In this document: positions 1 through 64,000 of the stretch, piece by piece | How the letters are laid out: the number at the start of each line of letters is the position of its first letter | How positions within the stretch are numbered: position 1 is the stretch's first letter | Assembly: GCA_021800165.1 (NCBI GenBank) | Contig: JAJYZF010000004.1 | Span: forward strand, 3,296-67,295 | DNA from: Planctomycetota bacterium | Lineage (GTDB): Bacteria > Planctomycetota > Phycisphaerae > WQYP01 | Length of the DNA: 64,000 bases | Reading direction: 5' to 3' | Position numbers and translations under genes: made by a program | The notes under the pieces: generated by a model | Databases searched by the model: none | What the model saw: the letters and a program-made list of their open reading frames with translations, nothing else | Told to the model about the DNA's origin: nothing

Positions 1-451
1 CCAAGGGGCCTCCCAACGCAATGCGATCCAGCGGCTCAATAAGCTCACCGTGCAGCTTTCCGCTGGCGGTTAAAATATTCACCGCGGCCAGCCATTGCAG
101 CACCCGCACGCACCACGCCGCCCGGTGCGGTGATTGCATCACCAATTCGCAGCCTAAGCCACTGTATTGCCCTGGCTGGATATCCTGTGGATGTATTCCC
201 CATGGATTAGACAGTGCCGTGGTAACATAGGCCCAATTCGGCCGGTTGGGCTGCGGCGGAGATTCGAGCACGGCATGGGTTAGCCAGCTCAGGTCTACCG
301 CGTTGCAACCCAATTGATGGAACAGCGGTGCCGCCAAGGGAAATATTTTTTCGGAAAAGGTGCCGAAGATAGCAGGATAGACGTGCTCTTCCCGCTCGAT
401 CCATATCTTTTCAAACCAGATGCGGCGAGATTCTTCGTCGTAAGCTTGCAT
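1..451 (-). CDS. SUFU-like (suppressor-of-fused domain) protein, partial; N-terminus in window, continues beyond window start
   Basis: Manual translation of the minus strand from ATG at 449-451 gives MQAYDEESRRIWFEKIWIEREEHVYPAIFG...NWAYVTTALSNPWG...GLGCELVMQSP...WCVRVLQWLAAVNI with no stop before the window edge. The W-YVT-GLS / G-G-ELT and Q-LA-Y pattern resembles the SUFU family. It is absent from the ORF track because it has no stop in the window. Confidence 0.45.
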   Translation of the reverse strand, partial: MQAYDEESRRIWFEKIWIEREEHVYPAIFGTFSEKIFPLAAPLFHQLGCNAVDLSWLTHAVLESPPQPNRPNWAYVTTALSNPWGIHPQDIQPGQYSGLGCELVMQSPHRAAWCVRVLQWLAAVNILTASGKLHGELIEPLDRIALGGPL

Positions 452-472
452 GGAGGGCCGAGCCAACCTGGT

Positions 473-694
473 TCAGGTGCCGGTATTAACAGGAGGCGGA
501 GTATTGGCTTCAAACAAGGTGCGTTGTTCACGCTTCTGAGCCTTGCGTAACTGCCGACGATTTCGCTCGCTGGGCTTTTCATAATAGGCAATGCGCTTCA
601 TGTCTTTGATAAGCCCCTCTTTTTCGCAGAGCTTTTTGAAGCGGCGCAGCATTTGTTCAACGGTTTCGTTCCCACGAGCCTTCACTTTGAGCAT
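473..694 (-). CDS. rpsU: 30S ribosomal protein S21
   Basis: 73 aa, MLKVKARGNETVEQMLRRFKKLCEKEGLIKDMKRIAYYEKPSERNRRQLRKAQKR. This is a typical S21 sequence. Confidence 0.85.
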   Translation of the reverse strand: MLKVKARGNETVEQMLRRFKKLCEKEGLIKDMKRIAYYEKPSERNRRQLRKAQKREQRTLFEANTPPPVNTGT

Positions 695-895
695 ACCAGA
701 CCAGCCTTTATTAAACCATTCTTAAATCCGGGAAAGTTATTATAATGGATGGGTGCAGGAGTTGCAAGTTGCACTTGACGGCTTGGCCGGAGGTATGGCC
801 TTGGACCAGAAGGTGCGATTAAGTCGATATAAAATTAAGCCTTGCCCTGCAATAGCGGAGCAGGCGTGTCGTTGTAACAAGAGGTATGGCATCTT
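695..895. promoter_or_regulatory. Divergent intergenic region between rpsU (-) and ECF sigma (+), presumed to hold both promoters
   Basis: 200-bp gap between divergently oriented genes. AAGAGG lies 10 nt upstream of the ATG at 896. No -35/-10 could be confidently assigned. Confidence 0.3.
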
Positions 896-1477
896 ATGGA
901 TTCGGACGCCATTGCGATCATGCTGGCAGGATGCCGACGCGGTGACACCGCCGCTTGGGATGCGCTGGTGGATGCCTATTGGCAAAGGCTTTATGGCTAT
1001 GCCTTACGGGCTACTAAGAACAGCGAATTGGCCCGGGACTTAGTCCAGGAAACGTTCCTGAGAATCGTACAAAAATTGGAAAAGTACGACCATCAGGGCA
1101 AGTTTGAGGCATGGCTTTTTCGCATTCTGGTAAATCTGGTCAGAGACCACGGGCGCGTCAGTGCGCGCAGGCCTGTGCGGTCGATTGTGAGTAAAGATGG
1201 TGACGGAACCAATGACATTACCGACGATTTACCGGGCAAATCATCGTTGCCTGCGGACTTCCTTCAGCACGATGAGGATGTCCTGCGGATGGAGGCGGCT
1301 TTGGGCCGCCTTTCAGAGATGGACCGTCAGGTTTTGTTGCTCCGACACTATGGCGACATGCCGTTTAAGGATATTGCCCGCGTTCTCAACTGCCCCATTG
1401 GAACCGTGCTTGCCAGGGCTCACCGGGCCATGGGCAAGCTCCGTCTACTTATGGAGGTAACCGATGAAAAATCTTAG
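896..1477 (+). CDS. RNA polymerase ECF-type sigma-70 factor
   Basis: Region 2 (LVQETFLRIVQKLEKYD...FEAWLFRILVNLVRD) and region 4 (LSEMDRQVLLLRHYGDMPFKDIARVLNCPIGTVLARAHRAMGKL) motifs. Confidence 0.85.
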   Translation: MDSDAIAIMLAGCRRGDTAAWDALVDAYWQRLYGYALRATKNSELARDLVQETFLRIVQKLEKYDHQGKFEAWLFRILVNLVRDHGRVSARRPVRSIVSKDGDGTNDITDDLPGKSSLPADFLQHDEDVLRMEAALGRLSEMDRQVLLLRHYGDMPFKDIARVLNCPIGTVLARAHRAMGKLRLLMEVTDEKS

Positions 1478-2078
1478 CCTATCCCAGACCTGCTTGTTGG
1501 ATGTATCGGGGGAACTCGGGCCGCAGGCGGCCCGTCGGTTGCACACGCATGTGGATCTTTATCCCGCGGCTCATCTTGAATATGAGTTGATCCGCAGCCG
1601 CTTTAACATGCTTCGATCTTTGCCGCGTTTTCAAGATCAGGCCGACGAAGCAGCCAAGACCCGTGTAGCCGAATCGATCAAATCCGGAATTCATGCCGCA
1701 CTTCGGGAGCAACGTCGGCAACAACGCCACCGCCAATGGAGTCGCCTGTGTTTTCAGGCGCTTTCGGTGGCGTCCGGAATGGCCGCATGTCTGGTTATTG
1801 CCGGCGGTATTTATGCCGTCCAAATGCGCACCTTGGCGCGCCATCAACGCATGTTGGATGCGGAATCCGCCTTCCGCGATGTGGCCCATGCCTCACTGCC
1901 CAATCAGCCCGATTCCACCTATGCCGTGGTTTCACACGAAATCGCCGCTTTGCGGGCGACTCACGGTCTGGCTGCGACCTCCAGTATTGGCAACATCCAC
2001 ATGATGAGGCTCCTGCAGGCTCTGGATAAGGTGGCTACCGCCGCCGCCTCTTCGGCCACCGGCCAGCCGTCTGAATAA
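1464..2078 (+). CDS. Putative anti-sigma factor (single-pass membrane protein)
   Basis: Overlaps the sigma gene stop by 14 nt. One predicted TM helix (LCFQALSVASGMAACLVIAGGIYAV) follows a cytoplasmic N-domain, the usual ECF partner architecture. No sequence family was recognised. Confidence 0.5.
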   Translation: MKNLSLSQTCLLDVSGELGPQAARRLHTHVDLYPAAHLEYELIRSRFNMLRSLPRFQDQADEAAKTRVAESIKSGIHAALREQRRQQRHRQWSRLCFQALSVASGMAACLVIAGGIYAVQMRTLARHQRMLDAESAFRDVAHASLPNQPDSTYAVVSHEIAALRATHGLAATSSIGNIHMMRLLQALDKVATAAASSATGQPSE

Positions 2079-2217
2079 ATGACCACGGTTCAGTTTCACA
2101 GCGGTCCACACGTGGGCCAGTGATGTTGCATTGGCGGACCCGGTGGTTTAAATAAATATCGGCGGCTTTGTAAGCGCTTGATCGCCCGACCTTGCTCGAC
2201 CTTGCTTAGGAGTTGAA

Positions 2218-2832
2218 TTGATGTTCAAGCTTTCTTCCAATTCCCCTCTCCACCATGGTGTAAAATTCGCAAGCATCAGCATGGTGGCTTGCGCCGCCCT
2301 GCTGACCTTAACTTTGACCGGTACCGTCCGTGGCGCGCCGCTGCACCGGCCATCCCAATTGACAGCGCCGCAGATTCAGAAAATTCTGCAGTTTTTGGAA
2401 ACCACTGATCCATCCGTCTATCACGAAGCCCTGACCCTGCGGCGGTCCAACCCGGCCAAATTCGTCAGACTCATCAGCGCCGCGGCACCCAACTTTCGCC
2501 GCCTGGAGAGTTTACAAAAATCCGATCCTAAACTCTTCTCGCTAACCATCCAAGATCTTTCTCTCACCCATCAATCGTTTAACCTGGCAGATCGGCTGCG
2601 CCAGCCGGGACTCACCAGGCAACAAAACCAGCGTCTGCGCACCCGCTTGCTCAATATCGTCTCGGAGCAGTTTGGCGTTAGACAACAGATTCGTAAGCTG
2701 GAACTGGACCAGTTAATGCGGAAGATCAATGCGCTAAAAGCCCAGTACGCCCGCCGCCAAAAAAACCAGGCGGAAATTATTGCTAAACGCGTTGCGGATC
2801 TCGTCGGCAAACCACCCAGCGTCAACTGGTAG
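2218..2832 (+). CDS. Periplasmic LTXXQ-motif protein (CpxP/Spy-like)
   Basis: Signal peptide (SISMVACAALLTLTLTGTVRGAP). Two LTXXQ motifs (LTAPQ, LTRQQ). Q/R-rich helical sequence. AGGAG RBS before the ATG at 2218. Lies directly downstream of the ECF sigma/anti-sigma pair. Confidence 0.5.
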   Translation: MMFKLSSNSPLHHGVKFASISMVACAALLTLTLTGTVRGAPLHRPSQLTAPQIQKILQFLETTDPSVYHEALTLRRSNPAKFVRLISAAAPNFRRLESLQKSDPKLFSLTIQDLSLTHQSFNLADRLRQPGLTRQQNQRLRTRLLNIVSEQFGVRQQIRKLELDQLMRKINALKAQYARRQKNQAEIIAKRVADLVGKPPSVNW

Positions 2833-3020
2833 CAGACAATAGAAATGCGTTTTTTGCGACGGTACCAGCACAGCTCCAATGAAGCCGAACCTGGGAGCTT
2901 GGCGGAATCATTAGATATAATATAATAATATAAATATGTAGAGTATATTTCTTAAACCATGGGTAATACCTGGTCTTAGCGGATAGCTGATATTTTCATA
3001 TCCCCATGAAGATGGCCAAC

Positions 3021-3740
3021 TCACATCGCGGTGGGCCCGGAAGATCCAGGCCGATGAACGCACAGGGCATCGGCCGGTAGACGGGATTTGTGATTCCTGA
3101 TCACCTGCTCCAAGCCCCTGGCCTCGCCGGTCCATAGGTAGGTAAAGAACCCCTTGGGAAGCACCCGAGCAACCAGCAGGGTCCAAGATTCCGTATCCGG
3201 ATGCGAACCGCTATGCCCATACAACGCCAAGGCTTTAATGACATCCTGGTGTTTGATTGGAGCCATATCCAATTGCGTATCCGGAATGGACAAAGCCAGA
3301 TCGCGCAGCACCGGCCTGTACAGATGCGCACAATAATGGAGCAAATCCCGATACCGGTTGAGCTGATGGATGTCATCATCAAAATGCGACGGATTCAACA
3401 CCCGCACCGCTTCCTGATAAGGAAGCTGCGGAACATAGTTTAAAGTGGCCGACAATTGTGCATGCAACTGATCAAACCGACTGCCGAAGGCATGGCCCAT
3501 TTTCAGCGCACTGCACGCATCCGTCCGAAACCCGCATTGTCCACACACCCGCTGTCTTGGCGTATAGAACTTCCACGGTCCAAGCTTGCGGGCTTGAAAT
3601 TCCAACGGCGACGCACACGCCGGGCACAAAAGAGGCTCTTTGTCCACCACCGCCTCCTTCACCACACTTGGAATCGCGGCACAGCGCAAGCCTGGCAACA
3701 ACCTTACGCACGATTCCTTCTCTCCCCAACCCTCAAGCAA
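3021..3740 (-). CDS. Hypothetical protein with an N-terminal Cys4 zinc-ribbon (CPAC...CGQC)
   Basis: Longest ORF in the region, 239 aa. CxxC-x21-CxxC near the N-terminus. No family recognised. The start codon is uncertain. Confidence 0.35.
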   Translation of the reverse strand: MLEGWGEKESCVRLLPGLRCAAIPSVVKEAVVDKEPLLCPACASPLEFQARKLGPWKFYTPRQRVCGQCGFRTDACSALKMGHAFGSRFDQLHAQLSATLNYVPQLPYQEAVRVLNPSHFDDDIHQLNRYRDLLHYCAHLYRPVLRDLALSIPDTQLDMAPIKHQDVIKALALYGHSGSHPDTESWTLLVARVLPKGFFTYLWTGEARGLEQVIRNHKSRLPADALCVHRPGSSGPTAM

Positions 3741-4139
3741 TTCGCCATCACACCAGCCCTATAATAGCCATATTAACCACTGCCCCGTAACTGTCAAGCA
3801 AAAATATTGCCTTATCGCAGTGACACCCCACCACCGAAAATATCTTTGGGCCGCGCCATCGCGCCGGGGGCACCGTGAGCAACAAACTGCCGCCGCGGCA
3901 GCCGCCTCGGTTCTGGCCTGAAGCTTCATCCGGCCGAACCGTGCCATCAGCCACGGGCAACTCCCCTAAAGTCACAGATAAATTATTGCGCGCTCGATAG
4001 CCGGTCGTGGCCCGGATGGATATTGCCGCCCCAATATCCCTTCTCCAACTTCACATCGTTCTGATTTTGTTGCTTCTGCGCCCCCCCCCACTGCGATAAC
4101 AGCCCACGCCCAAGCGCAAAACAAGGCGTACACTACGGC

Positions 4140-5291
4140 TCACGTAGAAGTCTTAATGCCTTTCATGCGCATACGCAATTCATCCGGATTGGGCGAGACT
4201 ATATACGCCTCTTTGGGAGAAATGGTATGACTTTCAATAAGTTCCACCAGATTATCGTTAAAGTCGATCATTCCCGCGGTGCGCTCCTGACGAATGACCG
4301 AAACAAGTTCATTTTCACGACCTTCCAGAATGTATTTTTTCACGGATGGGGAATTCAATAACAATTCCACCACCGGCACACGATCTCCGCCGGTCTTCAG
4401 CGATGGCACCAACTTTTGAAACACAATGGCCTTCATGTTGGTGGCCAGGGCCTGACGGATGTTCACATGCATGTCCGGCGGAAACAATTCAAGAATGCGC
4501 GTGATCGCCCCGCTGGCACTACCCGCGTGAATCGTTGAATAGACCATATGGCCGGTTTCCGCCGCCTGCACCCCGGCCTGAAACGTATTGCGGTCGCGCA
4601 TTTCCCCGATAAGAATAACATCCGGATCTTCGCGCATCAGTGAGCGAATGGCCAGATCATAACTTTCAACATCCAGGCCGATTTCACGCTGATTTATAAA
4701 AGCCTTTTTATCAACATATAAATATTCAATCGGATCCTCCACCGTTACGACATGACAGGATCGCCGCTCATTGACCTGCTCAAGCATCGCGGCAATGGTG
4801 GTGCTTTTTCCACTGCCCGTGATGCCCGCCAACAGCACCAGACCCTGTTCCTGTTCGGCGATCTTTTCAAAGATCGCGGGCAGATGCAGTTGGGCAAAGT
4901 TGGGAATTTTGGGATTGATCCGCCGGGCCGCCACGCTGATGTTGCCGCGTTGGCGAAAAATGTTCATACGGAATCGTTCCGTGGGCGTGACGGCATGGGC
5001 TATATCCAAGGCCCCCAGATGTCGCAAATCCACACGCTGTTCCGGCGTGAGAATTTCATCCACCATGGCTTCTATTTCCGTATTGGTCAGGGCCATGTGG
5101 GTGGTCTGCATCAGTTTGCCACCCTTGCGAATGCGCGGTACCGCATCCGCCTTCAGGTGTAGATCGCTGCCTTCGAGTTTGGTAACCGCATCCAAAAATT
5201 TATGAATGCGCGGCCGAGCCGCACGGGTGACCACCGGCTCAACAGGCGAAGATTCCACTGCCACCAATTCGTTTTCGCTAGCCATGCGCAT
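4140..5291 (-). CDS. pilT: Type IV pilus retraction ATPase PilT/PilU family
   Basis: Walker A GITGSGKST, Asp box, His box (TGHMVYSTIHAGSA), PilT-type C-terminus. AGGTGGAG RBS upstream of the ATG at 5289-5291. Confidence 0.85.
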   Translation of the reverse strand: MRMASENELVAVESSPVEPVVTRAARPRIHKFLDAVTKLEGSDLHLKADAVPRIRKGGKLMQTTHMALTNTEIEAMVDEILTPEQRVDLRHLGALDIAHAVTPTERFRMNIFRQRGNISVAARRINPKIPNFAQLHLPAIFEKIAEQEQGLVLLAGITGSGKSTTIAAMLEQVNERRSCHVVTVEDPIEYLYVDKKAFINQREIGLDVESYDLAIRSLMREDPDVILIGEMRDRNTFQAGVQAAETGHMVYSTIHAGSASGAITRILELFPPDMHVNIRQALATNMKAIVFQKLVPSLKTGGDRVPVVELLLNSPSVKKYILEGRENELVSVIRQERTAGMIDFNDNLVELIESHTISPKEAYIVSPNPDELRMRMKGIKTST

Positions 5292-5367
5292 TAGACTCCA
5301 CCTAAGAACTTCGACATCATACCGGTTCCATCTTGAAATTTCACTCCTGGTTTTACCGCCGCATCGA

Positions 5368-6057
5368 TCAGATAACCAATTGCTCCAACCCGGTCAGACC
5401 AAGCATTTCCTCCACATAGAAAGGTTCGCCATAGGCTCGCCGAATAGTGCCGCCAAAATAAGCCGCTATCTGACGCACATACGCAATGGTTTCCCCGGCA
5501 TGGGCGGCATCGCGTCCGGTAAAAAATTGCGATTGATAGCAGGACAGCGCGGCAATTTTAGTCTCCATCACGTCCGAAATATCCAGGCAAAACCGGGCCG
5601 GAAAATTGATGCGCAAATGCGTGCAAAAATAATAAATCAGCCGCGGCGGATAAAACGGCTCGCCGGGAATATCACTGCGTGTGAGTTTCGCATCAAATCG
5701 GGCATCTTCACAAATGCGGGTGACCGCCAGATGATCCGGGTGGGCATCGTGCGCATAAGGAATAAAGAGAATATCCGGTCGGTGCTGCCGATAAATAGCC
5801 GCGACACGGTGTCGTGCCTCCAGCGAATGTATGACTTGACGATTTTTAAACCCCGCCTGCTGCCGCGACACGCCCAGAGCGCTGGCCGCGGCGTGAGCCT
5901 CCCTGGCTCGCAACTCCGGCGATCCAAACGGGGTAGGCTCTCCATCGGTCATATCCAGAAGGACCACGCGATGTCCAGCCTGGCGCAACCGCACAATCGT
6001 CCCCCCCATCGCCAACTCCTGATCATCCGGATGCGGCCCAACCACCAGTATGTTCAT
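5368..6057 (-). CDS. PIG-L/LmbE family N-acetylglucosaminyl deacetylase (BshB-like)
   Basis: MNILVVGPHPDDQELAMGGT...HPDH motif typical of LmbE/PIG-L deacetylases. Confidence 0.8.
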   Translation of the reverse strand: MNILVVGPHPDDQELAMGGTIVRLRQAGHRVVLLDMTDGEPTPFGSPELRAREAHAAASALGVSRQQAGFKNRQVIHSLEARHRVAAIYRQHRPDILFIPYAHDAHPDHLAVTRICEDARFDAKLTRSDIPGEPFYPPRLIYYFCTHLRINFPARFCLDISDVMETKIAALSCYQSQFFTGRDAAHAGETIAYVRQIAAYFGGTIRRAYGEPFYVEEMLGLTGLEQLVI

Positions 6058-6123
6058 ATTTCATCCATCCAAGCCGGTCCAGCCCGCCAATCGCCCAGGA
6101 ACGCAGTCCCGACACCAGACTTC

Positions 6124-7260
6124 CTACCGCTCTGCCATGGGAATCCAATGCTCGTTGCGCCGCCCGATGTATTCCGCCCGCGGTCGAATGAGCTTGTTGT
6201 GGGCATACTGCTCCAGAATGTGGGCAATCCAGCCGCTGGTGCGGCTGATGGCAAAAATCGGCGTGAAAAGGTCCGAAGGAATATTGAGGTAGTGATAAAC
6301 CGAGGCACTGTAAAAGTCGACATTGGGTTTAAGCCCTTTGCTCCCTGCGACGATCTGCTCAATTTTTACCGACATTTCGTACCACTGTTCCTGCCGGGTC
6401 AAGGTTCCAAGTTGCCGCGACATCTCCCGCAGGTGCCGGGCCCGCGGATCGCCGTCCTTATAAACCGCATGGCCGAAGCCCATAATTTTTTCTCCCGCCG
6501 CCAGACGGTTACGGATGTATGGTTCGGCACCGGCCACCGTACCAATCTCGTTAAGCATTTTCATGACCTGCTCATTGGCTCCGCCATGCAAGGGCCCCTT
6601 CAGCGCGCAAATCGCCGCGGTAATAGCCGAGTGCATGTCGGTCAGCGTCGCCGCCGAAACGCGGGCGGTAAAAGTACTGGCGTTGAGTTCGTGATCCGCA
6701 TGTAAAATGTAGGCTTTATCCAAGGCCCGAACCGCCAGCGGTTCCGGCTCCGTGCCACGCAACATAAACAAAAAATTGCCGGCCAGACCCAAATCGTGCC
6801 GCGGCTCGACCGGTGAGCGATCGTTGCGAATACGATCGTAGGCGGCGACGATGCCCGCCATTTGGCCCAGAATACGAATGCTTTTGCGCTGGTTGGCGGC
6901 CGGAGAGTTATCTTCTGATTCTGGATCAAACATGCCCATGGCACTCACCGCCGTCCGCAACGCCTCCATCGGTGTGATACGGCGCGGGAAAGATTTCATC
7001 AGGGCCAGCAGCCCGGATGGAACCTGCGACTGGGCAGCCAGACCGGTCTTGAATTCAGCCAGTTCCGACCTGTTGGGCAGATGACCGTGCCAAAGCAGGT
7101 ATACCACTTCCTCAAACGTGCCATGATCCGCCATTTCGTCGATGGTAATACCCCGATAAGTCAGAACTCCATTTTCGATGGAGCATATATCTGAACTCAA
7201 AGCCACCACATCGCGCAGTCCGGCAGGGCTTGAGGAAGACTTAATCACTGGCTCCGGCAT
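6124..7260 (-). CDS. gltA: Citrate synthase (short, dimeric type)
   Basis: 378 aa. GFGHAVYK, HGGANE and other citrate synthase active-site motifs. Confidence 0.9.
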   Translation of the reverse strand: MPEPVIKSSSSPAGLRDVVALSSDICSIENGVLTYRGITIDEMADHGTFEEVVYLLWHGHLPNRSELAEFKTGLAAQSQVPSGLLALMKSFPRRITPMEALRTAVSAMGMFDPESEDNSPAANQRKSIRILGQMAGIVAAYDRIRNDRSPVEPRHDLGLAGNFLFMLRGTEPEPLAVRALDKAYILHADHELNASTFTARVSAATLTDMHSAITAAICALKGPLHGGANEQVMKMLNEIGTVAGAEPYIRNRLAAGEKIMGFGHAVYKDGDPRARHLREMSRQLGTLTRQEQWYEMSVKIEQIVAGSKGLKPNVDFYSASVYHYLNIPSDLFTPIFAISRTSGWIAHILEQYAHNKLIRPRAEYIGRRNEHWIPMAER

Positions 7261-7445
7261 GCAACAAACTCCTGATGATAAGGCCGCTTCGGACCAACCA
7301 CTTCAGACCACGAATCATACTCAACATTTTCCATGAAGTACAGCAGCCAAGCCAAAACGATCCTGAAAAATTCTCCCCCCTCAACCCGCCCTGCACACCT
7401 CGTCCAAGACCGGGCGGGCTGCATGTTGCTCACCGAACCGTTATC

Positions 7446-8402
7446 ATGCCATCTGTTATGAAAACGCCCATTGTTGTTATCGTTGGCTGCACCGCGTCGG
7501 GAAAATCAGATTTGGCTGAAGCGCTGGCGGAATCCTTCCCAACCGCCAACAGCCAGCCCGCGACGATCATGGCGGTTGATTCGATGCAGGTTTATCGCGG
7601 CATGGATATCGGCACAGCCAAGCCCGATCCGACGGTGCGACAGCGGATCAAACATCTGATGATTGATGTGGCCGACCCCTGGGAAACATTTTCCGCGGCC
7701 CGGTTTGTGCAACTCGCCGCCCCGCTTCTGCAAGCGCACCGCCGTGGCCATCAACCCCTGATTCTCGTAACCGGAACCGTACTTTACCTGCGCGCATTGT
7801 TGGAGGGTTTGTTTGCCGGACCAGCCTCGGATACGGCCTTTCGCGCCATGTTGCAAACGCGGGCCGCGCAAGAAGGATCCGCAATTTTACATCGGGAATT
7901 GCGGCAGGTAGACCCCGCAGCCGCCGAGAAAATTCACCCCAACGACTTACGCCGCATCGTTCGCGCCCTGGAAGTTTTTCATGCCACCGGCCAGCCCATC
8001 AGCGAATTGCAAACGCAATGGTCCGCTCGGCCAGGCGATGATTCCATCCTATGGCTGGGAATTCAGCGCCGGCGTGATGATTTAAACGGTCGTATCAATC
8101 GCCGCGTCAAGGCCATGATCACCGCCGGACTCGTTGCGGAGGTGCAGACCCTGATCGCCGGCAAAAACCCCCTTTCCGCTGAAGCCGCCAGCGCCGTGGG
8201 CTACCGGCAAATACTCGAATACCTCTCCGGCCGCTGCACGCTGGAAGATGCCACCGAAGCGATTAAAATACGCACGCGGCATCTGGCCAAGCTCCAGCGC
8301 ACCTGGCTGAAGCGCTTTTCCGGCATACACTGGCTGGAGCCGGAACCGCATCAATCGGGTGCGGATATGCTGCCCGCGGTACTGCCATGGCTGAAGTCCT
8401 GA
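7446..8402 (+). CDS. miaA: tRNA dimethylallyltransferase
   Basis: P-loop VIVGCTASGKS, DSMQVYRGMDIGTAKP, the RR..RALEV motif. The ORF-track start at 7275 is an upstream extension. ATG at 7446 (MPSVMKTPIVV) or 7458 is the likely true start. Confidence 0.85.
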   Translation: MPSVMKTPIVVIVGCTASGKSDLAEALAESFPTANSQPATIMAVDSMQVYRGMDIGTAKPDPTVRQRIKHLMIDVADPWETFSAARFVQLAAPLLQAHRRGHQPLILVTGTVLYLRALLEGLFAGPASDTAFRAMLQTRAAQEGSAILHRELRQVDPAAAEKIHPNDLRRIVRALEVFHATGQPISELQTQWSARPGDDSILWLGIQRRRDDLNGRINRRVKAMITAGLVAEVQTLIAGKNPLSAEAASAVGYRQILEYLSGRCTLEDATEAIKIRTRHLAKLQRTWLKRFSGIHWLEPEPHQSGADMLPAVLPWLKS

Positions 8403-8445
8403 CCGACCAGCTCCGGCCCCAAGCGACGCCCTCCAACAAAAAGGA

Positions 8446-9828
8446 ATGATTGTGCGAATTCTGGCCATAGACGTGGGGTCTTCTTCCATCAAGGCGGGCT
8501 ATTTCAAAAATGGCCGCCTTAAAGATTTCGCCCATATCCCCGTCGTGAGTTTGTTACAGACCAGCGAGGTGGAAGTACCCGCTGCCGGCTTGCTGGCCGC
8601 CTTTGAAAAAGCCATCAGCAAAGCCATGGCCTCCCATAAAAAACTTGATGCCATTGCCTTGGATACATTTTCACCCGGCTTGGTGGCACTCGACAAGCAG
8701 GGCCAACCGATTGTCGGCTGCATTACCCACCAGGATCGGCGCAGCCAACAACAGGCCTGCCAGCTCGAAGCCCGAATCGGGGCCGACCGGCACCTGAAAA
8801 TTACGGGCAATCGGCCATTTCCCGGCGGTATCGCATCCACATCACTGTTATGGATTAAACAGCGACAACCCGGCCGATTTAAAAAAATTGCCAAAATCGG
8901 ACAACCCACCACCCTGCTGGTCCATCACCTGACCGGTCAATGGACGATTGACCCATCCCAGGCAGCCTTCTTAGGATTGTACGAAGCCCTGAGTTTGGCT
9001 GGATGGTCCGCTGAATTATGCGACGCCGTAGGCATTAAAGTGCCGCAACTGCCTCAGATACTATTCGCCGATGAGGTCGCTGGAAAAACCCTCCCGCCAG
9101 TTTCCCAGCGCCTGGGCATTCCCAGCGGCACGCCGGTCTTCGCCTCGCTAGTGGATACCAGTGCCGCCATGCTGGCTACATCCGCCCAGCCGGGCACCTT
9201 GGTCCACAGCGCCGGCTCCAGTGATGTGTTGGCCCTTTGCCTTAAAGTCCCGCAGCCCGCACCCGACATTCTCACCCGCCCCCTGGGGCCTGGGAAGTAC
9301 GTGCCGCGACGTTGGCTGGCGGTAAGTACCATTGCCGCCGGTGGATCCACCATGAAATGGCTGCATGAGAATTTATTCCACGATCTTTCGGCCAAAGCGT
9401 TTTCCAAACTGACCATGCGCATCGGTCAGCACGTGCTACTGACCGGGCCGGACCAGACCCTCCTCCCAGACGCCGATTCCGCAACCCCGGTAACCTTCCA
9501 ACCGTATCTGGCGGGAGATCGCACCAGTATGGACAACCGCGCCGCCGCCTTTGCAAACCTGACCTTGGCCACCGATCGCCGCGCCATGCTCCAGGCGGCC
9601 ATAATGGCCCTGGCGAAAGCCAGTCAAGAACGGTTTGCACGCCTTGCCAAGATTCATCCTCTCCGCAGTCCCATTTATACCATGGGCGGCCAAGCGGAAC
9701 TGGCGGCAATTATGCAGCGTTGCTGGCCCGGCGACTGGAAGTTTCAGCCGCTCGAACATGAGGCCTTGGGCGGTTTGATAAAAATGGTGGCGTCGCTGGA
9801 AACCAGGGCTTTCGGTCAGGAACAATGA
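8446..9828 (+). CDS. FGGY-family carbohydrate kinase
   Basis: N-terminal LAIDVGSSSIKAG and FGGY C-domain features. Substrate not assignable. Confidence 0.7.
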   Translation: MIVRILAIDVGSSSIKAGYFKNGRLKDFAHIPVVSLLQTSEVEVPAAGLLAAFEKAISKAMASHKKLDAIALDTFSPGLVALDKQGQPIVGCITHQDRRSQQQACQLEARIGADRHLKITGNRPFPGGIASTSLLWIKQRQPGRFKKIAKIGQPTTLLVHHLTGQWTIDPSQAAFLGLYEALSLAGWSAELCDAVGIKVPQLPQILFADEVAGKTLPPVSQRLGIPSGTPVFASLVDTSAAMLATSAQPGTLVHSAGSSDVLALCLKVPQPAPDILTRPLGPGKYVPRRWLAVSTIAAGGSTMKWLHENLFHDLSAKAFSKLTMRIGQHVLLTGPDQTLLPDADSATPVTFQPYLAGDRTSMDNRAAAFANLTLATDRRAMLQAAIMALAKASQERFARLAKIHPLRSPIYTMGGQAELAAIMQRCWPGDWKFQPLEHEALGGLIKMVASLETRAFGQEQ

Positions 9829-11495
9829 TGATCAAAACACTCCATTGGTACTTTCTGCGCGAACTGGGACGCATTTTTGTGTTGACCACCGGCGTGCTTA
9901 CCACCATTCTGGCATTCGGTGGTACCTTCAAACCGCTCACCAAACAGGGATTAACCTTGGTTCAGCTCATGCGGGTGCTGACCTATCTTATGCCCGCGAT
10001 GCTGGCCTATTCCATTCCGCTGGCCGCCCTTTTTGCGGCCGTCATGGTCTATTGGCGGTTAAGTACGGACAACGAAATCACCGGAGCCAGAGCCAGCGGA
10101 ATCAGTTTTCAATTCTTACTGGTGCCGGCGCTGGTGCTGGGGCTGGCTGTGGCGGCAATCGACTTGGCCTTTGTTGATTTTGTGGTCCCCGCATTTCTAC
10201 AAAAATCGTCCCATGCCATTCAAAGTGATGTGGCCTCTGTACTTCTTGATCATCTCGACAAGCATGAACCCTTCCAGGTTGGGGATATGGTCGTCTACGC
10301 CAATCAAGCCTATCGAATTCCAGTGCCCAAGCAGCTCCAGCCGCCCCAGGGCATCCGCCGCACCATTCTTCAACTGCGCGGGTTGGCGGCCACCACCCTG
10401 ACCAATGGCAAGCCAACCGCGGTGGTGCTGGCCAAGGGTGCCAACGTGCTCATCGACAAGGTGCGCGCCCGCAACCAGGTGGAGGTAGCCGTCCAATTGG
10501 ATGATGGAACCGCCTTCGATCCCAACAGCGTCCGGCAGCTCCATGGCACCGTGCGTTATCTACCGGCGGACGGTAAACCTTATGTCATCGGATCCTTGCT
10601 GCAAAACGTCCCCAAGTTTTTCAGCATCACCAAGTTGAATCGCCTTTACCAGAACCCTTACCAGTTCCGGCCCATCGCCGCGCTTAAAAGCAATCTCGAC
10701 CGGCTGCAGCGCTTTGCCGCCGTGGGAAATAACTATCTGCGACAATACTCTCCTGCAAAAGCCCTGCGCTTCAACCGTTTGAATCGCGCCGCCGGCCATA
10801 TTGTCGTCTACGCCCCAGCGGCATTTGTGAACCCGGATGATGTGTTTTGCCTGGCCGCCCATGGCAACAAGACTATCCGCCTGTGGGTTTACCGACATCA
10901 CAAAGTTACCGTCATTTACACCGCCGATTTTGCCGCACTTACGCTTCATGGCAGTTGGAACGCTCAACAGTCGATCCGCGGTTCCCTTACCCTCTCGGGC
11001 AACGTACGCATGAATAATCCCTCCATTGGCAAGGGATTTCATGCCGGACCCGCCACCATCGTACTTGGTGACCTGGCCATTCCACACCAGTTTGCCACTC
11101 TTCCACCGACACCCCGCATCGGCCTGGCCCCGCTGACCGCAGCGGAATCGCCGACGATAGTTAACTTAAAAGCCCAAATCGCCCGGCACATCAGCAGACT
11201 CGATCATGTCATCGAATCGGAAGTGCAAAGTCGCCGTTCCTTCGCATTTTCCTGCCTGGTGTTGGTCATGCTGGGGGCGGCCTTGGGTATTTTGCTGCAA
11301 GGGCATAACCCCCTGGCCGTGTTCGTGGTCGGTTTTTTCCCCGCGATGATTCTGATTTTGCTCATCACTACCGGGCGCACCATGGTGGTGCGCGCCACCG
11401 GGTCGGCCATGCCCGGACTATGGGTAATCTGGATGGGCAATGGCATTATTGTCTTGCTGAACCTGATCGTGTATAGCAGGCTCCTGCGAAAATAA
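9825..11495 (+). CDS. LptF/LptG-family LPS export permease (YjgP/YjgQ), long form
   Basis: N-terminus LHWYFLRELGRIFVL. TM helices at both ends flank a large periplasmic domain. C-terminal helices. Confidence 0.7.
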   Translation: MMIKTLHWYFLRELGRIFVLTTGVLTTILAFGGTFKPLTKQGLTLVQLMRVLTYLMPAMLAYSIPLAALFAAVMVYWRLSTDNEITGARASGISFQFLLVPALVLGLAVAAIDLAFVDFVVPAFLQKSSHAIQSDVASVLLDHLDKHEPFQVGDMVVYANQAYRIPVPKQLQPPQGIRRTILQLRGLAATTLTNGKPTAVVLAKGANVLIDKVRARNQVEVAVQLDDGTAFDPNSVRQLHGTVRYLPADGKPYVIGSLLQNVPKFFSITKLNRLYQNPYQFRPIAALKSNLDRLQRFAAVGNNYLRQYSPAKALRFNRLNRAAGHIVVYAPAAFVNPDDVFCLAAHGNKTIRLWVYRHHKVTVIYTADFAALTLHGSWNAQQSIRGSLTLSGNVRMNNPSIGKGFHAGPATIVLGDLAIPHQFATLPPTPRIGLAPLTAAESPTIVNLKAQIARHISRLDHVIESEVQSRRSFAFSCLVLVMLGAALGILLQGHNPLAVFVVGFFPAMILILLITTGRTMVVRATGSAMPGLWVIWMGNGIIVLLNLIVYSRLLRK

Positions 11496-11532
11496 CCTTT
11501 AGAACCATGCGCCGCTGTTATTTGGATGTTCA

Positions 11533-12663
11533 ATGCGTTTGATTGATCGCTATATTGTTCGCAGTTTTCTCTTCAACTACCTGCTCGCTTTTACGGTGGT
11601 GGTGGGACTTTACATCCTCCTGGACCTGATTGTCAATTTTGATCAATTTACCCACGCCCAGGCTGTGGCCCATGCCGGTAACTGGTCCTCTTTTGCAGGC
11701 TTGGTCGGGGAAATCTCCAGCTTCTACATGTATCGCACGTTGCTGATTTTTCAGCAGGTGTGCGGCGTTATCCCCCTGCTGGCGGCTGGTTTTACCATGT
11801 TCCGCATGACCCGCAACCGCGAGCTTACAGCCCTGCTGGCCAGCGGCATTTCGCTCTATCGTGTGGCCGTGCCCATCATCATCTGCGCCATCGGCTTTAA
11901 TATGCTTGTCGTCTTGGATCAGGAAGTCCTCATGCCCGACAATATCAACAAGCTGTTGCGCACCCACAGCGAAGTGGATGCCGCCACGCTTCATCCGCAA
12001 CCAATTTACTTCATACCGGAAAGCGACAATTCTCTGGTCCTGGCATCTCGCTACAACCCGGCCACCAAAACTTTAACCGCCGTGCGAATCATTCAACGCA
12101 ACAAAGCCGGCCTCCCCATTTCCAGAATCATCGCCCGCCGCGCGGTCTGGAAACCAGATATCGGTGAAGGTCCTCATCCCGGTGGCTGGCTTATGACCGA
12201 TGTGACCCAAATCAATGACCTGAAAAGCCTGGATCCGGGCGAAATCCCCCGGCCGGAACACCACATGATTTACTATACCCCTCTGAATCCCCATCAACTC
12301 AAACTGATTTTCGCAAAAAAAACCGTCGATTATCTCTCCACCGCCCAAATCAACCGGCTGATGATGGACAGCCCCCCATCCACCCGCGATGCTCTGGAAA
12401 AAATCATGTACACCCGTTTCACGCAGTTGATAGTCAATCTACTCTTATTGCTTATTGGCATACCGTTTCTGCTCACCCGCGAACCCGGCGCCCTGATCAA
12501 AAACATGCTCGCATGTACCGTAGTTACCGGGATATGCTTTATCACGACGTTTGTGTTATTCCAATTGGCCGGCACCGCCGTTTCCCCCATCGTGGGGGCT
12601 TGGTTGCCGGTGCTGCTTTTCACTCCCCTGGCCGTGGTCATGCTCGAGGGCATCAAAACCTGA
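11533..12663 (+). CDS. LptF/LptG-family LPS export permease (second paralogue)
   Basis: N-terminus [15 protein letters not shown] and the same 3+3 TM architecture. The adjacent pair is typical of lptF-lptG. Confidence 0.7.
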
Positions 12664-12782
12664 ACCAGGAATCGCCCAGTGCGGCCGCCCCCGCCGGCCC
12701 CTCCGCCTTTTCGCTTGCGCTCTTAGCCAAAATCGGTTATCATTCCCTTAGTTTTTCCCGTGGCAAGGCTGTTGAACCTTTC

Positions 12783-14570
12783 ATGAAAATTCGTAACTTT
12801 TGTATCATTGCTCATATAGACCACGGCAAGTCCACGTTGGCCGACCGGCTCTTGGAACGATCCGGTGCCATCACCGAACGCGAAATGCAGGCCCAATTTC
12901 TTGATGATATGGAACTGGAACGCGAACGTGGCATCACCATCAAAGCCAGCGCGGTCTCGGTCCGCTATCAGCTTGATGGCCAAGATTACATGCTCAACCT
13001 GATCGACACCCCCGGCCACGTCGATTTCCACTATGAAGTGGCCAAGGCCCTCCAAGCCTGTGAAGGTGCTTTGCTGGTGGTGGACGCCACGCAGGGTGTA
13101 CAGGCTCAAACCGTCGCCAATGCCTACGCCGCCATTGAAGCCGGTCTGGAAATTATTCCCGTCATCAATAAAATTGATCTACCCAGTGCGCGGCCCGATG
13201 AAGTGGCCGAAGAGATGGAGCAAGTCCTGGGCATCGACGCTCTCTCCTGCGTTCGCATATCCGCCAAAAGCGGCTTGGGAATTGACGACCTTTTTCGCGC
13301 CATCTGCCTCAAACTGCCCGGACCCCAAGGCGATGCCGACGCGCCGCTCCAAGCCCTGATTTTTGACAGCAAATATGACGAGTACCGCGGCGTAATTGTT
13401 TATGTCCGCGTCATGAATGGCCGCATCGGCATGGGCCAGAAAATTCGCATGATGGGCCAGCAGCGGGTTTATCAAATTACCGCAATGGGAAAATTCGCCC
13501 CCAAAACCATCTCCGTGCCCAATCTGGCCGCCGGAGAAGTCGGTTTCTTTGTCGCCAACATCAAGGCCTTGGGCGACGTTACCATTGGCGATACCGTCAC
13601 CGATGTCAACAATCCCGCCGCTGAACCCCTCGCCGGGTACCGCCCCCCCAAACAGATGGTTTACTGCGATTTTTACCCCGGGCCGGATACCGAGTACACC
13701 CAACTGCGCGAAGCCCTCGAGCGTTTGCGCCTCAACGATTCCTCCTTCACCTTTGAGCCTGAAAATTCCGACGCCTTGGGTTTTGGCTTCCGTTGTGGTT
13801 TTCTGGGATTGTTGCACATGGAAATTGTGCAGGAACGCCTGGAACGGGAACAAAAGGTGCAAGTCGTACAAACCGCCCCTACCGTGCCTTACGAGGTCGT
13901 ACTCAACGACGATACGGTTAAAACCATTGACAGCGCTTCGGAACTGCCGGATCCCAGCAAACTCAAGGAAATTCGCGAGCCGATGATTCGTGCCAATATC
14001 ATCATCCCCGGCGAAAATATTGGCGATATTTCCAAGCTCTGCCAAGATCGCCGCGGCGTTTACCGTAAGACTGAATATATTGGCCCCCAACGTGTGATTC
14101 TTGAATATGACCTCCCGCTGGCGGAGGTTATTTTTGATTTTTTCGATCGCCTGAAAACCGCCACCCGCGGCTACGGCACCCTCGATTACAACTTTTTGGG
14201 ATTCCAGGCCGATGATCTGGTACGTATGGATATTCTCGTCAATGGTCAGGCCATCGGTGCCTTAAGCCTGATTGTTCACAAATCCAAGGCCGAAAGCCGT
14301 GGCCGCGCCATCATCCGCAAGCTCAAAGCCGAAATCGGACGCCATCTCTTTGAAGTACCGCTCCAGGCCGCAATCGGTTCACGCGTCATCGCCCGCGAAA
14401 CCATCAGTGCCATGCGTAAAAATGTAACCGCCAAGTGCTACGGCGGCGACGTGAGCCGAAAACGCAAACTCCTGGAAAAACAAAAGGAAGGCAAAAAGCG
14501 CATGAAGCAGGTCGGACGGGTCGAAATTCCCCAGGAGGCATTCATGGCCGTACTCGAACCCGGCGAATAA
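12783..14570 (+). CDS. lepA: Elongation factor 4 (LepA)
   Basis: [24 protein letters not shown]... with full G-domain motifs and the LepA C-terminus. The ORF-track start at 12513 is a spurious upstream extension that overlaps lptG. Confidence 0.95.
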
Positions 14571-14653
14571 GTCAGGAGGTCTCTTCCCGTCCCCCCACGG
14601 GCATCCGGGCAATAAGCAAAGCTCACCACCCCAAAAACCGGCCGGTAGGCATA

Positions 14654-15445
14654 ATGTCTTACCTGGCCAGCCCCGCCTTGACCGCCCGAAGTCTCAACCC
14701 TTTCATGGAGAATTTATTCATGCACCTGCGACAAAGCCTCTACCGACGTCTGGGCCGCTGGATCACCTGTGAATTTGAATTCAGCCGCGATGCCCGGCTC
14801 GGTTTACGCAATCGCTATGAAGTTGAAAGTTTTAAGGATGTGTTCTGCCATTTCTTCTATTGGCAGGTCTTCGGCACTCTGAAGTCTGCTCCGCGCTATA
14901 TTGTCGATTGCGGTGCCAATTGCGGTCACTTTGCCGTTCTAGCCGATCAGACGCTGCGCCGACGCTTTCCCGATTCCACCTGTGAATTCCTGCTCATTGA
15001 ACCCAATCCCCGGCTTGCACCCGTGCTCCGCCGAACCCTGCGCCAGGCCCACCTCAACGCCCGGGTGGTTCCAGCGGTCGTGGGTGCTAAACCCGGCCAG
15101 CAGACACTTTGGATTCACCCCCGCACTTACATGACCGCCAGCCTCGAGCCGTTTCGCGACGCCCGGCCATTTCCAGTTCAACAATTTGATCTTGCCGCGG
15201 AACTCCGCACCCGCCCCGCCGATCTGCTCAAGTTGGATATTGAGGGTGCGGAATTCCAATTGTTGGCGGATTTGGAAGACCAGTTTGAACGCATCAACGC
15301 TTTGGTGCTGGAAATTCACGGCCCAGTTGATCATCGAAAAGCCGAACTGGAGGCTCGTTTAGCCCGCGGTGGCTTTCACGCCCAGATCGGCCCACTCCCC
15401 CATTTTGACCATGAACTCGCCTTTTATACCCGTCAACCCCGGTGA
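14654..15445 (+). CDS. FkbM-family SAM-dependent methyltransferase
   Basis: IVDCGANCGHF (glycine-rich SAM motif) and LKLDIEGAEF, both typical of the FkbM family. ATG at 14654 (MSYLAS) chosen. Confidence 0.7.
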   Translation: MSYLASPALTARSLNPFMENLFMHLRQSLYRRLGRWITCEFEFSRDARLGLRNRYEVESFKDVFCHFFYWQVFGTLKSAPRYIVDCGANCGHFAVLADQTLRRRFPDSTCEFLLIEPNPRLAPVLRRTLRQAHLNARVVPAVVGAKPGQQTLWIHPRTYMTASLEPFRDARPFPVQQFDLAAELRTRPADLLKLDIEGAEFQLLADLEDQFERINALVLEIHGPVDHRKAELEARLARGGFHAQIGPLPHFDHELAFYTRQPR

Positions 15446-15477
15446 ACACCTTAAATCCGCCGGAGCGGCCCCATCGC

Positions 15478-15695
15478 CCTGGGCTGACGAAAATATCCGC
15501 CACTTCTCATCTCCCGAGGCCTCGGGATTGCGCCGTCGTCCAGCCCGGTCCCGAAGACTTTCGGGATTTGGCCGTGGCGTCCCGATGGATCGGGACTTCC
15601 GCCGGGCAAACAAAATGCAAAATCACCGTCTGCTCCCGCCGCCGAATCCCCCAACGCGCAACAGAATCAACTTTCGCACCACCCCCGTTATTTGC
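15478..15695 (+). repeat. Structured intergenic repeat, copy A (~218 nt). Candidate structured ncRNA or REP-like element
   Basis: About 90% identical to 21227-21443. Contains a long-range helix GGGCUGACG/CGUCGUCCAGCCC that encloses the palindrome CCCGAGGCCUCGGG, then hairpins CCCGAAGACUUUCGGG and CCCGAUGGAUCGGG. Lies between convergent genes. Confidence 0.6.
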
Positions 15696-15756
15696 CCAAT
15701 TCTCAAGGTTTTCATCAGTCCACCATCGCCCTCCTCCGGCCTGGTACCGCAGCCCG

Positions 15757-18372
15757 TCAAACCTGCCCAAGTATCTTCAGCCGCAACGGGTTATGTGAAC
15801 CGATGATCCGCTCCCGCCCCAGATCGGCTTTCCCAAAAGCGGCCAGTTCCACCGTTTTTAGCTTCACTGTGCCTCCCAAAACGGACACGGTTACCTCGGC
15901 GGCACCACCCGCCTTTTTCTTGATCGCCACGGTACCCCAGGCATATCCGGTGGACCAAAACCAGGTTGCTGATTTTTCCGCCGGCGGATTGAACACCATG
16001 CTTCCCGTTACGCCCGAATAATGAAAGCCCGTCAGGGCCAGCACAGTTCCCCATGCCGCCATCGGCCGTACATAATGATGCCCGCATTCCGGTTCATCAA
16101 ATGGCGAGCGCTTTTTGCCGTCGTGCCGGGCACGAACCGTTTTCACAATTTTAACCGCGTCCCCGATGCGCCCGGCATAGATGAGTTCCGTCGCCGCGGC
16201 ATATTCAAAGCCGCTCCATACCTCATGGCAGTACGGAAATGGAAATTGCGGCCTTTTACCCCGCGGATACGTACATACCAACATTCCCCCTTCCTCATTG
16301 AGCGCATACGTGCGTAGATGATTGAAATGACCGAACATCGACGACTTAAAATTATATTTCATCAGCGACTGCAGCGCCTTTTGAACATGCTCCCGCCGCG
16401 CCAGATCCCCCAGGCCCAGCACATGGGCCATCGTCTGTCCCACCAATTGATCCGCCAGACAACCCGCGCCGATCTGATGTACCGGATTGTGCAGATCTCT
16501 CTCCCCGATATTCCACATCAGCTCCGGATGAATGGCCGATGTATCCTCCGGCGGCAAAATTTGCTGCTCATAATATTCGCCGTTAAAAAGATGCTTATCC
16601 AGCCATTGCGACCCCCGAGCAAAAATATCCCGGCACTTCCGGGCCAGCGCATCCTCCCCCAGATATCCAGCCATCTCCTCCACCGCCCGCAACGCTCCCA
16701 GATACCAAAAGCCCACCTCCGGATTCGGGCCGAAATATTCCACATCCATCGTATTGTGCTGCGATCCCTCCATCACCCCGTCCTGATCGCCATCCCATCC
16801 ATGCTTGAGCCAGCAGAATTCCATCGCTTTACGGGCGCTGGGCCAACATTTTTTCAAGAATTCATCATCCCCGGAAAGCTGCCATTCCCGGTACAGCCGC
16901 ATCAAAGTGCCCATTTGGCCGTCCGCGGCCGCACCCTTCCACTCGCGCCCTTGGCTAAGTACCGGCAAACCCACCCGAAAACTCATCAGCCCCGTATCGC
17001 CCGTGGCCACATTAAAATCTGTATCACGCATCGACTTGGCCAACTGACCAAACACAAACGCCGTGGTCTGTTCATAGTTCCATACATGCGTGCATGATCC
17101 ATGGCAGCATCCCCCCAGATCATGGCACCCCTCCCAACCAAAAAACCGCCCATCCGCGGTCCGAAAGCACGTCTCGGTGCGCAGCGTGCTTAAATTAAAC
17201 AGGGCCGCTTCCTTTACCGCCTCCGGCAAGTCACTACCGCAAAATGCCTCGACAAACTCCACCGTCTTGGCTTCCAACCGCGGCAAGTCCCGGGCCGTGC
17301 GCACCGCAACATCCCAGGCATCCGCATATTGCGTGCAATAATAATTACCGACCTCTTCAAAAATCTTCTTGGCCTGAACTTCAGCCTCGGTTGCCGTAGG
17401 CGGCAAGTCCGGCAGCTTGGCCCAGCCGCTGCGATTGGGAAAATGCCAGGTGATCATGAAAGTCACACTACGGACCGATTTTGCCGGAACCTGTATCCGT
17501 ACCGCCAGTGAAGCCCGAGGATTCTGCTGCCCGTCACGTTGTCGATTTTCCAGCCTTCCGTCACCCGAAAAATCATCCCAGAAATCCAGCAGGCTGTTGC
17601 CCCAATCCAATTTTCCCCATGCTTCCCGATACGTCACCCCCCTCTCGGCGGTCGTAGTCAAAGCCAGGCTGCCCCATTGCGCAGCCGTTTTCTCCAACCC
17701 TTCCGAATACATGTACAACCCTTGTACCTTGGCATCCTTTCTGAAAACATTTCGGTTTTCGCGGGCCTGGCGATCATAGGCTTCGTAACCCTCAAAGTGC
17801 TTCTCGGGCGTCAGACGACCGTCCGCTCCGATAAAATTCGGCAACGCGCCGCATACCGACGCCGCCACCGGTTTGGACGAACGATTCTCCAGCACATACC
17901 GCAACACCATCACCGGAATCCCGCTGGCCTCCACATCCGTCGGTATCAGTGGATTGAACGTTTCCAGTCGCACATTCAGCGGAACATCCGGATCCGACAT
18001 CACCACTTGCCCCAGCGGATACGCCCCCTGAAACTCACACTTGCGGAACCGCGGAAGCATGGCGTTAACGACCTCCGTTCCGTGCCCTTTTCCGTCATAT
18101 TGCTCCGGGCCGATAATGCCCTCCAGAGCGCGCGTCACGGTTTTTCCCACGGCATCCTTGGTCCACAAAGCAAAAAAGCACGCGGCCTGCCGACCCTGCA
18201 CCAGATCAAAGCCCTTCGCCGGGCGATTGCAAATCTCCCAATCACGCAGGTTGCCGCGCCCGCCAATGGAAATGGTTCCCGTTCCGATACCCCCCACCGG
18301 CATGGCAAGATGAGCCAGGTGGCTTTGCGGATAAGATTTCAGGACCGGCCAGACCATTGTTTTCGTCTTCAT
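15757..18372 (-). CDS. Glycoside hydrolase family 116 (GBA2-type beta-glucosidase/glucosylceramidase-like)
   Basis: 871 aa. N-terminal GGIGTGTISIGGRG motif and a six-hairpin catalytic domain typical of GH116. AGGAG RBS before the ATG at 18370-18372. The ORF-track start is a TTG one codon upstream. Confidence 0.85.
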   Translation of the reverse strand: MKTKTMVWPVLKSYPQSHLAHLAMPVGGIGTGTISIGGRGNLRDWEICNRPAKGFDLVQGRQAACFFALWTKDAVGKTVTRALEGIIGPEQYDGKGHGTEVVNAMLPRFRKCEFQGAYPLGQVVMSDPDVPLNVRLETFNPLIPTDVEASGIPVMVLRYVLENRSSKPVAASVCGALPNFIGADGRLTPEKHFEGYEAYDRQARENRNVFRKDAKVQGLYMYSEGLEKTAAQWGSLALTTTAERGVTYREAWGKLDWGNSLLDFWDDFSGDGRLENRQRDGQQNPRASLAVRIQVPAKSVRSVTFMITWHFPNRSGWAKLPDLPPTATEAEVQAKKIFEEVGNYYCTQYADAWDVAVRTARDLPRLEAKTVEFVEAFCGSDLPEAVKEAALFNLSTLRTETCFRTADGRFFGWEGCHDLGGCCHGSCTHVWNYEQTTAFVFGQLAKSMRDTDFNVATGDTGLMSFRVGLPVLSQGREWKGAAADGQMGTLMRLYREWQLSGDDEFLKKCWPSARKAMEFCWLKHGWDGDQDGVMEGSQHNTMDVEYFGPNPEVGFWYLGALRAVEEMAGYLGEDALARKCRDIFARGSQWLDKHLFNGEYYEQQILPPEDTSAIHPELMWNIGERDLHNPVHQIGAGCLADQLVGQTMAHVLGLGDLARREHVQKALQSLMKYNFKSSMFGHFNHLRTYALNEEGGMLVCTYPRGKRPQFPFPYCHEVWSGFEYAAATELIYAGRIGDAVKIVKTVRARHDGKKRSPFDEPECGHHYVRPMAAWGTVLALTGFHYSGVTGSMVFNPPAEKSATWFWSTGYAWGTVAIKKKAGGAAEVTVSVLGGTVKLKTVELAAFGKADLGRERIIGSHNPLRLKILGQV

Positions 18373-18400
18373 CAAAAACTCCTGTTGGATAATCTCAAAC

Positions 18401-19486
18401 TTAATTTACTTCCAGTTGATCGCGCTGCGGCAGCGGCGGAAAAGGTGTTGTCGGCAACGTTTGATACCAGTACGCCACCGACGCTATATCATCCTGCAAC
18501 GGCAGATAGCGCCCGCCCGATCGCCACCCCAAGGCCTGAATCGTCACCCGCAGGTTCTCCTCAAAACGCACCGGATCCATGATGTGCCAGCGATACAACC
18601 CGAAACGCTGCTGCGCTTCATACAATCCGTTGGGCCTCCACACCTGCGATAGTCCCGCATACGGCGTGCTGAATTCCTGGTACTGATGCGTCACCTGATT
18701 TTCAAAATTGTAGCTGCCGCAGAAATAATCCTCCGTACCCGTGCCGCAGATGGTGGGAAACCGCCCATCACCATCCATAAAAAATTTGATTTCCCCTTCA
18801 CCCCACCACCCATTGCTGTTGACCCCCCATGCCATATACGTGCCCACGTATTGTCCACGGCCCGCCACCCCGTCCACAATGGTGTACACCTGCTTATACG
18901 GCAGCGGATTCACCCGTCGAAACTGCGCATGAAAATAGGCCGCGTCATCCGGAACCTCCGTCAGCGTATAGTTGATCTGGTAATACAGACTCATCTCCGT
19001 ATCGGCGATATTCGTCATGGTGATACGACACTTGCGACGAAACGGCATTTCCCAGTAACAATTCAGCGCGCTACCGGGATTCACACAGATCGCCAGCGAC
19101 GACAGCGGCGAAAATCGATTCCACCCGCACGCAAAAAAATCCCCCACCGGACATTCCACCGAAGGCACGGTCTGGTCATCCCAGTACATCCGCAAAATCG
19201 CGAATCTCCAGTGCCCTCCCGGCGTCATCCAGATCTGCTGAATAGCGCCCGAACCGTTTATTTCCGCCAGCGTGAAAGTCGCTCCGGCGGCAATTTTGAT
19301 GTACGGCGATACCTTCCAGCCCTGGCCAAGATCGCGCGCCGCCGGTGCCGCCGGACCATCCGTGGACATGCCGGCTTTCCCCTTCTCTCCGCTGAAATTC
19401 TCCGGACTAATCGAGCGCGTTTTAGCGGCCGAAAGCCGTGATAAATTTCCCAGGTTCATTCCCAAACCATTAAATGAGGTTGTCAT
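18401..19486 (-). CDS. DUF2961 / glycoside hydrolase family 172 protein
   Basis: GTGTEDYF motif and DUF2961 length. ATG at 19484-19486 (MTTSFNGLG) with an AGGA RBS. Confidence 0.75.
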   Translation of the reverse strand: MTTSFNGLGMNLGNLSRLSAAKTRSISPENFSGEKGKAGMSTDGPAAPAARDLGQGWKVSPYIKIAAGATFTLAEINGSGAIQQIWMTPGGHWRFAILRMYWDDQTVPSVECPVGDFFACGWNRFSPLSSLAICVNPGSALNCYWEMPFRRKCRITMTNIADTEMSLYYQINYTLTEVPDDAAYFHAQFRRVNPLPYKQVYTIVDGVAGRGQYVGTYMAWGVNSNGWWGEGEIKFFMDGDGRFPTICGTGTEDYFCGSYNFENQVTHQYQEFSTPYAGLSQVWRPNGLYEAQQRFGLYRWHIMDPVRFEENLRVTIQALGWRSGGRYLPLQDDIASVAYWYQTLPTTPFPPLPQRDQLEVN

Positions 19487-19605
19487 ATCTTTATCCTGTA
19501 AAAAAAGTTTCCTACGCCTTACACGTAAAAAAAACGATCCACCCACAACAATCCCGCAAGAAGGTTATCGCTTTTATCATTCGCGCGGACTCGCCGGAGC
19601 CGCTG

Positions 19606-20667
19606 TTATGCGTGGTGCGCACCGCTCCAATCGAAAATCGCCGAAAATCGCGTTCGCTCACGCAGGCCTGCATACGCTTCCGCGGCCTGCTTGTACGGTG
19701 CCACCAGATCAATAAAGTGCGCCGGATCAATACGCTTTGTCCGTATAGCCTCCACCGCTGCCTGCCTGTCTTCCACGCCGCGGTCAAACGGGCTGGCAAT
19801 AATCGCCGCTTCCCCCGGTATAAAGCCAAACGGATTCAGCGTGATCTTATCAATGTAATTCGCCTGCATGACGATTCGCGGCCAGTCACCATGGTAGAAG
19901 CTAATCGGCTCCTTCACATATTGCGTGCCGTACGCTTGCGGCTTTCGCCGAACAAGCTTATAGGCCAGCTCCACTCCGGGAATAACCCCGGACGCCTCCA
20001 CCACAATATCCGCTCCATTGTTGCAAAATACACCCACACGCTCGGCGATATCCGCGTCGCGCGCCGAAAACGCCGCCGCCACCCCAAAATTCAAGGCCCG
20101 CTCCAGCCGGCTTTCCTCCAGATCAACCACACAGACGCGGCAACCGCGGCTGACCAGCCACGCCGCCGAAAACGCTCCGATCATCCCCTGCCCGATCACC
20201 ACCGCCGTTTCACCCACTACCGGGCGCGCCGCCTCGACGCCGCGCAGGCTGATCGCCGCCACCTCCGCAATTGCATAATCCCTTGGCTCGGCACCTTTCG
20301 GCAGCAGTACCGGACGATCTTCCCCGCTCGTGCGATACAGGTGCATGGACGCCTGCCCGCCCCACTGCGATTTAATGCCGGCAATCGCTTTCGGATTGCG
20401 CCCCGTAATCCAATCCCCGACCCTCCATCCTTTCACCTCCCGTCCTACTTCCACCACCTGCCCCACCACGCAATATCCGGGAATCAACGGATAGTTGCCC
20501 TCCGCGCCGTAATGCCCGCCCAACACCCGCAGTTCCGTCCCCGGCGACACCATCGTGTAGGCGGTTTTAACCACAATTTCATCCGCACCGCAGGCCTCAA
20601 GCGCAAACTGCCCGTGGGTCACAGAATTCTTCGCCTGGAATACAATCGCTTCACACGAATTTTTCAT
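19606..20667 (-). CDS. Zinc-dependent medium-chain alcohol/polyol dehydrogenase
   Basis: GroES-like N-domain, Rossmann fold GQGMIGAFSAAWLVSRGC, zinc-ADH fold. First gene of the minus-strand operon with GH172 and GH116. Confidence 0.75.
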   Translation of the reverse strand: MKNSCEAIVFQAKNSVTHGQFALEACGADEIVVKTAYTMVSPGTELRVLGGHYGAEGNYPLIPGYCVVGQVVEVGREVKGWRVGDWITGRNPKAIAGIKSQWGGQASMHLYRTSGEDRPVLLPKGAEPRDYAIAEVAAISLRGVEAARPVVGETAVVIGQGMIGAFSAAWLVSRGCRVCVVDLEESRLERALNFGVAAAFSARDADIAERVGVFCNNGADIVVEASGVIPGVELAYKLVRRKPQAYGTQYVKEPISFYHGDWPRIVMQANYIDKITLNPFGFIPGEAAIIASPFDRGVEDRQAAVEAIRTKRIDPAHFIDLVAPYKQAAEAYAGLRERTRFSAIFDWSGAHHA

Positions 20668-29747: not shown

Positions 29748-30205
29748 GCGAAGACCCCGTGTTCCAATCGGCCAATCAGATTCTCGACTTCGCGTGCTCC
29801 AACGTCCGTCGCGGCGAAGTCCAGCGGGGTTTCTCCACCCAACCCCGATTGCCGGGTCTGTATCCACTTTCTCGCGGCTGCAACATCCCCCTCAAACAGA
29901 TCCACAGCCTGATCAAATATGGCCGATGCCCGCCACACCCGGTCGGATTCATCAGGTTGCAGTTTTCCTTCGCTTTGCCGCCGGGTCAGAGTACGTTGCG
30001 GGATGGCAACAAAGCGTGAGATTTCGGCCCACGGCAGTTGGGTCGCCTTCTGAAATCCGGCGAGTTTCTTGAACGGAAACCCGGCCCGGACCAACCGCAC
30101 GATCTTGACCGAATCGTTCGTGCCAATCCCAAGCCTGCGGGAGGCAACCCTCCTCTTTGCGCCCTTGATCTTGTACTTTCTCGCATGAGCCTCAGTAGTC
30201 GTCAT
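29744..30205 (-). CDS. Xre/MbcA/ParS-type antitoxin (DUF2384 C-terminal domain)
   Basis: AAGGAG RBS. C-terminal RASAIFDQAVDLFEGDVAAARKWIQTRQSGLGGETPLD is typical of RES-partner antitoxins. Confidence 0.7.
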   Translation of the reverse strand: MTTTEAHARKYKIKGAKRRVASRRLGIGTNDSVKIVRLVRAGFPFKKLAGFQKATQLPWAEISRFVAIPQRTLTRRQSEGKLQPDESDRVWRASAIFDQAVDLFEGDVAAARKWIQTRQSGLGGETPLDFAATDVGAREVENLIGRLEHGVFA

Positions 30206-30810
30206 AACAACTCCTTATTTGGCCAAATGGCACTATTGTACGCGCCAACTGGCTGGTAAACAAGGTATCGGTCTGACTTCCATTCCACCTTGACTGCCAC
30301 TCTCGCGTGTCCACCCGGCGACAAGCATGCCCGCACCTGACCTCAAGGCCACACCATTTTTGATAGGTGACTTAAGATCCAAGGTTTTCAAATCCTTCAG
30401 CAAAGACGCGTTTTCAAGATGGTCCGCATCGCCAAGGAGCCGCCTCTCGCGCCGTTCCCGAACCCAACGGCCCCGGCTTACGCAAAACGCCGCAAAGCCG
30501 GTTGGCCAGTTGCAGAGCAGCAAGCCTCCGTTCTCGGGGCGGCATTTTCCACACGAGCCAGCTCTTTCCCGGGCGTTTGAGAAATAGTTTGCGTCACCAG
30601 GCGGGGATTAACTTGCCGGTCGTTTTGTGGCCTTCGGAGATCATTTCAAACAGGAGCGGCCTCATTTTCCGGGTGCGGCGGTAACAGCGGAGCCAGGGGC
30701 GGTAATCCGGTGGTCAGGCCCTCGTTGCAGGGAAGGCCGAGCGGATGGCCGGGTTTTCGCCCATTGCGTGGTATGGGGCAAAATTGTAGACACCCAGCGA
30801 ATAGCTCCGG

Positions 30811-31254
30811 TCAGACCCATCGCGTGATCTTGTTTCCTTCCCGGTCAATAAAGTTGCCGGTCACGATCATGATGAGGTCGCAGATTATCCAGAGACCGAA
30901 ACCACCAAGGGTCAAAGGCATAAGTAGCCCTGTTCCAACCTTCCCCACGTAAAACCGGTGGACACCCAATATCCCCAGAAACCAACAGAGGAGTAGGACT
31001 GGAAGAATTCGCTCTGGGGTTCCAAGTTGAGCACCGCATTTTGGACAGGCGAGCGCGGTTGGGTGTATTTGGGCACCGCAGCCTGAGCATCGCCAGAGCC
31101 TTGAGGCCACTATGGCCTCGCGTTGGGCTGCCTGGCGGCTGAGCCGGTCGTGGCAGTTGGAGCAGACGATTGTATTTTGCCAGACCATCGCTTGTTCGTC
31201 TTTCCCCATTTGACGGGAACAGCATTCGCACTTTTCCACGGACTCTGTCGACAT
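30811..31254 (-). CDS. Zinc-ribbon / TM2-domain membrane protein
   Basis: Three CxxC pairs in the N-terminus. C-terminal TM2 domain (GVHRFYVGKVGTGLL...GGFGLWIICDLIMI). AAAGGA RBS. Confidence 0.6.
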   Translation of the reverse strand: MSTESVEKCECCSRQMGKDEQAMVWQNTIVCSNCHDRLSRQAAQREAIVASRLWRCSGCGAQIHPTALACPKCGAQLGTPERILPVLLLCWFLGILGVHRFYVGKVGTGLLMPLTLGGFGLWIICDLIMIVTGNFIDREGNKITRWV

Positions 31255-31690
31255 GTTAAAGTTCCTTTTCGTGGGGGCCGGGCGACGGGCTTACGAGTTT
31301 CCATATATTTTAGCCTACCGAATGGTTGCCGCAAGCTTGCGACGTAAATGCCCACATTGGCCCCTGTTGGCAGGGCCGTAAGGAATAGGTCTCTAATAAG
31401 TTCGGCGGTCAATGGGCGATTGAGTGTGAAAGGCTCCTATGAAATCGCTACACTGACTCGTACTTGGCTGGAGATACTCAGAGGGCGCTCGTCACCAGTA
31501 ATGGCGCGGACGATTCCCTCTTGGGGGAACGTAGCCTGCAGCCAGTTGGAAGGGAGAACATGATTATTTGGACGGTTTGCCCCAGGGGTGGGCTGCGGGT
31601 CTGAAAGAGCGTGTTTGGTACCAATCGGATCCCCGCGGTTCTGACGAGCCGGAACGAAGGAAGGCCCAGCGCATGCAGGTGTTGCATCTG

Positions 31691-33538
31691 TTACGGCACC
31701 GAGGACGGGATATTGCGGAGTTCACTTGCGGCTTGCTCCCGGAGATTATCCGGGGCATCACCCATTTTGAGTATATCACGATAACGGGCGGCAGCATCGG
31801 CGTATTCACAAGAAAGAGCGAGCAAACGCGATTGCGCCAAGATTGCCTTGGCCCTCTGATCGGTTGGTGCCTCCGCAGTCGCGGCCAGCGCGGCGTATTC
31901 CTGGATGGCCACCCGAAATCGCCCCTGCTCCGCATGGACTGCAGCACGGTTGTATTGTGCGTGGGCCCTTTGCGTGGCGGTTGAACCGGCGAGTTGAGCG
32001 ACGCGTTCGTAATCATCAATCTCGAGGTCAGGACGGCCCCGCATACCGTGTGTTATGGCGCGACTGATCAGAGCGTCGGCTTTCATTTCGGAGCTGCTTT
32101 CGGGTGCCGCCAGGATCGTATTAAAGTCCTCAATGGCGAAGTCGCACAATCCTGCGCTCCGGTAGGCGCGAGCTCTGCCGAATAGTGCGCTCAGGGCAAG
32201 GCTAGGCGGGACACCATCAATTTGCATGGCCTCGTTGAAATCGCTTATCGCGTCATGTGCTTGGCCGCAGCGTAGCCGGACGATACCGCGATTCCTTATC
32301 GCGTGCGCGGTGGTCTGCGGGCGCGCGCCCCGGACGCCAATTGCCAGGGTATAGAAATCGCAGGCCCAATTCGCGTAGCCGGAATTGCTGTAGCCGAGGC
32401 CAGCTTGAAGGTAATATTCGCCCCACCTTTCCGAGAGATCGAGGGACGAGAACAGCAGAAGCGACTCGGCGAAAACGACGACTGGGTGGCGATCATATTC
32501 CGGCGGGTCGGCCGCCGGCTGCGGCGAGACGGTTCCGCCAACTCGGGCGCCGATGATGAGGCCGTTCGTGCATCCCGCAGGCATCGCCGCTCGCGTGGCG
32601 GGCTCGCTGGGTAAGGTCGCGGCCCCACGGGCCAAATGGGCTTGATCTTCGTCGAGCAGTCGTTCCGGTGCCATTGCTGGTGGATCGTCGGCTACGGTGC
32701 CCCAGTCCTTTATGGGAACGCTGGTTTCGGCGCTCGACCTGCCGCCCAAGGTGCGCGTGGCCGCCGGGAATCCAAAAAGGGACGTGCAGCGGTTGGGGTT
32801 TCGGCCCACGATAATGGCCACAGAGTAGTCTCCGATTTCGTTGATTACCGTGTTGCCGCAAAAATTCGATTGGTCGCCAAGATTACCTTCCTGTATAGGA
32901 AAATGGATGCCGTTCCACCAGAGGTCCGCCTGTATCAAGCAGAAGTGGGATCCGAAAAATTTTGCTTGAAATGCCGTCTGTCCATTTCGGGCTATTGTGA
33001 ACATCCCGCCGTGGTAAACAATGTCATCGACGTCTGAGGTGCGGTAGGACATCTCATTATTTTGAATGATGAGCAACGGATTATCCATCTCGTCGTATAT
33101 TTTTAGACTTAAAAGCCAGTGATCTGATTCCCACCGTAGGCTGATAACGGAATTGCCGTCCATAGCCAGTATTATCACGTAACCGTCCTGGCGGGCGCGC
33201 ATGGAGAAGCTGTTGCTGGCAACGGAGATGCAGCACTCACGGGAGTGGGTTAGCCAAACTGTATCGGGAGTGCTAAGCGAATTCTGCCGGCGTTTGTTGA
33301 AGGGGGTAGAATTGGCCGCCCCGATCTCTTTCCGCGAAAAAATCCCGTTTGTTGTCTTTCTGTGGCATCCATCGCAGAGCATTGTGATATCATTTTCGAC
33401 GTGGCCCGTTTTGCTGTTGTAGCCATTAATATGGTGGTATTCGCAAATAGGCCTGCCGCACAGTACGCAGCCATAGCCACATCTTTCCCGCACTCGACGT
33501 TTTATTTCTGCGGGAATTTGCGGGCGATTCTGCGCCAT
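31691..33538 (-). CDS. Large HNH-nuclease / TPR-repeat protein (candidate defence effector)
   Basis: N-terminal HNH motif RCGYGCVLCGRPICEYHHINGYNSKTGHVENDITMLCDGCHRK. A central region of about 330 aa has no recognisable family. C-terminal TPR-like repeats run from about residue 430 to the end. [10 protein letters not shown] before the ATG at 33536-33538. Confidence 0.6.
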   Translation of the reverse strand: MAQNRPQIPAEIKRRVRERCGYGCVLCGRPICEYHHINGYNSKTGHVENDITMLCDGCHRKTTNGIFSRKEIGAANSTPFNKRRQNSLSTPDTVWLTHSRECCISVASNSFSMRARQDGYVIILAMDGNSVISLRWESDHWLLSLKIYDEMDNPLLIIQNNEMSYRTSDVDDIVYHGGMFTIARNGQTAFQAKFFGSHFCLIQADLWWNGIHFPIQEGNLGDQSNFCGNTVINEIGDYSVAIIVGRNPNRCTSLFGFPAATRTLGGRSSAETSVPIKDWGTVADDPPAMAPERLLDEDQAHLARGAATLPSEPATRAAMPAGCTNGLIIGARVGGTVSPQPAADPPEYDRHPVVVFAESLLLFSSLDLSERWGEYYLQAGLGYSNSGYANWACDFYTLAIGVRGARPQTTAHAIRNRGIVRLRCGQAHDAISDFNEAMQIDGVPPSLALSALFGRARAYRSAGLCDFAIEDFNTILAAPESSSEMKADALISRAITHGMRGRPDLEIDDYERVAQLAGSTATQRAHAQYNRAAVHAEQGRFRVAIQEYAALAATAEAPTDQRAKAILAQSRLLALSCEYADAAARYRDILKMGDAPDNLREQAASELRNIPSSVP

Positions 33539-33787
33539 TTGCCCCTCCAAGGAGGATAGCCGTTGAGGGCAGTCAGGCCGTACACAACAACGGTACGTCC
33601 GAGCGCAAAGAATCCTAAGCTTTTCGTTATTGCCACGCAAGCAGAACTGCGGAAGATATTACATTTCCTTCAGGGGCGCGGTCCAGCGGGTTACGGAGGC
33701 TCAGAACAGTGGGGGCGAAGCGGGATGCCTCTAGGGTGGTTGTTGGGTGTACCGTAAATATGAGATTCCCGCCGGTAATTTAGCCCT

Positions 33788-33816
33788 TTCCAATCCCTCC
33801 CACGCTATTCTTATCT
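33788..33816 (+). repeat. Direct repeat DR2 (att-like), pairs with 29120-29145
   Basis: See DR1. Confidence 0.5.
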
Positions 33817-34269
33817 CAAAGGGACTTGCGGCAACGTGGCGGGATCAATACCGCAGACTCATCGTCTGGAGGCTCTGCTTCTGACCAAAGAATCAGACAG
33901 GACCATTGCCCAGGTGTTGCACCTCAATCCCCGTCTGGTCCGGGCCTATCGCAAGATGTTTTTTGACGTTGGTGTGCCGCCACCCGTGTTGCTGCGGGTC
34001 CGGCCGCCGCGCGTCCAAACTCCCACCAGGCTGGCCGTCGCGGTATCGCAAGTTCGCTTTTACAGGCCTAAACTCAAAGCCGTGGCTTGGCCGCCAAAAG
34101 GCAAAAGCGGCCGGGGATTTTCCATGAGCCGGGGCTGGGCGGCGGGCTACCGGAGCGACCGAACCCCTCACATTTGGTACAATCCAAGGGGTTCAGGCCT
34201 CCGGAGGGGGTAGAACCTATTGGGTTGGTCGAAACGGATTAGTGAACAAATACCGAAGGCTCCAAAAAA

Positions 34270-35415
34270 ATGGCGAAAGTTGCGGTAAAAGAAAGTATTC
34301 TTCGCTGGGCCGTGGAACGTTCCAAGCGGTCGCCGGATGCGTTTTTGCCTAAATTTCCACACCTGCGCGATTGGGAAGAAGGCATCGCCATGCCGACCCT
34401 GCACCAGCTTGAGCAATTGGCCACGGCCACGCACACTCCGCTCGGCTATTTCTTTCTTGAGAAACCTCCCACAGAGGCGCTCCCAATTCCACATTTTCGC
34501 ACGCTCGTGGAGGAAACGCCAAACGATCCCAGCCCGGATCTTCTGGAAACCGTTTATTCGATGCAACGTCGCCAGGATTGGATGCGGGAATTTCTTATTG
34601 CCGAAAGCCACGCACCACTGCCATTCGTGGGTCGCGCAAAGCCCTCAGATTCCCCGGAGGTTCTCGCCCGGACGCTAAGAACAATCCTTGGATTTGCCGA
34701 TGGCTGGGCGGTCACCGCACCAAACTGGGCCGCAGCCCTGCGTAAGCTTCAACATGCCAGCGAACAAGCCGGCATCCTCGTCGCGGTAAGCGGCATTGTG
34801 GGCAACAACACACGCCGAAAACTTGATCCGGCGGAATTCAGGGGATTTGTTTTGGTGGACGACTACGCGCCGCTGGTATTCCTGAACGGGGCCGACGGGA
34901 AGGCGGCACAGATGTTCACCCTGGCACACGAACTGGCACATGTGCTCTTCGGCAGCAGCGCCGCCTTTGATTTGCGGCAAATGGCCCCGGCGCAGGGCGG
35001 GATCGAACGTGCATGCAACCGACTGGCGGCTGAGTTCCTTGTGCCGGCCGAACAACTCAGGGTGGCGTGGTTGCAGACCCGAAGCCAAGACGACCCCTGG
35101 CAATTTCTGGCACGCCAATTCAAAGTCAGCGAAATTGTTGCCGCACGGCGCGCCTTGGACCTGAAGCTGATCGGCCATGAAACGTTCCGCGAATTCTATG
35201 AAACCTACATCAGAATGGAAAGAAAAAAGCCCAAGGGCGACGGCGGCGATTTTTATCTAACCCAGAGCTCCCGCCTCGGAGGCCTCTTCGGCACCACCGT
35301 TGCACGAGCGGTTCGGGAAGGCAGGCTGCTCTATACCGAAGCTTATGAACTCACCGGCATGCGGGGGAAGACATTTGATAATTTTATAAGCCACCTGCCG
35401 GAACACAGTGCGTGA
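34270..35415 (+). CDS. XRE-HTH / ImmA-IrrE family zinc metallopeptidase (COG2856)
   Basis: N-terminal HTH (TLHQLEQLATATHTPLGYFF). HEXXH motif (TLAHELAHVLFG) in an ImmA/IrrE-like domain. Confidence 0.75.
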   Translation: MAKVAVKESILRWAVERSKRSPDAFLPKFPHLRDWEEGIAMPTLHQLEQLATATHTPLGYFFLEKPPTEALPIPHFRTLVEETPNDPSPDLLETVYSMQRRQDWMREFLIAESHAPLPFVGRAKPSDSPEVLARTLRTILGFADGWAVTAPNWAAALRKLQHASEQAGILVAVSGIVGNNTRRKLDPAEFRGFVLVDDYAPLVFLNGADGKAAQMFTLAHELAHVLFGSSAAFDLRQMAPAQGGIERACNRLAAEFLVPAEQLRVAWLQTRSQDDPWQFLARQFKVSEIVAARRALDLKLIGHETFREFYETYIRMERKKPKGDGGDFYLTQSSRLGGLFGTTVARAVREGRLLYTEAYELTGMRGKTFDNFISHLPEHSA

Positions 35416-35429
35416 AGGTAGTTCAAATT

Positions 35430-35915
35430 ATGTATCTCCTGGACGCGAATGTCTTTATTGAGGCCGCGAAACGCTATTATGCCTTCGACTTGGTGCCGCA
35501 ATTTTGGACGCGGCTGATTGAACAGGAGAAAGCCGGGCGATTATGCAGCATCGACCGCATCAGGGACGAACTGCGGAGGGGCAAAGATAGGCTGGCCCAA
35601 TGGGCCTCCACGGACTTTTCCGAGGCTTTCCGGAACTCGGCGGAGGCGAAGACCATCAAGGCTTACAGCAAAGTGATGAATTGGGTCCAAGAACAACCGC
35701 AATTGATTCCCGCCGCGAAAGATGAATTCGCCCGTTGCGCCGATGGATGGCTGGTCGCCTACGCGATTGCGCACGCATGTACAGTAGTGACGCACGAGGT
35801 ATTTGATGCAAACACCAGGCGCAGGGTGAAAATTCCCAATGTTTGCAGGGCGTTCGACATTCAGTACGTCGATACCTACGCGATGCTGCGACGCCTGGGC
35901 ATTCAACTGGTCTGA
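35430..35915 (+). CDS. DUF4411-family PIN-like protein (partner of COG2856)
   Basis: MYLLDANVFIEAAKRYY... D-rich PIN-like core. Translationally coupled to the ImmA gene (4-nt overlap if the upstream GTG is used). ATG at 35430 preferred. Confidence 0.7.
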   Translation: MYLLDANVFIEAAKRYYAFDLVPQFWTRLIEQEKAGRLCSIDRIRDELRRGKDRLAQWASTDFSEAFRNSAEAKTIKAYSKVMNWVQEQPQLIPAAKDEFARCADGWLVAYAIAHACTVVTHEVFDANTRRRVKIPNVCRAFDIQYVDTYAMLRRLGIQLV

Positions 35916-35949
35916 CCGCCCTACTCCGGACATTAAATTGAGAATGAAA

Positions 35950-37350
35950 TTTGCCGAGTATGTCTGCGGCCCGCAAAAAATGGCCACAACTCATCCCCAT
36001 CCGGACCGTCCCCACGCCCATTCCCCCGCGCCCACGCTCTGCGTACCTCTGCGTCCGGAGTTTATCCCGATGTCTATCGGGACGGTGAGCCCCCCCCGCG
36101 GCCGCAGCCGCCTTTACTCCCGACTCCCGACTCCCGTCTCCTGTCTCCTGACTCCTAACTCCCAAATCCTAACTCCTGCGGCCACAGCCGCTATTACCCC
36201 CCCCCATACCCCGCCTATCACTCAACCAAGCGGAACTCCCGATGGAAGGCTCATTCCCGATGGCTATCGGGACGCAGCCAAGCCTCGTTCCGCCTGGCCG
36301 CAGGCCCTTAAACCGCCTGCGATCATTGACAAGTAAATACGTGCCTCGCCACAGCGGCCCCGTCGAAGCCACAGGCGTGCACCACACCAAAATAAGGAAT
36401 TCGACTCATGCCCATGCTGCGCCTGAAACAAGCACAAAACCGACCACTAACCCGGAAAATTAAAAATGTTTGGACACTTTGGCCATCTTGGCCATCTTAC
36501 CCCAAAACCCCAACAAAACCGCCCATTTTTCAACCTGTCCAAGATGGCCAACCCCCAAAAACTTGGCCACCTTGGCCATCTTACCCGTCGCCGTCCTCCC
36601 GTTGAGGCATGGATGCCGAAATCCTCGATGTGGCAGGAGCCAAGCATCGGGAAGGCATGGATGCCGAAATCCTCGATGTGGCAGGAGCCACGCATCGGGA
36701 ACTCCTGACTCCTAACTCCCGTCGCGGCATGGACGCCGAAATCATCGATGCTGGAGGACCGGCGTATCGGGACCTCCCAACTCCTAACTCCTAACTCCTT
36801 ACCAAAAAAAACGTGTTGATCTTGTCGATCTTGATAATCTTGCCCAAAAATCCAACGCAGTGCCCCGTGTCCCTTCGTGTCCGATATTTATCCCGTCGTC
36901 ATTTAATCTGTGTAAGGCGTTTATCCCGAAGTCCATCGGGATGGATCCCCCTGTCCGCGCTCCGTGAACCTTTGTGTCCATTGTGGTAAAAAAAACGCCA
37001 TCCTTCTCCGTTCTTCGCGCCTTCGTCACTTCGTGTTTAACCCGTCGTCGCGCCCCCGTTAAGGCACGGATGCCGAAATCCCGATGTGGCAGGAGCCAAA
37101 CATCGGGACTGAAACCTGACCGCTTCCCCGCGTCCCCTGCGGTAAAAAATCGCCGCAGCTCTGCCGACCGCAGCCCTCCACCCGCCCGAGGGTACCGCCA
37201 CACATTCTGCCAAGCGCGGAAGCGGTGTGCTTGACAGAAAGTCCCATCCGCGACGCCCGGCACGATGCCCGCGGCAAAAAGGCGGAAGCGGGCGGTTGCC
37301 GCAAAATCTAATCGCACCCCCGCCCGAACTAAAAACCTCTGCCGCTTGCC
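35950..37350. repeat. 1.4-kb repeat-dense noncoding region upstream of tRNA-Lys
   Basis: About 48-bp tandem units GGCATGGATGCCGAAATCCTCGATGTGGCAGGAGCC(A/C)(A/G)GCATCGGGAA at 36606, 36654, a degenerate one at 36727 and a partial copy at about 37061. ACTCCTAACTCC-type tracts at 36120-36180, 36697-36727 and 36770-36800. TTGGCCATCTT direct and inverted copies at 36469-36590. CCCGATG-N-ATCGGGAC hairpins at 36065, 36255 and 36925. C8 and C9 tracts at 36090-36097 and 36197-36205. No credible ORF. Confidence 0.6.
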
Positions 37351-37400
37351 AAATCCGCTGCCCGCCTTAGAATTATAAACTGCACTCGCGCGGGGGCAAT

Positions 37401-37473
37401 GAGGCCGTAGCTCAGCTGGTAGAGCAACAGACTTTTAATCTGTGGGTCCTGGGTTCGATCCCCAGCGGCCTCA
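37401..37473 (+). tRNA. tRNA-Lys (anticodon UUU)
   Basis: GAGGCCGTAGCTCAGCTGGTAGAGCAACAGACTTTTAATCTGTGGGTCCTGGGTTCGATCCCCAGCGGCCTCA. Cloverleaf folds with the anticodon loop CTTTTAA. CCA is not encoded. Confidence 0.9.
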
Positions 37474-37532
37474 TTTGCCCGCCCAAGTAGGATCCGCCAC
37501 CGGCCAAGCGGCACCGCAAACGAAATATCATC

Positions 37533-38522
37533 ATGAGAAAGCATCATCCACTAACCGACCTGAGCACTTATATCGCCGCCCGCTGGGCGGCGATGATGCT
37601 GGGCTTTTTTCCAGTAAACGCCAACCTGCGCACGGCCAAAGCATTTGGATCCATGCTGTGGACCTTGGATCAGCGGCACCGGAATCTGGCCATCGAACAT
37701 GTTTCGCGCAGTTTGCCGGAACTTTCGCCCCAGCATGCGAGCCTGGTCGCCCTGCGGTCCATGCAGCATTTTTGCCAACTCGGCATCGATGTCATGTTCA
37801 CCACCCGCACCATCAACGTGCAGCGATGGCATCAATATGTGCATTTTCAGGAAAATCTTCGCCAGACCATCCGGATCACCATGGAAAATCGCGGAGCGAT
37901 TTTGCTCACCGGCCATTACGGCAACTGGGAAGTGCTGGGGTACACCATGGCCACGCTGGGGCTGCGCAGCTATTCGGTGGCCCGTCCCATTGATAATCCG
38001 TATATCGACACCTGGCTGCTGGGCGTGCGGCAGCGCAAGGGACAAATCATCTTGTCCAAACGCGGCGTCACCACCACCGCCCAGGAAGTGCTGGAAAATA
38101 AGGGAATTCTGGGATTCATCGCGGATCAAAATGCCGGGCCTAAGGGAATGTTTGTACCTTTTTTTGGACGCCTGGCCAGTACGTATAAAAGTATCGGCCT
38201 GCTGGCCATCCAGCATCGGGTTCCCGTGATTGTCGGCTGTGCCCGGCGGCGCGGCGACCGTTTTGAGTTTGATATTGACATTGCGGATATCATTGAGCCG
38301 CAGGACTGGAGCCATCAGCCGGATGAACTTCGCTACATCACCCAGCGTTACACGCTGGCGATAGAAAAGATGGTGCGCCAAGATCCCACCCAATATCTGT
38401 GGATTCACCGGAGATGGAAAACCCGGCCCAAAGGGGAAACCACGGCCGATGGCCCACCGCCATCACCCGACTCCGCCTCTGTGGTTACGCCGCATTCCGC
38501 GGCTGCGGATCCACCACTATAG
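37533..38522 (+). CDS. Lipid A biosynthesis (Kdo2-lipid IVA) acyltransferase, LpxL/HtrB family
   Basis: HYGNWE motif, N-terminal membrane anchor, LPLAT fold length. Confidence 0.7.
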   Translation: MRKHHPLTDLSTYIAARWAAMMLGFFPVNANLRTAKAFGSMLWTLDQRHRNLAIEHVSRSLPELSPQHASLVALRSMQHFCQLGIDVMFTTRTINVQRWHQYVHFQENLRQTIRITMENRGAILLTGHYGNWEVLGYTMATLGLRSYSVARPIDNPYIDTWLLGVRQRKGQIILSKRGVTTTAQEVLENKGILGFIADQNAGPKGMFVPFFGRLASTYKSIGLLAIQHRVPVIVGCARRRGDRFEFDIDIADIIEPQDWSHQPDELRYITQRYTLAIEKMVRQDPTQYLWIHRRWKTRPKGETTADGPPPSPDSASVVTPHSAAADPPL

Positions 38523-39165
38523 CCGATAAAAACTTCGGCCCATGCACGCCCGTGACCAGGTTCATTTCAATATCCGAGGTTTTGCTGGGGCCATTGATGA
38601 TCACCACGTTGGAGGGTAGTTTGCCGGCCGTGTCGCGCCCCAGCATCACCATGGCATCCACCAGATCGCCGAGGATTTTATCCGCCGACAATATCACGAT
38701 GTGTAAATTTACCGTCAACGTGGAAGACCGTCCAAACCCGGCATCGCTCCACACCATCAATGCGCCGGTATCGGCCAAACCATAACGGCAGTCGGTAACG
38801 GCGGTGTCACATTCAAATACATCCCGGACACAGCTTGGTTCGGTCCAGCGGTGAACTTGCATACCGGCAGCGTTTAGAGCCTGGGCCAACGGTTCCACCG
38901 GCCAGGTCAGGCAATTGAGCATAACGCGGCGCGATTTCCGGGCGGTGAGAGTTTTTTCAATCGCCGCCACCACCCCATCCGCGGCCACTCGCTCTACACT
39001 CATCCCATTGCCGGCGGCACATCGTATCCAGCGGTCGATTCGCTTGGGGTCGTTGGCCGACACCTCACGGACCACCGCCTCACGACGCTCCGGCCGCGCC
39101 GCGGGCGCGATCGTTTCGGCGTGGCCCAAGGCCTGACGAACTCCGGATAAAAATTGCGTTCGCAT
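38485..39165 (-). CDS. lutC: LUD-domain lactate utilization protein C (LutC/YkgG)
   Basis: Follows lutA-lutB. LUD (DUF162) domain. Start chosen at MRTQFLSG. The long ORF-track N-terminal extension is probably spurious. Confidence 0.6.
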   Translation of the reverse strand: MRTQFLSGVRQALGHAETIAPAARPERREAVVREVSANDPKRIDRWIRCAAGNGMSVERVAADGVVAAIEKTLTARKSRRVMLNCLTWPVEPLAQALNAAGMQVHRWTEPSCVRDVFECDTAVTDCRYGLADTGALMVWSDAGFGRSSTLTVNLHIVILSADKILGDLVDAMVMLGRDTAGKLPSNVVIINGPSKTSDIEMNLVTGVHGPKFLSAIVVDPQPRNAA

Positions 39166-39205
39166 CCGAGGGAGCTCAATGGGCTTTGGAGAATTGACGT
39201 ACGAA

Positions 39206-40717
39206 TCACTCAAGGCCCGACCTTTCACCAAGAATACCCTTGCCATCCCCCATTGCTCTTTTTTTTGCCTGATGTTCTTTCCAGAGATATCGAAAATCAT
39301 GCTTGGGCGGACGTGGAAAATCACGCACGCGGGTCCACCCCTTGGCCGGGCCTGGAAGTTTCGAAATCCAATCGTCTTTGGCCGGCAATCGGCGCATGAA
39401 CAATCGCTGGGCCACTTGCCCCAGTCGATAGGACCACCGGTGCCGGAGGCCCCAGGTCCATAGGCCAAAAATCCACCGCTCGGTGCGCGTGGCTATGCCC
39501 GCCCGCACTTGATCGCGGCGCATCAGAATCAACATTTCCGGAATATTGATTTTTACCGGGCACGCCTCGTAGCAGGCCCCGCAGAGGCTGGAAGCGTGCG
39601 GCAAATGTTTATGCTCGGCCAAGCCGTTGAACAGCGGGGTTATCAAAGCTCCAATAGGGCCGGGATAAATACTGCCATAGGTATGCCCCCCCACCTTGCG
39701 ATAGATCGGACAGGCATTCAAACAAGCGCCACATCGAATGCAGCGCAGCGTATCGCGATACTCACCCGCCAGGATACGCAAGCGGCCGTTGTCCATGATA
39801 ATCAGATGAAACTCTTCCGGCCCGTCATGTTCGCCGGGGCGTTTAGGGCCAGTAATGATGTTGGTATATTGGGTAAGCGTTTGGCCGGAAGCACTGCGTG
39901 CCAGGAGCTTTAAGAAAACAGGAAGATCTTCCATGGCGGGAATGACCTTCTCCATCCCCATAATGGCCACATGAACCCGCGGACGCGAGGTACACATTCG
40001 CCCATTGCCTTCATTGGTGCAAATACAGATGGAGCCGGTTTCCGCAATGGCAAAATTAACCCCACTAATGCCCATATCCGCCTCGTTAAAGCGATGGCGC
40101 AGATAAACCCGGGCCATCTCCGCCAAGGTCGGTGGATCATCGGTATAGGGGACTTGGAAGTGGGCTGCAAACACCTCGCCGATCTCCTTGGCCCGCATGT
40201 GAATCACCGGCATTACGAGATGTGACGGGTGGCTTTTATCCACCTGGAGAATAAATTCACCCAAATCTGTTTCAATCACTTCCAGACCGGCCGCTTGAAG
40301 CGCGTTATTCAGTTCCATCTCTTCGCTGACCATGCTTTTACTTTTCACAATCAAGCGGCTGTTGGTGCGTCGGGCGATGGCAATCACCAGATCGTTAGCT
40401 TGCTGACTATCGGCGGCAAAATGCACTTGTCCGCCATGGGCCAGCACATTTTTCTCCAACAGTTCCAGGTAATAATCCAAGTGATCCAGGGTATGGCGTT
40501 TGATATTACCCGCTAGTGCCCGCAAGCCCTCGGCATCTGGCAATTCCGCCAGCATGGTTCTCCGGCTGTAATCCTTTTTGGTGACCGAATTATCGAGGGC
40601 ATCATGCAAGGATTGATTGGCGGACTCTACCGCAGCACTGGCCATAAAATCGGGCACAAACACCGGCAGGGCCAGGCGCGGCGGCGCAGGTTTTTTTTGC
40701 GAATCAGTGGCCGGCAT
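39206..40717 (-). CDS. lutB: Lactate utilization iron-sulfur protein LutB/LldF
   Basis: Two 4Fe-4S ferredoxin CxxCxxCxxxCP motifs plus a DUF3390 C-terminus. Start at MPATDSQKK, +/-1 nt. Confidence 0.8.
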   Translation of the reverse strand: MPATDSQKKPAPPRLALPVFVPDFMASAAVESANQSLHDALDNSVTKKDYSRRTMLAELPDAEGLRALAGNIKRHTLDHLDYYLELLEKNVLAHGGQVHFAADSQQANDLVIAIARRTNSRLIVKSKSMVSEEMELNNALQAAGLEVIETDLGEFILQVDKSHPSHLVMPVIHMRAKEIGEVFAAHFQVPYTDDPPTLAEMARVYLRHRFNEADMGISGVNFAIAETGSICICTNEGNGRMCTSRPRVHVAIMGMEKVIPAMEDLPVFLKLLARSASGQTLTQYTNIITGPKRPGEHDGPEEFHLIIMDNGRLRILAGEYRDTLRCIRCGACLNACPIYRKVGGHTYGSIYPGPIGALITPLFNGLAEHKHLPHASSLCGACYEACPVKINIPEMLILMRRDQVRAGIATRTERWIFGLWTWGLRHRWSYRLGQVAQRLFMRRLPAKDDWISKLPGPAKGWTRVRDFPRPPKHDFRYLWKEHQAKKRAMGDGKGILGERSGLE

Positions 40718-41459
40718 TGCCGTGGCCTCCTTCCAGCGCTGCGGCGATAAGTTCCGCCGCATGGCGTACGGCAAAGGTGCCGCCATAGCGATGGCCCGCT
40801 CCGCCGATATTCATAGCACAGCCGCCATCGTTAACAATCATCACCTGGGCCTGGCTGCGATTACCGCATTGCACCTTATCGCGCACGATGGCGCCGCTGA
40901 TATCCGGATACTTTGTGGCGAAAGTACCGCCGAAGCCGCAGCACTGTTCCGCCTTTTCCAGCGGCACGAAGCGGCAATTGCCGATTTGCCGCAGCAGATC
41001 AATACATGGCTCGCCCGTCAACTCCAACCCGCGCAGGTGGCAAGTGTAGTGGTAGGTGAAGTCAACCGGTTCCGGCAGGCGATACGAGGTAAGGTCCACC
41101 TTGAGTATTTTGGTGAGAAATTCGATATATTCATAAGTGCGCGCCACAAATTCCAATGCTTCCTGCTGGTGAATCGCGTTGTCGGCAAACAGGTGGGGAT
41201 AATGGTCGCGGATCATCGCACAGCAGGATCCCGAAGGCGTAACAATGTAGTCTGCTCCACGAAACACCCTGATCATCCGCTGGGCCAAGGTGCGGGCCTG
41301 TTCCGGGTAGCCGTTATTGAAGGCAGGCTGTCCGCAGCAGGTTTGATCCGCGGGGAAATCCACTTCGCAACCAAAATGTTCCAGGGTTTTAACCACGGCC
41401 ATGCCGACACTTGGCGCAAAGAGGTCCGTAAGACAGGTGATAAAAAGGCTGACTTTCAT
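40704..41459 (-). CDS. lutA: Lactate utilization Fe-S oxidoreductase LutA (CCG-domain, GlcF-like)
   Basis: Two cysteine-rich CCG domains (CCG..., CC.FGG). ATG at 41457-41459 (MKVSLFITC). Confidence 0.8.
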
Positions 41460-41998
41460 TGGAGCGTTTCCAGGGTGATGTGGGAGTTGGTGTAAATACA
41501 AATTTGGCCGGCAATTAAAAGGGATTCACGGGTGATTTCTTCCGCCGTAAGGTTACTGTGCTTCAATAAAGCCCGCGCTGCGGCGATAGCATACGGGCTG
41601 CCGCTGCCAATGCCTAGAACGCCGTCATCAGGCTCGATAACGTCGCCCGTACCGGAAATGAGCAGTGAGACGGACTTGTCGGCCACCGCGAGCATGGCTT
41701 CCAGACGGCGCATGGCTCGATCGGTTCGCCAATCTTTGGCCAGTTCCACGGCGGCCTTTTTGGTGTTGCCCTTGAATTCGCGCAGTTTAGCCTCAAAACG
41801 GTCGAGCAGAGCTAAACCGTCGGCGGCACTGCCGGCGAAGCCGGCCAGAATCTGATTTTCAAAAAGTCGCCGTATTTTGACGGCATCCTGTTTCACTCTC
41901 GTGTTGCCCAGCGTCACCTGCCCGTCGCCGCCCAGGGCCACCATGCCGCCGCGGCGCACGGAAACAATGGTGGTTGAATGAATCTTTACCGAGGCCAT
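41456..41998 (-). CDS. hslV: ATP-dependent protease subunit HslV
   Basis: [24 protein letters not shown]... is the proteasome-like beta subunit. No hslU is adjacent. Confidence 0.85.
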
Positions 41999-42030
41999 AC
42001 TTTTGATCCGATCAGGTCTGAACCAAGAAA

Positions 42031-42807
42031 TTATTGTAATGCTTTTCCTTCCGATGGACGAGCCGCTTCCGTGCGAACCGGCCCCGCCCCGAAGAGGGCC
42101 GTACCGATGCGGACCATGGTGGCCCCCTCCTCGATGGCCACCGAATAATCGCCGCTCATGCCCATGGAAAGATGACAGAATTGTGGACCGGCAAGTTTAT
42201 GAAATCTGATTTCCTCAAATATTTCACGCAACCGTGCAAAGGCGGGACGCGATTCCTCCGGATCGCTCGATTGTCGGGCCATCGTCATCAACCCCACCAG
42301 CGATAGATTGGCCATGGTTTCAATTTGCTCCGCCAGATGAATGGCCGCCGGCAGAGCAATGCCGTATTTGCTTTCTTCTCCGGTGGTGTTGACCTGTAGC
42401 ATTACCTGGGCTGGCTCGTCACGACGGGCGGCAAGTTCGTTAATTTCTTCAGCCAACCGCAAAGAGTCCACGCTATGAATGTAGTGCGCCAGGGATAAGG
42501 TTTGCAACACTTTGTTGCGTTGCAGATGGCCGATCATGTGCCAAGTAATGTTGGTCTGGCAGGGCCGACCACCTTCCATTGTGGCCTGCTCCCGCCAATG
42601 GTCAATCTGCTCCAGATGCGTTTGCAATTGCTGGGTACGGTTGTCCGCCAGATGGGTTTCGCCCGCGAGAAGAAGCTCCTCGATTTGGGCCGGTAGAGCA
42701 TTTTTTACCACTGCTATCAGGGTAATTTCATCTGGACTGCGTCTAGCTCGCGCCGCTGCCGCGGCAATTTCTTTCTTCACAGCTTGCAGATTGGCGGCTA
42801 CAGTCAT
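42031..42807 (-). CDS. yggS: YggS-family pyridoxal-phosphate homeostasis protein
   Basis: Alanine-racemase N-domain fold, ...VKN...G.TH...N.TQQL... pattern, about 258 aa from the ATG at 42805-42807. Confidence 0.8.
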
Positions 42808-43065
42808 GATACACTTCTTGTGCGACAACAACTCGAATCCACGTGAATTATCTGCGCACCGGGCAATCTGTAAACAACGCCCAAGCCTCAGGCCGCTTAC
42901 CCTCCCAACCTCTATCCATAAAAGCACGCTGGCATCACCCCTGTTTCTCCATACACCGGTGCTGGTGCAAGAGCCGGATGGGTTTGGGATATAGCATCAT
43001 CCCGGAGCCGCGGTCAGCGGGTTGTATACCGGCGCAGCTAGTGTATAATTCCCGGCAATTCGCCT

Positions 43066-43137
43066 GCGGGCGTAGCTCAGTGGTAGAGCGTCACGTTGCC
43101 AACGTGAATGTCGAGGGTTCAAATCCCTTCGCCCGCT
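43066..43137 (+). tRNA. tRNA-Gly (anticodon GCC)
   Basis: GCGGGCGTAGCTCAGTGGTAGAGCGTCACGTTGCCAACGTGAATGTCGAGGGTTCAAATCCCTTCGCCCGCT. Anticodon loop TTGCCAA, discriminator U. Confidence 0.9.
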
Positions 43138-43277
43138 TTTTATATTGCCGACCGGGCAAGTGCTAACGTCTTCAACGATTCGTCTGGGTCTTCCGCACAG
43201 CGATCCCTTGGATCAAGGAATCAATGGTTGGTCGGTTCATGACCTTGATCCGTGGCCGTAACGGAGAAATAAATCTG

Positions 43278-44141
43278 ATGGCGGTACCCTCGATTCTAAG
43301 ATACGCGGGAATTGTTCTGACTTGGCTTGTTCTGGTGGCGGGGCCTGGCAATGGTACGTTCGCTGCGCGCATTGCCGTTACCCCGCCGGCGTTATATGCC
43401 CGGCTCACTGCTAAGCCTTCCGGCAGCCACCCCCTGCCCACCGCCGCCGCGTGGCGCTACGCCCCACGCACCGCTATCTTTACGCGGGCTATCAACCGGG
43501 CCGCCGACAGGTTTCAGACGATCAGTCAATACCATACGTGGGTGCAGATGCTGTGGAGTCGCGGCGTCCTGTATGTCCGTTTTACCTGCCGTGGCGCACC
43601 TCACGGCATCACCTTCCGAGCCAATAACCAGAAGCTCTACCAACAGGATGTGGTGGAAATTTTTCTGGATGTGGTCGGTACTATGCAAAATTATGTGGAA
43701 ATTGAAGTTAGTCCGCATGGGTTTCATACCGTGTTCCGGCACCACTGGGTTAAACCCCCAACTTATCCCGCAACCGCCATTAACTGGCAGCAGGCAGCAA
43801 AAAATCATCAGGAATCCCTCTGGCATATTCCCGGCTTGCGAACCGCCGCGAGCCTGCTTAAAAAACATGGAAAGAAGACCGGCTGGGAGGCCACCTTGGC
43901 CATTCCCATCGGACCGATCGCCAGATTGAGCCCCGGCCCCCACACTTTGCAGCGCCATCAGCGCTTGCGGGCCAATTTCGTCCGCTATGTCTATCTGCCT
44001 GGTCCGCGGGGCCAGCGCATCCTCCATCAATTGAACTGGGTGCCCACCATGCTGGGTGAGCCTCATGAATCGCCAATGGCCATGGGAACCATCATCCTTA
44101 CGGCCTCCAGGCACCACAATCAGCGCGGCCGCCCGCACTGA
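43278..44141 (+). CDS. Secreted hypothetical protein (possible carbohydrate-binding module-like)
   Basis: Signal peptide (MAVPSILRYAGIVLTWLVLVAG). No clear family. DVVEIFLD resembles CBM9/DOMON-type modules. Confidence 0.4.
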   Translation: MAVPSILRYAGIVLTWLVLVAGPGNGTFAARIAVTPPALYARLTAKPSGSHPLPTAAAWRYAPRTAIFTRAINRAADRFQTISQYHTWVQMLWSRGVLYVRFTCRGAPHGITFRANNQKLYQQDVVEIFLDVVGTMQNYVEIEVSPHGFHTVFRHHWVKPPTYPATAINWQQAAKNHQESLWHIPGLRTAASLLKKHGKKTGWEATLAIPIGPIARLSPGPHTLQRHQRLRANFVRYVYLPGPRGQRILHQLNWVPTMLGEPHESPMAMGTIILTASRHHNQRGRPH

Positions 44142-44535
44142 CTTTTCACAAACTGGGCAGGTGTCGACTTTGGCCCGATTCTTTGGCTAACACTCGATCA
44201 GAGATGGTTTGGTCCGGAATTTGCATTGATCTCTTCGACTTGGTCCCAGCAACGGGAACAATGTGTTCTCGGCTCGGATCAACCGCCTGGACCAAGCGGT
44301 CAACAAACCCGCGATGGGGTTTGATCGTATCAATTCAGGCGTGTTCGCCTGTGGAAGTTGACTTTGGACTAGCCTCTTGCGGTCTAAGGCCAACTAGATC
44401 ATCAGTCGCAAGAGAGATGGTCTGGATCGGTTGGCAGCCGCAGAAAAAAAAGGAAGTTATTTTCTTGCATTGACCGATGAAAGACGTTATGAATTTAAAT
44501 AGAGCATTAAACCGAGTCCTTTTTTTATAAGGAGT

Positions 44536-44682
44536 GTTCGTTATGGCCCATCGTCGAACCTCAGGCGCGAAGGTCCGTTCCCACAAGATCGGTTTTAACA
44601 AGGCTCATTTTCAGCATCGCAAGCAGGCACGTCTCGAAGCCAGGCGATTGCTGGTGGACGTACCGCGTCTGATCACCGAATA
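44536..44682 (+). CDS. Small basic 48-aa protein (hypothetical)
   Basis: MAHRRTSGAKVRSHKIGFNKAHFQHRKQARLEARRLLVDVPRLITE, preceded by AAGGAG 8 nt upstream. Below the 60-aa cutoff of the ORF track. Confidence 0.3.
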
Positions 44683-44877
44683 AAAGGCTCAGCGCCGTGG
44701 CCATGGGCTTGCGTTGGGAGCAAGTTCTCCTTTGGCACGTTCGAGAATCGACTTGTTCCAGACGATAGGATCGTGGCTTTTTCCGCCCCCTATCTTTCAG
44801 CCGGATATTCCGGTTGAGCGGTAGGGTTTTTTCTTAAGTGCGGTTATAATTGGATCGTTGTGCAGAAGGATGTTGCA

Positions 44878-45357
44878 ATGCCCGATCCAAATACGCCCTC
44901 ACACGATGGCCACCAGCCACGAAGTCTGATTCTGGTCGTGGATGATAATCCGCAAAATGTAGAATTGATTCAGGCCTATCTTGAGGGTTTGAACTGCACC
45001 ACGGATGTCGCGGCGGATGGAGTGGAGGCTTTGGAAAAGGTCGCCACTTGCAAGCCTGATCTTATAATCCTGGATATTATGATGCCGCGGATGAGCGGGT
45101 TTGAAGTTTGCCGGCGCATCAAGGCGGCTGCGGAGACTCGCGAAATTCCTATTTTGATGGTAACCGCCCTGAACGAAATTGGGGACATCGAAAAAGGTGT
45201 CGAAAGCGGCACGGATGATTTTCTATCCAAGCCGATCAACAAACTCGAGTTGGTTACACGCGTAAAAAGTCTGCTTCGAGTCAGACATCTCCAGGGTCAG
45301 TTGGAACGGACCATGGCCTATCTGTCGGATATTGAATCCAGCGAAAGGCGATCCTGA
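44878..45357 (+). CDS. Stand-alone response regulator receiver (CheY-like)
   Basis: LVVDDNPQN...DLIILDIMMPRMSGFEV...TA...K is a canonical REC domain with no output domain. Confidence 0.8.
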   Translation: MPDPNTPSHDGHQPRSLILVVDDNPQNVELIQAYLEGLNCTTDVAADGVEALEKVATCKPDLIILDIMMPRMSGFEVCRRIKAAAETREIPILMVTALNEIGDIEKGVESGTDDFLSKPINKLELVTRVKSLLRVRHLQGQLERTMAYLSDIESSERRS

Positions 45358-45529
45358 ATTTAAGACACCGGCGGCTCTCAGAGCGGGTTCGGCGATCATC
45401 AGGTCGGTTGACGCGGTGGATCGACTCTGGCTATAAACGTCACCATGGCGTGAGGGTGGGTGTAAATCCACCAAGCCCAGAGACGGGTTCTGCGATGGCG
45501 GTGTGGCCAGAACACAGTTGGAATGTTAG

Positions 45530-47047
45530 ATGCTGAAATTTCAAGTATTTCGCGAGGGTGACCCTCCGCCGGAGTTGGATATTACCTCGGCGTACCTTGC
45601 GGGTTCGGATAGCATCCCGATTCGCGGCGATCTTAGCTATTCCGGTGGGGAGCTGCGTTGTCGAAAGCGTGCCGCCGGGCCTTCGGCGTTGGCCCTGCTC
45701 TGGGAGGTCAAAGGGTTCGGCGCGGTGCTGCTGGAAACTACGCGGCTGCCGGAGCGGCCTGACCCTTACATACTGAATCTGGAATTGGCACGCTCGCGCA
45801 TGATGCGATTGATTCAAAAGAGAGAGGAATGGGGATTTTTTGACCTGCCGGAAGCTCAAGGCATTAATGATAAATTTAACGAGGCACGCGATTTGCTTGT
45901 GGAAGCCATCTTGCAACAGGATGATCCACCCGCCGCCAGTCGGCTGGCCGACCGATGTTTGGCGCTGGTGATGCCGCTCTCTGAACAGGCGGCCGTTATT
46001 CACGCGGAACTGCTGCTGCAGCGGCGTATCGCCACCAAGGCGTTTCCACGCAATGTATTTGGCTGTCACGCGGATTTACAAATCACCAACGATCAGTACC
46101 GCAAGAAACTCATGGCCTGTTCTGATTTTGTGATGCTGCCGATACATTGGAAAACCGTGGAACCACAGGAGCAGGCTTTTGCCTGGGGACAGGTGGATGA
46201 GTGGATGGAATTTCTGCGAAGGGCCAAACTGCCTGTCGTGTTCGGGCCTCTGGTTGCCTTTACGGAGTTGTCCATCCCGGATTGGCTCTATATCTGGGAA
46301 CACGATTATGAGCAGGTTCGCGGGCTGCTTTATGAGCACATTGAGCGCATGGTTACCCGCTACGGACCGCAGGTGGTTTTATGGAACGTTCTTAGTGGAC
46401 TTCACGTCAATGCCCACTTTTCCTTCACTTTTGACCAACTGATGGACCTGACGCGCATGGCCATCGGCGTGGTCAAGCGTGTCTTGCCCAACGCCCAAAC
46501 CATGATCGAAATCACCCAACCTTGGGGTGAATATTATGCCCGCAATCAACGCAGCATACCGCCTTTGGTTTATGCCGAGATGGTGGTCCAAAGCGGTGTG
46601 GCGTTTGACATGTTCGGGCTGGCCCTTTCGTTTGGAGTGCCGCGTGATGGATGTTGGCAGCGCGACCTATTTCAGATCAGCGCGCTCATTGATCGCTTTG
46701 CGGCACTGGGTAAGCCCGTGGCCATTAACCGTATTGAAGTGCCAAGTCAAACGACCGACGAGGCCGCTGGCGCGGGTATTTGGCGGCAGCCCTGGAATGA
46801 GGCTCTCCAAGCCAAATGGCTTGAGGCCGTCACCAATATCGTCTTAAGCAAACCATTTGTGGAAGCCGTGACTTGGCGCAATGTGATGGATCGGGATAGC
46901 AATGCCATTCAATTTTCCGGACTCTGCAATGCGGATTTAAGCCCGAAAAAAGCGCAGGCTACCTGGATTTCAATGCGCCGCGCGGTCATGGTGGTGCGTC
47001 AAGGTGGGGCCAAAACGGGAGACCAGCCTAAGCCTGTAAGCGGCTGA
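45530..47047 (+). CDS. Hypothetical protein, possibly a TIM-barrel glycoside-hydrolase-like fold
   Basis: 505 aa. A weak resemblance to GH10-like proteins is not supported by the catalytic motifs I can see. Confidence 0.35.
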   Translation: MLKFQVFREGDPPPELDITSAYLAGSDSIPIRGDLSYSGGELRCRKRAAGPSALALLWEVKGFGAVLLETTRLPERPDPYILNLELARSRMMRLIQKREEWGFFDLPEAQGINDKFNEARDLLVEAILQQDDPPAASRLADRCLALVMPLSEQAAVIHAELLLQRRIATKAFPRNVFGCHADLQITNDQYRKKLMACSDFVMLPIHWKTVEPQEQAFAWGQVDEWMEFLRRAKLPVVFGPLVAFTELSIPDWLYIWEHDYEQVRGLLYEHIERMVTRYGPQVVLWNVLSGLHVNAHFSFTFDQLMDLTRMAIGVVKRVLPNAQTMIEITQPWGEYYARNQRSIPPLVYAEMVVQSGVAFDMFGLALSFGVPRDGCWQRDLFQISALIDRFAALGKPVAINRIEVPSQTTDEAAGAGIWRQPWNEALQAKWLEAVTNIVLSKPFVEAVTWRNVMDRDSNAIQFSGLCNADLSPKKAQATWISMRRAVMVVRQGGAKTGDQPKPVSG

Positions 47048-47118
47048 TTCTGGCGCTCATCCCTGACGCCACTCTGGTTTGGCAGTACGCTCGGCGGTTG
47101 CGGCGGGATCATAAAATC

Positions 47119-47601
47119 ATGACTCCTCATCAAGATAATGTTGACGATGTCCCCGCCGACTCGACCTCCCACCAGCAGGCAGTGACACCGGCATTTGCGG
47201 ATGAATGGGGCTGGACCCGTCGGCATCAGATTGGTTTGGCCATGCTCACATTCTGTTTACTGGTGTTTTTAGCGGTACAGCTCTGGCGACATCCCGTTCG
47301 GCTAGGCTCTGCGGTGAGGCAGGGCGAGATGCGCCATGTCGTGCTGCAAAACCGAATTGATCTAAACACTGCCACCTGGGCGTCAATCGTGCGTTTGCCG
47401 GGCATTGGACCCGGCCGGGCCGAGCGGATTCTTGCCTATCGCTCCCGCCAACTCCAACTACACTCCGGCGTGATGGTTTTTCGAAGTATCAGAGACCTAA
47501 GAAAAGTGCCCGGAATAGGCAAAAAAATCAGCTTGGCTTTGTTGCCATTTTTAAAATTTCCCAGCCTCCCCACCACGCACACTGCCCATCCCGCCCAGTA
47601 G
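47119..47601 (+). CDS. comEA: ComEA-family helix-hairpin-helix DNA-binding protein
   Basis: TM anchor followed by IDLNTATWASIVRLPGIGPGRAERILAYR...LRKVPGIGKK (two HhH motifs). Confidence 0.7.
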   Translation: MTPHQDNVDDVPADSTSHQQAVTPAFADEWGWTRRHQIGLAMLTFCLLVFLAVQLWRHPVRLGSAVRQGEMRHVVLQNRIDLNTATWASIVRLPGIGPGRAERILAYRSRQLQLHSGVMVFRSIRDLRKVPGIGKKISLALLPFLKFPSLPTTHTAHPAQ

Positions 47602-47648
47602 CACCGGGCAGCAAAGGTATGTGAAGGCTTCGGCGGTCAGGCTCCCCG

Positions 47649-48980
47649 TCATTTCATTCGGCGTCCCATCACCCATACCGCGGCAGGTTCCGGGGCATTA
47701 TGCACAATGGCCCGGCAGACGGCATTGGCATCCGTGCCGACAGATCGATCCAGCGGCAGGAGAACGGCATCGGCAGAAAAGCCTGCCGCCAAACGCCCGA
47801 CCTGTTGAGAGAGTCCCAGGGCCTGGGCCGGCAGAGTGGTGATCATCTCCATCAGCACCACCGCAGAAGTTTGTGGATGGCATTGCAAAACATGACGGGC
47901 CTCACGCAAGAGGGATAAATCCGGGTTGCTGGCCAGCGAATCGGTGGACAGGCAAACAGGGATGCAACGCGACAACATCTTTCGCCACGGATGCTCTCCG
48001 TGCCGAGAATGGTCGAAATAGGCATGCGTGCGTGGACACCAAGCCACACTGGCTCCGCTTTCGGCAAGAATTTTCAGATCGGTATCGTCGGCATAATTGA
48101 CGTGGGCCAACACCACCGGTATGGGGCTTAACCCAGCCACGGTTTTCCGTCGTTTATCGAGGAGCAATTCGTAGTGTCGGCCCCAATGGATTGGCCCGCC
48201 GCGGAAGCGCGGCACCTGTTCGTCAATAATATCGAGCCTTTGCATGAGCGGCCAGGATCGCCCCAGCGGACCATCCAGCGTAGCGAGAAATTCTCCCTCT
48301 TCCGCATTTTCCGCCAGATGCATGGCCAGCGGCAGATGACGACTTTCCGCCACAGCTACAATCCGCCGCAGAGCCGGCCCTTCCACCGAATAAGGCGCGT
48401 GCGGAGAGAGACCAATGGAAAGGTACTCCCCGACGGCGTGGCTAGTCAACGCGGCATCCAGACGGGCTTGCAGGGTGTGGCGGCGTTTACCCAAGGCTGT
48501 AATTTCACCGAAACTGACCACACGCACCGGGCCGCCCGCCAAGATGGGCCGCGTCAACTCCGGCCAGCGGGTGATATCACCGACAGTCGTGACACCAAAA
48601 CGGATACACTCCGCAGCCCCCCTTTGGGTGGCGTCCGGGATGACGTGTGCGGCCTCGGCGGGTTGCGGCATTTGCGCGATGAGTTGCAGTACCCAGTCCG
48701 GAAAGGCTATGGGCCCCTGGATCTTTCCAACTAAAAAACTTAATTCCAAGTGGGTATGGGCGTTGACAAAACCGGGACATAAAATGTGGTCCGAAAAATG
48801 CTGCTCCCGCATTCCCGGAAAGCGGGATCGAAGCTGAACCGCCGGCCCAACCGCGGCGATGCGTCCATGTTCCACGGCGATACCCGCCTGGGCAATTATT
48901 TCGCGCGGCTGCGTCATCAAAGCGTCGGCGATGATTATCTGCCCTGGAGCTAACTCCGTCGGGAATTCCGGCATGGCCAA
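47649..48980 (-). CDS. Amidohydrolase-family deaminase (MtaD/SsnA-like chlorohydrolase)
   Basis: N-terminal HxH metal motif (FVNAHTHLELS). Conserved His/Asp later in the sequence. Exact substrate unknown. Confidence 0.7.
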   Translation of the reverse strand: MAMPEFPTELAPGQIIIADALMTQPREIIAQAGIAVEHGRIAAVGPAVQLRSRFPGMREQHFSDHILCPGFVNAHTHLELSFLVGKIQGPIAFPDWVLQLIAQMPQPAEAAHVIPDATQRGAAECIRFGVTTVGDITRWPELTRPILAGGPVRVVSFGEITALGKRRHTLQARLDAALTSHAVGEYLSIGLSPHAPYSVEGPALRRIVAVAESRHLPLAMHLAENAEEGEFLATLDGPLGRSWPLMQRLDIIDEQVPRFRGGPIHWGRHYELLLDKRRKTVAGLSPIPVVLAHVNYADDTDLKILAESGASVAWCPRTHAYFDHSRHGEHPWRKMLSRCIPVCLSTDSLASNPDLSLLREARHVLQCHPQTSAVVLMEMITTLPAQALGLSQQVGRLAAGFSADAVLLPLDRSVGTDANAVCRAIVHNAPEPAAVWVMGRRMK

Positions 48981-49019
48981 AGACTCCTGTGCCCAGCGCC
49001 CGGCGCAGCGCCGGCGGCT

Positions 49020-50522
49020 TTAGCGAACGGAATTATACAGGGCGTTTACCACTTGATCTTCCCAACCGTTCACATTACCACGATAATGATTGACAAAAAT
49101 CGCGAAAGCATAGCGCGCTTGCGCCAGTGTCAAGTAGCCGCTGAGTGTGGAAGCCCCGGTGACGTGACCATCCTTAACCCTCAAAAACACCCTGGCGGGC
49201 GAGCGCGTTAGGCGATTGACAAAGGTTCCCTGGCCGGGCTTGGCCATGGTGTCTATAAACACCTGGCCCTGCGGCTCGGCGGCAACGTGCGCCAATATGG
49301 TGGTGATCGCTGAGGTGGCCACGCGATCATGGTGGGAAAGCCCGGATCCGTCGACCATGTGGGTGAGGGCGGCATTTACGCCAATGGTGCCTAGATACGC
49401 CTTTACCGCCGCGGTTCCATTGGCCCAACTCCCCGGTTGACCGGTGGCATCGTGGCCGAGCAATTTGCACAGACATTCCGCCATCAAATTATAACTGTCG
49501 ATGTGGGCCCGTTTCAGAATATCCGTCAGTGGTGTACCGTATGAGGCCAGCAAAATGGGTCTGACCCCTTTTTGCGCAGCCAGCGCGGTCAGACCTTCAC
49601 TGCGAACGGCCCCACTGATCGCGATGCCATGGGAAAGGAAACTTTGCTTGAGCACAGCACCGGTGTAAAGAGCCGGATTATTGATTGTCACCTGCAAGGG
49701 ATACGCGGTATCGGAGTAGCGTATTTGTCCACGACAAAAAAAATGATTGCTGTCCGGTTGCCGATACATCCATACACTTTGCACCGGACCACGACGGGCC
49801 TGAATCGTCACCGGCGTATAGGGCGTGGATGGAAATATCCGTACGCCCGGCGCTCCGTTGGGTTGAATGGTCGGCAGCCAATTCAGGCAGTTATCAGAAA
49901 AATTCAGCCCGCACACCTGGGCTTCGTACCAATCCAGAGATTGGCCTCTCGGCCATTGATGGTTGAAAAAATGTTGGTTGAAAATATGGTCATCCACGAT
50001 GACATCATGAAAGTGGGTTTGCCCAATTTTTTTAAGGTAGGCTGCCCAGTTGTCAAAGGCGGTGGTAACGGTCCAACCGACCTGACGGCACAACACCGGA
50101 TCACCCAACGCCGGGTCACCGCCACCAACAATCACCAGATCATCGCCCACACGGTACAGATAAGTGTGCAGCACACCCTTGGGACCAAGTTTGGCAAAAG
50201 CGGCGGAAGTCGTCAGCAATTTCCCATTGCTGCCGGGCATCAGCGGTAAATTCGGGTGATAACCATAAATGGGGAGGGCCATGCCGGGGGAAACCTTCAC
50301 GATGCTGATGCTGATTTGCGAACCGTTGAGCTGCGCTGGATCAGAGCGCAGCAGATATGAGATGCGGTCCGCCAAAGTTGCCGCGGCCGTCGTGCCGGCA
50401 CCGACCGAGAGCCAACTGCCAGTGACAAGAATCAGACAGCATAAAAAAAGGCCGCTAACGCGATGACGATAAACTGAAAATTTCAAGAACCCAGGCACGC
50501 ATACCTCCTTGTAAGGGTGCAT
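49020..50522 (-). CDS. dacB: D-alanyl-D-alanine carboxypeptidase/endopeptidase, peptidase S13 (PBP4)
   Basis: Signal peptide. SNGKLLTT resembles the SxxK motif. Overall length and Asn-rich middle are PBP4-like. Confidence 0.75.
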   Translation of the reverse strand: MHPYKEVCVPGFLKFSVYRHRVSGLFLCCLILVTGSWLSVGAGTTAAATLADRISYLLRSDPAQLNGSQISISIVKVSPGMALPIYGYHPNLPLMPGSNGKLLTTSAAFAKLGPKGVLHTYLYRVGDDLVIVGGGDPALGDPVLCRQVGWTVTTAFDNWAAYLKKIGQTHFHDVIVDDHIFNQHFFNHQWPRGQSLDWYEAQVCGLNFSDNCLNWLPTIQPNGAPGVRIFPSTPYTPVTIQARRGPVQSVWMYRQPDSNHFFCRGQIRYSDTAYPLQVTINNPALYTGAVLKQSFLSHGIAISGAVRSEGLTALAAQKGVRPILLASYGTPLTDILKRAHIDSYNLMAECLCKLLGHDATGQPGSWANGTAAVKAYLGTIGVNAALTHMVDGSGLSHHDRVATSAITTILAHVAAEPQGQVFIDTMAKPGQGTFVNRLTRSPARVFLRVKDGHVTGASTLSGYLTLAQARYAFAIFVNHYRGNVNGWEDQVVNALYNSVR

Positions 50523-50651
50523 TGTGAAAGAAAGACCTCGAATAATCCCACCGGTTAAGTTTGCCGGTCTCCGGGCAATGACGAAATCATGCCCAGTCTT
50601 AGTGTTACGAATACCTCAGTTCAAAAGTTGGCGATTGATGGAAAATTCCGC

Positions 50652-52028
50652 TTAATGATCTACCGGTGATCCCAATTGCTGGCCTACTTCTTCGAGTTTC
50701 TTTTTGAGGGTGTCAGATGTATTGGCCTCTAAATTCAAACGCAGCAGCGGTTCGGTGTTGCTTTTCCGTACGTTGAACCACCATGTATCATATTCCACCG
50801 TAATTCCATCGAGATAGTCAATGGCGGCGTCTTTATAGCGATCCGCCAACTGCCGCACGGTTCCATCTTTGTCCCGGACGGCATAATTAATTTCACCACT
50901 GCCATGCCAGCGCATCAGCGGCTTAAACACGTGACTGACCGGGCTGTCGTATCGTGACAGAACCGAGAGCAAACACGCAAAGGCAATAGCCCCGGAATCG
51001 GTATTGAAGTTGTCGCGGAAATAAAAATGGCCGGAAAGTTCGCCACCAAAAACACCCTTGCTGTCGGCCAGAGCCTTTTTCATAAACGCATGACCAACGC
51101 GTTCGCGTCGGGGCACGCCGCCCGCGTTCTGAATTTCCTCCCGTACGACCCGACTGGAGCGCAAATCATACACCACAGCCGCACCGTGATTGGTTTTGAG
51201 AAAGTCCCGGGCCAGCAGGGCGGTAACAATATCGCAGCGGATCACCCGAGCCTGTTCATCCACAAAGATGCAGCGGTCCGCGTCGCCGTCAAAACAGACG
51301 CCTAGATCCGCCGCATGAGAAAGCACCGCCTCCTGGAGTTGCCGCAGATTGGCATCCACCAGTGGATTGGGCTCATGAACAAACCGCCCGGTTATTTCCA
51401 TATTCAAGGGAATAATTTCGAGATCCGGATGGCCCATAAATATCTCCGGGATGAACTTACCGGCCATGCCATTGCTGGCGTCCACCACCACCTTGAGCTT
51501 ACGGCTCAAGCGAAGAAACTTAAGCACATGGGCGCGGTAGGCGGCTTGCAGATCGTGAAATTCGACCTGCCCCATCTGCACTGGCGGATTTTTTCGCAAA
51601 GTCGAAGCGATCCGCTTTATCTCCTGAAGTCCGGTATCCACACCGATAGGTCGCGCCAGCATGCCACTTATCTTGAAGCCATTATAGTCCGCTGGATTAT
51701 GCGAGGCGGTGGTCTGTATGCCACCACAGCACCCCAGATGATTGATCGCAAAATAAATCATCGGGGTATCAATCAACCCAATGTCAATGCAGTTGGATCC
51801 GGTGGAAAGAATACCCTCAATCAGAGCTTGGCTTATTGACCGGCTGCTGGGCCGCATGTCCCGGCCGACGACGACCATTTTCTTTCGCCGATCGGCTTTA
51901 TCCAAGCCGGTTAAGTTCATCTGCAAAAATTGCGCCGTCGCATGGCCGACTTTCCATGCGATTTCTTCATTGAGTTCGTCGGGATAAATGCCCCGAATGT
52001 CGTAAGCCTTGAAGATATTGTCAAACAT
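50652..52028 (-). CDS. Phosphoglucomutase/phosphomannomutase family enzyme
   Basis: Active-site TASHNP and GGE.SGH sugar-binding motifs. AAGAGG RBS before the ATG at 52026-52028 (MFDNIFKAYDIRG). Confidence 0.85.
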   Translation of the reverse strand: MFDNIFKAYDIRGIYPDELNEEIAWKVGHATAQFLQMNLTGLDKADRRKKMVVVGRDMRPSSRSISQALIEGILSTGSNCIDIGLIDTPMIYFAINHLGCCGGIQTTASHNPADYNGFKISGMLARPIGVDTGLQEIKRIASTLRKNPPVQMGQVEFHDLQAAYRAHVLKFLRLSRKLKVVVDASNGMAGKFIPEIFMGHPDLEIIPLNMEITGRFVHEPNPLVDANLRQLQEAVLSHAADLGVCFDGDADRCIFVDEQARVIRCDIVTALLARDFLKTNHGAAVVYDLRSSRVVREEIQNAGGVPRRERVGHAFMKKALADSKGVFGGELSGHFYFRDNFNTDSGAIAFACLLSVLSRYDSPVSHVFKPLMRWHGSGEINYAVRDKDGTVRQLADRYKDAAIDYLDGITVEYDTWWFNVRKSNTEPLLRLNLEANTSDTLKKKLEEVGQQLGSPVDH

Positions 52029-52550
52029 CTTTAGCCTCTTATAAAGGCGTGTGGCCGTTGCCAGCACCGCTGATTTTACATCATCCGCACCCTTTAGCCC
52101 GGCCCAAAGCCAATCGGAGTGTATTTCCCCGACCCGCACTGGCGGGCACTAACTTCCCAAGCCCCCTGGAAGGCTATGGTATCGCAGAAAACCTCATTCA
52201 GCCACAAAGCCGGCCTTGCGCGATCTTGGCACTGGCTTAATCTGCAGTCGTACCCAATACCGGCGTACAATGTTATCGGCAGCATCAAGCCGCAGACAGG
52301 CAAATTTTCTCATTCTTTTGAATGATTTCGCCGAATAGGCTAGGGTCCGGATGAAACCGGCACTTCGAGGGGCTTTGTGGTAAACGCTGCTACCTTTTCT
52401 TAAGCATGCAGCAGCATTGGAAGCTTTTATGATCCGCAGAGTATCGGCGATGCGTGGTCGCCGGAGCGGTGGCGTGAGATCAAATTGATCCTGCCGGGGA
52501 CATCTCGATTTTCAGCAGGTAAGTGGTTTTTAAATAACAGGAGAGGGCTC

Positions 52551-53267
52551 ATGAGTGTGGACCAGAAACTTAATCGGATAGTACAGGCGGGCACTGCTCT
52601 TTGCGCTGGGCTGGCCAACTTAGGCGGACTGGATACAGATGGCGATTGCAGTTTTCGTTTAGCGTCACGGTTCCATGGCATTACCCCGGAATTTTCGGAG
52701 AGTCTGGTGCAGGTTACGGTGCGGGCAGGTCGCGTGGAAATCGCTTCTCCGGCGGATGGTGACGCCTCTGGTTCAATGACGCTGCGCGTCTTTGACGATG
52801 AGCCTGCAAATCCGCTGCAACACAACAAAACCGCAGCGCTGTTACGCGTTACCAGCGGTGATCTAGCTTACATTTCACGGGATACCATGGTCGAGTGGAC
52901 ATTGGATCAGCTCTTGGCCCCTTCCGGTAGTTCCATCGGATCGCCAGTCTGTACTGGTACCGAGACCACGTTTACCGGTGTATGGTCGTTGACGGCGCAA
53001 CCTCAAATTGGTTCAGCGGCACCGGCTCTTAGCCTGCAAGTCTGCTGCATTACCGGAGATTGTGCCATCAGCCAGATTCAATGCCTGATGCCCATTGCCG
53101 CAGGCCAGCGGGAATCCACCGAAATGCTCACCCACCTCACCAATGGCCGCAGCGGACAATTGGTGGTGGCGTTGGCTAGGCGTGAGCTTAACACTACAAT
53201 CGCGTGGAGATCTGACGCACCGGTCCGGACAGCGGCGGCTTCGTTAAAAACGCTGACCTATGCCTGA
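52551..53267 (+). CDS. Hypothetical protein
   Basis: AGGAGAGGG RBS before the ATG at 52551. No family recognised. Confidence 0.35.
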   Translation: MSVDQKLNRIVQAGTALCAGLANLGGLDTDGDCSFRLASRFHGITPEFSESLVQVTVRAGRVEIASPADGDASGSMTLRVFDDEPANPLQHNKTAALLRVTSGDLAYISRDTMVEWTLDQLLAPSGSSIGSPVCTGTETTFTGVWSLTAQPQIGSAAPALSLQVCCITGDCAISQIQCLMPIAAGQRESTEMLTHLTNGRSGQLVVALARRELNTTIAWRSDAPVRTAAASLKTLTYA

Positions 53268-53599
53268 CATCGGATTATCATCCCAGAAAGGTGTTATCGC
53301 CAACGTCGGAGGGGTCTATAAATATGGGCAATTTTCTCAACTTTGCACATTCAGCGGCCGATGATGAATAGGTGGATTGGCATTTCTCGATTTGACACGA
53401 GGAATAGCCGACGGGCTGTTTTTTTGGCTCGATTGGTTCAACATGCAACCTTCCACCGCAGAGGTTCTTTTGCTGGAACTACCCCGTGAAAACATCCGCC
53501 GTCAGTAAAATCGATTTCCCTTGCCAACGCGAAAGTGCTATACTCAGATGGACTGGAGTGCGTGATGGTCTCCAGCGCCGTGGAAACGAGGAGTCCGCC

Positions 53600-53869
53600 A
53601 TGGACATGTATGATCCAACCACGGACGGCACCCCAAGAATTGCCCTTAAGCCCGCGACGGACATTGGTTCGTCGCAGGTGGCGGGCACGGTTTCACCGCG
53701 GCGGCAAGGTCTGCCTACGACCGCAGATGATGCAGTCGCGCCGATTCGCGTGAGTTTTGCGACATCGGCGGAGCCGTCATCCCACGACGATCCACCAGTC
53801 GAACTGACTGGTGAAATCGTCCAGACGCTGACGACGACACCTTGCCCGTCGGAAATCTACTTGGGTTAA
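53600..53869 (+). CDS. Hypothetical small protein
   Basis: GAGGAG RBS 6 nt before the ATG (MDMYDPTTDG...). Low-complexity sequence. Confidence 0.2.
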   Translation: MDMYDPTTDGTPRIALKPATDIGSSQVAGTVSPRRQGLPTTADDAVAPIRVSFATSAEPSSHDDPPVELTGEIVQTLTTTPCPSEIYLG

Positions 53870-54002
53870 CGCCCACCTCGCCAATGGATCATTGGCGAAT
53901 TCGGTCCGATAATGTCCGGCCCGTTCGCGGGTGGAGTTGATTATTGTCTCTAATTTTTTGCCTACTCACCAAACGTTCTGAAGCAGATTAAGTTCGCAGT
54001 GG

Positions 54003-54767
54003 ATGAAGCCTAATCGCTGGACGGATGGCCCAAAACCCGATAAATTCATGGCCATGAGCGAAGCTATATCCCACCACCAAACCGATGAGAAACCCGCGGA
54101 CAGCTCTCCACCGGTCGAGCCAACGCCTTTGATGCCCATCAAAGCGGTCAATGAAGGCCGTTGTGAGGATGCGATCGCCAATGGCCGAGAGGCACCAGCC
54201 GAGGCCGGCGAAGGATCGTTGCATCTGCGTATGGACGATATTTCCCAGATGCCGCTGCGGCAGGTTATTGAAGCCATTTTATTCGCCAGCGATATGCCGC
54301 TTTCGAAAGGCAAGCTGGCCCAAACGCTGGGATTGGATGTCACCGCCCCCGTTACCGACGCGATCCGTGAGCTTAACGATATCTATGTGCAACGTCAGGC
54401 CGCTTATCGCATTGAAGAGCGGGCCGGGGGGTACCAGATTCTTACGCTGCCGCAGTATGCCGAATACGTGCAGCGGCTGATGCGCAAAAAGGACGAAGGC
54501 CGGTTAACCCCCGCTTCGCTGGAGACGCTGGCCATTATCGCCTACAAACAACCCATTTTGCGGGTCGATGTGGAGGCCATCCGGGGCGTGGCGTGCGGTG
54601 AAGTGATTCGCTCTCTGATGGAGCACAATATGGTGAAGATCGTCGGTCGAGCTGAAGAAATCGGCCGGCCTATGCTCTACGGCACTACTCGTCATTTTCT
54701 GGAAGTGTTCGGCTTGGCCAACCTTAAGGATTTACCGAAAACAGATCAGCTTAAAGAGCCGAAATAA
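54003..54767 (+). CDS. scpB: Segregation and condensation protein B
   Basis: EAILFASD.PLS...L and tandem winged-helix domains. The start could be 54003, 54048 or 54054. Confidence 0.8.
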   Translation: MKPNRWTDGPKPDKFMAMSEAISHHQTDEKPADSSPPVEPTPLMPIKAVNEGRCEDAIANGREAPAEAGEGSLHLRMDDISQMPLRQVIEAILFASDMPLSKGKLAQTLGLDVTAPVTDAIRELNDIYVQRQAAYRIEERAGGYQILTLPQYAEYVQRLMRKKDEGRLTPASLETLAIIAYKQPILRVDVEAIRGVACGEVIRSLMEHNMVKIVGRAEEIGRPMLYGTTRHFLEVFGLANLKDLPKTDQLKEPK

Positions 54768-54939
54768 TCACCCTTGAGGCGTGCTGCATCCAAACGATAC
54801 GGTATTCGACATCGGCCTGATTACACGGAAACACCGCATTGGGGGGATGGTAAGCCCAGGTAATTTGCGGCAATTTAGCGCCGGCCCCCAAACCGGTTAC
54901 AATCCTTAATTCGTTTGAGGCAAGAAGGAGCCTATATCA

Positions 54940-57831
54940 ATGATCTCTAGCCAGGTACGCCGTGAATTCATCGACTTTTTCGTACAGCGCCATGGGCATA
55001 CGGTCATTCCTTCCAGCCCGGTGGTTCCCCATGATGACCCCAGTTTGCTCTTTGCCAACGCGGGGATGAATCAGTTTAAGCCGTTTTTTTTGGGAACGGC
55101 CAAGGCCAAAGCCACCCGTGTAGCCAACACGCAAAAGTGTATTCGTGCTGGCGGCAAGCACAACGATCTGGATGATGTAGGAATTTCCCGTCGTCACCAC
55201 ACTTTTTTTGAGATGCTCGGGAACTGGAGCTTCGGTGATTATTTTAAGGAAGGCGCCATTGAGATGGCGTGGGAGTTGTTGACCAAAGCGTGGCATTTGG
55301 ATCCCCGGCGATTGCATGTAACAGTTTATAAAGGCAGCCCGGACGATGGGGTTCCGGCAGACGATGAAGCGGCGGAATTATGGCGGCGAATTGCCGGCCT
55401 GCCCGAAAATCATATCCATCGATTTGTCGAGGAGAACTTCTGGGAGATGGGGGAAACAGGGCCCTGTGGACCGTGCACAGAAATTTTTATTGACCGCACG
55501 CCCGATTTTTCGGGCGCAGCTCAGGTGAATGGTACAGATCCCCGCGTGATGGAAATCTGGAATCTGGTTTTCATTCAGTACAATCGACAGGAAGGCCGCA
55601 AGCTTACCCCCCTGCCGCAGCGACATGTGGATACGGGCATGGGGCTGGAGCGAATCTGCCAGGTGCTCGGTGGCTTCACGGACAATTATGCAACCGATCT
55701 GTTCACCCCTCTTTTTTCGGCCATCGCCGACTTAAGCGGACATCAGTATCACGGCACCTTCCCAACAACGGATTCCAACGGACCGGCGGAATCCGGCAAC
55801 AAAACGCTAGCCCAGGATATTGCCTTTCGCGTCATTGCCGACCATATTCGCGCGTTGACCTTTGCTCTTACCGATGGAGCCTTACCCGGCAACGAGGGCC
55901 GTGGCTACGTATTGCGACGAATACTGCGCCGAGCGGTGAGGTTTGGCCGACAGAACTTGGGGCTTACCGAGCCCTTCCTGCATCAATTGGTCCCGGTGGT
56001 TTTGCATACCATGCAAACCGCGTTTCCGGAGCTGTCCAAAAGCCCCGGCCATGTCGCGGACATCATCAAAGGCGAGGAATACAGTTTCAGCCGCACGCTG
56101 GATCGGGGGATCGAACTTTTTCAGTTGGCGGCAGATGAAGCCCGCGGTGGTAATATGAAAGGCATTATTTCTGCGGAAAGTGCCTTTAAGCTTCACGACA
56201 CGTATGGTTTTCCGATTGATTTAACGCAAGTTATGGCCCGTGAACAGGGCCTGGCCGTGGATGTGACCGGATACGAGGCGTGCATGGAGGAAGCAAGGCA
56301 CAAGGCCCGTTCGGGCGGCAAAACAACGGAAACGTCGCTGACAGATCTGTCGCCGGATGTTCTGGCGCGCTTGGCACGTGAGCAGATACCAGGCACCGAC
56401 GATCAGGCCAAATATCAGTCAGGCCCGATTAAAGCTACGGTGGTTGCGATCTGGGATGGTCGAGAACTGTGCAACAATGCCACTGCGGATGCCGCCGCCC
56501 CGGTGGCCCTGATTCTGGACCGCACGAACTTTTATGCCCAGATGGGGGGACAAATCGGCGACGCCGGTAACCTTGCCTCGGAGCAGGGGATTTTTACCGT
56601 GGAAACCGCGCATGCGGTAGGCCATTACATTTTACATCTAGGCAAAGTGGCGGCGGGCCGGCTACAGTGCGGCGATTCGGTTACGGCGCAGGTTCATGGC
56701 GACCGTAGCCGTATCGAACAAAATCACACCGGTACGCACCTGGCCAATTGGGCGTTGCGGGAAGTGCTGGGCGAACATGTCCAGCAAAAGGGATCCTTGG
56801 TGGATGCGGAGAAACTCCGCTTTGATTTCGTGCAGCCACAGCCGCTGCAAGAACAGCAGATTCAGTGCGTCGAAGACAAGGTCAATGAGGTTATTGCCCG
56901 GCGGTGGCCGGTCTACACGGCAGAAGTTCCGCTGGAACAAGCGCGGCGCATTTATTCTTTGCGCGCCGTTTTTGGCGAAAAATACCCGGAACGTGTACGT
57001 GTGGTCAGCATTGGGGTACCGGTTGCGGAGCTTCTGGCCCAACCGGAAAATCAGCGATGGCGGGAGTTTTCCATAGAATTCTGCGGCGGAACGCACCTGG
57101 CGGAAACCGGCCAGACCCAGGATTTTGCCATCGTGGCCGAAGAATCGGTCAGCAAGGGTATACGCCGCATCGTTGCTTATACAGGTGCGGCCGCGGCGGC
57201 GGCACGCAGGCGTACGGCTCATATTGGTAAGCTTATCGCCGCCGCGGAGCACGCCACCGAAGATGATTTGTCAGCTAAACTCAATGAGATCCAACACGCC
57301 CTTGAAGAGGTGGGCGTTCCGGTGGTAGTACGGCGCCGTGCGCAAATGGTCATCAAGGTGCTGCAGGAAAGAATCAGAGAGCAGGCCAGACGGCGTCAAG
57401 CCCCGCAGCAATCCAGTGGCGCAAGCCTGTCGCACGTGGATCAGCTTTTGGCCGCGGCTGAACAGATTGGCCAAGCGGAATTAATTGTCGCGGAGATGGG
57501 AGTGAAATCCGCCGACGAGCTACGCGCTACCATGGACGCGGTAAAAAAGAAGCGGCCGCAAGGCATGTTTGCCATGCTGCTTGCCTCCACGGAAACCCCC
57601 ATGGATAAGCAAGGCAACCCCCTGCCCGCAAAAGTCAACCTACTCGCTGCCGTCGGCGATTCGCTTATCAGCAAATTAAAAGCCGGTGATTGGATTCGCG
57701 TTGTTGCGCCGGTGGTGGGTGGGAGCGGCGGGGGTCGCCCTCAACTGGCCATGGCTGGCGGGAAGCAGACCGACAAAATCGTTGAAGCCCTGGCCGCCGG
57801 GCGCCAATTCGCCCATAAAAACCTGCAATAG
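54940..57831 (+). CDS. alaS: Alanine--tRNA ligase
   Basis: 963 aa. N-terminal FANAGMNQFKP, the editing-domain HxxxH...CGG motif, C-terminal DHHA1. GAAGGAG RBS. Confidence 0.95.
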   Translation: MISSQVRREFIDFFVQRHGHTVIPSSPVVPHDDPSLLFANAGMNQFKPFFLGTAKAKATRVANTQKCIRAGGKHNDLDDVGISRRHHTFFEMLGNWSFGDYFKEGAIEMAWELLTKAWHLDPRRLHVTVYKGSPDDGVPADDEAAELWRRIAGLPENHIHRFVEENFWEMGETGPCGPCTEIFIDRTPDFSGAAQVNGTDPRVMEIWNLVFIQYNRQEGRKLTPLPQRHVDTGMGLERICQVLGGFTDNYATDLFTPLFSAIADLSGHQYHGTFPTTDSNGPAESGNKTLAQDIAFRVIADHIRALTFALTDGALPGNEGRGYVLRRILRRAVRFGRQNLGLTEPFLHQLVPVVLHTMQTAFPELSKSPGHVADIIKGEEYSFSRTLDRGIELFQLAADEARGGNMKGIISAESAFKLHDTYGFPIDLTQVMAREQGLAVDVTGYEACMEEARHKARSGGKTTETSLTDLSPDVLARLAREQIPGTDDQAKYQSGPIKATVVAIWDGRELCNNATADAAAPVALILDRTNFYAQMGGQIGDAGNLASEQGIFTVETAHAVGHYILHLGKVAAGRLQCGDSVTAQVHGDRSRIEQNHTGTHLANWALREVLGEHVQQKGSLVDAEKLRFDFVQPQPLQEQQIQCVEDKVNEVIARRWPVYTAEVPLEQARRIYSLRAVFGEKYPERVRVVSIGVPVAELLAQPENQRWREFSIEFCGGTHLAETGQTQDFAIVAEESVSKGIRRIVAYTGAAAAAARRRTAHIGKLIAAAEHATEDDLSAKLNEIQHALEEVGVPVVVRRRAQMVIKVLQERIREQARRRQAPQQSSGASLSHVDQLLAAAEQIGQAELIVAEMGVKSADELRATMDAVKKKRPQGMFAMLLASTETPMDKQGNPLPAKVNLLAAVGDSLISKLKAGDWIRVVAPVVGGSGGGRPQLAMAGGKQTDKIVEALAAGRQFAHKNLQ

Positions 57832-57977
57832 TATATTTCGGCTGCGGCGGTGGAATTCGCAATACAGGTGGCTCGATGGTACACTCCGGGACCAGGTCAA
57901 TAACTTCGCTGGTTCGGAACTACGTTAATTTTTCTTCGATGCCGCTGTTCATGGACCCGTCCTTTTAGGAGTATCTC

Positions 57978-60404
57978 ATGCCATTACAATCTTTGCCAAA
58001 GGCCTCTCGCCTGGGCCAATCTAATTGGCGGCTTTTACCGTTCATCATGTTCGAATTTCTCCTTTTAATGAGCCTTGCGGCCTGGGCCACCGCCAAGACA
58101 GCGCCGTTTATGATGTGGGCCGACCGCCATGTCCGGCCCCCCACAGTAGATCCCACCTATGGCCTGAAACTTCCGGCAATTCACCACCTTGATTTTGGTG
58201 CCACGCCATCGTGGATATGGGCGGCCCATGTGGCCAACAAGCAAACCATCTATCTGCAAAAATCTTTGCAACTGCGGACGGTGCCATCTTCTACCCGTAT
58301 TTACGTAACCGCCGACGACAGTTATCGTCTTTATATCAATGGTAAACACGTATTAAACTCGCCATCCGGTACTGATACGTGGAAGCGTGTTCAGCGGGCC
58401 AACATCAGCACATATCTAAAGCCGGGCCGGAATATCTTGGCCATCCGCGCTACCAATGACACCGGTCCTGCCGGTGTACTGCTGTGGTTGCTCAACGGTC
58501 ACAAAACTCTCCTGAAAAGCGATGGTTCCTGGCACGTGGCGATCGCCGTTTCGCCCACAATAAAGTGGATGACCTCCGCGCCGCAACGGGGTTGGAAATT
58601 GGCTACCGTGGAAGCACCCTGGCATGGCGGCCCGTGGTCCGCGGAGATGTCTCCCTGGCCGATAACCGTGCCCGGTGCGATGGCCCACCTGTATTTTCAA
58701 CCGACAAACGTTATTGTACTCCATGGCCTAGCCGCCTTCAGCGGATTATCTACGCTCACCGGCAAAGGACCGGTCCATTTAACCATTCACCCCCCCGCCC
58801 ATGGCACTCCACCGGAACTGCTGCTGGATTTTGGGCGGGAAATGGCCGGCTGTATGCAAGTACGCGGAAAGAACGGCACAGTACTGGTGGGGACGGGTGA
58901 ATCGCGTGGTGAAGCCGTTCACGGACCGTGGGGCGGCGTGCATGCGCTGCCGCTGGTTCGTGACATGACACAATCCACGCCTTACAGCGCGTTTCGGTAT
59001 GTTGCGGTGAGCTTTCGCGGTCCGGAAACTATCACCCTAAATCGCCTCAGACTCAATTTTAAGTATACCCCGGTGCAGTACCGCGGAGCGTTTTCGTGCA
59101 GCAGTCCGCTGCTGACCAAAATCTGGTACACGGGTGCTTACACCACGCATTTGTGCATGCAGGAGCAAATATGGGATGCCCCCAAACGCGATCGGGCGAT
59201 GTGGATGGGCGATCTGCAAATTTCGGGCCAGGTTATTAACAATGTGTTTTTGAATCGACGGTTGATGGAACTGACGATGCGCGAATTGCGTCTACAGGCC
59301 CAGGGTGGAAGGCCGCCCACCGCGTTGCCTGCCAACGATGTCAATGGCATCCCAGGCTACTCTTGCGCGTGGATTTGCGGGCTGAGTGACTTTTATCGAC
59401 ATACCGGAGCGATAAACTACGTGCGGTCACAACATCAACTGCTGCTTTCCATGCTGCGCTATATGCAACAGGCTTTTAATAAACACAATATCTTCGTGAA
59501 CCGGCACCGGCACTGGTGCTTTGTGGACTGGGCCAATAAACTCAACGGCAACACGGCCCAAGCTTACATGGCCACGGATCTCTACACCTGCCTGGCGGTG
59601 CGGCGGGCGGTGTTTCTGTTGCGTGCCATGGGCGACAATGCCAATGCCAGAAAGTATGCCCACTGGGATAAGCAACTCATCGCAGCCGCTCGTAAATATC
59701 TGACCAATCCGACAACGCATACGTACACCAGCCTGCGCCAGGTGAATGCCATGGCGGTGTATTCGGACGTAGCCGACCCCCAACAGCGCCGGGCTATTTT
59801 CAAGACCATTCTGGGGCCGAGTTGCTCATCGTGGAAACAAATCGCCACCCCTTACTACAACAACTTTGTTTTATTTGCATTAAGTGATCTGGGGCGCACC
59901 CAACAAGCCATGAATTTTGTCCGTGCCTACTGGGGCGGCATGATTCGCGAAGGGGCCACCACCTTTTGGGAAGCGTATGACCCATCCTGGCCGAAAAAAC
60001 ATTTTCACAAGTACCTGCGGGCGGATAACGGCCAGGGATATTTTGTAAGCCTGTGCCATGGTTGGTCCTCTGGAGTTACCAATTGGCTTACCGAGGAGGT
60101 GCTGGGCGTACAAGCGCGAACCGGCGGTTTTACCCGCGCCCGAATTGTGCCGCACTTGGGCAATTTAATCTGGGCACGCGGCCGCGTACCCACCCCGCGA
60201 GGAAATATTCAGCTATGGGTCAAAAAGGCGCGCCATGGCGAAGGTCTTGATTTGGTATTGCCGCGGAATGTGACCGCAACCGTCGGCTTGCCCGGAAATA
60301 CGATCCTTGTCAACGGCAAGGCTATAACGATTATTCGGCACACAGGTAAGCGCAGCTATATTCACGTGGTCGGTCCTGGACATTGGACCATTCTGAGTAA
60401 ATAG
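57978..60404 (+). CDS. Glycoside hydrolase family 78-like (alpha-L-rhamnosidase family) secreted protein
   Basis: Signal/TM at the N-terminus. Bacterial rhamnosidase N-domain-like region and six-hairpin glycosidase C-terminal domain. About 800 aa. Confidence 0.65.
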   Translation: MPLQSLPKASRLGQSNWRLLPFIMFEFLLLMSLAAWATAKTAPFMMWADRHVRPPTVDPTYGLKLPAIHHLDFGATPSWIWAAHVANKQTIYLQKSLQLRTVPSSTRIYVTADDSYRLYINGKHVLNSPSGTDTWKRVQRANISTYLKPGRNILAIRATNDTGPAGVLLWLLNGHKTLLKSDGSWHVAIAVSPTIKWMTSAPQRGWKLATVEAPWHGGPWSAEMSPWPITVPGAMAHLYFQPTNVIVLHGLAAFSGLSTLTGKGPVHLTIHPPAHGTPPELLLDFGREMAGCMQVRGKNGTVLVGTGESRGEAVHGPWGGVHALPLVRDMTQSTPYSAFRYVAVSFRGPETITLNRLRLNFKYTPVQYRGAFSCSSPLLTKIWYTGAYTTHLCMQEQIWDAPKRDRAMWMGDLQISGQVINNVFLNRRLMELTMRELRLQAQGGRPPTALPANDVNGIPGYSCAWICGLSDFYRHTGAINYVRSQHQLLLSMLRYMQQAFNKHNIFVNRHRHWCFVDWANKLNGNTAQAYMATDLYTCLAVRRAVFLLRAMGDNANARKYAHWDKQLIAAARKYLTNPTTHTYTSLRQVNAMAVYSDVADPQQRRAIFKTILGPSCSSWKQIATPYYNNFVLFALSDLGRTQQAMNFVRAYWGGMIREGATTFWEAYDPSWPKKHFHKYLRADNGQGYFVSLCHGWSSGVTNWLTEEVLGVQARTGGFTRARIVPHLGNLIWARGRVPTPRGNIQLWVKKARHGEGLDLVLPRNVTATVGLPGNTILVNGKAITIIRHTGKRSYIHVVGPGHWTILSK

Positions 60405-60493
60405 TCGAATCAAACCGAATTGCATTTTTGATCGCGAACGGTATCTTTGCGCAAGTAGAATATCTAAAGTTGTTGTTTCAAGGAGCCACATCT

Positions 60494-64000: not shown

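Follow-up and report, generated by a model that had tools for sequence, protein, structure and literature searches.

Intergenic repeats of an uncultured Planctomycetota lineage very probably form a previously undescribed MITE family

Introduction

Inverted ends together with a flanking duplication are the signature of a transposable element. Among bacterial MITEs that carry it are the Correia/NEMIS elements of Neisseria, RUP of Streptococcus pneumoniae, Nezha of cyanobacteria, and ERIC. To our knowledge, transposition of the HUH/RAYT type makes no target duplications and requires no terminal inverted repeats. Direct repeats of 8–10 bp are made by insertion sequences of several types, including ISAs1 (with CAGGG ends), the IS903 group, IS256, and ISKra4. 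Elements of the IS1016 group, which belongs to the IS1595 family, make 7–9-bp repeats, and one of them, ISApl4, has perfect 14-bp ends (GGGGCTGTACTAGA) and 8-bp direct repeats (PMC12561309). The definition of a bacterial MITE that we apply is taken from a study of CGTC-tagged REP palindromes, which reports no dedicated transposase for them (PMC3733652).

Here, we analyse a repeat found in a 64-kb stretch of DNA from a Planctomycetota bacterium (hereafter, the window). The window is 99.99 per cent identical to contig DAHZYB010000010.1 of the metagenome-assembled genome (MAG) GCA_027436015.1, whose contigs were found via the PIN protein encoded in the window. An initial annotation, made from the sequence alone, had offered the repeat as a candidate non-coding RNA or structured REP element. 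We conclude that its copies very probably belong to a family of MITEs, that is, of non-coding, non-autonomous DNA transposons, 215–243 bp in length.

Results

Two full copies lie in one gene neighbourhood

The window contains two full copies of the repeat, c1 and c2, which are situated among the following features.

Ends at 14570, plus strand: LepA gene (gene calls and Pfam)
14720-15445, plus strand: FkbM-type methyltransferase gene (gene calls and Pfam)
15480-15722, plus strand: copy 1 (c1), full long-form copy of the probable MITE, 243 nt (copy alignment; nhmmer E = 1e-87)
15757-18372, minus strand: GH116 gene (gene calls and Pfam)
18401-19486, minus strand: GH172/DUF2961 gene (gene calls and Pfam)
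19606-20667, minus strand: zinc-type dehydrogenase (ADH) gene (gene calls and Pfam)
20668-22183, no strand: 1.5-kb spacer that contains c2 (gene calls)
21229-21470, plus strand: copy 2 (c2), full long-form copy of the probable MITE, 242 nt (copy alignment and nhmmer)
22184-22639, minus strand: PIN gene (gene calls and Pfam)

The two copies are 88 per cent identical over their full 242–243 nt, with a best-conserved stretch of direct copies (15477-15684 and 21226-21433) that reaches 92 per cent identity over 208 nt. No further full copy is present within the 64-kb window. The initial annotation had reported two copies of about 90 per cent identity in the same orientation; we find them at those places, but it had drawn them too short and had missed their ends. 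When the copies are aligned with their flanks, the similarity reaches approximately 15722 and 21470, about 27 nt past the limit first given. Outside of the inverted ends described below, the flanks of c1 and c2 are unrelated in sequence. c1 is located between the stop codons of the convergent FkbM-type methyltransferase and GH116 genes, about 35 nt from each, whereas c2 lies within the 1.5-kb spacer, with the PIN gene on one side and the ADH–GH172–GH116 cluster (start at 20667, minus strand) on the other.

As had been noted earlier, neither copy overlaps a credible open reading frame: the frames that run through c1 and c2 have no Pfam matches, and a search of a collection of 5.8 billion proteins, first with a six-frame translation of the element and then with an alignment of the +0 frame, returned no homologues. 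In a local phmmer test, a known 232-aa frame would have scored 3e-15, and such spurious frames are therefore not indexed in the protein collection. The short form of the element, found elsewhere in the genome, also shifts the reading frame relative to the long form.

The surroundings of c2 are themselves variable. Window positions ~22000-36000 form a variable island next to a tRNA gene, full of genes of toxin–antitoxin and defence type (PIN, DUF4238, DUF3800, HNH, CsrA, RES-Xre, TM2, and IrrE/M78 with DUF4411). Synteny with a sister lineage stops right after the PIN gene (contig L033). c2 lies at the island edge. Just upstream of the tRNA gene (37401-37473) lies a non-coding, repeat-rich stretch of 1.5 kb (35900-37400), with units such as GGCATGGATGCCGAAATCCTCGATG...CATCGGGA (36583-37100), runs of CTCCTAACTCC/CTCCCGACTCC, and TTGGCCATCTTGGCCATCTTACCC motifs; a unit of this kind, 91 per cent identical, recurs near another copy of the element elsewhere in the genome (c3; L002 19356-19464). 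The gene content, with LptFG, many sulfatases and glycoside hydrolases, and ECF sigma factors of the PF07638 type, would fit a diderm of the Planctomycetota/Verrucomicrobiota kind.

The copies have 14-nt inverted ends and 9-bp target-site duplications

Our attention was drawn to the element ends by the minimum-energy folds, in which the beginning of each copy pairs with its end; the following features were located there.

15471-15479, no strand: left target-site duplication of c1, CCATCGCCC (read from the sequence)
15480-15493, plus strand: left terminal inverted repeat of c1, TGGGCTGACGAAAA (pattern scan)
15709-15722, minus strand: right terminal inverted repeat of c1, TGGACTGATGAAAA on the minus strand (12 of 14 positions equal to the left end)
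15723-15731, no strand: right target-site duplication of c1, CCATCGCCC (read from the sequence)
21229-21242, plus strand: left terminal inverted repeat of c2, TGGGCTGACGAAAA (pattern scan)
21457-21470, minus strand: right terminal inverted repeat of c2, AGGGCTGACGAAGA on the minus strand (pattern scan)

Across the family, the ends form an imperfect inverted repeat of 14 nt, with TGGGCTGACGAAAA on the left and TGGRCTGATGAAAA on the right (the pair is also written TGGGCTGACGAAAA / TTTTCATCAGYCCA; in c1, it reads TGGGCTGACGAAAA and TTTTCATCAGTCCA). The ends match at 12 of 14 positions in each of the four full copies that we describe, and all 11 core positions are complementary in c2. When up to two mismatches are allowed, TGGGCTGACGAAAA has four matches in the window, against 0.71 expected, and all four are situated exactly at the two ends of c1 and c2, in inverted orientation. 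The right-end variant of c1, in which position 9 of the 14-nt end TGGGCTGACGAAAA is T instead of C (GACG to GATG), recurs in c3, in c4, and in a sister family from metagenomes.

Perfect 9-bp duplications abut these ends in three of the four full copies, and all three differ from one another: besides the c1 duplication listed above, c3 has GGGTAGGGC and c4 has GGCTGGGGC, each on both sides (for these two copies, the duplications are also written GGGTAGGGC and GCCCCAGCC). The chance of each such duplication is about 4^-9. Around c2, no target duplication is recognisable. All three known targets are 9-mers rich in G+C (read on the G-rich strand, GGGCGATGG, GGGTAGGGC, and GGCTGGGGC) that lie a few bases past stop codons, a location that may reflect either a target preference or simply the places where insertions are tolerated. 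Inverted ends and a flanking duplication on a unit of 243 nt without coding capacity lead us to the MITE reading, and the lengths of the full copies (243, 242, 215, and 215 nt) lie within the MITE size range of roughly 70–300 bp, with a maximum of ~500 bp.

A sister lineage retains the empty site of c1

c1 arose through insertion with a 9-bp duplication, for which an empty site in a sister lineage is direct evidence. Cluster members of the FkbM protein led to sister-lineage contigs (L046-L049, one of which is GCA_027435935.1) with flanks that are 89–92.5 per cent identical to the window. On these contigs, 59 nt separate the stop codons of FkbM and GH116, a single TTATCGCCC is present, and the element is absent (...GAGGCCTTATCGCCCTCCTCCGGCC...), although the same gene cluster and its neighbours are kept. 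At the same site, the window has CCATCGCCC, the 243-nt element, CCATCGCCC again, and then TCCTCCGGCC, and its spacer of 311 nt equals the sum of 59, 243, and 9 nt. When L046 is compared to the window with BLAST, the two resulting alignments share 8 nt at the junction.

The element is likewise missing from more distant relatives (L050-L054 and L031/L032), but these have further deletions there, and in the relatives the regions of c2 and c3 are rearranged, so that no empty-site comparison is readable. In one distant relative (~86 per cent identical; L031 11789-12320 and L032, compared to window 14871-15814), most of the FkbM gene has been deleted, with 166 nt of its 5′ part remaining. The LepA–GH116 spacer is therefore a site of recurrent rearrangement.

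Further copies are dispersed in the genome and disturb its assemblies

In MAG contigs read near chosen genes, the family comprises at least four full copies and two decayed fragments, located at unrelated intergenic sites. Assembly GCA_027436015.1 contains c1, c2, and c4, and c3 is found in other assemblies of the same species (L022, L026, and L027). The contigs with c3 were reached via the neighbouring CarboxypepD_reg protein in the protein collection. This copy is a 215-nt short form between the CarboxypepD_reg gene and rhaM that starts 3 nt past the stop codon of the former and is 85 nt from that of the latter. c4, reached via the URO-D locus, is likewise 215 nt long, is 99.5 per cent identical to c3, and lies in the opposite orientation on contig DAHZYB010000009.1 (L036), between the URO-D gene and an ABC ATPase gene, 8 nt past the URO-D stop codon. 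One JGI contig (L002/L023) agrees with the window as far as the right part of c1 and then has a different left flank, and the left half of its copy is without all three hairpins of c1; this foreign flank and hairpin-less half indicate a third copy elsewhere in the genome. The fragments are as follows.

21077-21147, plus strand: decayed fragment of another family member, equivalent to short-form positions ~34-103, ~80 nt left of c2 (blastn, 80 per cent identity over 54 nt, E = 6e-7; nhmmer E = 7e-4)
L022 8983-9029: second decayed fragment

In a set of 185,579 species' genomes, an exact scan with a 36-mer gave no match and a scan with the 21-nt left end gave one chance hairpin only, in a Burkholderiales MAG; since neither scan produced a real match, the species is absent from this set. 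There was also no match in a metagenome scan with a 30-mer that is invariant across all copies, nor any match to the element in a plasmid collection.

At dispersed repeats that are longer than the k-mer, assemblers yield contigs that are broken or have swapped flanks. Three contigs (L029, L030, and L042) end 29 nt inside the element. In several other public contigs, the left flank of c3 is joined to the right flank of c1 or c4, with duplications that do not match: L023 (JGI Ga0438459_0000250) 11039-11253, L024/L038 (GCA_027436035.1 DAHZYC010000017.1), L025, and L028. These swapped flanks are due either to chimeric assembly across the 215-nt repeat or to real recombination between c3 and c4, and they call for caution among users of MAGs from this organism. 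The element accounts for breaks and wrong joins in public assemblies (the JGI metagenome and GCA_027436035.1).

Contigs also break at another mobile element. About 3.2 kb left of window position 1, many of them terminate in the 3′ end of a gene for an ISKra4-like transposase (L008 1-233; starts of L009, L011, and L014). The ISKra4-like insertion sequence ends with ...GGAGTTACACCCG, adjoining CCTAATGCCACAAACC. Contig L013 (1288-1320), from another sample, is without it at this place, which represents a second insertion polymorphism.

Long and short forms differ in three hairpin modules

The long form of the element (c1 and c2) has three TCCCGA-loop-TCGGGA hairpins, whereas the short form (c3 and c4) has none and carries 9, 6, and 9 unrelated nucleotides in their places. 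In c1, these optional modules are located as follows.

15512-15527, plus strand: hairpin module 1, TCCCGAGGCCTCGGGA; the short form has CGACCCGTG instead
15549-15566, plus strand: hairpin module 2, TCCCGAAGACTTTCGGGA; the short form has CCATTG instead
15579-15596, plus strand: hairpin module 3, GTCCCGATGGATCGGGAC; the short form has CCAGCAGGC or GCAGCAGGC instead

The architecture described in the initial annotation is present in c1 and c2: the hairpins TCCCGAGGCCTCGGGA, TCCCGAAGACTTTCGGGA, and TCCCGATGGATCGGGA were located, GGGCTGACG is able to pair with the internal CGTCGTCCAGCCC as an outer helix, and there is an A-rich stretch. c1 and c3 are identical from position 118 to the end, and their left halves differ only at the three hairpin sites; c2 has its hairpins in common with c1 and a diverged right half. 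Judged from this distribution of shared segments, the copies are mosaics, probably because of gene conversion between them. The short form is without hairpins and yet was inserted, and the hairpins are thus needed neither to keep nor to insert the element. Moreover, the three sites vary independently, as indicated by a mixed-state fragment (L002 19142-19188) in which site 2 is in the short state and site 3 carries a hairpin, GTCCCGATGAATCGGGAC.

The palindrome TCCCGA-N(3-8)-TCGGGA has eight instances in the window, compared to 0.05 expected, and four of them are outside of the element (21605-21620, 36065-36082, 36255-36272, and 36924-36941). CGTC stands before about half of all instances, on one strand; hairpin module 3, for example, is preceded by a C that completes this tag. 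In this respect, the palindromes recall the CGTC-tagged REP superfamily (PMC3733652), a resemblance that we treat as a lead only. Based on the long and short forms, the mixed-state fragment, and the presence of the palindrome alone in other spacers, the hairpins could conceivably be a separate REP-like module that enters and leaves the MITE independently at three fixed sites, although we consider this unlikely. If true, one small mobile or convertible element would be nested inside another, and hairpins just past a stop codon could be stabilisers of 3′ untranslated regions, terminators, or protein-binding sites.

It is very improbable that the element as a whole is a REP/BIME-type mosaic of palindromes, spread by a RAYT (an IS200/IS605-like HUH tyrosine transposase) that acts on single-stranded hairpins. 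The excess of palindromes, half of them outside of the element, would fit such an origin, as would the 5′ CGTC of several instances, shared with the CGTC-tagged REP superfamily (PMC3733652), and the position of the copies past stop codons, between convergent or co-directional genes, which is the usual REP setting. It is difficult to reconcile, however, with perfect 9-bp duplications at three copies and 14-nt inverted ends at all of them, with the empty site, according to which the whole 215–243-nt unit moves in one piece, and with the short form, which has no such palindromes and was nevertheless inserted, with duplications. No RAYT gene was seen. REPs are units of 20–40 bp with a GTAG or CGTC tag and with neither inverted ends nor duplications, and the whole element does not conform to this description; a REP-like reading may apply to the small hairpins as nested modules. 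Of the earlier designation as a repeated, structured extragenic element, the repeat nature is retained, and the MITE reading takes the place of REP.

No support for an RNA gene shaped by structural selection

The initial annotation had proposed a novel non-coding RNA as one candidate, with selection on its structure. Under this explanation, the copies would be paralogs of an independently transcribed, structured small RNA gene that possibly titrates CsrA/RsmA via the GGA of a UGGA loop. Three G+C-rich hairpins in c1 and c2, one of them with a GGA loop, are in its favour, and so are a csrA gene (PF02599) in the same region, ~6 kb from the PIN gene, and an A:U to G:U change that retains a pair. 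We nevertheless regard it as hardly tenable. Two of the four full copies, c3 and c4, are without all three hairpins and are otherwise nearly identical to c1. The GGA is confined to the loop of one hairpin (UGGA), which is absent in half of the copies, and it is not kept in related hairpins elsewhere, whose loops are UGAA, UGCG, GUCUA, and similar.

The differences between the copies had been said mostly to preserve pairing. Between the hairpins of c1 and c2, we found no compensatory double change; there are one A:U to G:U change, located in hairpin 2 and not in the third stem as first described, one loop change, and one pair-breaking change (U:A to C.A) in hairpin 3. Six sequences were aligned, with two strains represented for c1 and for c4 and one sequence each for c2 and c3; across them, the outer helix shows no variation and is therefore uninformative about structural selection. 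Alignment cells in which both sides of a pair are changed stem from the replacement bases of the hairpin-less copies, and there are no compensatory changes among true homologues. The RNAalifold consensus pairs the two ends, with a covariation term of -0.5 kcal/mol that does not amount to meaningful covariation. Fold-energy z-values on the plus strand are -1.5 for c1 and -1.3 for c2, which is no significant excess, and -2.4 on the minus strand of c1.

An Rfam search recovered only two tRNAs in the window and nothing in 15300-15900 even at E<=10, and a consensus search detected no promoter-like or terminator-like sites inside either copy. The orientation relative to the upstream gene varies among copies, with c4 being antisense to URO-D. 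In addition, an RNA gene leaves the inverted ends, the target duplications, and the empty site unaccounted for. A MITE is, moreover, an outcome that the author of the initial annotation had named as speaking against a non-coding RNA. We thus see no support for an RNA gene under structural selection; the element may be co-transcribed with its neighbouring genes.

Finally, it is barely credible that c1 and c2 are segmental-duplication or recombination-scar ends bracketing the ADH–GH172–GH116 cluster as a composite transposon or direct-repeat cassette, even though they flank this three-gene cluster (15757-20667) exactly and in direct orientation: c1 has its own duplication on both sides and was therefore inserted alone, the sister lineage has the cluster and its neighbours without c1 (for these two reasons, we reject a composite transposon), the sequences outside of c1 and c2 are unrelated, and other copies are at unrelated loci.

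A sister family has the same asymmetric ends

A scan of the metagenome collection for two ends at MITE spacing gave three short contigs (SMVB01065523.1, SMVB01375860.1, and SMVA01237539.1) with a sister element of ~220 nt. Its left end is that of the window element (GGGCTGACGAAAAT), and so is its right-end variant (GGGCTGATGAAAAT), whereas the interior is largely different and has other long palindromes. The common ends indicate a shared transposase type, and the conserved asymmetry between left and right argues for descent of both families from one insertion-sequence type. No clean duplications surround the three metagenome copies, which are on short contigs that may be chimeric. On two of these contigs, SMVB01065523.1 (L057 1674-1912) and SMVA01237539.1 (L059 345-588), neighbouring elements of the sister family are arranged head to tail, exactly 9 nt apart (e.g. 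GCCTAAGAC), which suggests insertion beside, or targeting of, existing copies.

In ~214 kb of non-redundant sequence from the species and its relatives, there is no autonomous element that combines matching ends with a transposase, and no transposase came up when the unannotated central part of the window was scanned against Pfam. Two candidates were rejected. The ISKra4-like insertion sequence found where contigs break to the left of the window is not cognate, as its end is GGGTGTAACTCC, and in a relative (L033), the 518-aa HTH/rve transposase encoded next to the PIN gene is without matching ends.

Discussion

Inverted ends, 9-bp duplications, dispersed copies, an empty site, and the absence of coding capacity together make it very probable that the copies constitute a MITE family. 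The family is previously undescribed, but it is an ordinary kind of bacterial repeat. It is defined by the sequence of its ends, a duplication of 9 bp, and the existence of a long and a short form, and it belongs to an uncultured lineage that is known only from MAGs. Its recognition also means that one candidate for a new RNA gene proved false.

By analogy with what is established for DDE transposons and MITEs in general, the 14-nt ends would be bound in trans by a transposase of the DDE type whose gene lies in a cognate insertion sequence elsewhere. This enzyme would excise or copy the element and insert it at a 9-bp staggered cut, and repair of the gaps at this cut would generate the 9-bp duplication. 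Effects on neighbouring genes, for example, of hairpins in 3′ untranslated regions, would be a by-product. The asymmetric ends that are common to the second family point to a transposase type that can be searched for.

The ends of the MITE bear some resemblance to those of the IS1016 group of the IS1595 family, which we offer as a lead only. Like the MITE, ISApl4 has 14-bp ends with GGGCTG by the tip (GGGGCTGTACTAGA vs. TGGGCTGACGAAAA in the MITE), and the 9-bp repeats of the MITE are within the 7–9-bp range of the IS1016 group. The ends of ISApl4 and the MITE coincide at 6 of 14 positions, and ISApl4 prefers A/T-rich targets, whereas the three MITE targets are G+C-rich; a gene for an IS1595-type transposase (zinc ribbon and DDE) beside such ends was not found in the ~214 kb examined.

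With CsrA-sequestering RNAs of the CsrB/RsmY/RsmZ type, the element shares one GGA-loop hairpin and a nearby csrA gene. These RNAs carry multiple loop GGA motifs as well as a promoter and a terminator, whereas the MITE has one GGA loop (none in half of the copies), no transcription signals, and no Rfam match.

The CGTC-tagged REP palindromes (Di Nocera et al. 2013, PMC3733652) are similar to the nested palindromes of 16–18 nt, several of which are preceded by CGTC, and single palindromes are found in further intergenic regions of the window as well. In contrast to these REPs, the tag accompanies about half of the instances here, where CGTC would be part of the stem. The likeness is limited to the modules and does not extend to the 243-nt element.

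The closest counterparts of the whole element are the bacterial MITEs. Like them, it is a non-coding unit within 70–300 bp that has terminal inverted repeats, target-site duplications, and internal hairpins, occurs in several intergenic copies, often just past genes, and is present or absent between close lineages. It has no sequence similarity to the described families and no match in Rfam, which includes some such repeats, and it differs from them in having long and short forms that are set apart by three hairpin modules.

Follow-up and report, generated by a model that had tools for sequence, protein, structure and literature searches.

An HNH nuclease fused to a TPR array, next to a TM2 membrane protein gene, on a small islet of a Phycisphaerae genome

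Do two neighbouring genes of a Phycisphaerae (Planctomycetota) genome, one coding for a 615-aa protein with an HNH nuclease domain and a C-terminal array of TPR repeats and the other for a small zinc-ribbon protein with a TM2 membrane domain, form one system? A preliminary description of this DNA (the window, that is, the whole analysed stretch of 64,000 nucleotides) saw in them an undescribed two-gene cassette, part of a mobile defence or abortive-infection module. Our analyses suggest a different picture, in which the two genes appear to share a small islet without being otherwise connected. We consider it likely that this islet carries three independent units, namely a RES-Xre pair, the TM2 protein, and the HNH-TPR protein, the last being a nuclease of a solitary family fused to a TPR array, with a presumed role in genetic conflict.

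The islet and its surroundings

Both open reading frames of the pair were recovered on the minus strand as initially described. The locus is organised as follows, in window coordinates:

29121-29142, plus strand: left direct repeat, inside a fragment resembling the 3' end of a tRNA or tmRNA (about 29105-29137)
29271-29747, minus strand: RES-domain toxin (Pfam RES, 3.3e-33; 158 aa according to gene calls on related contigs)
29744-30205, minus strand: Xre-family antitoxin with an Xre-like HTH and an MbcA/ParS C-terminal domain (Pfam, 1.2e-15 and 3.6e-10)
30811-31254, minus strand: zinc-ribbon/TM2 gene, 147 aa (ORF; Pfam TM2, DZR, and Zn_ribbon)
31255-31690, no strand: spacer of 436 bp between the TM2 and HNH-TPR genes
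31691-33538, minus strand: HNH-TPR gene, 615 aa (ORF; domain searches; family alignment)
33789-33810, plus strand: right direct repeat, identical to the left copy at 19 of 22 bases

The segment 29143-33788, enclosed by the two repeats, forms a small islet without an integrase within a larger variable region, and it is present in all related contigs. No repeats of this identity were expected from shuffled sequences, and the left copy corresponds to the T-arm and an acceptor-like piece of a tRNA or tmRNA, which confirms the tRNA-derived direct repeats previously proposed to flank the segment. tRNA calling detected no intact tRNA at 29.1 kb, Pfam no integrase in those ORFs of the segment that were scanned, and Rfam no family across the window besides two tRNAs. 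A 30-mer from the right flank of the islet, used to search for the empty site, had no match in JGI metagenome contigs.

The RES and Xre genes overlap by 4 nt, and their Pfam domains uphold the toxin-antitoxin pair that had been recognised in the segment. The variable region also codes for an ImmA/IrrE-HTH protein (RmrA-like) with DUF4411 and for an HNH_2 protein similar to a phosphorothioate-dependent restriction enzyme. Together with the RES-Xre pair, these genes make it rich in toxin-antitoxin and defence-type functions, in agreement with the mobile-defence type of context suggested at first.

The HNH-TPR and TM2 genes lie on the same strand, 436 bp apart. Gene calling found nothing in this spacer, either in the window or in related contigs, and a 69-aa ORF within it (31478-31687) matched no family. 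Promoter and terminator consensus sequences were not found there, with the proviso that a sigma-70 scan may not suit Planctomycetota.

The HNH-TPR protein and its family

The ATG at 33538 is the correct start codon, because the N-termini of family members align from residue 1. From this end, the protein consists of the following parts:

33290-33538, minus strand: HNH (beta-beta-alpha-Me) nuclease domain, aa 1-83
32759-33241, minus strand: all-beta (beta-hairpin repeat) domain, aa 100-260, family-specific and without Pfam or NCBIfam model
32489-32743, minus strand: linker, predicted disordered, aa 266-350 (pLDDT 26-59), at which family homologues stop
31712-32488, minus strand: TPR solenoid, aa 351-609 (Pfam TPR_12; AlphaFold2; Foldseek)

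The nuclease domain presents the beta-beta-alpha fold, with C24, C27, C55, and C58 as zinc ligands (C24-x2-C27 and C55-x2-C58). In alignments of 60 and 83 sequences, the catalytic histidine H36 is invariant and the metal-binding histidine H59 is at least 90% conserved. H46 is also invariant across the family alignments, the zinc-knuckle columns are either fully conserved or conserved to at least 90% (position 58 being H in most members), and the middle 'N' position of the HNH motif varies between N, E, and D. The catalytic and zinc residues are all intact in the HNH-TPR protein. Both the HNH motif noticed in the sequence and its conservation in homologues are thus well founded, C24, C27, H36, H46, C55, and H58/H59 being invariant or nearly so.

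The C-terminal TPR-like array, another element of the preliminary description, was recovered by Pfam (TPR_12, 35 bits; cutoff 30.1), by AlphaFold2, which predicts a 13-helix solenoid at aa 352-609 with helices at pLDDT 75-94, and by Foldseek, which matched this part to consensus TPR at E=1e-7 and also to KLC and OGT, within a range of E=1e-7 to 1e-5 for all three. It comprises six to seven repeats. A PDB sequence search with the HNH-TPR protein returned weak TPR matches only. Between the HNH and TPR parts, AlphaFold2 places the beta domain and the disordered linker, in a model with a pTM of 0.52 that does not predict the relative placement of the domains. The central residues, some 330, had been taken to lack any recognisable family. 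This does not hold for about aa 84-265, which correspond to the conserved all-beta domain, phrog_6544 matching the protein at E=4e-24 over aa 7-186; the remainder, aa 266-350, is the predicted disordered linker. PADLOC, NCBIfam, and Pfam contain no curated model for the central domain or for the solitary family to which it belongs, and we found no solved structural counterpart of the beta domain.

The array had also been likened to the sensor modules of STAND/Avs-like proteins, which have the same layout of an N-terminal nuclease and a C-terminal TPR array in one protein. This analogy fails because the HNH-TPR protein has no NTPase module, the hallmark of that class: Pfam and PADLOC matched no NTPase in it, NACHT, NB-ARC, and AAA domains are absent, and PADLOC gave no Avs match.

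Residues 1-265 place the protein in a large family of solitary proteins composed of an HNH and an all-beta domain. An exhaustive HMMER search with aa 1-320 retrieved 1666 cluster representatives at E<=1e-3, of which 689 reached E<=1e-10, clusters being counted at 50% identity. Most of the 150 family matches listed are 245-320 aa long, phmmer alignments extend to aa 220-289 in many representatives, and the beta domain always accompanies this HNH across the family. Our homologue set consisted of 80 genome loci (872 kb) from many phyla, spanning Planctomycetota, Cyanobacteria, Proteobacteria, Actinobacteria, Firmicutes, Bacteroidota, Chloroflexota, and Nitrospirota. At all 80 loci the homologue codes for about 210-390 aa, most often 245-320, and no homologue of the window TPR region was detected near any of them. 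The nearest relative outside the population of the window, at locus L010, is a 305-aa stand-alone protein with 47% identity and neither TPR nor TM2. With 615 aa and an extra linker and TPR array, the HNH-TPR protein is therefore a fused form of the family protein. A word-indexed search with the full-length protein found one 90% cluster and TPR-only matches, nothing else, and a first contig scan for close full-length relatives gave no match.

A homologous family is already known (phrog_6544), and the TPR fusion occurs in one population only. Members of phrog_6544, such as WP_150348752.1 from a P2-like prophage of Pseudomonas luteola and QBP07698.1 from Klebsiella phage ST846-OXA48phi9.2, have homologous HNH and beta-hairpin domains (30-47% identity), and they share with the window protein the zinc and catalytic residues, the variable or mobile surroundings, and the solitary gene. 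They stop, however, where the window linker starts (at about 245-320 aa), whereas the window protein adds a linker of ~85 aa and a TPR array of ~260 aa. In this population only, a solitary family protein acquired a TPR array via this flexible linker. An Enterobacteriaceae homologue had no megablast match in complete E. coli genomes.

Other members of the family bear add-ons of their own, including a Sel1-repeat fusion (P0190) and C-terminal Lsr2, SEC-C, and FKBP/trigger-factor-like segments, and in Acinetobacter an ankyrin-repeat gene lies directly downstream of the family gene.

Six alleles carry the 615-codon ORF intact, among them one with 98% identity. Compared with this 98% allele, the whole gene has a dN/dS of 0.55 and the beta domain one of 0.21, and the HNH region shows no changes. 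The linker differs from that of allele L001 by four non-synonymous and no synonymous substitutions, and a patch of substitutions at aa 400-510 of the TPR array has a dN/dS of 0.73. Because synonymous changes are equally in excess in this patch, positive selection on the array was rejected, and a recombination patch is at least as likely. Constraint on the gene is modest. The overall ratio, the linker, and the TPR patch, added to the presence of the fusion in a single population, could be read as signs of a decaying or non-functional relic born from read-through of an HNH gene into a TPR gene. We find this extremely improbable in view of the ORF maintained in all alleles, the most divergent included, the unchanged HNH region, the low ratio of the beta domain, and the intact catalytic and zinc residues.

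The TM2 protein and the question of partnership

The product of the smaller gene matches TM2 (PF05154) at 56.5 bits against a cutoff of 27.9 (E=3.3e-15), as well as DZR and Zn_ribbon in Pfam. The TM2 membrane domain of the preliminary description stands, with its two helices at aa 86-128. The three CxxC knuckles counted there have to be corrected to four (C9/C12, C31/C34, C56/C59, and C70/C73), and the protein therefore has two zinc ribbons. It is a clear member of the YozV/'NINE protein' family (COG2314, PF05154), with 50-62% identity to many of its proteins across TM2; N-terminal zinc ribbons are common in this family, most members having one and the window protein two. We retrieved 891 homologues, many of them zinc-ribbon-TM2 proteins of about 100 aa named YozV or NINE, and the closest ones have housekeeping surroundings without an HNH gene. 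The TM2 gene is intact at all five related loci. An apparent truncation in the MAG L002 (a 36-aa gene call) is a gene-calling artefact, because the DNA is identical to that of the window.

Could the two proteins constitute a new two-gene abortive-infection or defence system, in which the TPR array would sense and the nuclease and/or the membrane protein would act? The genes are adjacent and on the same strand in five of five related contigs, both are intact in all alleles, and they share their islet with a toxin-antitoxin pair. However, these five contigs are the only ones with this adjacency and come from one Phycisphaerae population (98-99.8% DNA identity), so that the adjacency amounts to a single observation. 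A TM2 profile HMM, which scored its positive control at 2.7e-49, found no TM2 gene in the 872 kb of the 80 homologue loci. The 436-bp gap, the housekeeping neighbours of TM2 homologues, and a nearest HNH relative with neither TPR array nor TM2 neighbour also argue against such a system, which we judge very unlikely. Our literature search found no paper linking HNH, TPR, and TM2.

The two-gene cassette initially proposed was accordingly not borne out, the pair being neighbours in one population only, with no TM2 gene at the 80 loci. PADLOC matched neither protein to a named defence system, in line with the first impression that the pair was not a recognisable one. The TM2 gene is probably independent of the HNH-TPR gene, and its product would be a bystander on the islet. 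A partnership with TM2 may have evolved in this lineage alone, the full-length fusion being known from one population. The cassette, if real, would have been a new defence system, which the evidence does not support.

Possible roles of the HNH-TPR protein

The surroundings of homologues provide further clues about function. At the 80 family loci there was no conserved partner gene, recurrent neighbours being confined to shadow ORFs, generic superfamilies, and synteny within genera. Among the neighbour clusters, the two largest were rejected as partners, being antisense shadow ORFs of the HNH gene, as were the next-largest ones, which belong to the generic ABC, MFS, and SDR superfamilies. One homologue lies beside the portal gene of a P2-like prophage and adjoins RelE/Xre genes there, another adjoins RelE/HTH genes on plasmid pPHDD1, and one adjoins a MazF-like gene; those of Enterobacteriaceae occupy a variable junction after mug. 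Direct neighbours further include AbiV, MADS, AriA, type IIG and type IV restriction enzymes, AbiJ, and integrases, the latter at six loci. Of the 128 neighbours scanned, however, fewer than half are of defence type.

We infer that the HNH-TPR protein is probably a DNA nuclease involved in conflict, with a TPR module that binds proteins. It would be a metal-dependent enzyme acting in genetic conflict as an effector encoded by a single gene and directed against phages or mobile elements. Its beta domain may serve in substrate binding or in assembly, and the TPR array would recognise either a protein trigger or a partner protein by which the nuclease is gated or targeted.

Several known systems resemble the protein in part. 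Its match to Cap5, the HNH-SAVED nuclease of CBASS, covers about 100 residues at high rmsd, SAVED is missing, and the neighbourhood contains neither a CD-NTase nor another CBASS gene. The match to ZorE of type II Zorya is weak and does not extend past the HNH motif, with E=3e-4 in PADLOC and 21.7 bits in NCBIfam, where the cutoff is 600 bits, and no ZorA, ZorB, or ZorC gene accompanies the HNH-TPR gene. END nucleases were rejected as members of the same family, since they are PLD/EndoIII enzymes.

The HNH domain is also like that of the type IV enzymes EcoKMcrA, ScoMcrA, TagI, and VcaM4I, which raises the alternative that the whole HNH plus beta-domain family consists of modification-dependent restriction nucleases, in which the beta domain would read modified DNA, HNH would cut it, and the TPR array would be accessory. 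The solitary gene without a methyltransferase partner and the homologues found on islands beside other restriction genes are consistent with this possibility, which we nevertheless regard as unlikely: the beta domain is unlike the SRA, EVE/PUA, and SBD readers of modification, the SRA, SBD, and EVE modules of the type IV enzymes are absent from the window protein, and its N-terminal HNH reverses the domain order of most such enzymes.

Alternatively, the family might be selfish, made of free-standing homing endonucleases or of nucleases that serve mobile elements in packaging or recombination, without defence role. HNH domains are a typical feature of homing endonucleases, the distribution of the family is patchy and its genes solitary, and it has copies in a prophage and on plasmids, with the integrases mentioned above next to some loci. 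Yet the family is very rare in sequenced phages (one of 50,697 records), its neighbourhoods show no recurrent target gene or terminase, the known DNA-binding modules of homing enzymes are absent, and a TPR fusion would be unexpected for such an enzyme. We therefore consider this alternative improbable as well.

A broader reading, which we put forward tentatively as a possibility, would make the HNH plus beta-hairpin family an unrecognised type of single-gene immune nuclease against phages and mobile elements, gated by helical-repeat modules. If this were true, the HNH-TPR protein would be its clearest case, with a sensor (the TPR array) fused in cis; the Sel1 fusion, the Acinetobacter ankyrin gene, and the C-terminal add-ons of other members would fit such gating. 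Whatever its role, this is a sizeable, horizontally spread HNH family, with at least 689 clusters in eight or more phyla and no curated model, that sits in variable spots with toxin-antitoxin, defence, and prophage genes. The TPR fusion points to regulation by protein binding and gives a handle on what the family responds to. Some of the names attached to its members in databases, such as "trigger factor" and "cell division protein", are misleading.

Gene content and borders of the islet

The segment lying between the direct repeats (29143-33788) is best read as a degraded tRNA-end islet that carries three independent cargo units, with every gene on the minus strand:

29121-29142 and 33789-33810: direct repeats, 19 of 22 bases identical
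29271-29747, minus strand: RES toxin, 158 aa (Pfam RES, 3e-33)
29744-30205, minus strand: Xre antitoxin (Pfam Xre_MbcA_ParS_C and Xre-like-HTH)
30811-31254, minus strand: zinc-ribbon/TM2 ORF, 147 aa
31691-33538, minus strand: HNH-TPR ORF, 615 aa

The preliminary description, which placed the HNH-TPR and TM2 ORFs on the same strand, was correct save for small details, and its RES-Xre pair is borne out by the Pfam matches. It had also claimed a TM2 domain and TPR repeats, both of which score above their Pfam cutoffs (56.5 bits vs 27.9 for TM2; 35 vs 30.1 for TPR_12 in the large protein), and three CxxC knuckles in the TM2 protein, where we count four, forming two zinc ribbons. The HNH match of the large protein is marginal in Pfam (E=0.083). 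There is a 4-nt overlap between RES and Xre; long spacers separate HNH-TPR from TM2 (436 bp) and TM2 from Xre (605 bp). The start codon of HNH-TPR is the ATG at 33538: alignments with homologues begin at residue 1, which makes the TTG further upstream at 33640 unnecessary as a start. The flanking repeats exist as proposed, with 0 expected by chance in shuffles, and the left, tRNA/tmRNA-like copy sits within a fragment resembling the T-arm and acceptor 3' strand of such a molecule. No intact tRNA was found at the left repeat, and no integrase among the ORFs scanned in the segment.

Right beside the tRNA-like fragment, at the islet's left edge, lies a CsrA-family gene (28612-28923, minus strand); this is an unusual site for a global regulator and suggests an accessory, island-borne copy. 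A 69-aa ORF (31478-31687, minus strand) begins 3 nt past the HNH-TPR stop codon; it has no Pfam or NCBIfam match, is uncalled on every related contig and shows a composition typical of chance ORFs.

The family behind the large protein

The large protein is a TPR fusion, present in one population only, of a widespread and uncharacterised family of solitary nucleases made of an HNH and a beta domain. Apart from its own 90% cluster, a word-indexed search with the full-length protein retrieved some TPR-only proteins and nothing else. An exhaustive HMMER search with aa 1-320 recovered 1666 representatives at E<=1e-3, of which 689 reach E<=1e-10; among the 150 matches listed, most are 245-320 aa long and many alignments reach residues 220-289. 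Pfam, NCBIfam and PADLOC contain no model for the HNH and beta-domain module, and its PHROGs counterpart, phrog_6544 (E=4e-24, aa 7-186), is annotated there as of unknown function. Conservation of the HNH residues in homologues was checked in alignments of 60 and 83 sequences, where C24, C27, H36, H46, C55 and H58/H59 show either no variation or a conservation of at least 90%; together they make up a canonical zinc-stabilised HNH site, complete in the window protein. Few sequenced phages (1 of 50,697 records) and plasmids (8 of 72,556) carry the family, which implies that it is mainly a chromosomal island cargo.

AlphaFold2 gave a confident model of aa 1-300 from 83 aligned sequences (pLDDT 84.7, pTM 0.82), with the HNH domain at aa 1-83 followed by an all-beta domain (aa 100-260) in which about 15 strands form one hairpin after another. 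Modelled at full length, the protein also shows a linker of low confidence (aa 266-350, pLDDT 26-59) and a solenoid of 13 helices (aa 352-609, pLDDT 75-94), which matches consensus TPR as well as the TPR domains of kinesin light chain and OGT; at a pTM of 0.52, this model does not fix the relative placement of the domains. The likeness to STAND/Avs effectors suggested at the outset fails because, in contrast to these, the large protein has no NTPase module. We infer that in genetic conflict it would most likely cut DNA as a metal-dependent nuclease, and that its TPR array may bind a protein that serves as trigger or partner.

Other C-terminal additions occur in a few members of the family, namely Lsr2, one Sel1 repeat (protein P0190), a SEC-C motif, an FKBP-like segment (by eye) and unannotated extensions. 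In five Acinetobacter species (loci L026, L032, L037, L044 and L045), the solitary HNH-beta gene has an ankyrin-repeat gene of 103-108 aa directly downstream, in the same orientation and at a distance of about 36 nt (e.g., 4385-4693 in L026). Helical-repeat modules recur with the nuclease in three forms (TPR, Sel1 and ankyrin), representing three events only, and this recurrence is consistent with regulation by protein binding. A DJ-1/PfpI gene is found next to the Acinetobacter ankyrin gene and also near the homologue on the Photobacterium plasmid pPHDD1 (locus L007).

The names that databases give to members of the family either say little or are wrong (“hypothetical”, “HNH endonuclease signature motif containing protein”, “cell division protein”, “trigger factor”). 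One source calls the window protein “trigger factor” and homologues go under “cell division protein”; we find no support for either name (entries P0005, P0310, P0316, P0318 and P0324). In the pPHDD1 ORF (L007, 4992-6209, 405 codons), the module runs in frame into an FKBP/trigger-factor PPIase-like segment, recognized by eye, and the name “trigger factor” probably spread from ORFs of this kind.

The proposed pairing with the TM2 protein

The idea that the HNH-TPR and TM2 genes form a two-gene defence cassette is not supported, the pair not being conserved as neighbours outside one population. We fetched 80 loci (872 kb in total) from species-representative genomes of many phyla via the family alignment, and in all of them the homologue is a stand-alone gene of ~210-390 aa. 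Neither phmmer with the window TM2 protein and the window TPR region nor a TM2 profile HMM of 119 homologues (at E<=0.01; the window protein scores 2.7e-49) matched anything in these loci. All-against-all clustering of their neighbouring ORFs revealed no partner that recurs: antisense shadows of the HNH gene made up the largest clusters, followed by generic ABC, MFS and SDR superfamilies and by tyrosine integrases in six loci. A relaxed search for same-strand ORFs within 300 nt yielded within-genus synteny only. The closest relative outside the population, in a Phycisphaerales MAG (L010; 47% identity, 305 aa), is solitary, with no TPR array and no TM2 gene. The zinc-ribbon-TM2 architecture is itself very common (891 matches, many named YozV or NINE), and the nearest homologues of the TM2 protein have housekeeping or other TM2/DUF898 neighbours and no HNH gene. 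Since the TPR-fused form is confined to one population, a lineage-specific HNH-TPR/TM2 partnership might in principle still exist.

The exact window proteins are recorded in a few NCBI, ENA and JGI assemblies, and the cluster of a neighbouring gene bears the name Phycisphaerae bacterium. The same gene order occurs on five contigs, four with 99.7-99.8% and one with 98.0% DNA identity to the window; given this closeness they represent a single population, and the shared order counts as one observation, not as evidence of conservation. A 36-aa TM2 gene called in one MAG was rejected as an artefact of gene calling, the DNA there being identical to the window. The HNH-TPR ORF is intact in all six alleles. 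Compared with the 98% allele (L001), it differs by 23 non-synonymous and 13 synonymous changes (dN/dS 0.55); the HNH region is identical, the beta domain has a dN/dS of 0.21 and TPR aa 511-615 are unchanged. A third of the array, aa 400-510 (window 32009-32341), concentrates 16 of the non-synonymous and 7 of the synonymous differences. This patch might reflect either diversification of a binding surface or mosaicism through recombination; as synonymous changes are also concentrated there, recombination is at least as likely as diversifying selection.

Genomic surroundings of the islet and the family

The islet's neighbourhood is a variable region rich in toxin-antitoxin and defence-type genes, in line with the defence context first attributed to it, with RES-Xre inside the islet and the following neighbours:

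26306-27439, minus strand: HNH_2 protein, 377 aa; 114.8 bits with the NCBIfam phosphorothioated-DNA-binding restriction endonuclease model (below its cutoff of 180), PADLOC HNH E=3.7e-10
34270-35915, plus strand: ImmA/IrrE (Peptidase_M78)-HTH and DUF4411 (PIN-like) genes, overlapping by 4 nt

The HNH_2 protein is a second HNH nuclease in the same variable region, unrelated to the large protein. The ImmA/IrrE-HTH protein matches many PADLOC models of RmrA, the RosmerTA antitoxin (best E=1e-14), and the DUF4411 protein has no PADLOC match; located directly beside the islet, the two look like a RosmerTA-like toxin-antitoxin or defence pair.

Elsewhere, the homologue of a P2-like prophage follows the portal gene and adjoins RelE/Xre, and that of pPHDD1 adjoins RelE/HTH. 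In a Klebsiella prophage the homologue belongs to the early region, with the replication genes on one side and the Q antiterminator on the other; in Enterobacteriaceae it lies at a variable junction downstream of a UDG-family gene (mug position), after rpoD. A minority of the 128 immediate neighbours in the 80 loci match integrases or defence models (AbiV, MADS, AriA, type IIG and type IV restriction enzymes, AbiJ and Hma). We infer a possible role of the family in defence. The L010 homologue has ligA on one side and a thioredoxin-reductase-like gene on the other, and the gene ~400 nt upstream of it (5256-5600, plus strand) looks by sequence like a MazF/PemK toxin gene, which is another toxin-antitoxin-adjacent placement of the family.

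Just upstream of a tRNA-Lys gene (37400-37474), dense dispersed and tandem repeats occupy positions 36000-37320; among them are 66-nt units at spacings of 48-72 nt, short TCCCGATG...CATCGGGA-type palindromes and 7-nt CTCC(T/C)(A/G)AC-type runs.

Follow-up and report, generated by a model that had tools for sequence, protein, structure and literature searches.

We analyzed a window of 64,000 nt (the whole stretch of DNA examined here) in which a gene-free gap of about 1.48 to 1.5 kb, at positions 35916 to 37399, lies between a DUF4411 gene and a tRNA-Lys gene. The gap is C-rich, with a GC skew of about -0.2 to -0.34 across most of 35800 to 37400, and is made up of a mosaic of repeat modules. 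Together with its own sigma-70-like promoter (TTGCCA-16-TAGAAT, from a promoter scan), the tRNA-Lys(UUU) gene occupies 37346 to 37474 on the plus strand, as supported by ARAGORN, an Rfam score of 74.2 bits, and a BLAST alignment to locus L182. The contigs of several public assemblies break inside the gap or just downstream of it, and a second long non-coding gap is present in the window at about 20700 to 22180. The window also encodes a 94-amino-acid CsrA homologue on the minus strand (28612 to 28896; Pfam CsrA, E = 8.6e-19), which keeps residues L2, L4, R7, V42, and R44 and has the good ribosome-binding site attributed to it in an initial annotation of this DNA (AAGGAG, 8 nt ahead of the ATG). 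This gene lies 7.7 kb from the repeat array described below. The stretch around it is accessory and has many toxin-antitoxin genes, and fliW does not adjoin it.

Between 36598 and 37108, the plus strand contains four copies of a unit of 48 to 55 nt, placing eight GGA loops on one strand within 510 nt. In unit 1 (36598 to 36652), which scores 80.2 bits (E = 3.6e-21) with a covariance model that we call R1, the leader CCCGTTGA is followed by hairpin 1 (GGCA-UGGA-UGCC), a GAAA linker, and hairpin 2, in which UGGC-AGGA-GCCA is enclosed by UCC(U)CGAUG and CAUCGGGA. Unit 2 (36653 to 36700; 62.7 bits) abuts unit 1 at a 48-nt period, while the diverged unit 3 (36718 to 36772; 60.1 bits) is 82% identical to unit 2 and has a hairpin 2 stem altered to CUGG/CCGG around a loop that remains AGGA. 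Unit 4 (37055 to 37108; 79.1 bits) is isolated, and alignment with locus L004, from another assembly of the same population, shows it replaced there by two heptads (GCTGATCGCTGATCG). The second non-coding gap holds unit 5 on the minus strand (21605 to 21646; 31.8 bits, E = 2.6e-07), a variant whose insertion adds a further hairpin, UCCCGACGCAUCGGGA; its BLAST match spans 21568 to 21650 and is 77% identical over 83 nt to 37051 to 37126.

Other searches recover the same units. Tandem Repeats Finder reports 36605 to 36701 (period 48, 2.0 copies, 97% matches, score 187), with a row of 72-nt period that prolongs the array to 36791, and a repeat search of the window places unit copies at 36606, 36654, and 36726, to which the D3/D4 families add a copy near 37063 to 37082. 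The sequence GGCATGGATGCCGAAATC occurs five times in the window with three or fewer mismatches, against 0.09 occurrences expected. Folded singly, a unit gives GGCA-UGGA-UGCC together with (U)GGC-AGGA-GCC(A), the latter nested in CGAUG/CAUCG. The initial annotation had described tandem units of about 48 nt with two GGA-loop hairpins each and at least six such loops within 200 nt; the repeat calls, the folds, and compensatory stem changes among 53 distinct copies confirm the former, and the three units at 36598 to 36772 carry six GGA loops in 175 nt. Units 4 and 5 were missed there, as was the recurrence elsewhere of the modules of the whole gap.

Tracts with a 7-nt period accompany the units. 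On the plus strand, a heptad array of about nine ACTCCYR repeats (Tandem Repeats Finder periods 7 and 14) occupies 36116 to 36177 between two hairpins, GCGGCCGCAGCCGC (36098 to 36111) and GCGGCCACAGCCGC (36178 to 36191), and pattern counts and Tandem Repeats Finder place further plus-strand arrays after unit 2 (36700 to 36719) and after unit 3 (36774 to 36799). The period-7 rows of Tandem Repeats Finder cover 36116 to 36163, 36145 to 36177, and these last two arrays. Allowing two or fewer mismatches, ACTCCTAACTCC was found 12 times against 1.85 expected, with 11 of the 12 occurrences inside the region. We counted nine TCC triplets in 36116 to 36177, in agreement with the nine minus-strand GGA triplets annotated near 36120 to 36180. 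The associated minus-strand reading as GGAGUUAGGAGU holds in this genome but is specific to it, as the heptads of relatives (CTGATCG, CAACGAC, CTGTAAC, or CCCGTAA) have no GGA on either strand. We also considered an internal antisense role, in which the heptad CTCCTG would pair with the complementary loop CAGGAG, and rejected it because this pairing is unused in the minimum-free-energy fold and the heptads differ in other lineages.

Outside the units, the segments of the gap are repeated modules too, with copies in another genome that are 87 to 91% identical. Repeats at other Planctomycetota loci align to most of 36022 to 37149, and the segments 36022 to 36077, 36178 to 36367, 36356 to 36592, and 37004 to 37149 each match several unrelated loci at 72 to 91% identity. 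All of the modules are given on the plus strand. Module S (36022 to 36100; repeat families D6 and I1/I2), a hairpin containing TCTGCGTCCGGAGTTTATCCCGATGTCTATCGGGAC, has a second copy at 36907 to 36959 and a related palindrome at 36248 to 36272, and is 82 to 91% identical to loci L011, L013, L044, L046, and L056. Module P (36178 to 36367), which contains TTGACAAGTAAATACGTGCC, is 87% identical to L013 over 190 nt and 89% identical to L046; it lies directly upstream of unit arrays in other genomes, an array that is missing after it here. The C/A-rich, non-coding module N (36356 to 36592) is 88 to 91% identical over 226 to 237 nt to L013, L044, and L056 and contains the 9-mers TTGGCCATC at 36470 to 36498 and 36562 to 36582, with one inverted copy at 36536 to 36551. 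An A-run with a 9-nt-periodic TTGNNNATC tract (TTGTCGATC, TTGATAATC) at 36800 to 36850 (repeat family D5) resembles the 9-mer part of module N, and a similar tract is present in L036. Module D (37004 to 37149; repeat families D7/D8), in which unit 4 is set between TTTAACCCGTCGTCGC and CTGAAACCTGACCGCTTCCCCGCGTCCCCTGCGGTAAAAAA, is 72 to 77% identical over 145 to 169 nt to L013 and L011.

The earlier view that no open reading frame (ORF) explains the region agrees with our data. ORFs overlapping the gap, which reach 172 amino acids, gave zero Pfam matches. In the best-conserved module, N, a plus-strand ORF has substitutions distributed 13/9/7 by codon position, with no codon-position bias, and a minus-strand "MAKMAK" ORF contains stops in other copies, one copy being frameshifted. 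We rejected a coding reading of the gap on these grounds.

The units belong to a repeat family with many copies, scattered among housekeeping genes that are unrelated to one another. R1 was built from a hand-drawn structure followed by covariance-model realignment; in a MAFFT alignment hairpin 2 was out of register, so that RNAalifold gave hairpin 1 alone. With R1 we found 60 copies in 24 of the 26 sequence sources searched, all of them Planctomycetota/Phycisphaerae, with five copies in the window. A gapped unit pattern matched 52 stretches in a collection of species-representative genomes, and its true matches are concentrated in a few Planctomycetota/Phycisphaerae metagenome-assembled genomes (MAGs), namely MAS4.bin39 (12 contigs), SKS5.bin63 (7 contigs), BP7.bin26, KM4311-08, and KM4364-03. 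A metagenome scan gave mostly chance or coding matches, with family members only at about 15 to 20 loci; a motif that recurred there, GCCGAAATCCTCGATCTGCTGCAGCACCGGATCGGG, is probably coding. Viral contigs yielded a single match, which we took for chance, and a phage origin was set aside.

Across loci, units are 46 to 56 nt long and form arrays of one to five, all head-to-tail, with a period of 46 to 51 nt. They share the order seen in unit 1, with a leader, mostly CCCGTTGA or CCCGTTAA (CGTC occurs only in a minority of copies, for example CCCGTCAA and CCCGTCGC), hairpin 1 as GGC[A-N-GGA-U]GCC, the GAAA linker, and a hairpin 2 composed of an 8-bp outer stem, a 3- to 4-bp inner stem, and an AGGA tetraloop. 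G-poor 7-nt-periodic tracts and the other repeated modules (S, P, N, and D) flank them. Copies at different loci within one MAG are 94 to 98% identical, and unit number differs across loci and strains. All copies examined are intergenic, next to genes for aldo-keto reductase, methyltransferase, LacI, and aspartokinase and to carA, thiC, hemE, rpsO-pnp, and scpB. These neighbors are functionally unrelated, and we therefore rejected the idea of a regulon. We likewise rejected a tRNA-linked element, since a tRNA of any kind was found in only 3 of 23 array loci (fetched loci of up to 8 kb) and the arrangements differ, and a remnant att site, since a second copy of the tRNA-Lys 3' end is absent from the window. 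In a sister species, whose LpxL is 85% identical, an AraC-family gene is followed after 31 nt by tRNA-Lys and then lpxL; the mosaic is absent, R1 gives no match at this tRNA-Lys/lpxL locus, and homology and synteny with the window begin at 37339.

In the unit stems, 89% of cells pair and 9 of 13 pairs show double changes, covariation statistics that overstate independence because the unit copies are paralogues; none of 500 shuffles reached the observed values, and slid controls paired at only 17 to 47%. Every one of the 53 distinct copies has GGA in loop 1, and in 39 the second loop reads AGGA. Between genomes in which the single shared coding gene has only 73% identity, the unit core reaches about 85 to 90%. 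On the GGA strand, C exceeds G in the flanks at 29 of 33 and 28 of 32 loci (about 88%), and in 17 of 23 cases, as judged from crude ORF calls, the unit and the gene downstream of it point the same way. With covarying stems, a retained GGA, and loops that are not of the stable tetraloop types, the GGA loops look selected. Because the GGA/AGGA loops are kept, the core is more conserved than the coding gene, and orientation agrees in those 17 of 23 cases, this conservation suggests a selected RNA-level function beyond what would be expected for junk, one that a "selfish repeat" would leave unexplained.

Taken together, we consider it probable that the gap is a cluster, or mosaic, of lineage-specific non-coding interspersed repeats of Phycisphaerae-type Planctomycetota, similar in kind to BOX, BIME, and MIRU elements. 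Such units would spread and expand at the DNA level, within arrays by unequal recombination or slippage and between loci by some transposition or recombination route. They would not constitute an independent sRNA gene and may instead be maintained as hairpins specific to one strand and active once read-through transcription makes them RNA, with protein docking, or transcript-end or insulating structures in a C-rich, G-poor context, as possible roles.

The initial annotation had raised a possible CsrB/Rsm-type sponge RNA next to tRNA-Lys, with csrA nearby. As a dedicated CsrB/RsmZ-like gene at this locus, it would give a single transcript over 36598 to 37108 that titrates the CsrA encoded 7.7 kb away. 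We now regard this as very improbable. The eight same-strand GGA loops and the presence of csrA in the window are in its favor, but the units form a dispersed family that recurs at dozens of other loci, the sister species lacks the locus, and csrA, in its toxin-antitoxin-rich accessory stretch, is unlinked to arrays in the other loci fetched. In addition, a plus-strand scan found only the tRNA-Lys promoter, with no promoter for the array and no plus-strand terminator in the gap, a negative that is weak because the scan covers sigma-70-type sites only. On 35700 to 37600, Rfam gave only tRNA and no Csr/Rsm match at E values up to 10, and with Rfam 15 at the gathering threshold the whole window contained only tRNA. 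The alternatives named in that annotation, decayed mobile-element ends or a widespread satellite, are closer to the evidence than a sponge gene.

Whether CsrA binds the units is a separate question from the origin of the mosaic. CsrA is the most plausible ligand of the conserved GGA loops, although we hold this to be a distinctly less likely claim than the mosaic itself. Units in untranslated regions or intergenic read-through RNA would bind CsrA dimers through paired GGA loops, with a spacing of about 25 nt inside a unit and about 23 nt to the next one. Scattered over the genome, the arrays could in that case serve as a distributed sponge or bring CsrA control to neighboring genes; we regard this model as unlikely. 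Loop 1 reads CAGGAUG, CAUGGAUG, or CACGGAUG and loop 2 (C)AGGA(G), sequences that are classic CsrA/RsmA hairpin-loop motifs (CsrB, SELEX consensus). The first two forms of loop 1 match the CsrB repeat heptamer, CAGGA(U/C/A)G, and CsrA is therefore a reasonable candidate ligand; the likeness to CsrA-binding hairpins drawn earlier is supported as a structural reading. In line with docking, GGA is kept over the stem variants UGGC/GCCA, CGAC/GUCG, CUGG/CCAG, CCGC/GCGG, and AUGAGGC/GCCUCAU, UGGA and AGGA fall outside the thermodynamically favored tetraloop classes, the RNA-binding residues of this genome's CsrA are intact with no fliW adjacent, and the strand-specific shortage of G in the flanks would let the hairpins fold freely. 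GGA-hairpin pairs have also been predicted as CsrA binders in the TwoAYGGAY motif (PMC4333381). However, tblastn with the window CsrA and E. coli CsrA found csrA in none of about 170 fetched loci, so that no linkage of the family to csrA was seen there. The neighboring genes lack a functional theme, the units usually do not lie over a ribosome-binding site, and in distant members of the unit skeleton one loop or both are without GGA (AAGA, GAAG, or GCA; L079, L068, L103, and L143). Wobble counts in the unit stems (19 G.U versus 18 A.C) are no proof that the GGA strand is the RNA.

We also weighed readings in which the DNA itself is the functional form. The hairpins could be single-stranded DNA sites for an HUH/Y1 transposase (REP/RAYT-like) or another recombinase, or the 9-mers and palindromes could be protein-binding iterons with incidental GGA loops; taken jointly, we judge these improbable, more so than CsrA docking. 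The outer stem of hairpin 2, UCCCGAUG/CAUCGGGA, shows conservation of sequence and not of pairing alone and is common to module S and to GGA-less relatives, near-identical copies occur at unrelated loci, unit presence varies between strains, and the wobble counts show no strand preference, all of which would fit a DNA-level element. REP families, however, favor inverted dimers and are rarely head-to-tail (PMC3733652), whereas the units here are head-to-tail only, and neither GTAG nor CGTC is a consistent tag among them. Of the 20 flanking genes examined at about 20 arrays, none is a transposase, and no terminal inverted repeats, target-site duplications, or mobilizing enzyme were found at the examined array loci. 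These readings also leave unexplained an invariant GGA in loops beside variable neighboring positions.

Several known systems resemble the family in part. The BOX elements (boxA-boxBn-boxC) that Streptococcus pneumoniae carries and the MIRUs of mycobacteria are intergenic repeats of modular build, non-coding and dispersed in many copies, with a middle unit of roughly 45 to 53 nt in variable tandem number, stable hairpins, and no obvious dedicated transposase. The family shares with them one to five units at a 46- to 51-nt period, a flanking leader and trailer or heptads, and occurrence at many loci. In contrast, it belongs to a different phylum and has two conserved GGA-loop hairpins per unit, heptad tracts, and strand-asymmetric C-rich surroundings, so that we claim a likeness in kind only and not membership. 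The CsrB, CsrC, and Rsm sponges are encoded in one or a few copies, each gene having a promoter and terminator of its own and a fixed, conserved position in Gammaproteobacteria. CsrB and CsrC, as well as RsmX, RsmY, and RsmZ, share with our units multiple GGA sequences in short hairpin loops at a spacing compatible with dimer bridging, but the present family is dispersed in dozens of copies without an Rfam match, promoter, terminator, or conserved locus. Cyanobacterial STRR heptamers are intergenic heptamer repeats comparable to TAACTGA repeats. The latter are intergenic direct repeats of Beggiatoaceae, Cyanobacteria, and Bacteroidetes (PMC4679880). Like both, our heptads repeat in tandem every 7 nt and only in intergenic DNA, often as mixed heptamers and in association with assembly breaks; unlike them, they read ACTCCYR here, vary by lineage (CTGATCG, CAACGAC, CTGTAAC), and form an accessory module beside hairpin units. 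TwoAYGGAY (RF01731; PMC4333381) has two adjacent hairpins, both with AYGGAY loops, and of our two hairpins only hairpin 1 has a loop of this type, A[U/C]GGAU; it differs in that our second loop is AGGA on a nested stem, there was no RF01731 match at E values up to 10, and it was reported from Clostridia and not as a dispersed tandem repeat. REPs are single palindromes of 20 to 40 bp with a GTAG or CGTC tag, mostly in inverted (head-to-head or tail-to-tail) dimers, and REP/BIME sequences are often thought to act as RNA hairpins (PMC3733652). Our family resembles these in its short conserved stem-loops, including the conserved hairpin 2 outer stem, and in its high copy number and clustering with other motifs in intergenic mosaics, but its units are two-hairpin and head-to-tail, mostly start with CCCGTTGA, and lack the GTAG/CGTC end tag, with no RAYT at the arrays examined.

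If the GGA loops do bind CsrA, dispersed, tandemly amplifiable Phycisphaerae repeats would have been selected to show paired candidate CsrA-binding hairpins in G-poor RNA and would form a genome-wide docking or titration network, a model that we put forward as a less likely possibility. To our knowledge, the known controls of CsrA are protein antagonism by FliW and the Gammaproteobacterial sponge sRNAs. With distributed high-affinity sites borne on repeats, the control of a global post-transcriptional regulator would have another kind of architecture; such sites would give interspersed repeats a concrete function and would place a Csr antagonist or targeting system outside Proteobacteria, without a dedicated sponge gene. 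If the gap is a mosaic only, it would still represent a family of interspersed repeats that is undescribed and has no Rfam 15 entry, one that fragments Phycisphaerae metagenome assemblies, yields spurious gene calls, and marks variable genome regions, including the tRNA-Lys integration hotspot of this window.

The 1.48 kb between the stop codon of the DUF4411 gene (35412-35915; its partner at 34270-35415 is an ImmA/IrrE M78 gene) and tRNA-Lys(UUU) (37400-37474) holds no credible coding sequence, as the initial annotation had stated, and on the best-supported explanation this gap is probably a mosaic formed by a new family of interspersed repeats. C is in strong excess on its plus strand, where GC skew falls to -0.34, and Tandem Repeats Finder identified a repeat of 48-nt period at 36605-36701 (2.0 copies, 97% matches) together with arrays of 7-nt repeats (heptads) at 36116-36177, 36700-36719 and 36774-36799. 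In the 64-kb window the motif of the repeat unit occurs 5 times against 0.09 expected, and the heptad motif 12 times against 1.85. Isolated units fold into two hairpins, GGCA-UGGA-UGCC and then the longer UCC(U)CGAUG-(U)GGC-AGGA-GCC(A)-CAUCGGGA; repeat calls, motif counts and folds together bear out the 48-nt tandem array of GGA-loop hairpins described earlier. Homopolymers of 8 and 9 C residues, potential slippage sites, adjoin the first heptad array at 36090-36097 and 36197-36205.

In a search of prokaryotic genomes, one per species, with a gapped unit pattern, repeated, tandem matches were confined to a few Planctomycetota/Phycisphaerae MAGs, namely MAS4.bin39 (12 contigs) and SKS5.bin63 (7 contigs), with further MAGs (BP7.bin26, KM4311-08 and KM4364-03) also carrying the pattern; the remaining matches were chance or coding in appearance. 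A looser regular expression, not requiring GGA, found 53 units in these MAG loci, and we built a covariance model, R1, from 38 distinct aligned units (alignment A1) with the structure drawn by hand. In the window R1 gives five significant matches, four on the plus strand (units 1 to 4, at 36598-36652, 36653-36700, 36718-36772 and 37055-37108) and one on the minus strand (unit 5, 21605-21646). Across the sources searched it finds 60 copies, in 24 of 26, which is closer to the widespread satellite that the initial annotation had set against its own reading. Over these 60 copies, 89% of cells pair and double changes occur at 9 of the 13 pairs, values reached by 0 of 500 shuffles, with slid controls pairing at only 17 to 47%; the copies are paralogues, and these covariation statistics overstate their independence. 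The inner stem of hairpin 2 varies (UGGC/GCCA, CGAC/GUCG, CGAU/GUCG, GGGU/GCC and CUGG/CCAG, with CCGC/GCGG and AUGAGGC/GCCUCAU in metagenomic relatives) around a loop that is AGGA in all of these variants, and all 53 distinct copies keep GGA in hairpin 1, the preceding base being variable or absent and the following base variable. Judged from these alignments, the picture of variable stems and a fixed GGA is clear and would hold qualitatively despite the paralogy, and the GGA loops appear to be under selection. Between SKS5.bin63 and the window, the only shared coding segment is 73% identical and the unit cores about 85-90%, which points to constraint on the cores or to their horizontal spread.

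Beyond the units, the remainder of the gap consists of further repeats: in BLAST comparisons with related loci, segments 36022-36077, 36178-36367 (module P), 36356-36592 (module N) and 37004-37149 are each 72-91% identical to several unrelated loci. MAS4.bin39 has the same modules in a different order, with copies at different loci 94-98% identical to one another, and carries between P and N a unit array that is missing from the window. Module N was rejected as coding, with substitutions of 13/9/7 by codon position and stops or a frameshift in other copies. For this contig the public annotation (L001) predicts a plus-strand gene of 80 aa at 36466-36708, overlapping module N and units 1 and 2; this ORF has no Pfam hit, and the call is probably a spurious product of the G-poor, stop-poor composition. 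The 9-nt-periodic TTGGCCATC/TTGNNNATC tracts at 36470-36582 and 36814-36845 could be protein-binding sites; within module N they form two direct, one inverted and two direct copies, an arrangement kept in another genome's copies. Contigs of several assemblies end inside the gap or just downstream.

Elsewhere, unit arrays are intergenic and lie between unrelated housekeeping genes, with neighbors that include aldo-keto reductase, RNA methyltransferase, LacI, aspartokinase, carA, thiC, DUF4416, hemE, rpsO-pnp, scpB and M24 peptidase genes. No transposase adjoins them among the flanking genes examined, and the viral contigs searched gave a single match, taken for chance. Adjacency to a tRNA, considered as a family trait, is not general among the array loci. 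By crude ORF calls, units lie on the same strand as the gene downstream in 17 of 23 cases and as the gene upstream in 12 of 21. In the 200-nt flanks, C exceeds G on the unit strand in 29 of 33 and 28 of 32 loci (mean skew about -0.17), which is a strand-specific property of the family. Interspersed intergenic repeats are a known kind, and the family itself is new; it is alike in kind to BOX, BIME and MIRU elements but differs from them in its exclusively head-to-tail two-hairpin units, heptad flanks and strand-asymmetric composition. At one locus upstream of rpsO-pnp (L047, minus strand, about 5480-5540), GGACATTTTAACTTTGG is present twice in direct orientation, right after the unit array and a short way before a TTGACA box and rpsO; the two copies could be an operator pair. 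At another (L079, 9030-9160), a lone unit has an identical 22-nt sequence, CTGTAACCCGTCACCTGTAACC, on either side, which is either a pair of flanking heptad tracts or a long duplication made at insertion.

The tRNA-Lys locus is not special for the family. The downstream lipid A acyltransferase has homologues that place the organism in Phycisphaerae. In the sister species, the nearest one with genomic context (L182 and L184; lipid A acyltransferase protein 85% identical), an AraC-family gene is followed after 31 nt by tRNA-Lys, with no R1 match in 13 kb, and nucleotide homology with the window starts at 37339, the tRNA promoter. Another assembly of that species (L183, about 700-790) has just the 3' portion of tRNA-Lys (GGGTTCGATCCCCAGCGGCCTCA) upstream of lpxL, abutting unrelated DNA at what looks like an att-type junction, and this marks tRNA-Lys as an integration hotspot in the lineage; the window has no second copy of this 3' segment. 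A further assembly, from the same population as the window, has two heptads in place of unit 4. The stretch at 22184-35915, which separates the two repeat-rich gaps, carries many toxin-antitoxin and defense-like genes (PIN/VapC at 22184-22639 with a small partner ORF upstream, DUF4238, DUF3800, an HNH protein, csrA, RES/Xre, a TM2/zinc-ribbon protein, a TPR protein and ImmA/IrrE-DUF4411). Nothing in this stretch is syntenic with the sister species and no integrase was found for it; it looks like an accessory island adjoining tRNA-Lys.

The csrA homologue sits within this accessory stretch, upstream of the gap, and no fliW accompanies it there. Its Pfam match (8.6e-19), a sequence (MLVLTVR...VPVLREKV) that keeps the key RNA-binding residues, and an AAGGAG 8 nt before the ATG agree with the earlier call of a homologue with a good RBS, and the gene is genuine. 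The unit loops, CAGGAUG/CAUGGAUG and AGGA, match the CsrA hairpin motif, and to that extent the structural part of the sponge proposal stands. A dedicated CsrB-like gene is highly improbable because there is no Rfam match, a search of the array found neither promoter nor intrinsic terminator, the unit is multi-copy and dispersed, and synteny with the sister species is lacking. The initial annotation also called for a search for the array beside csrA-like genes in relatives; none of the loci retrieved encodes CsrA.

That the dispersed units are putative CsrA docking sites is a tentative, rather unlikely alternative, favored by the motif match of the loops and their apparent selection. CsrA binding has been proposed earlier for paired GGA hairpins, as in TwoAYGGAY (PMC4333381). 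What speaks against a universal CsrA role is that more distant metagenomic members of the skeleton GCCGAAAUCC-CGAU...AUCGGGA have one loop or both without GGA, that a wobble test on the unit stems gives no strand, and that the outer stem is conserved in sequence and might just as well be recognized at the DNA level or by a protein. The same stem favors a purely DNA-level role, REP/RAYT-like or iteron, which we consider quite unlikely; membership of the units in REP fails on tag and dimer orientation (PMC3733652).

Heptad tracts lie beside units in every lineage and differ in sequence by lineage: ACTCCYR in the window, and elsewhere CTGATCG/CTGAAAG, CAACGAC, CTGTAAC/CCGTCAC and CCCGTAA. The minus-strand GGA tracts (GGAGUUAGGAGU) of the initial annotation are present in the window; since heptads are lineage specific, that reading is peculiar to its genome. 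The window's heptads resemble the intergenic heptamer repeats, with no known function either, that were reported in Beggiatoaceae, Cyanobacteria and Bacteroidetes (PMC4679880). Another long gap without coding sequence, of roughly 1.5 kb (about 20700-22180) and with no Pfam-supported ORF, holds unit 5, degenerate unit fragments in both orientations (e.g., 21150-21200 and 21258-21345) and CCCGA...TCGGG palindromes. An inverted repeat of 16 nt at 21730-21764, AAAAGTGATAGTGCCG/CGACACCATCACTTTT, near-perfect and followed by TTTTCTT, resembles a plus-strand terminator and has no relation to the repeat family.
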